From Clostridia bacterium (GTDB taxonomy: Bacteria; Bacillota; Clostridia; TANB77; CAG-508), in the NCBI GenBank assembly GCA_017437145.1, contig JAFSBT010000009.1, positions 7,234 through 71,233 on the forward strand: a DNA stretch of 64,000 bases, read 5' to 3'. The notes below the pieces were generated by a model. The model was given only the letters and a program-made list of their open reading frames with translations, ran no database searches and was not told the DNA's origin. Below are positions 1 through 64,000 of the stretch, piece after piece (within the stretch, counting starts at the first letter, position 1; each line of letters opens with the position of its first letter). Made by a program: the position numbers and the translations under genes.

Positions 1-1
1 T

Positions 2-307
2 GAATTTAAACAAACAGATATACCTAACGCAAATACTAAAATTACTTTAATAAAAATAGATGATATGTTAGTTATGATAAATAATTTTATTGATAATAGT
101 GATTTTGATAAGAGAACACATTTACAATTATTTGTAAGTAAAGATGGTGTTAATTGGACTAAGAAATTGAAATTAGAAAATGATGAAGATTGTTTCTTTT
201 ATCCACATGCATTCTACGATGATAATAACAAAATATTATATGTAGTGTATGAAAATTCAAAACAGTTTTATTTGCAAAAAATTCCTTATGAAGATTTGAT
301 AATATAA
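2..307 (+). CDS. 3' fragment of a gene entering from upstream; BNR/Asp-box (sialidase-like propeller) C-terminus
   Basis: Frame open from the window edge to the stop at 305-307. SKDGVNW fits the SxDxGxxW Asp-box. Otherwise weak. Confidence 0.4.
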   Translation, partial: EFKQTDIPNANTKITLIKIDDMLVMINNFIDNSDFDKRTHLQLFVSKDGVNWTKKLKLENDEDCFFYPHAFYDDNNKILYVVYENSKQFYLQKIPYEDLII

Positions 308-476
308 TTATTAAATTACGTTATTTAAAATGTAAATTCTTGAAAAAAATATTATATTGTATCAACATAGGAAAAGAAATTTAGCAGATGTGTGTGTTGC
401 ATCTAGACTAAAATAATATACATTCATAATTATCTTTTGTCAAATTCTTAAATTAAGATCATATGGAGAAAATAAA

Positions 477-1232
477 ATGAAAAATAAATATATAAAAAAA
501 GTTAATAATAAACAAACTTTAGAGAATATGAGAAATCTGTTTACTGATATTAGATTTTATATGGGAAAAAGTGTATTAGATGGATTAATGGGAGAAGCAT
601 ATGTTGATGATATAGAATCACCAAAGTTTGGTATTTTACTTGTAAGAGAATATTGCTTTATTAGTGGTAACATAGAAAAAAATATTTTAAGAGATATGCT
701 AAAAAGTGAATTTAAAGACTATAAAATAATTCCTGATGATAGAAATAAAGTAATTATTGAAGAAATATTTCAGAAAGATATAAATATTTTACAAAGGTAT
801 TCTTTTTACAAAGAACCAAAATTTAATATAGAGCAATTGAAAGATAACATTAAGAAAATAAAAGAACCTTATAAAATTGTTGAAATAAATGAAAATATAG
901 CTTGTAAGATTAGAGATAATAATTTTATAAGAATAACGGATAATTTTAAAGAAAGAGGTATAGGATGTTGTTGCATAAAAGATGGAAACATCATTGGAGT
1001 GGCAACTTCTAATATCATCTATAATGAAGGAATAGAAGTAAATATAAAAGTAAGCGAAGAATATAGAAGGAAAGGTATAGCATCTGCGTTAGCATCATAT
1101 TTAATAATATTGTGTGTTGATAGAAACTTAAAAGTGAGTTGGGATGCTGCAAATTTAAATTCTGTTGGATTAGCAAAAAAATTAGGTTTTATATATGCAG
1201 GACCATATAATATTTACACTTTTAATAATTAA
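477..1232 (+). CDS. GNAT-family N-acetyltransferase
   Basis: C-terminal RRKGIASALASYLI...VGLAKKLGF resembles the acetyl-CoA binding motif A of GNAT enzymes. RBS GGAGA lies upstream. Confidence 0.65.
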   Translation: MKNKYIKKVNNKQTLENMRNLFTDIRFYMGKSVLDGLMGEAYVDDIESPKFGILLVREYCFISGNIEKNILRDMLKSEFKDYKIIPDDRNKVIIEEIFQKDINILQRYSFYKEPKFNIEQLKDNIKKIKEPYKIVEINENIACKIRDNNFIRITDNFKERGIGCCCIKDGNIIGVATSNIIYNEGIEVNIKVSEEYRRKGIASALASYLIILCVDRNLKVSWDAANLNSVGLAKKLGFIYAGPYNIYTFNN

Positions 1233-1358
1233 AAAACTTAGATATAGATATTAAAAATTTTGATATTTAAAAAAGTACAAATTTTCCAAAAAAACTTGTA
1301 CTTTTTTTATTTTCTTTATATAATATTAAAGTATGTTTATAAATAGGGAGGAATGTAA

Positions 1359-2351
1359 ATGTCATTTATCGATGATATGAAACAAAAAGCTAAAAAAGAA
1401 ATAAAAACAATAGTTTTACCAGAAGCAACAGATGTTAGAACATTAGAAGCAACAGAGCAAATAGGTAAAGAAGAATTTGCTAAAGTTGTTTTAGTTGGTA
1501 ATAAAGAAGAAATTTTAAAAGTAGCAAAAGAAAACAATTTTGACATTTCAAAAGCCGAGATTGTAGAACCAAAAACTTCAGAAAAATATGAAGAATATTC
1601 AAATAGTTTTTACGAATTAAGAAAAAACAAAGGAATGACTATAGAAAAAGCAAATGAGTTAATGTTAGACCCTGTATATTTTGGAATGATGATGTTAAAA
1701 CAAGGAGATGCAGATGGATTAGTTTCAGGAGCAGCGCATTCAACAGCTGATACATTAAGACCAGCTCTTCAAATAATAAAAACAGCTCCAGGTACAAAAT
1801 TAGTATCAACATTTTCGTTTATGGTAGTTCCAAATTGCGAATTTGGTGATAATGGAGTTTTCGTATTCTCAGATTGTGGATTAAATCCAAATCCTAATGC
1901 AGAAGAACTTTCAGAAATTGCAATATCTTCAGCAAATAGTTATAAACAATTAACTTCAAGAGATGCAAGAGTTGCAATGTTATCATTCTCATCATATGGA
2001 AGTGCTTCTTCACCAGAAGTAGAAAAAGTACAACAAGCAACAGAAATGGCTAAAGAAAAAGCTCCAGAATTAGCATTAGATGGAGAATTACAATTAGATG
2101 CAGCTATAGTTCCAGAAGTAGGACAAAGCAAAGCTCCAGGAAGCAAAGTTGCAGGAACAGCAAATACATTAATATTCCCAGATTTACAAGCTGGAAATAT
2201 AGGATATAAACTAGTTGAAAGATTAGGAAAAGCAGAAGCTTATGGTCCAATATGCCAAGGAATTGCAAAACCAGTTAATGACTTGTCTAGAGGATGTAAG
2301 GCTGCGGATATTGTGGGAGTTGTGGCCATAACAGCTGTCCAAGCACAGTAA
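1359..2351 (+). CDS. pta: phosphate acetyltransferase
   Basis: 330 aa. Typical Pta motifs (VLPEATD, DADGLVSGA, NIGYKLVERL). RBS GGGAGG. Confidence 0.95.
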   Translation: MSFIDDMKQKAKKEIKTIVLPEATDVRTLEATEQIGKEEFAKVVLVGNKEEILKVAKENNFDISKAEIVEPKTSEKYEEYSNSFYELRKNKGMTIEKANELMLDPVYFGMMMLKQGDADGLVSGAAHSTADTLRPALQIIKTAPGTKLVSTFSFMVVPNCEFGDNGVFVFSDCGLNPNPNAEELSEIAISSANSYKQLTSRDARVAMLSFSSYGSASSPEVEKVQQATEMAKEKAPELALDGELQLDAAIVPEVGQSKAPGSKVAGTANTLIFPDLQAGNIGYKLVERLGKAEAYGPICQGIAKPVNDLSRGCKAADIVGVVAITAVQAQ

Positions 2352-2560
2352 AAATTAATGAAAAGCTTCGTATTACGTCGTTAAATCGAAGATAAAAAAT
2401 CCTCAACGTACCTTAGTACGCCTCCGGTTTTTTTACTTCAATTTGCCTAGTACTACTTGCTTTTGATTAATTTTAAGAAATAAAAACGAATAATAAGCTA
2501 TATTGTGCGCATTTAGGCACGCCTCCGGTTTTACTCATTCATTAAAATGTACAATATACC
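2352..2560. repeat. family-E structured 3'-UTR element (full copy 2352-2475, partial second core 2495-2560)
   Basis: About 125-nt imperfect long hairpin starting right after the pta stop. Paralogous copy at 57211-57336 right after the lexA stop. Shared core AATCCTCAAYGTRC...GYACRCCTSCGGTT. Confidence 0.6.
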
Positions 2561-2602
2561 ACTTTTACTTCGTTTTAAAATAAAAAAACTTATTGTAAAT
2601 AT

Positions 2603-2630
2603 TGTAGGGGTCGACGCCCACGGCGACCCG
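2603..2630. repeat. family-A GC-hairpin element (half copy)
   Basis: TGTAGGGGTCGACGCCCACGGCGACCCG, an island of GC in AT-rich spacer. See the family-A finding. Confidence 0.7.
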
Positions 2631-2654
2631 AAAAAATAATATAAGGAGATGTAA

Positions 2655-3182
2655 ATGTTTATAATTGCGCAACTTATAGGACTTATAATAATATTTCTCT
2701 CGATTATTGGACTTCAACAGAAGAAAGGCGAAAGATTTCTTTTTTATCAAATAATTATAAATATATTATATATTATACAATATCTGTTGTTAGGAGCCAT
2801 TACAGGAGCTGCAATATGTACAATAGCAATGATAAGATGTATAATTTTTTGGAAATATAAAAAAGAAAATAAAAAGACACCAGTTTGTTTTTTAATAATA
2901 TTTATTCTATTATCGATAATGTCGGGTATAATAACTTCAAATAATATATTTGATTATATTTTAACTATAGGCACAATAGTATTTACTTATGCATTATGGC
3001 AAGATAATATGAAAATAATGAGAATAGGAAGTTTAATATCAGTAATTACATATATGATATATAACTTAATATTTAAGGCTTATACAGCAATGATATTAGA
3101 TGGTATAGATTTTTCTAATTTAATGATTGCAATATATAAAAATGATATAAAAAATATAAAAAGAAAGAAGGAAATAAAATGA
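2655..3182 (+). CDS. small polytopic membrane protein, YgjV-like
   Basis: 175 aa, about 5 hydrophobic helices. Its stop overlaps the ackA start (ATGA). Family assignment from memory only. Confidence 0.5.
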   Translation: MFIIAQLIGLIIIFLSIIGLQQKKGERFLFYQIIINILYIIQYLLLGAITGAAICTIAMIRCIIFWKYKKENKKTPVCFLIIFILLSIMSGIITSNNIFDYILTIGTIVFTYALWQDNMKIMRIGSLISVITYMIYNLIFKAYTAMILDGIDFSNLMIAIYKNDIKNIKRKKEIK

Positions 3183-4381
3183 AAATCTTAGTAGTAAACT
3201 GTGGTAGTTCTTCATTAAAATATCAATTAATAGAAATGGAGAATGAAGAAGTATTAGCTTCAGGAAAATGTGACAGAATAGGTGTAAAAGGAATTGAAAG
3301 TCCTTTTATAGAATACAAAGGAAAAGATGGTAAAAAACTAAAAAAAGAATTAGATTTACCAAATCATACAGTAGCATTTGAAGAAATTGTTAAATATTTA
3401 TTAGACCCAGAAGTAGGAGCAATAAAAGATATTTCTGAAATTAATGGAATAGGTCATAGAATAGTAAATGGTGGACCTAAACTTGCATGTTCTATGTTAA
3501 TTACAGATGAGGTTATGGCAGAATATACAAAAGCAATAGAATACGCACCACTTCATAATCCAGCTCATATACAAGGTATAGAAGCATGTCAAAAAATAAT
3601 GCCAAATATTCCACAAGCATTAGTATTTGATACATCATTCCATGCAACAATTCCAGAATATGCATCACTTTATGCTATACCATATGAATTTTATGAGAAA
3701 TATGGAATTAAAAGATATGGGGCACATGGTACATCACATAAATTTATAACAAAACAAGCTGCAAAAGTATTAGGAAAAGATATAAATGATGTAAATATTA
3801 TTTCTTGTCACTTAGGAAATGGTGCAAGTATAGCAGCTGTAAAAAATGGAAAATGTGTTGATACAACAATGGGATTAACACCACTTGAAGGTTTGGTAAT
3901 GGGAACTAGATCAGGAGATTTAGATCCAGCTGTTTTAGAATTTGTTATGAAAAAAGAAAATTTAAGTATTGATGAAATGATGACAGTATTAAATAAAAAA
4001 TCAGGATTACTTGGAATTTCTGGAATAACAGGTGATATAAGAGACTTAAAAGGATTAATAGCTGAAGGAAATGAAAAAGCAAAATTAGCTGTAGATATGT
4101 TTGCTTATAGAGTAAGAAAATATATAGGTGCATACATGGCAGTGTTAGGACATGTAGATGCAATAATATTTGAAGGTGGAATTGGAGAACACAATCCAGA
4201 TGTTATTTCAAAAGCAGTATCAGGATTAGAAGAATTAGGAATAAAATATGATAATTCTCATAATGATAATGAAATGTATGAAGGAATAGTAAGCACTCCA
4301 GATTCAAAAATAAAAATGTATATAATTCCAACAAACGAAGAATTAGAAATAGCAAACGAAACAATGGAATTATTAAAATAA
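3179..4381 (+). CDS. ackA: acetate kinase
   Basis: 400 aa. MKILVVNCGSSSLKYQL N-terminus, HRIVNGG, EGGIGE motifs. Confidence 0.95.
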   Translation: MKILVVNCGSSSLKYQLIEMENEEVLASGKCDRIGVKGIESPFIEYKGKDGKKLKKELDLPNHTVAFEEIVKYLLDPEVGAIKDISEINGIGHRIVNGGPKLACSMLITDEVMAEYTKAIEYAPLHNPAHIQGIEACQKIMPNIPQALVFDTSFHATIPEYASLYAIPYEFYEKYGIKRYGAHGTSHKFITKQAAKVLGKDINDVNIISCHLGNGASIAAVKNGKCVDTTMGLTPLEGLVMGTRSGDLDPAVLEFVMKKENLSIDEMMTVLNKKSGLLGISGITGDIRDLKGLIAEGNEKAKLAVDMFAYRVRKYIGAYMAVLGHVDAIIFEGGIGEHNPDVISKAVSGLEELGIKYDNSHNDNEMYEGIVSTPDSKIKMYIIPTNEELEIANETMELLK

Positions 4382-4389
4382 TAGGAGAG

Positions 4390-5041
4390 TTGATTTTGAA
4401 AACACTAATTATAACTGGTGGAAATTTAAATAAAGACTTTACAAAAGAGTATTTGAAAAAATACTCTTTTGATTTAATTATAGCTGTTGATAAAGGATTA
4501 GAGGTTTTAGATAATTTAGAGGTAAAACCAAATTACATTGTAGGAGACTTTGATTCTATCAATAAAAAAGTCTTAGATAAATATAAAAAGGATAGTAGTA
4601 TAAAAATAATGACTTTAAATCCGGAAAAAGATTTTACAGATACTCATGTTGCTTTAAATGTTGCAATTGAAAATAAAAGTGAAGAAATAATTATTTTGCG
4701 GAGGAATAGGTAGTAGAATTGACCATACACTTGCAAATATAAATATTCTAATGGAACCATTAAAGAAAAACATAGAATGTAAAATAGTAAATGAAAATAA
4801 TGAAATTCGATTAATAAAAAAAGTAATCGAGATTAAGAAAGATGATAATTATAAATACGTTTCACTTTTGCCATTAACGACAACTGTAGAAAAGGTTACA
4901 TTAAAAGGCTTTAAATATTCTTTAGATAAAGCCAATTTAAAAATAGGAGAAAGCATAGGAGTTAGTAATGAGCAAGTAGAAGAATTGGCTACAATTGATA
5001 TGGAAAAAGGTATTTTAATTTTAATAAGAAGTAAAGACTAA
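4390..5041 (+). CDS. thiN: thiamine diphosphokinase; intact only with a +1 shift at CGG_A 4699-4702
   Basis: ORFs 4390-4713 and 4751-5041 join as ...EEIIIL|GGIGSRIDHTLANI. Contains the GDFDS motif. TTG start after GGAGAG. Confidence 0.8.
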
Positions 5042-5112
5042 AAATCCTCACCCTCATTAACATAAATACATATAATATATTATATGTAATATGAGGGGAG
5101 GATTTTATTTTT

Positions 5113-5693
5113 ATGTTACTGCTAGGAAAAAAAGTAGGATTTGCATTAACAGGTTCTTTTTGTACATTCGAAAAAACAATTCCCCAAATTTCAAAACTAA
5201 TCGAAGAAGGAGCTGAAGTTTTACCAATTATGTCTTTCAGTTCATATAATATTGATAGTAAATTTGGAAAAGCACAAGATTTTATTAATAAAATTGAAGA
5301 TATAACTTGTAAAAAAATTATTCATACAATAGAAGATGCTGAACCTATAGGACCCAAAAGAATGATTGATATAATGATAATTGCACCATGCTCACGGAAA
5401 TACTATAGGAAAAATGGCTAATGGAATAACAGATACACCAGTATTAATGGCAGCAAAATCACATTTAAGAAATGAAAATCCATTAGTAATAGGAATTTCA
5501 ACCAATGATGCTTTATCACGGAAGTGCAGAGAATATAGGAAAATTATTAAATAGAAGAAATTTATATTTTATTCCATTTAGGCAGGATAATCCAATAACA
5601 AAACCACGTTCACTAGTATTTGACCCGAAATATATTTTAAGTACAATATTAAGAGCATTAGAAGGGGAACAAATACAGCCAATGATATTATAA
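5113..5693 (+). CDS. dpaB: dipicolinate synthase subunit B-type flavoprotein; needs +1 shifts at 5395-5398 and 5519-5522
   Basis: The three frame segments join as IAPCS|GNTIGKMANGITDTPVLMAAKSHLRNENPLVIGISTNDALS|GSAENIGKLL, collinear with SpoVFB. No dpaA is adjacent. Confidence 0.75.
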
Positions 5694-5836
5694 CAAACTA
5701 CCAATTACATCTTGACAGAAATAAATAATAAATGTAAAATATAATAGTACAGAAAGTGATAATATATTCTAAAAATAAATTAGTTATATATATTAATCTG
5801 AACATTGAAAATTTAATAGAAAGAGGTGCATTATTT

Positions 5837-7381
5837 ATGAGTCAAGGTTTAATAATTGTACTTACCTTTCTAATCTCATCAGCTATATCTATACCAACAG
5901 GTATATTTTTAAGAAAGAAAACAGCAGAAACAAAAATTAATAGTGCAGAAAGAGAAGCTGCTAGAATTTTAGAAAATGCAAAAAAAGAAGCTGAGAATGC
6001 AAAAAAAGAAGAAATTTTAAAGGCTAAAGAAGAAGTTTTAAAAGCTAGAAATGAATTAGATGCAGAGATTAAAGAAAGAAGAGGAGAAGTACAACTACAA
6101 GAAAAAAGAATAATTCAAAAAGAAGAACATTTAGAAAAACGTGCAGAAATGTTTGAAAGAAAAGAAAAAGACTTAGAAAGAAAAGACCAAGAAGCAAATA
6201 ATAAAATCAAAAAATTAGACGAGTTATTTGATAAGAAAATGGAAGACTTACAAAGAATTTCAAGATTATCTAAGGACGAAGCTAAAAAGATTTTATTAGA
6301 AGAACTTGATAGAACATTATCTGACGAAAAAGCAATGTTAATTAAAGAATCTGAAAGCAAAGCTAAAGAAGATGCAACAAAAAATGCAAGAGAAATTTTA
6401 GGGTATGCTATACAAAAATGTGCAGCAGACCATACATCAGAAACAACAGTGTCTGTTGTAGCACTTCCAAATGATGATATGAAAGGAAGAATAATCGGTA
6501 GAGAAGGAAGAAACATTAAAACAATTGAAACTTTAACAGGAATTGATTTAATTATTGATGATACTCCTGAAGCTGTTATTTTATCTGGATTTGACCCATT
6601 AAGAAGAGAAGTTGCAAAAATTACATTAGAAAAATTGATTGATGATGGTAGAATTCATCCAGCTAAAATAGAAGAAATGGTTGAAAAAGCTAAGGAAGAA
6701 GTTGAAAATATTATTAAACAAGAAGGGGAAAGAGCTGTTTTAGAAACCGGTGTACATGGATTACATCCAGACATTGTTAAATTAATTGGAAAATTAAAAT
6801 ACAGAACAAGTTATGGACAAAATGTTTTAAATCACTCAATAGAAGTTTCTAATTTAGCAAGAATAATGGCAGAAGAATTAGGACTAGACCCTAAAATTGC
6901 AAGACGAGCAGGATTGTTACATGATATTGGAAAAGCTTTAGACCATGATATGGAAGGTACACATATTGAAATTGGTGTAGATATTCTTAAAAAATATAAA
7001 GAGAATGATACTATAATAAATGCTGTTGCAGCACACCATGGAGATGTAGAACCAAAAACTATAGAAGCTGTTTTAATTCAAGCAGCAGATGCAATATCAG
7101 CATCTAGACCAGGAGCAAGAAGAGAAACTTTAGAAACATATATTAAAAGATTAGAAAAACTAGAAGAAATTGCAGATTCATTTGAGGGTGTTGACAAATC
7201 TTATGCTATACAAGCAGGTAGAGAAGTAAGATTAGTTGTAAAACCAGAACAAATTTCAGACAATGAAATGATAATTTTAGCAAGAGACGTTGCTAAAAAG
7301 GTTGAAGATGAAATGGAATACCCAGGACAAATAAAAGTAAATGTAATTAGAGAAACAAGAGCGATTGATTATGCAAAATAA
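5837..7381 (+). CDS. rny: ribonuclease Y
   Basis: N-terminal TM helix, coiled coil, KH ([11 protein letters not shown]) and HD (LLHDIGK) domains. Start trimmed to the ATG after AGAGGTG. Confidence 0.95.
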
Positions 7382-7384
7382 AAG

Positions 7385-7422
7385 AAAAAAGCTTCCCGGC
7401 GAAGAGCCAGGAAGCTTTTTCT
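7385..7422. terminator. bidirectional intrinsic terminator (rny / small minus-strand gene)
   Basis: AAAAAGCTTCC-loop-GGAAGCTTTTT flanked by A-run and T-run. Confidence 0.8.
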
Positions 7423-7424
7423 TA

Positions 7425-7703
7425 TCAATCAGAATAGCAGAAAATTTTGAGACAGAGTCTCATTGTGCCGTTTTCATACTGATGATTGAAGTAGAGCTTA
7501 AGAGTTTTATCAAGTTGCTGAGCTTCATCAATATCAGGCTCTGTACAGCATACCTGAAGATCTTTGAGGAAGTATTCACTTTTAAGGTACTCCATGATTT
7601 TTATAAGGCAGAAATCATCGAGATTGATAATATTTCCGCTTTGAATGAAATCATAGCCTTCCTGTTTCAGGTTTAAACTCTTCAGCAATTCCCTAAGGGT
7701 CAT
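7425..7703 (-). CDS. hypothetical 92-aa protein, GC-richer cassette 1, copy A
   Basis: Start moved to MTLRELL (ATG 7703), which follows AAAGGGG. Own promoter TTTACT-17-TGtTATAAT at about 7760-7790. No family recognised. Confidence 0.55.
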   Translation of the reverse strand: MTLRELLKSLNLKQEGYDFIQSGNIINLDDFCLIKIMEYLKSEYFLKDLQVCCTEPDIDEAQQLDKTLKLYFNHQYENGTMRLCLKIFCYSD

Positions 7704-7795
7704 AAGAACAACCCCTTTCTTTAAATTTGTGAGGGGTGGGATATTGCCCAACACAAAAAATATTATAACACAATATTTACATAAAGTAAAGAAAA

Positions 7796-7823
7796 ACTCG
7801 TCCAATGACAACATTGGACGAGT
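7796..7823 (-). terminator. intrinsic terminator of the 7830-8111 gene
   Basis: ACTCGTCCAATG-ACAA-CATTGGACGAGT with T/A runs on both sides. Confidence 0.8.
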
Positions 7824-7829
7824 TTTTTT

Positions 7830-8111
7830 TTACTTTTTTCGTTCTTCAACAGAAGAGAGTTTCAGAGTAATTGATGAATCTTCTTTGTTAATGTCGAAGA
7901 ACAAAACCGGTGTGTGACCAAGAGAAGTGACTGTATCATAATCAAACGCACAAGTCTCAAGGTCGCCCTGGAATCTTTCTGATTCACTTATGAAATAATT
8001 TCGGATTTTCATCCGGCATACTTTATGCATGCTGTCAATCGTAAGTTCCCCAATTGCCTGAGGGCATAAAATCCTTACTGATAACGATTCCATAAGTTCC
8101 CATAGGGTCAT
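7830..8111 (-). CDS. hypothetical 93-aa protein, GC-richer cassette 1, copy B
   Basis: MTLWELMESL start behind the same 5'-UTR and RBS as copy A. Promoter TTTACT-17-TGaTATAAT at about 8165-8195. Contains in-frame CGG_A (8015-8012). Confidence 0.55.
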   Translation of the reverse strand: MTLWELMESLSVRILCPQAIGELTIDSMHKVCRMKIRNYFISESERFQGDLETCAFDYDTVTSLGHTPVLFFDINKEDSSITLKLSSVEERKK

Positions 8112-8266
8112 AAGAACAACCCCTTTCTGTAGATTTGTGTGGGGTGGGATATTGCCCTTGCACGAAAAGAATTATATCATGGATTTTACGTAAAGTAAAT
8201 AGAGAAAATATAGCAGATTGATAGAAAAATATAAATTATAATTTGCAGTGGTGATTTATTTTAAAC

Positions 8267-8368
8267 GTTGTAGGGGCGAACTGTGTTCGCCAGCCTTCGA
8301 TGAACGGGCGATTAAAAATCGCCCCTACAAACATCCAACAACAAAATTCCAAATGCCAAATACAATTT
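8267..8368. repeat. family-A full element plus CCAA-heptamer arm
   Basis: GTTGTAGGGGCGAAC..GTTCGCC AGCCTTCGATGA ACGGGCGATT..ATCGCCCCTACAA, followed by catccaa/caacaaa/attccaa/atgccaa. Confidence 0.75.
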
Positions 8369-8440
8369 ATATAATTAATTCTCCAAAACCTATACTAAAA
8401 TCATTAAAAATGTGATATAAATAATAAATGAGGTGATAAA

Positions 8441-9214
8441 ATGAAAGTTTTATTAATAGGAGATATTGTTGGAAATATAGGTGTGAAAAAAGTTAAAGAA
8501 GTTTTACCAAAAATAAAAAAAGAAAAAAATATAGATTTTATAATTGCAAACGCAGAAAATTCTGCAGAAGGAATGGGCATTACTGCCAATATTTATAAAG
8601 ATTTAGTAGCATTAGGAATAAATGTTATTACAATGGGAAATCATACATGGGGTAAGAAAGATATATTTAATATAATTGAAAATAAGAACTTAATTCGTCC
8701 TGCAAATTATCCAAAGGGTGTATTAGGGAATGGATATGGAATTTATGAATGTAATAATAAAAAAATTGCTGTAATTGATTTAATTGGTAGAGTTGATATG
8801 AATGTTTTATCAGAAAATCCTTTTATAGTTGTAGATGAAATTATTGAAAAAATTAAATCTAATGTTGATATAATAATTGTTGAATTTCATGCAGAAGCAA
8901 CAGCTGAAAAAATTGCCATGTCATATTTTTTAGACGGTAAAGTTAATTTAGTTTATGGAACACATACACATGTTCAGACAGCAGATGAAAGAATAACTCA
9001 AAATGGTATGGCATATATTACTGATGTTGGAATGACAGGACCAAGTAAATCTGTAATAGGAATGGATGTAGATGCTTCAATAAAAAGATTTTTAACATCA
9101 CTTCCTGAAAGATATAAAGTAAGTGATGACAAAAATACATTTATGGATTGTGCAATAGTTGAATTTGATGACGAAAATTGTCGAGCAAAAGAAATTACTA
9201 GAATAAAACTTTAA
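8441..9214 (+). CDS. ymdB: YmdB-type metallophosphoesterase (2',3'-cyclic-nucleotide phosphodiesterase)
   Basis: MKVLLIGDIVG..., NAENSAEG, GNHTW motifs. Lies downstream of rny, as is usual in Firmicutes. Confidence 0.9.
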   Translation: MKVLLIGDIVGNIGVKKVKEVLPKIKKEKNIDFIIANAENSAEGMGITANIYKDLVALGINVITMGNHTWGKKDIFNIIENKNLIRPANYPKGVLGNGYGIYECNNKKIAVIDLIGRVDMNVLSENPFIVVDEIIEKIKSNVDIIIVEFHAEATAEKIAMSYFLDGKVNLVYGTHTHVQTADERITQNGMAYITDVGMTGPSKSVIGMDVDASIKRFLTSLPERYKVSDDKNTFMDCAIVEFDDENCRAKEITRIKL

Positions 9215-9363
9215 AATGTGCCGAAAATCATGCAATTTACGCGATGAAAACTTCCTTTTTTTACCAGAAAAACATAGACATATAATCCTAAATATATTAT
9301 AAATATATAGTAACAAATGAAACAAAAGATACGGTTACAAAAAAATATTTTAGGAGGCAAAAA

Positions 9364-9627
9364 ATGGAAGTTTTAAAAATTTCATCAAAATCAAATCCAA
9401 ATTCAGTAGCAGGGGCAATTGCAGGATTAGTAAAAGAGGAAAACAAAGCAGAAATGCAAGCAATAGGAGCAGGAGCTTTAAATCAAGCGGTTAAAGCTAT
9501 TGCAATAGCAAGGGGGTTCGTTGCACCAGCAGGTGTTGACTTAGTATGTATACCAGCATTTGCTGAGGTAGAAGTAGAAGGAGAAAACAGAACAGGAATG
9601 AAGTTGATTATAGAATCAAGAAAATAA
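9364..9627 (+). CDS. spoVS: stage V sporulation protein S
   Basis: 87 aa. MEVLKISSKSNPNSVAGAIAG... is essentially the SpoVS consensus. Confidence 0.95.
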   Translation: MEVLKISSKSNPNSVAGAIAGLVKEENKAEMQAIGAGALNQAVKAIAIARGFVAPAGVDLVCIPAFAEVEVEGENRTGMKLIIESRK

Positions 9628-9686
9628 AGAATTTTGAATAATGAAAAAGAAGGGCTAAATTTTAAGGGCTCTTCTTATTTTTTATG

Positions 9687-9716
9687 AGGTGCGAAGTGTG
9701 ATGTGGGAGGTGTGAA
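9687..9716. repeat. family-B heptamer-periodic arm (single arm)
   Basis: tgaggtg/cgaagtg/tgatgtg/ggaggtg/tgaaatg. It runs into the ATG of the next gene. Confidence 0.6.
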
Positions 9717-11234
9717 ATGTCTTGTAAATTTAAAACAAATGGTGTAAAAATTTTATTTTATACTATAATAGTAATTTTAATAATTTTATCTATATATATA
9801 ATTTATGGAGATAAAGAGAATAAAACGGTGGTAGTAGATAGTAGAAAAAAAGAAAACTCTATATCTTCTAATTTTTCAATTGGTATTACGGGCTATGATA
9901 CAATTAATCCTATTTTAAGTAAAAATAAGGATAGTCAATATATAAGTAAATTAATTTATAATTCTATATTAACAATTGATGAAGATTTCAGAATAAAAGA
10001 GGACTTAGCTAAAGAATATTCTAAGTTAAATAATAAAACCTACTTAATAAAATTAAAAAAGGATATATATTGGCATGATGGACAAGCTTTTACAGTAGAA
10101 GATGTGAAATTTACTATTGAAAATTTAAAAAATATTAAAGAATCATTTTATAATAAAAATGTTGAAAAAATTAAAGAAATCGAGGTGATTGATGATTATA
10201 CTTTCAAAATATATTTAGAGGAAGAGGTTGATAATTTTGAATATCTATTATGTTTTCCTATTTTAGCACAACATAGCTATGAAGAAAAAACTTTAATAAG
10301 TAAAACAAACAATCATATAGGCACAGGAAACTATAAAATAACAAGGATTGATACAGAAGAAATAATATTAAGTAATGAAAGAAATAGAGAAATAACAATT
10401 AAAATTTATCCATCAGTTACTAAACTTTATAGTGCTTTTATGAAAGAAAAGATAGATTTAATTTATACTGAAAATATAAATTATGAAGAGTATATTGGTA
10501 AAATAGGATATGGTAATAATAAATCATTAGGAAAAAAGCATGGATATTTAGTTATAAATACGAAAAAAATTGAAAGGGATGTAAGACAATCTATAAATTA
10601 TGCAATAAACAAAAATAGCATAATTTATAATAATTACAATAACAAATATATAATTGCTGATTTTCCATTAAAATATAAAAAATATTTAAAAGATGAGGAC
10701 ATAAATATTTATAAATATGATATCAATAAAGCAAAAGAAATAATTTTAAAGAAAGGAGGGAATAGTAATTTAAAATTTAACCTTTTGGTTAGCGAGAATA
10801 ATGAAAAACTAGTTTTAGCTGCTGAACAAATTAAAGAACAATTATTAGAAATTGGTATTGAAATTAAAATAATAAAGATTAGAGAACAAGATTTACAATA
10901 TTATATTAATTTAGGGCAATATGATTTAATTTTATTAGAAGAAACAATAGAATTAAATTCTGGATTAAATAATTATTTAGGTTATGATAATATTTCTAAT
11001 TATTATAATGAAGACATGAATCAGTTGTTGAAAGATATAAATAATATAAAAGATGAAAAATTATCACAAGAAAAATATAATACAGTTTTAGAAATGTATT
11101 TACAAGATATTCCATTTATTAGCTTATATTTTAGTAGTAATATAATATTATATAATTCTAAATTAAAAGGAAATTTTGAACATAATTGGTATAATTTGTT
11201 TTATAATGTAGAAGGATGGTATATAGAAATGTAG
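9717..11234 (+). CDS. family-5 (peptide/nickel type) ABC substrate-binding protein, membrane-anchored, orphan
   Basis: N-terminal TM helix. YWHDGQAFTVEDVKFTIENL-type SBP_bac_5 signature. No permease or ATPase genes nearby. Confidence 0.7.
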   Translation: MSCKFKTNGVKILFYTIIVILIILSIYIIYGDKENKTVVVDSRKKENSISSNFSIGITGYDTINPILSKNKDSQYISKLIYNSILTIDEDFRIKEDLAKEYSKLNNKTYLIKLKKDIYWHDGQAFTVEDVKFTIENLKNIKESFYNKNVEKIKEIEVIDDYTFKIYLEEEVDNFEYLLCFPILAQHSYEEKTLISKTNNHIGTGNYKITRIDTEEIILSNERNREITIKIYPSVTKLYSAFMKEKIDLIYTENINYEEYIGKIGYGNNKSLGKKHGYLVINTKKIERDVRQSINYAINKNSIIYNNYNNKYIIADFPLKYKKYLKDEDINIYKYDINKAKEIILKKGGNSNLKFNLLVSENNEKLVLAAEQIKEQLLEIGIEIKIIKIREQDLQYYINLGQYDLILLEETIELNSGLNNYLGYDNISNYYNEDMNQLLKDINNIKDEKLSQEKYNTVLEMYLQDIPFISLYFSSNIILYNSKLKGNFEHNWYNLFYNVEGWYIEM

Positions 11235-11284
11235 GGGCAGATGCCCACATCTGCCCAGGGTCGCCGTGGGCGACGACCCCTACA
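11230..11284. repeat. family-A full element
   Basis: TGTAGGGG-CAGATGCCCACATCTG-CCCAGGGTCGCCGTGGGCGACGA-CCCCTACA. Its TAG (11232-11234) is the stop codon of the preceding gene. Confidence 0.8.
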
Positions 11285-11356
11285 AATTAAAATGAGCAAA
11301 TAAAAAAATTTCAAAAAACTATTGACAAAAAAAAATAATAATATATAATAATAACC

Positions 11357-11368
11357 AAACAGACGTTT
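11357..11368. promoter_or_regulatory. putative LexA (SOS) box, AAAC-N4-GTTT variant
   Basis: ccAAACagacGTTTGA between the TTGACA-type promoter and the recA RBS. The same motif lies upstream of lexA. Confidence 0.55.
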
Positions 11369-11390
11369 GAAAAAACTAAGGAGGAAAAAA

Positions 11391-12446
11391 ATGAGTAATG
11401 AAAATTTAGAAAAACAAAGAGCATTAGAAGCAGCACTAGGACAAATCGAAAAACAATTTGGTAAAGGTTCTGTTATGAAACTAGGAGAATACCAAGAAAT
11501 GAATATAGAGGCAATTCCTACAGGAGCATTAAACTTAGATGTAGCATTAGGAATAGGAGGAATTCCAAGAGGAAGAATTATTGAAATATATGGTCCTGAA
11601 TCATCAGGAAAAACAACACTTGCATTACATGCAATAGCAGAAGCACAAAAATTAGGAGGAGAAGCGGCATTTATAGATGCAGAACATGCTTTAGATCCAG
11701 TTTATGCTAAACATTTAGGAGTAGATATAGACAATTTAATAGTATCTCAACCAGATACAGGAGAACAAGCATTAGAAATAACAGAAGCGTTAACAAGAAG
11801 TGGAGCAGTAGATATTATAGTTGTTGACTCAGTTGCAGCTTTAGTTCCAAAAGCTGAAATCGATGGAGATATGGGAGATTCTCATGTAGGTTTACAAGCA
11901 AGATTAATGTCACAAGCTTTAAGAAAATTAGCTGGTGTAGTAAATAAATCGAAAACAGTTATTATATTTATTAATCAATTAAGAGAAAAAGTTGGAATTA
12001 TGTTTGGAAATCCTGAAACAACACCAGGAGGAAGAGCTTTAAAATTCTACTCATCAGTTAGATTAGATATTAGAAAAATAGAAAATTTAAAAGCTGATGG
12101 AGAAGTTATTGGAAATAGAGCAAGAGTTAAAGTTATAAAAAATAAAGTTGCACCACCATTTAGAGAGGCAGAATTTGATATTATATATGGAAAAGGAATA
12201 TCAAAAGAAGGAACAGTATTAGACTTAGCAGTTAATTTAGAGATAATTGATAAAAGCGGAGCGTGGTTTAGTTACAATGGAGATAAAATTGGACAAGGAA
12301 GGGAAAATGCAAAAAAATATTTACAAGATAATCCTGAATTAATGCAAGAAGTTGAAACAAAAATAAGAAACAATTTTTCACAAGCTTTTGAAAAAAGCTT
12401 AGGTGATGATGTTGTAGACAAAAATGATGAAGACATAGATGAATAA
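11391..12446 (+). CDS. recA: recombinase RecA
   Basis: GPESSGKTT Walker A and the rest of the RecA core. Start trimmed to the ATG after AAGGAGG. Confidence 0.97.
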
Positions 12447-12470
12447 AAAGATAATTGCTATAAAAATATA

Positions 12471-12503
12471 TTGTAGGGGCAGACGCCCACGGCTGCCCTG
12501 GGT
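12471..12503. repeat. family-A half element
   Basis: TTGTAGGGGCAGACGCCCACGGCTGCCCTGGG. Confidence 0.7.
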
Positions 12504-12568
12504 TAATTTTAATAAAAAATGTATGTGGCGGGCATAAATGTCTGCCATTTAAATTTCAGGAGAGAAAC

Positions 12569-13009
12569 ATGGACGAAGAATATGATAGATTAAAAACTAA
12601 AGTATTAAGGTATGTTTTATATAAAAAAAGAACGGAAAACGAGGTTAGACAAAAATTTGCAGAAAACACTGGAAATATTTTAGAAAATATTATAGAATAC
12701 CTAAAGCAAGAAGATTATATAAATGACAGAAGATATATAGAAAAATCAGTTAATGAATTTAAAGCATTAAAAAATATGTCTATTAAGGAAGTAAAATACA
12801 AACTAATTTCAAAAGGCATAAAATCAAATTTGATAGATGACTATATTTATAATAATAAAGAAAGTTTATTGGATTATGAAATAGTTTCGGCAAAAAATAT
12901 TTTAATGAAAAAAGCTAATATTTTAGAACAAAATGAAATTATAGAGTATTTAAATAAAAAAGGATATATGAGAGAAAGTATTAATATAGCTTTAGAAGAT
13001 TTAACATAA
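12569..13009 (+). CDS. recX: RecX-like regulator
   Basis: 146 aa. Position after recA and helical-repeat composition. Sequence signature weak. Confidence 0.6.
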   Translation: MDEEYDRLKTKVLRYVLYKKRTENEVRQKFAENTGNILENIIEYLKQEDYINDRRYIEKSVNEFKALKNMSIKEVKYKLISKGIKSNLIDDYIYNNKESLLDYEIVSAKNILMKKANILEQNEIIEYLNKKGYMRESINIALEDLT

Positions 13010-13023
13010 GGTTAGGGGTAAAA

Positions 13024-13803
13024 ATGAACAACATATTAACTTTAGAAACAACTAAATATGCAATAAGATTAGATAATTTTGAAGGACCATTAGACTTACT
13101 ATGTCATTTAGTTGATAAAAATAAAATGGAAATACATGATGTTAATATTACAGAAATAGCAGACCAATACATTGAATATTTAAATGAAATGGAAGAATTA
13201 AACTTAGAAATAGCAAGTGAGTTTTTAGTAATGGCGTCAACACTTTTATACTTGAAATCAAAGAGTCTTTTACCAAAACAAGTAGAAGATGAAGGAGAAC
13301 TTACTGAAGAAGAGTTAATATATAGAATTATAGAATATAAAAAATATAAAGAAATCAGTAAAACATTAAAAGAATTTTATGAAACATATTCAAAAAGGTT
13401 TTTCAAAATTCCTGATAAAATAGAATTTCCAGCTAAGAAATTAGAAGATAAGTTTTCATCAGATTTAATATATGAGAACTATAAGAATTTGCTAGATAGA
13501 GCTACTGCTAAAGTAAATAAAAATGCAGTTAATATTCAAAAATTAGCAGTTACTGAAACAGTAACAATTGCTAGTAAGGTAAAAGATATTTTTAGAGAAT
13601 TAGTAAAAAAACAAAAGTTTATTTTTAATAAATTATGTATTAGTAAAAAGTATAATAAATTAGAAGTAATTACTGCATTTTCAGGAGTTCTAGAATTAAC
13701 AAGAAAAAATAAAATAATAGCAAACCAGGAAACAAATTTTGGAGATATAATAGTTGAACGTAGTAAAAAGAAAATAGAAAGTACAGAAGAACAAGCTGGA
13801 TAG
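13024..13803 (+). CDS. scpA: segregation and condensation protein A
   Basis: FEGPLDLLCHLV... kleisin N-terminus, 259 aa. Confidence 0.9.
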   Translation: MNNILTLETTKYAIRLDNFEGPLDLLCHLVDKNKMEIHDVNITEIADQYIEYLNEMEELNLEIASEFLVMASTLLYLKSKSLLPKQVEDEGELTEEELIYRIIEYKKYKEISKTLKEFYETYSKRFFKIPDKIEFPAKKLEDKFSSDLIYENYKNLLDRATAKVNKNAVNIQKLAVTETVTIASKVKDIFRELVKKQKFIFNKLCISKKYNKLEVITAFSGVLELTRKNKIIANQETNFGDIIVERSKKKIESTEEQAG

Positions 13804-13895
13804 TTTTTATTTAATTAAACTTAAAAATTAATATTTTTAATAATTTGGTATTACAGAGTATTTTTTTAAATAGATTAATTCAATAAAAAAGTAAT

Positions 13896-13938
13896 AAAGA
13901 AACAAGATATTATAAAAATTATCTTGTTTCTTTATTTT
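13896..13938 (+). terminator. scpA terminator
   Basis: AAAGAAACAAGAT-loop-ATCTTGTTTCTTT + ATTTT. Confidence 0.8.
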
Positions 13939-14026
13939 AAATATGATATTATTTCATTACTCTTGAAGGTCATTGTCCACTAATAATCACATTCTTTGAG
14001 CAGTTTTAAATTTTACAGCAAAGGGG

Positions 14027-14422
14027 GTGAAGAATGTGCTTATACTCTTAGAGGATTTAGGGAAAGATATCGAAACTAAAGCTTCAACACAGGAGTGGCA
14101 GTACGCAAAAGCCAATTTTGTAGGTCCGTTTCTTAAATTTACAAAGGTAACTAAAAAGAGCGGAGACGTTTATATTACTTTTGAAAAAGGTATAAAAGTA
14201 GAGGACCCTAAATATATAGAAAAACAAGATACAAAACTCAACTTGGTTGCTAAAGCCATTGTTGAAATTGTACAGGATACTCCTAAAGGAGTTATTCATG
14301 TAGCTGTTTTTGGGGTTTTCGAAACTTTCAATTCTAATGTTGAAGAAGTTGTAAAAAGAGAGCTTTCAGAAATTGTCTTACGCAGAGCAGATATTTATGG
14401 TGGACCCAAGGGAGGAAGCTAA
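14027..14422 (+). CDS. hypothetical about 130-aa protein, GC-richer cassette 2
   Basis: RBS GGGGGTG. Start GTG 14027 or more likely GTG 14036. No family recognised. Confidence 0.5.
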   Translation: MKNVLILLEDLGKDIETKASTQEWQYAKANFVGPFLKFTKVTKKSGDVYITFEKGIKVEDPKYIEKQDTKLNLVAKAIVEIVQDTPKGVIHVAVFGVFETFNSNVEEVVKRELSEIVLRRADIYGGPKGGS

Positions 14423-14602
14423 ACTCTTTTAAAGGAACAGGCAGGTTTTATAAATCTGCCTGTTTCGCCATTATATAATAAAAAAAATACGAAAACTGCA
14501 TAACTACTTGATATTTTATATGAAAGATGATATATAATAGATATTAAAATTATAACTACTTCATACATTTCGATAAATATTATGCATTAGGAGGTGAACA
14601 GT

Positions 14603-14845
14603 ATGAAGGTAGTCACACCGGTAGTTATAATACCGGAAGCTGGGGAAGGGCTCTTCAACTTAGCGTCAAAAATTCACGATGCCATTAAATCAGGTAAGAT
14701 TGGGGCAGAGATGGTTTTTCTTAAGTTGCCGGTTGATCCTAAATATCCTGATGAGTCAGGAAAAATGATCGAGGTTACAGACACGTCGTCCGTAGAGGCG
14801 ATTAGAGATTCTATCGGAAAGCAGACGGTACGTTGGGGGTTCTAA
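14603..14845 (+). CDS. hypothetical 80-aa protein, GC-richer cassette 2
   Basis: AGGAGG RBS then ATG 14603. Own promoter TTGATA-17-TATATAAT. Hairpin 14856-14893 downstream. Confidence 0.5.
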   Translation: MKVVTPVVIIPEAGEGLFNLASKIHDAIKSGKIGAEMVFLKLPVDPKYPDESGKMIEVTDTSSVEAIRDSIGKQTVRWGF

Positions 14846-15066
14846 CCAGAATAATGAGGGTATGGGAATTCGTTCCTATGCCCTTATTTCTATACTAGGA
14901 AAGTTGAACTTTCCTAGTACAGAAAATGCTATAATCGCTATTGCTTGCTTTAGACTTCCTCATTACATTCGGGAGCTCGAATCGGCGAGAAGAAAAGTGT
15001 GGCAAAGACACTTTTCTTATGTTTAAAAAAATATATAATGGGAAAAATATTTTTAAGGAGTATTTT

Positions 15067-15678
15067 ATGCAGATAATATTAATAATTTGTTTTATAATAT
15101 TTTTTCTTTTATTACTTATATTTTTCTCAACTTTAAAAATTAAAATAAAGGAAGTTAAAATAAATACAGATAATAATATAAAAATATATGATATAGACTT
15201 TTGTTTTTATTTTTTTAAAATAATGTATTTTAAGATAAATGTAAACAATAAAAAAATAAAGAAAAATAAGTTTAAGTCTAAATTATTAGAGAAAATTTTC
15301 AATGTAGAAGAAGGCTTTGACAAATGGAGAGTAAAAAAGATAATAGGAATCATTAAGTCAATCAAAATAGAAAGGATAAATTTAAATATAGATTTTGGAT
15401 TAGAAGATGTAATTGTAACTTCTTTTATTACAGCATTTATAAGTTCAATATTAGGGATTCTTTTAGCGAATAAAATACAAAAATATAAAAAAGAGAATGT
15501 AAAATATAAAGTTGTACCATTTTATATAAATAGAAATTTTTTGAATCTAGAGTTAAATTGTATAATATTTACAAAAGTAGTACATATTATACATATGATT
15601 ATTAAACAAAAAAGAAGGAGTGAAGAGAAAAATGGAAGAACATCCAATAGAAAATTTAATGTTAACAGCTATGGATAG
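15067..15678 (+). CDS. YtfI-like (DUF2953-type) sporulation membrane protein
   Basis: AAGGAG then ATG 15067. N-terminal TM helix. Position immediately upstream of ytfJ. The ORF track's upstream extension covers cassette hairpins. Confidence 0.45.
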   Translation: MQIILIICFIIFFLLLLIFFSTLKIKIKEVKINTDNNIKIYDIDFCFYFFKIMYFKINVNNKKIKKNKFKSKLLEKIFNVEEGFDKWRVKKIIGIIKSIKIERINLNIDFGLEDVIVTSFITAFISSILGILLANKIQKYKKENVKYKVVPFYINRNFLNLELNCIIFTKVVHIIHMIIKQKRRSEEKNGRTSNRKFNVNSYG

Positions 15679-16135
15679 TATTAGAGATATGATAGATGTA
15701 AATACAATAATAGGAGATGCAATAGAAGCGAACAATGTTGTAATTATTCCAATATCAAAAGTTGCTTTTGGATTTGCAGCAGGAGGAAGTGAATTTAAAA
15801 CTGAAGTAGTAGATGAATATGAAAAGGAAGAAAAAGGCGAAGAGAAGATTAAATATAGATTACCATTTGGAGGAGGAAGTGGAGCAGGAGTGAGTATAGC
15901 ACCGATTGGATTTTTAACGGTAGATACTGAAAATAAATGTCCAAGATTTGTGCCAGTAGAGCATAAATGTAGTATAGATAAATTAATAGACTATGTTCCA
16001 GATTTATTTGAAAAAGTAGAAAAAATGATGTGTAAAAAGGACAAGCAAAATAACAATGAAAAACAAAACTATACTTATTATAACTCTAAAGCAAATGAAG
16101 AAGATGTAGAAGAAGAAACTCAAGAAGATGATTAA
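15632..16135 (+). CDS. ytfJ: sporulation protein YtfJ (GerW family)
   Basis: HPIENLM..., IIPISKVAFGFAAGGSEF, LPFGGGSGAGVSIAPIGFL motifs. Confidence 0.85.
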   Translation: MEEHPIENLMLTAMDSIRDMIDVNTIIGDAIEANNVVIIPISKVAFGFAAGGSEFKTEVVDEYEKEEKGEEKIKYRLPFGGGSGAGVSIAPIGFLTVDTENKCPRFVPVEHKCSIDKLIDYVPDLFEKVEKMMCKKDKQNNNEKQNYTYYNSKANEEDVEEETQEDD

Positions 16136-16140
16136 TTGAT

Positions 16141-16172
16141 TTGTCGCGTTGGGGACATTCCTCAACGCGACA
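16141..16172. terminator. bidirectional terminator ytfJ / dapB
   Basis: TTGTCGCGTTG-loop-CAACGCGACAA. Confidence 0.8.
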
Positions 16173-16179
16173 AAATACT

Positions 16180-16932
16180 TTAAACTAAATTATCCATGTT
16201 ATATAATCCATTTTTTTGTTTTACAATAAATTCAGCTGCTTTTAATGTACCATTAGCAAATATACTTCTTGATGTTACATTATGAGTTATTTCAAATGAT
16301 TCGTTTTCTCCATAAAATGCAACAGTGTGTTTTCCAACTTCAGTTCCGCCTCTAATTGAGTGGATTCCAATTTCTTTTTTTGAACGTTTTTCTTTTTTTG
16401 AATGTCTATTATATTCATAATACATTTCATTGTCTAAAGCTTTATTTATACTATCTGCTAATATTAAGGCAGTTCCACTAGGCGAATCTATTTTTTTATT
16501 ATGATGAGTTTCAATTATTTCTATATCTGAGTCTTTTAATTTCACAGCAAGTTCTGCTACAATTTTTGACATTAGACAAACTTCAAAAGACATATTTGCT
16601 GATTTGAAAATAGGTAAATCTTTAGAAAATTTTTCTATTAAAAGTAGTTGGTCTTCAGAAAAACCAGTAGTAGCAATTACAATTGGAATGTTATTTTCAC
16701 ATGCATATCCTAATATATTTAAACTAGCTTCAGGAGTAGAAAAATCAATTATAACATCAATGTCAGCAGAGTTTTGAATATTTTCTAAATTATTGTATAT
16801 TGGGAAGACATTATTTAAATCTTCTTTAATATCATAGCCACATATAACATTAAAATTATTATTTTGTTTTATTTGATTAAAAACCTCTTGTCCCATTCTT
16901 CCATGAGCACCATTAATCAATACATTTAACAT
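16180..16932 (-). CDS. dapB: 4-hydroxy-tetrahydrodipicolinate reductase
   Basis: NGAHGRMG N-terminus, ETHHNKKIDSPSGTA motif. Confidence 0.92.
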   Translation of the reverse strand: MLNVLINGAHGRMGQEVFNQIKQNNNFNVICGYDIKEDLNNVFPIYNNLENIQNSADIDVIIDFSTPEASLNILGYACENNIPIVIATTGFSEDQLLLIEKFSKDLPIFKSANMSFEVCLMSKIVAELAVKLKDSDIEIIETHHNKKIDSPSGTALILADSINKALDNEMYYEYNRHSKKEKRSKKEIGIHSIRGGTEVGKHTVAFYGENESFEITHNVTSRSIFANGTLKAAEFIVKQKNGLYNMDNLV

Positions 16933-16955
16933 AGAATAAACACCTCACATAAGTT

Positions 16956-17843
16956 TTATATTTTGATTCCATAATTGAGCATAGATTTTTTTAGTCTTTC
17001 TTTACCATTTTTACTCATTTCAACTAAAGGTAATCTTGGGATTCCTGCATTATATCCTAAAAGATTAACCGCTTCTTTTACAGGAATAGGATTTACCTCG
17101 CAAAATAGGCTAGATGTTAAATCAAGAGTATCTAATTGTGATTTTATAGCTTCATCTATTTTCCCATTAAAGAAATTATAAACCATATCATGAACATCTC
17201 TAGGTACGATGTTTGATAGTACTGATATAACTCCAAGACCTCCAACAGAAAGAGTAGGTAAGATTTGGTCGTCATTACCTGAGTATATAGTTAAATTGTC
17301 TCTACATAAACTTGCAATTTCAGCAACTTGTGATATATTTCCACTAGCTTCTTTAATTGCAACTATATTTTGTATTTTAGATAATTCTAAACATGTTGAA
17401 GGTAAAATATTTACACCGGTTCTTCCAGGGACATTATATAAAATTATCGGTAAAGATGTAGTTTTAGCAATAGTTTTATAATGTTCTATAAGTCCTGCTT
17501 GAGTTGTTTTATTGTAATAAGGAGTAACTATTAAAACAGCATCTGCACCAACTTCTTCAGCATATTTAGTCATTTCAATTACTGATTTTGTGCAATTTCC
17601 ACCAGTTCCTGCAATAATAGGAATACGTTTATTTGCAACATCAATAGCAAATTTAATAGTTTCTTTTTTTTCTTCTACAGTCATTGTTGAAGCTTCGCCT
17701 GTAGTGCCACAAACTATAATACTATCAGCGCCTCCAGCAATTTGAAATTCAATTAATTTTTTAAATTCTTCAAAATTAACACCATCTTCAGTAAATGGAG
17801 TAATAATAGCTGTTCCACAGCCTTTAAATATAACTTTTTTCAT
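16956..17843 (-). CDS. dapA: 4-hydroxy-tetrahydrodipicolinate synthase
   Basis: GTAIITPF, GTTGE, IKEASG motifs, 295 aa. Confidence 0.95.
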   Translation of the reverse strand: MKKVIFKGCGTAIITPFTEDGVNFEEFKKLIEFQIAGGADSIIVCGTTGEASTMTVEEKKETIKFAIDVANKRIPIIAGTGGNCTKSVIEMTKYAEEVGADAVLIVTPYYNKTTQAGLIEHYKTIAKTTSLPIILYNVPGRTGVNILPSTCLELSKIQNIVAIKEASGNISQVAEIASLCRDNLTIYSGNDDQILPTLSVGGLGVISVLSNIVPRDVHDMVYNFFNGKIDEAIKSQLDTLDLTSSLFCEVNPIPVKEAVNLLGYNAGIPRLPLVEMSKNGKERLKKSMLNYGIKI

Positions 17844-17848
17844 ATTTT

Positions 17849-18844
17849 TTATTTCCTTTCTTCAATAATTTTTTCAATAATTTGAACTGCATTACTAGCA
17901 GCGCCTTTACGAATATTGTCTGCTACGACCCACATGTTAATTCCATAAGGAATGCTATCATCACGTCTAATTCGTCCAACAAAAACTTTATCAGAGCCAC
18001 AAGCTTTTGTGGCAAGTGGATATATATTATGAGATATATCGTCTTGAACAACAATACCTGGACTGTTTTTTAATAATTCTCTAAGTTCATTTAAATCAAA
18101 ATCGTTTTCGAATTCTACATTTATAGATTCGCTATGAGAATTTATAACCGGAACTCTAACTGTTGTGGCTGTAATTTTTAAGTTAGGTTTTCCTAAAATT
18201 TTACGAGTTTCATTTATCATTTTTAATTCTTCTTTTGTGTAACCATTATCAGTAAAAACATCTATTTGAGGTAAGCAGTTATTAACAATTTCATAAGGAA
18301 ATTTTTTTGGAGGCAAACCTTTTAAACCATCATTTAAGTCATCAACACCTTGTTTGCCTGCTCCAGAAACTGCTTGATATGTATTATAAACAATTCTTTT
18401 TATATCATATTTATCATCCAAAGGTTTTAAAGCGACAACTGCTTGAATTGTAGAACAGTTGGGGTTAGCTATAATTCCTTGATGTTCTTTTATTGTATCT
18501 GAATTTACTTCAGGAACAACAAGAGGAACAGTGTTTTCCATTCTGAAAGCACTACTATTATCTACAACTATTACACCACAAGAAGCAGCAATAGGAGCAA
18601 ATTTTAATGCAGTAGAACCACCAGCAGAAAAAATTGCAAAATCAAAACCTTCGTCAAATGAATCTTCTTTTAATTCTTTTACAATGTACTCTTTATCTAA
18701 AAATTTAATTTTCTTTCCTGCAGATTTATATGAAGAAAAGAAAGTATATTCAAAGTTTGGAAAATTTTTTTCTTCCAAAACTTTAATTGCGGTTCTACCA
18801 ACCACACCTGTTGCACCAATTAAAGCTAGCTTGTAAGTTTTCAT
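17849..18844 (-). CDS. asd: aspartate-semialdehyde dehydrogenase
   Basis: MKTYKLALIGATGVVG start (trimmed from the 18979 ORF), NPNCSTI active-site motif. Confidence 0.93.
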   Translation of the reverse strand: MKTYKLALIGATGVVGRTAIKVLEEKNFPNFEYTFFSSYKSAGKKIKFLDKEYIVKELKEDSFDEGFDFAIFSAGGSTALKFAPIAASCGVIVVDNSSAFRMENTVPLVVPEVNSDTIKEHQGIIANPNCSTIQAVVALKPLDDKYDIKRIVYNTYQAVSGAGKQGVDDLNDGLKGLPPKKFPYEIVNNCLPQIDVFTDNGYTKEELKMINETRKILGKPNLKITATTVRVPVINSHSESINVEFENDFDLNELRELLKNSPGIVVQDDISHNIYPLATKACGSDKVFVGRIRRDDSIPYGINMWVVADNIRKGAASNAVQIIEKIIEERK

Positions 18845-19052
18845 AAGAAACACCTCTTTAATTCGAGAATGTAAAATAAGTTTCATAATTATAAAACTTA
18901 ATATAATTTTTCTAGAGCTATTATATGCTATAAATTGGAAAAATGGAATAAAAAATAGTAAATTTTTGCGTATTAACAATAAAATATCTATATTTCTTTA
19001 AATCAATGAGGCATATTTCATGTTTTAAACAAGTACACGATTATTAATTAAT

Positions 19053-19160
19053 TTGTAGGGGTCGTCGCCCTCGGCGACCCGGGTATATATGAAAATGATA
19101 AAATATTTATATATAGGGAAAGCCTTTGAAGTGCGGACGAACAATGTTCGCCCCTACAAA
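19053..19160. repeat. family-A split element (two halves around an AT-rich spacer)
   Basis: TTGTAGGGGTCGTCGCCCTCGGCGACCCGGG ... CTTTGAAGTGCGGACGAACAATGTTCGCCCCTACAAA. Confidence 0.75.
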
Positions 19161-19244
19161 TAATTTAAATAAATCTGATTGATAAAACATTGACTAAAAA
19201 TTCTTTATGTTATAAAATATTTACGGAAAGAAGGGTGACTAAAA

Positions 19245-20574
19245 ATGGCAAAACCAATGGTTGCAATAGTAGGAAGACCTAATGTTGGAAAATCAACATT
19301 TTTTAATTATATAGTTGGTAAAAGATTATCTATAGTAAAAGATGAACCTGGTGTTACTAGAGATAGAATTTATGCTGAAGCAAATTGGCGAGGAAGAGAT
19401 TTTACTTTAGTTGATACTGCAGGTATTGAAACAGGTACAAAAGATACAATATTAAATCAGATGAAAGAACAAGCTAACATTGCCATTAGTATAGCCGATG
19501 TAATAGTTTTTGTTACAGATATTAATCAAGGTATAACACCACAAGATGAAGTAGTTGCAACGATGATAAGAAAAACAAGTAAACCAGTAGTTTTAGTATG
19601 TAATAAAGCAGATAATATAGGTAAAATGAAAGATGACATTTATGAATTCTATAATTTAGGATTTGATACACCTTATCCAGTATCTTCAACAAATGCGCTA
19701 GGAATAGGAGATGTTTTAGATGCTATATATGAAAATTTACCACCTCAAGAAGAAAATGAAAATGATGACGATATTATAAATGTAGCAGTTATAGGTAAGC
19801 CTAATGTTGGAAAATCATCTTTGGTAAATAAAATTTTAGGTGAGAATAGAGTAATTGTGAGTGATGTAGCAGGTACAACTAGAGATGCAATAGATTCATA
19901 TTTTGAAAATCAAACTGGTAAATATAATTTTATAGATACAGCTGGGATTAGAAGAAAATCTAAAATAAATGAATCAATAGAAAAATTTAGCATAATGAGG
20001 TCTTTATTAGCTGTAGAAAGAGCTGATGTATGCTTACTATTAATAGATGCAACAGAAGGTGTTACTGAACAAGATACAAAAATTGCAGGAGAAGCTCATG
20101 AAGCAGGAAAAGGAATTATTATTGTAATAAATAAATGGGATGAAATAGAGAAAGAAACAGGTACATTAGAAAAATATAAAAAAGAAGTATATACAAAACT
20201 TGCATATTTGACATATGCACCAGTGCTTTTCATATCAGCAAAAACACGGACAAAGAGTTGATAAATTGTTTGAACTAATAAAAATGGTAGCAAATAATAA
20301 CTCTTTGAGAATACCTACAGGAACATTAAATCAAGTAATAAATGAAGCAATTGCTGTTGTACAACCACCAACAGATAAAGGAAAGAGATTAAAAATATTA
20401 TATATTACTCAAGCAAGTACTAAACCACCAACATTTGTAATATTTGTAAATAATAAAGAACTATTCCATTTTTCATATCAAAGATATCTAGTAAATAATT
20501 TAAGAAACAATTTTTCTTTTGAAGGTACACCAATTAGAATAATTGCAAGAGAAAAGGGAGAAAAAGAAGAATAA
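19245..20574 (+). CDS. der: ribosome-associated GTPase Der/EngA; intact only with a +1 shift at CGG_A 20247-20250
   Basis: Two G domains (GRPNVGKST, GKPNVGKSS). The junction reads FISAKT|GQRVDKLFELI, the conserved KH-domain entry. Confidence 0.88.
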
Positions 20575-20594
20575 TATAAAAGGAGGAATTTAAT

Positions 20595-21209
20595 ATGGCA
20601 CCATTTATTATAGTTATACTTGCATCATATTTAATTGGAAGTATTAGTTTTTCAATTATAATAAGCAAAAGAGTTGCAGGAATTGATGTGAGAGAAAAAG
20701 GAAGCGGAAATGCTGGAACAACAAATGTATTAAGAAGTGTAGGTAAAGGAGCTGCTGCATTAACTTTACTTGGAGATGTTTCAAAAGGAGTTGTAGCAAT
20801 TTTATTAGCTATGCTTGTAGGTGTTATTTGGAAAGATGTAGATGTACTTACATTAAAATATTTAGCAGGATTTATGGCTATAGTAGGACATACATATCCA
20901 GTATTTTTCGGATTTAAAGGTGGAAAGGGTGTAGCTACTGCGTTAGGAGTTTTACTAATGCTTAACTGGAAAATTGGACTAATTTGCTTAATTTTTGCAA
21001 TAGTAATAATAGCTGTTACAAGAATGGTATCGGTAGGCTCACTTTTAGCGGCAATTTTATTTCCGATTTTAATAATTTTCATGGAAGGTGAAAAAAGTTT
21101 TGGAATGATTTTAGTTAGTGTATTGATAGCATTATTAGTAATATTTAATCATAGAAGTAATATAAAAAGAATAAGAGAAGGAAACGAAAATAAATTAAGT
21201 TTTAAATAA
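20595..21209 (+). CDS. plsY: glycerol-3-phosphate acyltransferase PlsY
   Basis: GSGNAGTTNVLR, GFKGGKGVAT motifs. Confidence 0.93.
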   Translation: MAPFIIVILASYLIGSISFSIIISKRVAGIDVREKGSGNAGTTNVLRSVGKGAAALTLLGDVSKGVVAILLAMLVGVIWKDVDVLTLKYLAGFMAIVGHTYPVFFGFKGGKGVATALGVLLMLNWKIGLICLIFAIVIIAVTRMVSVGSLLAAILFPILIIFMEGEKSFGMILVSVLIALLVIFNHRSNIKRIREGNENKLSFK

Positions 21210-21218
21210 GGAGGCCAT

Positions 21219-22205
21219 ATGTCTAACATATCAATTATAGGTAGCGGAAGTTGGGGAACAGCTTTAGCGATTCATCTATCAAAAAACATGCATAATATAA
21301 AGATGTGGTCATATTCAAAAGAAGAAGCAGACATGATTAACAATGAAAAAAAATGCAAATTCTTACCTGAAGTTAATTTGCCTGAGAATATTTACTGTAC
21401 TTTAGATTTTAAGGAAGCAATAGATAACACTGAGATTCTTTTAATAGTGACACCTTCAAAATTTGTAAGAGAAACTGTAAGAAATTTTAAACAATATATA
21501 ACTAATCAAAAAATAATAATATGTTCAAAAGGATTTGAAGAAGAAACTTTATATACTTTAAATGAAGTAGTTGAAGAGGAACTTCCAAATTCAAAAATAG
21601 CAGGACTTTCAGGACCTAGTCATGCTGAAGAAGTTGCTGTAGGAATACCAACAGCTTTAGTAATTGCATCAAAACATATAGATTTAATAGAGGAAACTCA
21701 AAATATTTTTGCAAATGAAAATTTAAGAATTTATGCATCAACAGATATTAAGGGAGCTGAACTTGGAGGAGCGTTAAAAAATATAATGGCTCTATGTTCA
21801 GGTATTGTAACAGGATTAAATTTAGGAGATAATACAATAGCTGCAATGCTTACAAGAGGACTTTCAGAAATGGCTAAATTAAGCATGGCTATGGGCGGAA
21901 AAACAGAAACAATTTATGGATTAACAGGTTTAGGTGATTTAATAGTTACATGCTTAAGTAATCATAGCAGAAATAGAAGAGCTGGAATTTTATTAGGACA
22001 AGGAAAAACAATAGATGAAGCAAAAAAAGAAATTGGCATGGTAATAGAGAGTATAGATAATATAAAAACTGCTTATTTATTATCAGAAAAATATAATGTA
22101 GAAATGCCTATAGTAAATACCGTTTACGAAATTTTATTTAATAATTTAGAACCTATTAAAGCAGTTCAAATTTTAATGAATAGAGAACTGAAATTTGAAG
22201 ATTAA
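21219..22205 (+). CDS. gpsA: NAD(P)H-dependent glycerol-3-phosphate dehydrogenase
   Basis: GSGSWGTALA N-terminus, GALKNIMA motif. Confidence 0.93.
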   Translation: MSNISIIGSGSWGTALAIHLSKNMHNIKMWSYSKEEADMINNEKKCKFLPEVNLPENIYCTLDFKEAIDNTEILLIVTPSKFVRETVRNFKQYITNQKIIICSKGFEEETLYTLNEVVEEELPNSKIAGLSGPSHAEEVAVGIPTALVIASKHIDLIEETQNIFANENLRIYASTDIKGAELGGALKNIMALCSGIVTGLNLGDNTIAAMLTRGLSEMAKLSMAMGGKTETIYGLTGLGDLIVTCLSNHSRNRRAGILLGQGKTIDEAKKEIGMVIESIDNIKTAYLLSEKYNVEMPIVNTVYEILFNNLEPIKAVQILMNRELKFED

Positions 22206-22483
22206 TAAGGATATCTTTCAAAAATATATTTAATTATTTTGTTAACATTATTATCATTTACATTTAAATAAAAATTAGAATCTAATTGAATCCACATATT
22301 TATTTGGTATTTATCGTTATTATCGATAAATACACCAATAATATCTGCAACTTGAGTTGGATTATCATATTTAATTTCCCATTTTAAATCATCTGAAATG
22401 GGAAAATTTTTATTATAATAGCTTCCTAAAAAATTTTTAATTTCATTTTTTTTTGTACTATATAAATTTACAGAAATACTCAT
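22202..22483 (-). CDS. hypothetical 93-aa protein
   Basis: Convergent with gpsA. Native AT-rich codon usage. No family recognised. Confidence 0.4.
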   Translation of the reverse strand: MSISVNLYSTKKNEIKNFLGSYYNKNFPISDDLKWEIKYDNPTQVADIIGVFIDNNDKYQINMWIQLDSNFYLNVNDNNVNKIIKYIFERYPY

Positions 22484-22587
22484 TTTAATTTATCACCTTT
22501 AATAAATAGTATTTCAAAATAATTGTTTCATATACAATAGAATAAAAGGTAAAATTTCGTAAATAATAGTTAATAGGTGATTTTAGT

Positions 22588-23496
22588 ATGGCGAAATTTA
22601 GAAAAACTATTTATATATTAATATTAGTAATATCAATTTTTTTATTAAGTGGATGTGATGATAATCAACTTGAAAATGATTATAGTGATACAAAAGAAAA
22701 AGTTATAGAAGAAATGAGATATTTGGATACAAGAATTGTGGATATTTTAAATAGTTTAAATAATATTACTTTAGAAAATTATTCTGTATCATCTAAAGAA
22801 ATTACAACAACAACTCAATCTACACAAGGGTCAGGACAAGATAGTGAAGGAAAATCAGAAACAAGCACTACAAATGCACAAGGTAGTTCATCATCAAGTT
22901 CAAGTACGGAAAATTCATCAAAGGATGAAAAAATATCAGTTTCTGAAATGGAAAGAGAAGCTGTAATATTAACAGATGTAAATGATGTAGACTGGAAAAA
23001 CATAAAAAATCAGATTGAATTAATAAATTCATTTTGGGCTATAATAGCAATAGATTTATATAGTTTTAATGTGAACAATGAAGATATAACAGGATTTAAT
23101 ACAGCATTAGATAAAGCAATTTTAAGTATAAAAGAAGAAAACAAAGAAGAAGCCTTAACTAATTTGACAGAAATGTATTCATATATTCCAAGATATTTAA
23201 AAGCTATATCGGCAGAAAATAGCATACAAAATATATATCAAACAAAGGAACATATTTTAAGAGCATATTCGCTAGTTGAAAAAAATGATTGGGGTACGAT
23301 AACAACAAGTGTAAATGAAGCAAGAAACAGTTTTAATAATATAATGAGTGATACAGGTTATACAAATAAAAATAAATATAAAGTTGATAAGGCATATATT
23401 CTAATAAATGATTTGATTTCTGCAATTCCTAATAATGATGCTACAATATTTTATATGAAATATAAAAATGTGATTCAGGCTTTAAACGTAATGTAG
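22588..23496 (+). CDS. lipoprotein with Ser/Thr-rich linker
   Basis: Signal peptide with lipobox LLSGC. Confidence 0.6.
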   Translation: MAKFRKTIYILILVISIFLLSGCDDNQLENDYSDTKEKVIEEMRYLDTRIVDILNSLNNITLENYSVSSKEITTTTQSTQGSGQDSEGKSETSTTNAQGSSSSSSSTENSSKDEKISVSEMEREAVILTDVNDVDWKNIKNQIELINSFWAIIAIDLYSFNVNNEDITGFNTALDKAILSIKEENKEEALTNLTEMYSYIPRYLKAISAENSIQNIYQTKEHILRAYSLVEKNDWGTITTSVNEARNSFNNIMSDTGYTNKNKYKVDKAYILINDLISAIPNNDATIFYMKYKNVIQALNVM

Positions 23497-23534
23497 GTGT
23501 TTGACAAAACAGGTCATTTATATTAAAATAAATA

Positions 23535-23881
23535 GTAGAGTTATTTGAACAGTCGCTGGTAAAAATCGCAAGGTTTTACGAGAGGAAAGTCCGGGCTCCA
23601 TAGAGCAATGATGCTGGATAACGTCCAGTGAGGGCAACCTTAAGGAAAGTGCAACAGAAAATAACGGCCTAACAAGGCAAAGGTGAAAAGGCGAGGTAAG
23701 AGCTCACCGCTACTATGGTGACATAGTAGGTCAATGCAAACCCCATCTGGAGCAACACCTAAGTACAAGAAGGTTAAGACTGCTCGTCATCTTCTTAAAT
23801 TGGTGGCTTGAGGTATATAGTAATATATATCCTAGATAAATGACTGTTTTAAACAGAACCCGGCTTATAGATTAACTCTAC
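23535..23881 (+). ncRNA. rnpB: RNase P RNA, type B (Firmicute type)
   Basis: GAGGAAAGTCCGGGCTCCATAGAGCA, GGTAAGAGCTCACC, ACAGAACCCGGCTTA conserved blocks. P1 pairs GTAGAGTTA with TTAACTCTAC. Confidence 0.9.
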
Positions 23882-23976
23882 ATGAAAGAATATAGGTAAA
23901 CCTGTATTCTTTCTTTTTGTTTAAATTTTTATTATTAAAAGACAATAATAGATTAACAGATATTATTAAAGTTCTC

Positions 23977-24071
23977 AGGTGTGAAGTGCGAGGTATGAGG
24001 TGCGATTATAGGCGCGTTTTTCATAGAATTCACCCAAATTTCACACTTCCAACTTCACATTTCTCACTTCA
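23977..24071. repeat. family-B heptamer-arm inverted repeat
   Basis: GTGAAGTG/CGAGGTA/TGAGGTG arm facing CACACTT/CCAACTT/CACATTT/CTCACTT. Confidence 0.7.
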
Positions 24072-24201
24072 AAAAATATAAATCAAATTTTATATTTGCA
24101 AATTAATATTACATTTATATTACAAATTAGAAGCTTGTCTTGAATAAAAAAATATATTGTGATATATAAAATATATGATATAAAAGAGAGGAAGTTAACC
24201 A

Positions 24202-24516
24202 ATGAAAGAAGTTAAAAATTGGAGAGCAATTCTTATAGAAGAGGGGAAAATTGTTACAGCAATTCCTTTGCCAGGATGTATTATTGAAGGAGAACTTGAG
24301 GATGAGGAAAAGAAATTTCTAACTTTAGATGTTGATTTATCAGCATTAACATTTACTACACCAAATTATCAAAAATATAGATTATCTGGTGCTAGACAAG
24401 ACTATTTAACAACATTAAATCAATTTATTGAAATTGGAAAAAGTAAAGATATTACAATACCAGATATAAACATTGAAACTTTAGGAATAGAAAAAAGTGA
24501 AGGGTATGAAAGATAA
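24202..24516 (+). CDS. hypothetical 104-aa protein, translationally coupled to the HD-GYP gene
   Basis: GAGAGGAAG RBS. TAATG overlap with the next gene. Confidence 0.5.
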   Translation: MKEVKNWRAILIEEGKIVTAIPLPGCIIEGELEDEEKKFLTLDVDLSALTFTTPNYQKYRLSGARQDYLTTLNQFIEIGKSKDITIPDINIETLGIEKSEGYER

Positions 24517-25184
24517 TGGAAGAAAATAATTTATATGAAGAGTTATCTGAAACAATAAAAAAACAAATTGATAAATTAGATGAATTAGATATTTATACAA
24601 GTAATCATATTCATAATGTGCCAATAATTGCTAAGAGAATATGTGAAAAATTAGAACTTTCTAAAATAGCAATTACTTTCTGTGTGAGATGTGCATATTT
24701 ACATGATATTGGCAAAATATTTATACCACCAGAAATTTTACAAAAGAAAGAAAGATTAACAGAAGAAGAATTTGAAATAATGAAAACTCATACAACAAAA
24801 GGCTATGAATTATGCAAGGCAACAGAACATCTCGCTCCATATGCTAAAGGAGCAAAATCACATCATGAAAATGGTGACGGTACAGGTTATCCAGAAAGAT
24901 TGAAAGATGGAAGTATACCAACTGAAGCAGAAATAATAAAAGTTGCAGATGTTTATGATGCTTTAATTAGTAGAAGACAATATAGAGATGGCTATAATAG
25001 AAAAACAGCAATACAAATTTTAAAAGAAGAAACTGATAAAAAACGTTTAAATAGAAAAATTTTTAAAGCACTATTAAAAGTGATTTTAGAAGATATAGAA
25101 GAAGACAAAAAGAAAGAAGATAGAGATTTAAGAACATTATTAACACAACAACACTATATAAATAATATTTTACAAATATATTGA
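24516..25184 (+). CDS. stand-alone HD-GYP domain phosphodiesterase
   Basis: HDIGK ... HHENGDGTGYP motifs. Confidence 0.8.
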   Translation: MEENNLYEELSETIKKQIDKLDELDIYTSNHIHNVPIIAKRICEKLELSKIAITFCVRCAYLHDIGKIFIPPEILQKKERLTEEEFEIMKTHTTKGYELCKATEHLAPYAKGAKSHHENGDGTGYPERLKDGSIPTEAEIIKVADVYDALISRRQYRDGYNRKTAIQILKEETDKKRLNRKIFKALLKVILEDIEEDKKKEDRDLRTLLTQQHYINNILQIY

Positions 25185-25229
25185 TTTTTATAAAAAAAAA
25201 TGATAAAATGCATTTCTAATATGAAAAAC

Positions 25230-25467
25230 TATGAAAAAGAGGAGTATGATTTAAACTGCTTTACAGAAAAAAGAAGCCAGCGGCTGAGAGCTTCTTTAAG
25301 AAAGAAAATCAGAAGGTAGCTTTGGAGTTGATTAACTGAAAAATAGTAGTAAGTTAATTCGTAAATCTGCGTTAAAGATGTAAGAGACATATAAATTATT
25401 AATTTATATAAATTTAGGTGGTACCGTGAGCAAAAGCTTGCCCTATATAATAGGGCGAGCTTTTTTA
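25230..25467 (+). promoter_or_regulatory. T-box leader controlling valS
   Basis: T-box sequence AATTTAGGTGGTACCGTG at 25411-25428. Terminator AAGCTTGCCCT-loop-AGGGCGAGCTTTTTT. A GUA (Val) specifier is plausible at gaaGGTAGc, but the 5' boundary is approximate. Confidence 0.8.
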
Positions 25468-25533
25468 GTTAATAGTTAAGAGTGAATAGTGAATAATGAA
25501 AATTGTGGGGGGCGGGTCCTGTGTCCGCCTGTG
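25467..25533. repeat. heptamer arm plus family-A half element
   Basis: tagttaa/tagttaa/gagtgaa/tagtgaa/taatgaa then TGTGGGGGGCGGGTCCTGTGTCCGCCTGTG. Confidence 0.65.
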
Positions 25534-25577
25534 AAAATATATAACAATTTTTTTTATAAAATAAAGGAGGAAGAAAT

Positions 25578-28229
25578 ATGTGCGAAAAATGTAATCACAA
25601 TTTAGAGGGGAAATATACCCCACAAGAATTTGAAGATGAGATTTATAATGAATGGGAGAAAAATGGATATTTTAAACCAAGTATGGATAAGACAAAAGAA
25701 AGCTATTGTATAATGATGCCTCCTCCAAATGTAACAGGAAAATTACACATGGGACATGCATTAGATGGAACATTACAAGATATTTTAATTAGATATAAAA
25801 GAATGCAAGGATATAATACATTATGGCTTCCAGGAACAGACCATGCTGCAATATCAACGGAAGTAAAAATCATAGAAAAATTATCTAAAGAAGGAATTAA
25901 TAAACTAGATTTAGGTAGGGAAAAATTTTTAGAAAAAGCCTGGGAATGGACTGAAGAATATGGAGGAACAATTGTAAAACAGCAAAAGAAATTAGGTTGT
26001 AGTGCAGATTGGGAACGTTCTAGATTTACAATGGATGAAGGTCTATCAAATGCGGTTCTTACAGTCTTTAAAAAACTTTATGATAAAGGATATATTTATA
26101 AAGGAAAAAGAATGATAAACTGGTGCCCATGCTGTAATACATCAATTTCAGATGCTGAAGTTGAATATGAGGAAGAACCAACAAAATTATGGCATATAAG
26201 ATACAAAATAGTAGGAGAAGAAGATAGATATTTAACAGTAGCAACAACAAGACCTGAAACAATGCTTGGTGATACAGCTGTTGCAGTACATCCAGATGAT
26301 GAAAGATATAAAGATATTATAGGAAAGAAATGTATATTACCTATAATGAATAAAGAAATTCCAATTATTGCAGATGAATTTGTTGAAATGGAATTCGGTA
26401 CAGGATGTGTTAAAATTACTCCTGCACATGATCCTAATGATTATCAAGCAGGTATAAAACACAATCTAGAAATAATAGAAGTATTTGATGAAGATTTTAA
26501 AATGGGAGACTTGCTTGAAAAATACAAAGGTATGGATTTATATGAAGCAAGAGAAAAAATCGTTGAAGAATTAAAAGAAATTGGAAGCTTAGTTAAAATA
26601 GAAGATTATACACATAATGTTGCAAAACATGATAGATGTAAAGCTACAATAGAACCAAAAGTTTCTATGCAATGGTTTGTAAAAATGACTGAAATGGCTA
26701 AACCTGCAATAGAAGCAGTTAAAGATGGAACTACAAAATTTGTTCCTAAGAAGTTTGAAGCAACATATTTTAACTGGCTTAATAATATTCAAGATTGGTG
26801 TATTTCTCGTCAACTATGGTGGGGACATCAAATACCAGCGTATTATTGTGATGAATGTGGAGAAGTAAATGTTGATGTAAAAGCTCCAGAAAAATGTTCA
26901 AAATGTGGTAGCATAAAATTAACACAAGACCCAGATACCCTAGATACATGGTTTAGCTCAGCTTTATGGCCTTTTTCTACACTAGGATGGCCAGAAAAAA
27001 CAGAAGATTTTGAAACATTCTATCCTACAAATACATTAGTAACAGGATATGATATAATATTTTTCTGGGTTGTAAGAATGATGTTTTCAGCGTTAGAACA
27101 AACAGGAGAAGTACCTTTTAAAGATATATTTATACATGGAATTGTAAGAGACAGTTTAGGAAGAAAAATGTCAAAATCTTTAGGAAATGGAATTGATCCT
27201 TTAGAGATAATAGAGAAGTATGGTGCTGATAGTTTAAGATTCTCGTTAATATCAGGAACATCAAGTGGAAATGACATGAGATTTTTGCCAGAAAAAATAG
27301 AAGCGGCTGGAAATTTTGCTAATAAAATATGGAATGCGGCTAAATTTGTTTTAATGAATTTAGAAGATTACGATGAAAATTATGAAATAGATTATAATAA
27401 TTTAAAAGAAGAAGATAAATGGATATTATCAAAATTAAATACATTAGCAAAAGAAGTTGAAATTAATATTAATAATTATGACTTAGGAGTTGCTATTGAT
27501 AAAATACAAGGATTTATATGGAATGAATTTTGTGATTGGTATATTGAAATTGTAAAAACAAGATTATACGCAAAAGAAGATGCATCAAGAACTGTAGCAC
27601 AATATGTATTAAATAAAGTATTAGGAGATTCATTAAAATTATTACATCCATTTATGCCTTTCGTTACAGAAAAAATATATAAACAATTATATAATAATGA
27701 TAAAACAATAATGATAGCAAGTTATCCCAAATATATTAAAGAACTAGACTTTAAAGATGCAGAAAAAAATATTGAGCAAATAAAAGAAGCTATTGTTGGA
27801 ATAAGAAATGTAAGAACAAAAATGAATGTACATCCAGCAAAGAAATCTACTTTAATATTTATAACTAAAGAATATGGAACATTTATACAAGATTCAGCTG
27901 AATTTATAAAGAAATTAGGATTTGCTGAAAATATTGAAATAAGAGAAGAAAGAATTGATATTCCTAAAAATGCTGTTAATGTTGTAACTTCAGAACTTGA
28001 AATATTTATACCATTTGAAGATTTAGTAGATATTAAAGAAGAAATAGCAAGATTAGAAAAAGAAAAAGAAAAAATATTAGTTGAAAAAGCAAAAACTGAT
28101 AAAATGTTATCAAGTGAAGGATTTATTGCAAAAGCACCACCAGCAAAAGTAGAAGAAGAAAGACAAAAACTTGTAAAATTCAATGAGATGATAGAAACAA
28201 TAGATGAAAGAATAAAAGGTTTAAAATAA
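25578..28229 (+). CDS. valS: valine--tRNA ligase
   Basis: 883 aa. PPPNVTGKLHMGH and KMSKS motifs. Coiled-coil C-terminus. Confidence 0.97.
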   Translation: MCEKCNHNLEGKYTPQEFEDEIYNEWEKNGYFKPSMDKTKESYCIMMPPPNVTGKLHMGHALDGTLQDILIRYKRMQGYNTLWLPGTDHAAISTEVKIIEKLSKEGINKLDLGREKFLEKAWEWTEEYGGTIVKQQKKLGCSADWERSRFTMDEGLSNAVLTVFKKLYDKGYIYKGKRMINWCPCCNTSISDAEVEYEEEPTKLWHIRYKIVGEEDRYLTVATTRPETMLGDTAVAVHPDDERYKDIIGKKCILPIMNKEIPIIADEFVEMEFGTGCVKITPAHDPNDYQAGIKHNLEIIEVFDEDFKMGDLLEKYKGMDLYEAREKIVEELKEIGSLVKIEDYTHNVAKHDRCKATIEPKVSMQWFVKMTEMAKPAIEAVKDGTTKFVPKKFEATYFNWLNNIQDWCISRQLWWGHQIPAYYCDECGEVNVDVKAPEKCSKCGSIKLTQDPDTLDTWFSSALWPFSTLGWPEKTEDFETFYPTNTLVTGYDIIFFWVVRMMFSALEQTGEVPFKDIFIHGIVRDSLGRKMSKSLGNGIDPLEIIEKYGADSLRFSLISGTSSGNDMRFLPEKIEAAGNFANKIWNAAKFVLMNLEDYDENYEIDYNNLKEEDKWILSKLNTLAKEVEININNYDLGVAIDKIQGFIWNEFCDWYIEIVKTRLYAKEDASRTVAQYVLNKVLGDSLKLLHPFMPFVTEKIYKQLYNNDKTIMIASYPKYIKELDFKDAEKNIEQIKEAIVGIRNVRTKMNVHPAKKSTLIFITKEYGTFIQDSAEFIKKLGFAENIEIREERIDIPKNAVNVVTSELEIFIPFEDLVDIKEEIARLEKEKEKILVEKAKTDKMLSSEGFIAKAPPAKVEEERQKLVKFNEMIETIDERIKGLK

Positions 28230-28258
28230 CAATTTTCATATAAATAATTAAGTACAAA

Positions 28259-28297
28259 CGTTGTAGGGGCGACCATTGGTCGTCCGCACTTCGTAGA
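28259..28297. repeat. family-A half element
   Basis: GTTGTAGGGGCGACCATTGGTCGTCCGCACTTCGTAGA, near-identical to 52483-52520. Confidence 0.75.
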
Positions 28298-28329
28298 CAT
28301 AGCTATATATTCTAATTTATATAAACTCA

Positions 28330-28427
28330 AGCTAAAATATTAATTTTTGAAAATGAATTCTCATTTGTCAAAAATTAATTATTTTAGCTTTTAAAATTTG
28401 ACTGAAAATTCTTCAATTTTCAGTCAA
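28330..28427. terminator. two AT-rich perfect hairpins 3' of valS
   Basis: AGCTAAAATATTAATTTTTGA-17nt-TCAAAAATTAATTATTTTAGCT and TTGACTGAAAATT-CTTC-AATTTTCAGTCAA. Confidence 0.5.
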
Positions 28428-28597
28428 TCGATAATAGTTTTTTTTGAAAATTAAATTAACTGCCCGAGGATTTAATAAAATCCAAAATTCAACTACCAAA
28501 ATCCAAAATCAAAACTCAAAAAAATATTGACAATATTACTGTAAACCCTTAAAATATATTTAAGATAAACAAAAGAAAAAAAGGAGTACAAAAAACA

Positions 28598-28720
28598 ATG
28601 AGACACGTAATCTTAGAGGCTGTACACACACACACACACACACAGATAATCGGATTTAATGAAATAAAACATAAAGACATGATGTATTTATGTGATTTTG
28701 TTGCATGCAAAATTATATAA
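28598..28720 (+). CDS. 40-codon sORF carrying an (AC)10 tract
   Basis: Promoter TTGACA-17-TAAAAT (28527-28555), RBS AAAGGAG, ATG 28598. The frame depends on the repeat number. Confidence 0.35.
   Translation: MRHVILEAVHTHTHTQIIGFNEIKHKDMMYLCDFVACKII
28624..28644. repeat. (AC)10 dinucleotide microsatellite
   Basis: acacacacacacacacacaca read directly from the sequence. Confidence 0.95.
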
Positions 28721-28757
28721 ATAGGGCATGTCTTATTTTGTTGCACGCAAATATTGC

Positions 28758-28808
28758 TGTAGGGGTCGGTCTTGATCGACCCATGGCAGGTTGAGACCTG
28801 CCCCTACA
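28758..28808. repeat. family-A full element
   Basis: TGTAGGGGTCGGTCTTGATCGACCC ATGGCAGGTTGAGACCTGCCCCTACA. Confidence 0.75.
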
Positions 28809-28848
28809 AAGAAATGCCAATAACAAACAAAAGAAGGAGAGGAAACAG

Positions 28849-46364: not shown

Positions 46365-49300
46365 ATGTATTTAAAGAGATTAGAATTGCAAGGATTTAAA
46401 TCATTTGCAGATAAAACTGTATTAGAATTTATGCCAGGAATAACCACAGTAATAGGACCAAATGGGTCTGGAAAAAGTAATATTTCAGATTCTATAAGAT
46501 GGGTTCTTGGAGAACAAAGTATGAAGTCTTTAAGAGGAAGTAAATCTGAAGACATTATTTTTGCTGGAACTCAAAATCGTAAATCTTTAGGTTTTGCTGA
46601 GGCATCAATAGTAATAGATAATTCAGATGGAAAGTTACCTATAGAATATTCTGAAGCAACAGTTACCAGAAGAATATATAGAAATGGTGAAACAGGATAC
46701 TTTATAAACAAAACCCCATGTCGTTTAAAAGATGTATTAGAATTATTTATGGATACAGGAATTGGAAAAGATGGATATTCTATAATAGGTCAAGGGAAAA
46801 TAGATGAAATATTAAGTAATAAATCTGAAGATAGAAGAAAAATTTTTGAAGAAGCTGCAGGAATTGTAAAATATAGAACTAGAAAAGCTGAATCTGAAAA
46901 AAAATTAGAACAAACTAAATTAAATTTATTAAGAATAAATGATATCTTATCAGAAATTGAAGTTAATATAGAACCTCTAAAAATACAATCTGAAAAAGCT
47001 AAAAAGTTTTTAGATTTAAGAGAAGAGTTGAAGGCAATAGAAATAGGACTATTCATATACAATATAGATATTTATAAAGTAAAAATAGAAGAACTAATAA
47101 AAGATATAGAAATAATAAAAGCACAAAACGAAGAAGAAGAGAAAAATTTAGAATTATTAAATGAGAAAAAACTTACTTTAAAAATGGAATTAGATGAAAT
47201 AACAAGTAAAGTTGAGGAAATGCAAAATTTAGGTTTTGAAAGCAGCACAAAAATAGAAAAAATCAATTCAGAAATAAATGTTACTAATGAAAAAATAGCA
47301 AATAATAATGAAAACTGTTTAAGATATCAAAAAGAAATAGAAGAAGTAAATTTAAGAATTAAAGAACTAGAAGAGGAAAAAGTTTCAAGAATTGAGAAAA
47401 AAGAAACTTTAGGTGCAAATAGAGAAAGATTTGTGACAGAATTAGAAGAAAAAGAAAAAGCATTAGAAGAAATAACAAAAAAATTATCCGCAGAAGAAGC
47501 TTTAATTGAGGAAAAGAAAAGAGAAGTAGAATCAAAAACAGATTTAAAATATGAGAAAAAAGAACTAATAAATACACAAGATATAAATTATGAAAATTTA
47601 GAAAAAAGAGAAAAAACTATAAAAGTAGAAATTGTCGATACTATTTCAGAATTAGATGAAAAAAGATTAATAAAAAGTGAAATTTCTAAGGGTTTTACAG
47701 AAATCGATAATAAAAGAAATGAATGTAAAAAAAGATTAGAACAAATTTCAACTAAAAAAGAAGAATATGAAAGTAAAACTGCAGAATATGATAATAAAAT
47801 AAATAACTTAACCTCAGAATATAGAGTTAAAGAATCTAAATTAAAATTCTTAACAGATATGGAAAAAGAAAAAGAAGGTTATGCAAGAAGTGTTAAATCA
47901 TTACTTTTAGAATGCGATAAAAATACTGGACTTAATAAAGGAATGCATGGAGTTTTAGCTAATTTAATTAGTGTACCAAAAGAATATGAAACTGCAATAG
48001 AAATGGTGTTAGGATTAACACTTCAAAACATAGTTACAGATACTGAAGAAGATGCAAAGAAATTGATTGAATACTTAAGAACAAACAATTTAGGTAGGGC
48101 ATCTTTCTTACCAATTTCATCTGTTAAAGGAAAAAAAGTTGATAAACTAATAAAAAATGGTTTAGGTGGAGTAGTAGGACTTGCATCAGATTTAGTTAAA
48201 GTAGATAAAAAATATGAAGATATAATTCTAAATTTATTAGGTAGAACTGTTGTTGTTGAAGATATGGATACAGCAATAATTTTAGCAAGACAAAATAAAT
48301 ATGGATTTAAAATTGTAACATTAAAAGGTGATATTATAAATCCAAGTGGAGCTATTTCAGGAGGTTCTGTAACTCAAAAATCAAACGGAATAATTGGTAG
48401 AGCAACAGGAATAAAAGAATTAGAAAAAGATTTAAAATCTTTAGCACTAAAAATCGAAAAAATAGAATCAGAAAAAGAAAAATATGAAAAAGATTCTGAA
48501 AATGTTTTTGAGGAAATTACAGGAATTGGAATTGAAATGCAAGAAATTGAAATTTCACATGCTACTGAAAAGCAAAGAATGATTTCAATTGAAGAGACAG
48601 TAACTAGATTAGAAAAGAAATTAGAAAGCTTAAAAACTGAACAGGAACAAATAGGTGAAAATAAACAAAAAAACAGAGAAGAAAGAGAATTTTTAGAAAA
48701 AGAAAATATTGAAATTGAAAGTTTAATAGAAAATTTATCAATAGAAATAAAGAATTTTGCAGAAAAAAATAAAGATAATCAAAAATATATTGATGATTTA
48801 AATTTTGATATTACAAATTTAAAAATTTCATTAACATCTTTTGATGAAAGTAGTTTATCTCTTGATGAAATAATTTCTAGAATAGATAGTGATATAGCAA
48901 ATTATAAAAATAGTATAAACTACAAAAAAGAGGAAAGTGAAAAAGCAAAATTAGAAAATGAAACACTAAAAGAGCAAATAGTAAATTTAAATAGTGAAAT
49001 TGAAAATATTAAAGCGCAAGTTACTAATAGTTCTAACATTATAGAAGAATTAAAAGAAACAAGAAAAGTGAAAAATGAAAACTTAGATAAAATTGATACT
49101 GATGTAATTAATAAATACAAAGTAATAGAAGATTTGAAAAATCAAATATCAAAATTAGATGTAAAAAAATCAAAATTAGATTTTGAATTAGAACAAACGG
49201 TAAATAAAATGTGGGAGGATTATGAAGTAACTCCTAATGGTTTAAATGACGAATATAAAAAGCCTGAAAATGTTGCAAAGACGACTAAAAAAGTAAAAGA

Positions 49301-49922
49301 ATTAAGAGATGAAATAAAGAGTCTAGGTAGTATAAATATTGATTCTATTGAAGAATACAAACAAACTAAAGAAAGATATGACTTCATGAGTGAACAAAGA
49401 TTAGATTTAGAAACTTCTAGCACAAAACTTAAAAAAGTAATCGCAGATATTACTAAAACTATGAAAGAACAATTTTCAAAACAATTTAAAGTAATTAACA
49501 AAAACTTTGGAGAAGTATTTAAGGAATTATTTGATGGCGGACAAGCTGAATTAAAATTGATTGATGAAGAGAATATTTTAGAGTGTGGAATTGAAATAGA
49601 AGTTCAACCACCAGGAAAGAAACTTCAAAGTATGAGCTTATTGTCAGGGGGAGAAAAAGCGTTAACAGCAATTGCGTTACTATTTGCAATATTGAAAATA
49701 AATCCAGCACCATTCTGTGTGTTAGATGAAATTGAAGCAGCACTTGATGATGTTAATGTATACAGATTTGCTGATTATTTAAAGAAATTTACTAAAGATG
49801 TACAATTTTTAGTAATAACTCATAGAAAAGGAACAATGGAAGCGGCAGATACAGTTTATGGAATAACAATGGAAGAAAATGGGGTTTCAAAGTTGTTATC
49901 AATGAAACTTGACAAGAGATAA
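46365..49922 (+). CDS. smc: chromosome partition protein Smc
   Basis: 1185 aa. GPNGSGKSN Walker A, hinge, LSGGEKALTAIALLFA signature, C-terminal Walker B. Confidence 0.97.
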   Translation: MYLKRLELQGFKSFADKTVLEFMPGITTVIGPNGSGKSNISDSIRWVLGEQSMKSLRGSKSEDIIFAGTQNRKSLGFAEASIVIDNSDGKLPIEYSEATVTRRIYRNGETGYFINKTPCRLKDVLELFMDTGIGKDGYSIIGQGKIDEILSNKSEDRRKIFEEAAGIVKYRTRKAESEKKLEQTKLNLLRINDILSEIEVNIEPLKIQSEKAKKFLDLREELKAIEIGLFIYNIDIYKVKIEELIKDIEIIKAQNEEEEKNLELLNEKKLTLKMELDEITSKVEEMQNLGFESSTKIEKINSEINVTNEKIANNNENCLRYQKEIEEVNLRIKELEEEKVSRIEKKETLGANRERFVTELEEKEKALEEITKKLSAEEALIEEKKREVESKTDLKYEKKELINTQDINYENLEKREKTIKVEIVDTISELDEKRLIKSEISKGFTEIDNKRNECKKRLEQISTKKEEYESKTAEYDNKINNLTSEYRVKESKLKFLTDMEKEKEGYARSVKSLLLECDKNTGLNKGMHGVLANLISVPKEYETAIEMVLGLTLQNIVTDTEEDAKKLIEYLRTNNLGRASFLPISSVKGKKVDKLIKNGLGGVVGLASDLVKVDKKYEDIILNLLGRTVVVEDMDTAIILARQNKYGFKIVTLKGDIINPSGAISGGSVTQKSNGIIGRATGIKELEKDLKSLALKIEKIESEKEKYEKDSENVFEEITGIGIEMQEIEISHATEKQRMISIEETVTRLEKKLESLKTEQEQIGENKQKNREEREFLEKENIEIESLIENLSIEIKNFAEKNKDNQKYIDDLNFDITNLKISLTSFDESSLSLDEIISRIDSDIANYKNSINYKKEESEKAKLENETLKEQIVNLNSEIENIKAQVTNSSNIIEELKETRKVKNENLDKIDTDVINKYKVIEDLKNQISKLDVKKSKLDFELEQTVNKMWEDYEVTPNGLNDEYKKPENVAKTTKKVKELRDEIKSLGSINIDSIEEYKQTKERYDFMSEQRLDLETSSTKLKKVIADITKTMKEQFSKQFKVINKNFGEVFKELFDGGQAELKLIDEENILECGIEIEVQPPGKKLQSMSLLSGGEKALTAIALLFAILKINPAPFCVLDEIEAALDDVNVYRFADYLKKFTKDVQFLVITHRKGTMEAADTVYGITMEENGVSKLLSMKLDKR

Positions 49923-49944
49923 AGTTTATGGTAATATAATACAT

Positions 49945-50088
49945 ATTTCAAATAAAGCTCTGTAAGAGCAAAGCTCCGTTATTGGAGAATTAAATAACAT
50001 ACTTCTAGGAGAGCAACACTCTCCTTTCGTTTGAGCATCCGTTTCGGGGTAGGAGACCATTTGTTAATGGTCTCCTATTCCCATTTTG
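49945..50088 (+). ncRNA. tandem structured-RNA unit U1
   Basis: Promoter TTGACA(49909)-17-TAATAT. Hairpins GCTCT-GTA-AGAGC and CTCC-GTTATT-GGAG. Terminator TAGGAGACCA-loop-TGGTCTCCTA + TTCCCATTTT. Confidence 0.55.
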
Positions 50089-50162
50089 TTAGAAATAATA
50101 TTTTTATATAATTATATATATAACACTTGACAAAAGAATTAAACTGTGTTAACATAATAAAT

Positions 50163-50300
50163 ATTTAAAATATACTCTGTATAGAGTGAATTTCCGTCAT
50201 AGGAGAGTAATAAAAAGTTCTACTAAGGCTTTTTAGCCAGTGTCATAACTTTTTCCGGGGATGAGCGATCATTTATCAAATGGTCGCTTATTTCCATTTT
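50163..50300 (+). ncRNA. tandem structured-RNA unit U2
   Basis: Promoter TTGACA(50127)-17-TGtTAACAT. ACTCT-GTAT-AGAGT and TCC-GTCATA-GGA. Terminator GAGCGATCA-loop-TGGTCGCTT + ATTTCCATTTT. Confidence 0.55.
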
Positions 50301-50366
50301 AAGGATAAAATTTAGGTGATTATAAAAAACTTGACAAAAAATAAAACGCGTGGTAACATAATATAT

Positions 50367-50500
50367 ATTTCGATATCACTCAGTATTGAGTATATTATCC
50401 GTATTGGAATAAGAATAGACAACTTCGTAAGGACTTGTTCCTGACTCTTTTCATAGCTGGGGTAGGAGACCGTTTGTCAACGGTCTCCTATTCCCTTATT
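50367..50500 (+). ncRNA. tandem structured-RNA unit U3
   Basis: Promoter TTGACA(50331)-17-TAACAT. ACTCA-GTAT-TGAGT and TCC-GTATT-GGA. Terminator nearly identical to U1. Confidence 0.55.
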
Positions 50501-50579
50501 TGGGAATAATACTTTGATTTGATATAAAAATATATAGAATGAACCTGACAGGGAAACAAAAAAATGTTAATATAAGCTA

Positions 50580-50714
50580 TATTTGACAAAGCTCTGTATA
50601 GAGCACTAACTCCGTATTAGGAGTTGTGGGAGTGCGCAACAATTGTTATTTGTAAGCCATTCGAAAGTACTCCTACAAAGGGGGAGCCATCCATTTTTAT
50701 GGTCGGCTCTTTCT
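50580..50714 (+). ncRNA. tandem structured-RNA unit U4
   Basis: Promoter CTGACA(50545)-17-TGtTAATAT. GCTCT-GTAT-AGAGC and CTCC-GTATTA-GGAG. Its terminator abuts the asnB-like stop. Confidence 0.5.
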
Positions 50715-50720
50715 ATAAGT

Positions 50721-52442
50721 TTACAACTCAAATCTAGGATTAAATTCTTCAAGCCACATATTTAATTGAATTAAATATGCCATAAGTTGAGGGCCAGTCA
50801 TTAATTGACCAAACCATGGTTTTGAAAAGTTTTTACCATCAGTATTTAATATTTCAAAAACATAATCGTCATTAATTAAATTATGGATAGGTGATGATTT
50901 GTTTTCCATTATTTCTAGTAACATATTTTTTACAACTTTTAAGTAAGTTGGATTATGTGTTTTAGGATATGGACTTTTTTTTCTTTCTATTATTTCTTTA
51001 GGAAGTAATTTGTTCTTATCCATAATTAATCTTAATAATCCCTTTTCTCTACCATTTAAGGCTTTCATTTCCCAAGGAATATTCCATACATATTCTACCA
51101 ACTTATAATCGCAGAAAGGAACTCTAATTTCCAAACCATTACTCATTCTTTCAGCTCTATCTAAAAGTGTTTGCATAAACCAATTAAATGTTAAATGAGA
51201 GATTTTTCTAGAACGTTTAGTACTTTCAGAGTCATTATTTAAAAAAATAACTTCTGAAAGACTTTCATTATATCTATAATCAATATACTCTTTTAAATCT
51301 AGTTTTTTACTTATTTCTGGATTTAAAATGTTTTGTCTTTCCAATGTTGCTAATGACCATGGAAAAGTATTAGAAGTTAATGAATTTTCATTAAAAAACC
51401 AAGGATATCCTCCAAAAACTTCATCAGCACATTCTCCAGAAAATGTGATAGGACATTCTTTTTTTATCTCTTTGCAAAAAAGAAGTAAAGAAGAATCTAC
51501 ATCTGCCATTCCTGGATATCCTCTTAATAACATAGCTTCTTTTAAAGCTTTAGCAAGTTCAGGAGTATCTATAATAAATTTTTTATGAGATGTTTTATAG
51601 GTTTTTCTCATAATGTCTATATAATAGTTATCTGAATTTGGTTGAAATTCACTTTTAACGAAATGCTTATCATTATCTAAGTAATCTACGGAAAAAGTTT
51701 TTAAAGGCAAGCAATTATTTTTTTCAATATTTTTATATGCATAGGCTGTCATTATGCTAGAATCTAATCCACCAGAGAGCATAGTACAAATGTTTTTTTC
51801 GTCTCCTAGTTGCTTATTGATGGCAGACTCCAATAGATAGGCAACATGAGCACAAGTAGTATCTAAATCATCTTGATGTTCTTTACTATCAAGTTTCCAA
51901 TACTTATTAAAATGAATATCATTTTTATTAAATATTGAATAATGAGCAGGTTTTAATTCAAACACATCTTTAAAAGTGGTGAAACCAGGAGTGTGAGCGG
52001 GGCCAATTCCAAATATTTCTCCAATACTTTGTTCATTTAATATTGGAGTTAAATGAAATTCATCCAAAAGATTTTTTATACTTGAAGAAAAATATAAAAC
52101 ACGGTTTTCCATATAATAGTATAAAGGTTTTACTCCAAAATGGTCACGTGCTAAGAATAATTCTTCTTTCTTAGTATCCCAAATTGCAATAGAAAAAACT
52201 CCATCTAAATAATTAACAATATCATAACCATATAAAATAAATAATTTTACTAGAATTTCTTCATCACTATTTGATTCTAACTTAAAATTGCTTTCAGTAA
52301 GAATATTTTTCAAATTAGTTTTATTATATAATCTACCTCTAAAAATAATAAAATATTTATTTGAAGAATAATTTATTTCAATAGATTCTTTAAAAAAACA
52401 TTTATCATTTGCTTTAAAATCAACATAACCAGTAATAAACAT
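50721..52442 (-). CDS. asparagine synthase B-family protein with degenerate glutaminase domain
   Basis: Synthetase PP-loop MLSGGLDSS is intact. The N-terminus is MFITGY instead of MCG..., and RGRLYN replaces NGEIYN. Confidence 0.8.
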   Translation of the reverse strand: MFITGYVDFKANDKCFFKESIEINYSSNKYFIIFRGRLYNKTNLKNILTESNFKLESNSDEEILVKLFILYGYDIVNYLDGVFSIAIWDTKKEELFLARDHFGVKPLYYYMENRVLYFSSSIKNLLDEFHLTPILNEQSIGEIFGIGPAHTPGFTTFKDVFELKPAHYSIFNKNDIHFNKYWKLDSKEHQDDLDTTCAHVAYLLESAINKQLGDEKNICTMLSGGLDSSIMTAYAYKNIEKNNCLPLKTFSVDYLDNDKHFVKSEFQPNSDNYYIDIMRKTYKTSHKKFIIDTPELAKALKEAMLLRGYPGMADVDSSLLLFCKEIKKECPITFSGECADEVFGGYPWFFNENSLTSNTFPWSLATLERQNILNPEISKKLDLKEYIDYRYNESLSEVIFLNNDSESTKRSRKISHLTFNWFMQTLLDRAERMSNGLEIRVPFCDYKLVEYVWNIPWEMKALNGREKGLLRLIMDKNKLLPKEIIERKKSPYPKTHNPTYLKVVKNMLLEIMENKSSPIHNLINDDYVFEILNTDGKNFSKPWFGQLMTGPQLMAYLIQLNMWLEEFNPRFEL

Positions 52443-52482
52443 ACACCTCCAAAATATTTATATCAATAAATTTGTTGCAAAC

Positions 52483-52645
52483 GTTGTAGGGGCGACCATT
52501 GGTCGTCCGCTCTTCGAAGAAATCTCTATTAATGCAAAATTAATAAATATAAAAATTTAAATTATAGAATAAAACAGCAAACATAAATTTATTATTTTAG
52601 GTATTCTTATAAAGCACGGACGACCAATGGTCGCCCCTACAACGT
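52483..52645. repeat. family-A halves as terminal inverted repeats around a 92-bp AT-rich spacer (MITE-like)
   Basis: GTTGTAGGGGCGACCATTGGTCGTCCGCTCTTCGAAGA ... AAGCACGGACGACCAATGGTCGCCCCTACAACG. Confidence 0.8.
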
Positions 52646-52744
52646 TTAAAATAAATATTAATCATTTAACAATATTATATGAAAAAATAAAAAAATGTTG
52701 CAATTTTATTTGACAACAATTATAAGTTATGGTAAAATATTCAT

Positions 52745-52835
52745 CTGTAAGCCGCATAAGTCGGGTTTTAAAGCTTATTTATATAATAAGCTACCTAGAT
52801 TTTAATCTTAGCGAGTATTTAAAAGAAAGTGGAGG
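52745..52835 (+). promoter_or_regulatory. structured 5'-UTR of rplU (possible L21 leader)
   Basis: Promoter TTGACA(52709)-17-TAAAAT. Hairpin AGCTTATT-loop-AATAAGCT. Identity to the L21 leader family not verifiable here. Confidence 0.35.
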
Positions 52836-52847
52836 TGCTTCCAAAGT

Positions 52848-53204
52848 ATGTACGCAATAGTTGAAGCTTGTGGAAAGCAATATAAAGTAGAAAAAGGAGA
52901 CGTAGTATTTTTTGAAAAATTAGATACTGATGAAGGAAAAAAAATTACATTTGATAAAGTAGTTTTAGTGTCTGATGAAAAAGATACTAAAATTGGAAAT
53001 CCTTATGTAAAAGGTGTAAAAGTAGAAGGAAAAGTTGTTTCTCATGGTAAAGCTAAAAAAATTATAGTGTTCAAAATGAAACCTAAAAAGAATGAAAGAA
53101 AGAAACAAGGACATAGACAACCTTATACAAAAGTTGAAATAACAGCTATTAAAACTGCTAGTGAAAAGAAAGAAACAGCAGCTAAAAAAGAAGAAACAAA
53201 ATAA
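52848..53204 (+). CDS. rplU: 50S ribosomal protein L21 (Lys/Glu-rich C-terminal extension)
   Basis: [18 protein letters not shown] consensus start. Confidence 0.95.
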
Positions 53205-53251
53205 GGTTATAGAGAAAATTAAAAAAAGAATTTCAAGAGAGGTGAAAATAA

Positions 53252-53512
53252 ATGGCACATAAAAAAGGTCAAGGTAGTGTTAAAAACGGAAGAGACAGTG
53301 AGTCTAAACGTTTAGGTGTGAAAAGAGCAGACGGAGAATTCGTTTTAGCAGGAAATATATTAGTAAGACAAAGAGGAACAAAAATATATCCAGGAACAAA
53401 TGTTGATATCGGTAGTGATGACACATTATATGCATTAATCGATGGAACAGTTAAATTTGAAAGAAAAGGTAGAGACAAAAAACAAGTAAGTGTTTACCCA
53501 GTAGCAGAATAA
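53252..53512 (+). CDS. rpmA: 50S ribosomal protein L27 (no N-terminal propeptide)
   Basis: [24 protein letters not shown] consensus. Confidence 0.95.
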
Positions 53513-53575
53513 TAAATTAAAACTCTTCAAGAAATTGGAGAGTTTTTTTATATAAAAGTTTGTTTTTTGATATGT

Positions 53576-53655
53576 TTAGGGGTCGCCGTGGGCGATGACC
53601 CCTACAAATGTAATTTAATGTTATATGTAGGGGCAGACGCCCACGGCTGCCCTAT
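53576..53655. repeat. two family-A units in tandem
   Basis: TTTAGGGGTCGCCGTGGGCGATGACCCCTACAA ... TGTAGGGGCAGACGCCCACGGCTGCCCT. Confidence 0.75.
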
Positions 53656-53739
53656 ATAATTAAAGGTCGCATTTTATAGTTGTAATAACTCAAAAAATAC
53701 GATATAATATATAAATGAATTTTGGAAGGGGAAATTTTT

Positions 53740-56014
<2,275 letters not shown>

Positions 56015-56015
56015 A

Positions 56016-56046
56016 AAAAGTGAGCCCCTTAGGGGGGCTCTTTTTG
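56016..56046. terminator. bidirectional terminator obg / cassette 4
   Basis: AAAAAAGT-GAGCCCC-TTA-GGGGGGCTC-TTTTTG. Confidence 0.85.
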
Positions 56047-56229
56047 ATTGCTATACATCTTGCCGTTGATACAAACCTTAGGCAAGTTTAATGCTGCTGC
56101 AATAATATCCGCGTTGTATACGGACAATCTATCGGTAAAGATGTGTAATACACCGTTATAGCTGTAAACACCTACTCTGCCGGAACCATAATCCCGAAGA
56201 ACTTTGCGTGCGCATTCTTTTGTACTCAT
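56029..56229 (-). CDS. hypothetical 66-aa protein, GC-richer cassette 4
   Basis: Promoter TTGATT-17-TGtTACAAT (about 56300-56330, minus strand), RBS AGGAGAG. The stop lies in the terminator loop. In-frame CGG at 56196-56194. Confidence 0.45.
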   Translation of the reverse strand: MSTKECARKVLRDYGSGRVGVYSYNGVLHIFTDRLSVYNADIIAAALNLPKVCINGKMYSNQKEPP

Positions 56230-56348
56230 TATGCAATCTCTCCTAATATTTTATTTTCAAAGCAACTTGCTTTGAATTAGGAACTACATTGTAACACCGT
56301 TTAATATAAAAATCAAGGAAATATAAAAATAACAAATTATAATTTGTA

Positions 56349-56444
56349 TGAGAAGTGTGACGTGGGACGTGGGAAGTGCGAAATTTAAAAAATTAGGAAC
56401 CATAGCTCTAAAATCACACATCACACTTCGCACTTCTCACATCG
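56349..56444. repeat. family-B heptamer-arm inverted repeat
   Basis: gagaagt/gtgacgt/gggacgt/gggaagt/gcgaaat facing aaaatca/cacatca/cacttcg/cacttct/cacatcg. Confidence 0.75.
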
Positions 56445-56487
56445 AAATTACAATTTATATTATTTCTAAAAAATAAACCTAAAAACA

Positions 56488-56499
56488 AAACTTTTGTTT
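56488..56499. promoter_or_regulatory. putative LexA box overlapping the lexA -35
   Basis: AAACttttGTTTGAca. TTGACA-17-TAATAT promoter at 56498-56526. Confidence 0.55.
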
Positions 56500-56557
56500 G
56501 ACAAACGAAAAGGTATATGATAATATATAACCAAATAAATTTTCGGGAGTGATTATA

Positions 56558-57211
56558 TTGAAAAGAAATGATCCAAATGAATTAAATAAAAGAGAAGAAG
56601 CAATGCTTAAATTTATTGAAAAACACATAAAAGAAAATGGATATCCACCATCAGTTAGAGAAATTGGAAAAGCAGTAGGATTAAGCTCTACAGCTACAGT
56701 TCATAGCTATATAGCAAAACTTACACAAAAAGGATATATAAAAAAGGAAGACCAAAAAGGTAGAACATTAAAAGTATTAAAAGGTGGTCTTGCTAATGAT
56801 AAAAAAAGTACAGAAAAACCAATTTATAATGGTAGAGAATTAGTTGATGTACCTGTTATAGGGAAAATTACTGCAGGTGCACCTATTCTAGCTGTTGAAA
56901 ATATTACAGATACATTTCCAATTCCAATTGATTTTGTAGGAAATAGTGAAAGTTTCATGTTAACTGTACGTGGAGAAAGTATGATAGAGGCTGGAATATT
57001 AGATGGAGATTATATATTAGTGAAAAAACAAAACACTGCAAGAAATGGAGAAATTGTAGTTGCATTAATTGGAGATGAAGCAACAGTTAAAACATTTTAT
57101 AAAGAAAGCGACCATATACGTTTACAACCAGAAAACAGTACAATGGATCCAATAATAGTTCCAGATTGTAAGATATTAGGTAAGGTTGCTGGAGTATTTA
57201 GAAAACTATAA
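56558..57211 (+). CDS. lexA: LexA repressor
   Basis: Winged-helix [24 protein letters not shown]. Cleavage site and S24 peptidase motifs (VRGESM, LVKKQ). TTG start 8 nt after GGGAG. Confidence 0.93.
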
Positions 57212-57336
57212 AGCAAATGAAAAGCAGCATCTTTCGTCGTTAAAATTAAAACAAGAATCCTCAATGTGCACAAAGCACACCTGCGGTTCTTGTTTTTATT
57301 TTGCCTAGCAATATACTACTTTTGATTTGCTTTTTT
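57211..57336. repeat. family-E structured 3'-UTR element
   Basis: Paralogue of 2352-2475, starting at the lexA stop. Confidence 0.6.
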
Positions 57337-57356
57337 TATAAATTTTAGCTGATATT

Positions 57357-57515
57357 GTATTTGGAATTTGTTGGCTGGATATTTGTAGGGGAGAACTGTG
57401 TTCTCCCGTGCTTCGAAGGCGGACGAACGATGTTCGCCCCTACAGTGTTTGCAATGTATTTTATAATATATTATCACCAAATTCTAAACTCCAATCACCA
57501 AAATCAATTAATGCA
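57357..57515. repeat. heptamer arm + family-A full element + complementary heptamer arm
   Basis: tttggaa/tttgttg/gctggat ... TGTAGGGGAGAACTGTGTTCTCCCGTGCTTCGAAGGCGGACGAACGATGTTCGCCCCTACA ... tcaccaa/attctaa/actccaa/tcaccaa. Confidence 0.8.
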
Positions 57516-57562
57516 TAAATATTTTAAACAAACTAATACTATATTTTAGAGGTGAATTATTT

Positions 57563-57709
57563 ATGCAAACAGATAAAAAGGTTTCAAAAAGAGATGATAT
57601 GACAAAATATGGTGAATTTGTATGTTCAGCTTTTCATTGGTTGCCAATTGAAGAACAAAAAAAGAAAGCAAAAAAAATGGCTGATATGACTAAAAACAAG
57701 AAGGATTAA
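57563..57709 (+). CDS. 48-codon Lys-rich sORF upstream of spoIVA
   Basis: RBS GAGGTG, 7-nt spacing, ATG. No family recognised. Confidence 0.35.
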   Translation: MQTDKKVSKRDDMTKYGEFVCSAFHWLPIEEQKKKAKKMADMTKNKKD

Positions 57710-57802
57710 ATTTTTATAAAAAAGTGTAATAATATTTTACCTTCCATAATATACATGTATTAAAGTTAGTACAAACGTTATTTTTGGGAGGTAAATATTT
57801 TT

Positions 57803-64000: not shown

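Follow-up and report, generated by a model that had tools for sequence, protein, structure and literature searches.

The features of the locus are collected in Table 1. The window, the whole 64-kb stretch of clostridial DNA that was analysed, carries an array of four units (U1–U4) on the forward strand (49,909–50,722), flanked by smc and by an asnB-like gene that is convergent with the array. The host is an uncultured gut-type Clostridiales lineage. The four paralogous promoter–RNA–terminator units that the initial annotation had placed between these two genes are present there. They are diverged copies, about 60–65% identical overall, with start-to-start spacings of 218, 204 and 214 bp in an analysis of repeat families, so that the range of 200–215 bp given earlier is roughly right and its upper limit a little low. 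The −35 box of U1 sits inside the final codons of smc (AAA CTT GAC AAG AGA TAA). On the 3′ side of each terminator lies the promoter of the next unit or, after U4, the convergent gene, and the weak U-tract of U4 extends into the asnB-like stop codon.

Table 1. Coordinates of the genes, promoters and predicted RNAs at the locus, numbered from the first nucleotide of the window
Feature	Position	Strand	Description	Support
smc	46365–49922	+	1185 aa	ORF list; Pfam SMC_N/SMC_hinge on identical protein
U1 promoter	49909–49937	+	TTGACA, 17-nt spacer, TGg-TAATAT	10/12 matches, TG present
U1 predicted sRNA	49943–50090	+	~148 nt; P1 49957–49969; P2 49974–49987; P3 50007–50025; terminator 50046–50081 + U-tract	fold z = −6.4; terminator scan match; R1 125.6 bits
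U2 promoter	50127–50155	+	TTGACA, 17-nt spacer, TGt-TAACAT	
U2 predicted sRNA	50161–50300	+	~140 nt; P1 50174–50187; P2 50191–50206; P3 50212–50254; terminator 50257–50295	fold z = −5.3; R1 135 bits
U3 promoter	50331–50359	+	TTGACA, 17-nt spacer, TGg-TAACAT	
U3 predicted sRNA	50365–50500	+	~136 nt; P1 50378–50391; P2 50398–50408; P3 50406–50441; terminator 50459–50494	fold z = −3.6; terminator scan match; R1 131.5 bits
U4 promoter	50545–50573	+	CTGACA, 17-nt spacer, TGt-TAATAT	
U4 predicted sRNA	50579–50722	+	~144 nt; P1 50591–50604; P2 50609–50624; P3 50625–50677; terminator 50679–50713	fold z = −6.0; R1 112 bits
asnB-like gene	50721–52442	−	573 aa; convergent with the array	Pfam GATase_6/7 + Asn_synthase

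Every unit begins with a near-consensus promoter of the sigma-A type. The −35 box and 17-nt spacer are found in all four units as originally described, while the TGn extension of the −10 box, formerly assigned to U2 and U4 only, is common to all four. The region contains 14 promoter-like sites compared with 8.6 expected, and the four best on the + strand are phased with the repeat. The −10 box of U4 is polymorphic; a SNP (50571 T>C in L002–L007, L022 and L023) gives TAACAT, the form carried by most of the species' other contigs. The U1 promoter weakly resembles that of rplU (p about 0.008, a likeness due to the promoter consensus), the gene whose promoter follows smc at this very place in relatives. 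The units are not derivatives of the rplU (L21) leader, as local alignment of their transcribed parts with that leader, taken from the same genome, gives p = 0.2–0.8 against shuffles.

Fold and conservation of the predicted RNAs

Each predicted transcript is ~135–150 nt in length. Starting at the 5′ terminus, an AU-rich tail is followed by P1 with five base pairs, by P2 with four to six, by a variable hairpin P3, and finally by a long, G+C-rich terminator hairpin and a run of U nucleotides. P1 is GCUCU-GUA-AGAGC in U1, ACUCU-GUAU-AGAGU in U2, ACUCA-GUAU-UGAGU in U3 and GCUCU-GUAU-AGAGC in U4. P2 has the form (C)UCC-loop-GGA(G), with a loop of 5 to 6 nt. The sequence of P3 is unrelated between paralogues. 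All of these elements had been recognized in the initial annotation and were found again, except that P2 and P3 compete in U3, where the minimum-energy fold spends the 3′ arm of P2 on P3. All four transcripts are predicted to fold far better than their own shuffled sequences (z = −3.6 to −6.4). The motif TATTT-N-RCTCWGTAWWGAGY-N-TCCGT occurs three times in the window, compared with 0.00 expected. The terminators of U1 and U3 are 88% identical. Those of U2 and U4 are also long hairpins, but both were missed by a simple terminator scan and the U-tract of U4 is poor.

Conservation within the array is mosaic. Among the four paralogues the promoter is 70% identical, the core comprising P1 and P2 71% and the terminator 68%, while the variable part has 49% identity, compared with 48% for shuffled partners. 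Seven distinct sequences were available for counting base pairs, all from a single narrow clade and in an alignment fitted to the model; in these, 89.7% of the cells of the three consensus helices are paired (100% for P1) and ten pairs are changed on both sides, a count that none of 500 shuffles reached, with 34–54% pairing in slid controls. The double compensatory changes are located in P1, P2 and the terminator. No conserved unpaired seed was found among these sequences, since the loops and the 5′ tail, though invariable within the window, differ in the sister lineage L024 (GUAC, GCGGUA and AUAGAUG). In a duplex search of 65 translation-initiation regions of the 64-kb window, the core paired no better than did shuffled cores. 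Both results count against a family of sibling small RNAs.

Distribution among related lineages

All nine contigs of the window species carry the four units, with at most two SNPs. Three sister lineages, which came from a search for AsnB homologues with the full-length protein, have a single unit each at the same site, of U1 type in L018, U2 type in L019 and U4 type in L024. A search with a C-terminal AsnB fragment gave nothing beyond these. The L018 orthologue is 94% identical to U1 overall, with five substitutions in the RNA body before the U-tract; the adjoining asnB DNA is 87.8% identical, and the comparison counts in favour of such a family. The L019 orthologue is 85% identical to U2 and has compensatory changes in P1 and the terminator. 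It is less conserved than the flanking coding DNA (92–96%), which counts against a family of selected small RNAs. The L024 orthologue is divergent (45 bits, E = 7e-7) and adopts the same four-hairpin fold (z = −4.3).

A covariance model (R1) was built, as had been suggested, from the four units of the array, and their own scores with it (112–135 bits) mark them as paralogues. Run with its filters off, R1 located no further copy, whether elsewhere in the 64-kb window or in flanking DNA from relatives L008–L017, and a dispersed repeat or MITE was rejected on this basis. Scans with a degenerate motif gave two matches in GTDB genomes, both within apparent coding sequence, and five in JGI metagenomes; all seven score at chance with R1. 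The corresponding viral scan gave none, and blastn found no match among plasmids and phages. Absence elsewhere is weakly supported, because the GTDB and JGI scans missed the window species itself and the motif demanded loop sequences that are variable in L024.

In the closest relatives outside the clade (L008 and L009, 75% SMC identity) smc is followed directly by rplU, with neither unit nor asnB, and the asnB-like gene is confined to the clade that carries the units. Loss of every copy is seen in no lineage of the clade. Of the objections named in the initial annotation, the lack of homologues beyond this locus holds only by half, since homologues exist, but only at the same site in very close relatives.

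Comparison with known RNA families

The judgement that this is no known class of riboswitch or sRNA holds. No Rfam 15 family matches positions 49,900–50,730 at its gathering score, and the best alignments in E-value mode (17–20 bits against thresholds of 51–229, E = 0.36–10) do not exceed chance. Nothing describing this RNA was found in the literature on tandem and multicopy sRNAs of Firmicutes and Clostridia. RsaE/RoxS (RF01820) is, like these, a Firmicute sRNA with C-rich stretches beside the terminator, and it gives a weak local alignment at 50053–50130; membership was rejected, as it reaches 19.1 bits where the gathering score is 79 (E = 2.3) and the aligned segment is just the U1 terminator and the spacer that follows it. 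A cis-regulatory leader, riboswitch or attenuator was rejected too, since no co-oriented ORF lies downstream of any unit (there is only the next promoter or the convergent gene) and no cis-regulatory family is matched in Rfam.

The array does have the defining trait of multicopy sRNAs, namely at least two paralogous non-coding units, each with its own predicted promoter and terminator. In Listeria monocytogenes the multicopy sRNA LhrC1–5 includes four genes (lhrC1–4) at one locus, each with promoter and terminator; the copies are nearly identical, induced by LisRK and thought to be additive or redundant, and their redundant UCCC motifs, in loops and a single-stranded stretch, pair with Shine–Dalgarno sequences (PMC4132741). 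The low-G+C Gram-positive host and the grouping of several small units at one locus, with promoters and terminators of their own, are shared with our array. The differences are that U1–U4 are only ~60–65% identical, that their promoters look constitutive, and that they have no conserved unpaired C-rich motif. U1 and U3 have UCCC only within their terminators, where it is paired as part of the 3′ arm, and U2, U4 and the L024 unit lack it. The units match LhrC in neither sequence nor structure, and LhrC is absent from the Rfam matches up to E = 10.

Other sibling sRNAs (Qrr1–5 of Vibrio, OmrA/B, PrrF1/2 and the streptococcal csRNAs) are likewise duplicated paralogues with a shared module, divergent parts and varying copy number. 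In these families the conserved element is a single-stranded seed and the promoters depend on a regulator (sigma-54/LuxO, OmpR, Fur and CiaR, respectively). The present units resemble them in combining a conserved module with divergent parts and in a copy number that varies between relatives, but in the array it is a pair of short hairpins that is conserved, behind promoters of the plain sigma-A type. None of these four families has an Rfam match in the array.

A candidate family of sibling RNAs and its alternatives

The array is best read, in our opinion and with slightly better than even confidence, as a family of sibling genes for small non-coding RNAs, young and restricted to one clade, because it has no Rfam match, no shared ORF, mosaic conservation, orthologues in sister lineages and compensatory changes in its stems. 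The likeness to sibling sRNAs that had been proposed at the outset is upheld by the same features. Such a family would be new and very narrowly distributed, and of a familiar multicopy kind. Conservation of the terminator could reflect just the need to end transcription of smc and asnB, which would weaken the case.

If the RNAs are made as predicted, each unit would be transcribed alone, constitutively and at a high level, and its product would probably act in trans. The twin-hairpin core may be the shared functional module under selection, either by docking a single partner protein that all copies share or as a structured recognition element, while the variable P3 could permit paralogues to differ in specificity or stability. 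The copies may be largely redundant or additive, like those of other multicopy sRNAs. Such redundancy would explain why collapse to one copy is tolerated, yet never loss of all. Unequal recombination, with the repeated promoter and core segments as its substrates, might let the array expand and shrink.

If expressed, the units would constitute an undescribed sRNA family of the host lineage. They also provide a natural record of the evolution of a sibling sRNA array that is at least three paralogues old, has been fixed at four copies in one species, and has shrunk independently in three sister lineages to one paralogue, not the same in any two of them. The promoter, twin-hairpin core and terminator have been kept while the rest has been randomised, which gives a handle on the selected parts of an sRNA, and the array offers a way to weigh redundancy against specialisation. 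The practical impact is modest, because the organism is not yet manipulable, and there is no bearing on any long-standing open question.

Among the alternatives, a rather unlikely one is that the RNAs are titrating decoys, abundant molecules that tie up 30S subunits or an RNA-binding protein, CsrA-like or of another kind, by means of GGA/AGGAG motifs or the twin hairpins, with copy number setting the dosage. CsrB/RsmZ-type RNAs are abundant, structured and protein-sequestering, carry many GGA motifs in hairpin loops, and are important in dosage. The units resemble these in being structured and in repeating short motifs, and strong, apparently constitutive promoters, a conserved core that is structured rather than a single-stranded seed, and a copy number varying from 1 to 4 would all suit a decoy. 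GGA is slightly in excess (2–3 per unit compared with 1.5 expected). However, all of these few triplets lie in stem arms, unlike the loop motifs of CsrB and RsmZ, and (A/U)GGAG, which had been reported at least three times in every unit, is enriched only in U1 (three occurrences, with one each in U2, U3 and U4). For these two reasons the suggested Shine–Dalgarno or ribosome decoy fails. Moreover, the P1 and P2 loop sequences vary in L024 and none of the genes linked to the locus is a candidate for the partner.

A more far-reaching reading we regard as unlikely. The units would be a newborn, rapidly amplifying class of abundant RNA, in which P1 and P2 dock a specific putative protein of this gut Clostridiales clade; this would be a protein-sequestering Firmicute RNA unrelated to 6S and CsrB. 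Unequal recombination would set its gene dosage at between 1 and 4 copies, and its founding promoter would have been captured from the rplU promoter that follows smc in relatives.

It is distinctly improbable that the units are cis partners of the asnB-like gene, the last one working through antisense RNA or transcriptional interference, or providing a bidirectional terminator for both, with units and gene forming one inserted module. The two occur only together and are both missing between smc and rplU at 75% SMC identity, and in all four lineages the asnB stop codon either shares bases with the U-tract of the last unit or lies within a few bases of it. Yet only the last unit can overlap asnB, and U1–U3, which lie 200–800 bp away, retain promoter and core. 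Long terminators speak against read-through, and on the minus strand the hairpins have no proper U-tract. The gene itself looks to be decaying while the units persist: in alignment with 615-aa relatives the PP-loop synthetase domain is intact, but the catalytic Cys2 and ~41 residues are missing from the glutaminase domain, and the gene calls of sister lineages are shortened at the N-terminus.

We give an equally low probability to a non-functional by-product, in which an intergenic promoter–terminator segment has been tandemly duplicated, transcribed or not, with no selected RNA function. The retention in all four units of the −35 box, spacer length, extended −10 box, P1, P2 and terminator beside a variable part at shuffle level argues against this, as do the pairs of P1, P2 and the terminator that changed on both sides and the fact that no lineage has lost its last copy. 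On the other side stand the extremely narrow distribution (scans of genomes, metagenomes, viruses, plasmids and phages gave no match), the reduction to one copy in three lineages, the faster evolution of the U2-type orthologue than of its flanking genes, and the resemblance of the U1 promoter to the post-smc rplU promoter of relatives.

P1 and P2 might act at the level of DNA, as operators for a dimeric DNA-binding protein just downstream of the four promoters. P1 is a perfect 5 + 5 palindrome, free of G–U pairs in six of the seven sequences, and symmetric changes would likewise keep a DNA palindrome. We consider this highly improbable, as P1 of L024 and P2 of U2 stay paired only through G–U and so form no DNA palindrome, P1 has a centre of 3 nt in U1 and L018 but of 4 nt in the other sequences, the P2 loop varies from 5 to 6 nt, and the architecture extends into P3 and the terminator.

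Small-protein or type I toxin–antitoxin repeats, with a short peptide and an antisense regulator in each unit, are effectively refuted, since no ORF is common to the units in position or sequence on either strand, in agreement with the initial annotation, which had reported no conserved ORF, and none is hydrophobic. Tandem duplication is reportedly frequent among type I loci (PMC2887945), and U1, U2 and U4 do have short ORFs whose ATG lies in the terminator loop. Just two of the ORFs have a Shine–Dalgarno-like motif, and U3 and the L019 unit have no ATG in the loop. In U3 the loop sequence ATGGTC reads ACGGTC, with a compensating change in the opposite arm.

Organization of the four units

The array (49,905-50,715) lies between the stop codons of smc and of a convergent asparagine-synthetase-like (asnB-like) gene. 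Its repeat families have start-to-start spacings of 218, 204 and 214 bp, and a promoter scan places a promoter in phase with the repeat at each of the four units, U1 to U4. Each -35 box is followed by a 17-nt spacer and then by TAATAT or TAACAT with a preceding TG; all four -10 boxes are TGn-extended, and not just those of U2 and U4 as the initial annotation had it. Ranked by score, all four of these promoters are in the top five + strand sites of the region. The -35 box of U1 is embedded in the final codons of smc (AAA CTT GAC AAG AGA TAA, 49909-49922).

Features of the window, in window coordinates
Feature	Position	Strand	Remark
smc	46365-49922	+	1185 aa
U1 -35 box TTGACA	49909	+	promoter scan
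U2 -35 box TTGACA	50127	+	promoter scan
U3 -35 box TTGACA	50331	+	promoter scan
U4 -35 box CTGACA	50545	+	promoter scan
asnB-like gene	50721-52442	-	573 aa, convergent with the array
Inverted repeat	52470-52650		about 180 nt
rplU promoter and leader	52711-52847		precede rplU
dnaE-type ORF, first	40473-42056	+	527 aa
dnaE-type ORF, second	42085-42996	+	303 aa
dnaE-type ORF, third	42953-43996	+	347 aa
Rfam matches	23537-23883, 25222-25448, 62987-63154		RNase P class A, one T-box leader, two tRNAs

Starting at the 5′ end, each predicted transcript (about 148, 140, 136 and 144 nt for U1 to U4, respectively) has an AU-rich tail, the 5-bp hairpin P1 with a GUA(U) loop and the 4-6-bp hairpin P2 ((C)UCC-loop-GGA(G)), which together form the core. 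There follow a hairpin P3, with a sequence unrelated from unit to unit, and a terminal hairpin of 12-18 bp that passes into a run of U's. Folding z-scores against dinucleotide shuffles are -6.4, -5.3, -3.6 and -6.0. The 3′ arm of P2 competes with P3 in U3, and the U-tract of U4 is poor. A motif derived from the core has three matches in the window (0.00 expected). The repeat spacing, phased promoters, common order of folds and motif matches thus bear out the four-unit array of the initial annotation, and its main interpretation, that of paralogous non-coding promoter-terminator units resembling sibling sRNAs, holds for the predicted transcripts.

Conservation and history of the array

Nine further metagenome contigs of this species have the array, identical but for at most two SNPs (50239 and 50571, the latter making the -10 box of U4 TAACAT). 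The next SMC relatives beyond the species have just 75% identity. In two of these (L008, from a human-gut metagenome, and L009) the rplU promoter and leader directly follow smc, with neither unit nor asnB, and so the units together with the asnB-like gene are an insertion peculiar to a narrow clade; a 71% SMC relative has a differing gene context. The rplU promoter (TTGACA...TATGGTAAAAT) and conserved leader (UCAUCUGUAAGCCGCAUAAGU...) start immediately after the smc stop codon in both (L008 8552-8688, L009 8552-8802), and the same promoter and leader precede rplU in the window. No Rfam model, that of the L21 leader included, matched this leader.

Three short sister-lineage contigs encode AsnB-like proteins about 90% identical to that of the window: L018 (P0121, 89%), L019 (P0122, 91%) and L024 (P0365, a further member of the P0122 cluster). 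All have the layout smc - unit - asnB(-) with a single unit apiece. That of L018 is U1-type with five substitutions in the RNA body, that of L019 is U2-type (85% identical), and that of L024 is a divergent U4-type behind a promoter located at the smc stop. The covariance model R1, built from U1 to U4, matches all three (116 bits, E = 1e-21; 127 bits, E = 6e-24; and 45 bits, E = 7e-7, respectively). The same four hairpins form in the fold of the L024 RNA (z = -4.3). The stretches at the single-unit junctions are too short for assembler collapse, the L019 breakpoints share an AGA microhomology, and the U1 and U4 terminators have only about 6-8 nt in common. As three distinct paralogue types are left as singletons, a multi-unit array must be older than the lineage split and have collapsed independently. 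Unit number ranges from one to four, the last copy being retained in every lineage of the clade, and the array is an instructive record of expansion and collapse. The first unit's -35 box within the smc end persists in each of the four lineages, including L019, from which the -10 box that goes with it has been deleted.

Among the four paralogues, mean pairwise identity is 70% in the promoter segment (54% with a shuffled partner), 71% in the core (50%) and 68% in the terminator (48%), but 49% in the variable part (48%). The paralogues are evidently old enough for unconstrained parts to be randomized. The units look strong and are independently terminated, and their promoter, twin-hairpin core and terminator are under constraint. 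Over seven distinct sequences, few and closely related and in an alignment fitted to the model, standard pairs occupy 89.7% of pair cells and 10 of 25 pairs have changes on both sides (a six-sequence version was also run). None of 500 column shuffles equalled the pairing or double-change value, and slid partners pair at only 34-54%. P1 is paired in all seven; its closing pair changes from G-C to A-U, its loop-closing pair from U-A to A-U (U3), and in L024 a U-A pair becomes U-G. Between the U2 and L019 terminators there is a single double change (C-G to U-A), along with four G-U transitions; retention of the terminator stem is, however, expected of any transcription unit.

Comparison with known RNAs and possible function

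No Rfam family matched the units at gathering score, and E-value mode gave only chance matches of 17-20 bits, in keeping with the initial annotation, which recognised no known riboswitch or sRNA class in them. RsaE was rejected (19 bits over the U1 terminator against a threshold of 79), as was a dispersed repeat (no further copy in the window or the relatives' flanks using R1 with filters off). The units are not rplU leader derivatives, their transcribed part lacking similarity to that leader (p = 0.2-0.8); the U1 promoter alone resembles the rplU promoter (p about 0.008), a likeness that consensus by itself could explain. Outside the clade, nothing better than chance matches came from motif scans of GTDB genomes, JGI metagenomes and viral contigs; these are weak negatives, since neither large scan recovered the window species and the motif demanded loop sequences that vary in L024. 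Plasmids and phages gave no blastn match. In LhrC, the redundant UCCC motifs with which it binds Shine-Dalgarno sequences are located in loops and in a single-stranded stretch (PMC4132741), whereas UCCC in the present units is confined to the U1 and U3 terminator stems. As predicted RNAs the units form a new sRNA family of very narrow distribution, which belongs to the known multicopy (sibling) kind and is nothing categorically new. The host is uncultured, with 28% G+C in the window and the spore genes for SpoIVA and SpoVT near the array.

We consider it somewhat probable that the units are constitutive, highly transcribed sibling sRNAs acting in trans. The P1-P2 core would be their common functional module. 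Because the stems co-vary while loops and tail differ within the clade, it would more probably dock a shared protein, or serve as a structured recognition element, than act as a linear seed. When the core was searched for duplexes with 65 initiation regions of the window, nothing rose above shuffled controls. P3 would confer paralogue-specific properties. Copies acting redundantly or additively would allow collapses to be tolerated, yet at least one copy to be retained.

A sponge for protein or ribosomes is unlikely. GGA is mildly enriched (2-3 per unit, 1.5 expected), but these triplets are located in stems, against a CsrB-like RNA. The suggested Shine-Dalgarno decoy fails in its detail: three (A/U)GGAG motifs are found in U1 only, and U2 to U4 carry one each. 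Slightly less probable is that the units partner the asnB-like gene in cis, as antisense RNA or through a shared terminator. Units and gene strictly co-occur, and in four of four lineages the U-tract of the last unit overlaps the asnB stop codon or lies within a few bases of it, but conservation of U1 to U3 would be left unexplained. We give the same low credence to neutral products of duplication. DNA operators are very improbable: although most copies have a perfectly palindromic P1, the centre measures 3 or 4 nt, and P1 of L024 and P2 of U2 pair only via G-U, a better fit to RNA. Least probable are peptide or type I toxin units, as no ORF of at least 10 codons is common to the units in position or sequence on either strand, as originally noted, and none is hydrophobic. 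In U1, U2 and U4 the terminator loop carries ATGGTC, with which short ORFs begin; the U3 counterpart is ACGGTC, matched by a change in the opposite arm (ACCATT to ACCGTT), which points to stem rather than coding constraint. The units are non-coding.

Adjacent genes and other features

The asnB-like protein begins MFITGYVDF, not MCG, and compared with 615-aa relatives (about 60% identity) is without the catalytic Cys2 and about 41 glutaminase-domain residues; the PP-loop synthetase domain is intact. The sister-lineage calls (L018 2672-4264, L019 826-2217, L024 580-1971) have a further shortened N terminus (530 and 463 aa), and either loss of the glutaminase domain or decay of the gene seems to be under way. 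Between its start codon and the rplU promoter lies a long inverted repeat with arms GTTGTAGGGGCGACCATTGGTCGTCCG and CGGACGACCAATGGTCGCCCCTACAAC. In E-value mode Rfam returned only plant miRNA-precursor families (long hairpins) for it, at 43-46 bits and below threshold. The repeat resembles a MITE-type hairpin and may be a trace of the way in which the asnB segment came to be there.

Rfam matches elsewhere in the window are to established families. A dnaE-type DNA polymerase III alpha gene occupies three consecutive ORFs, the first and second separated by a short gap and the second and third overlapping by 44 nt. A frameshift or stop could account for this, as could recoding, or the gene may truly be split; independent metagenome contigs (L001-L006 and L022) have it called in the same three parts.
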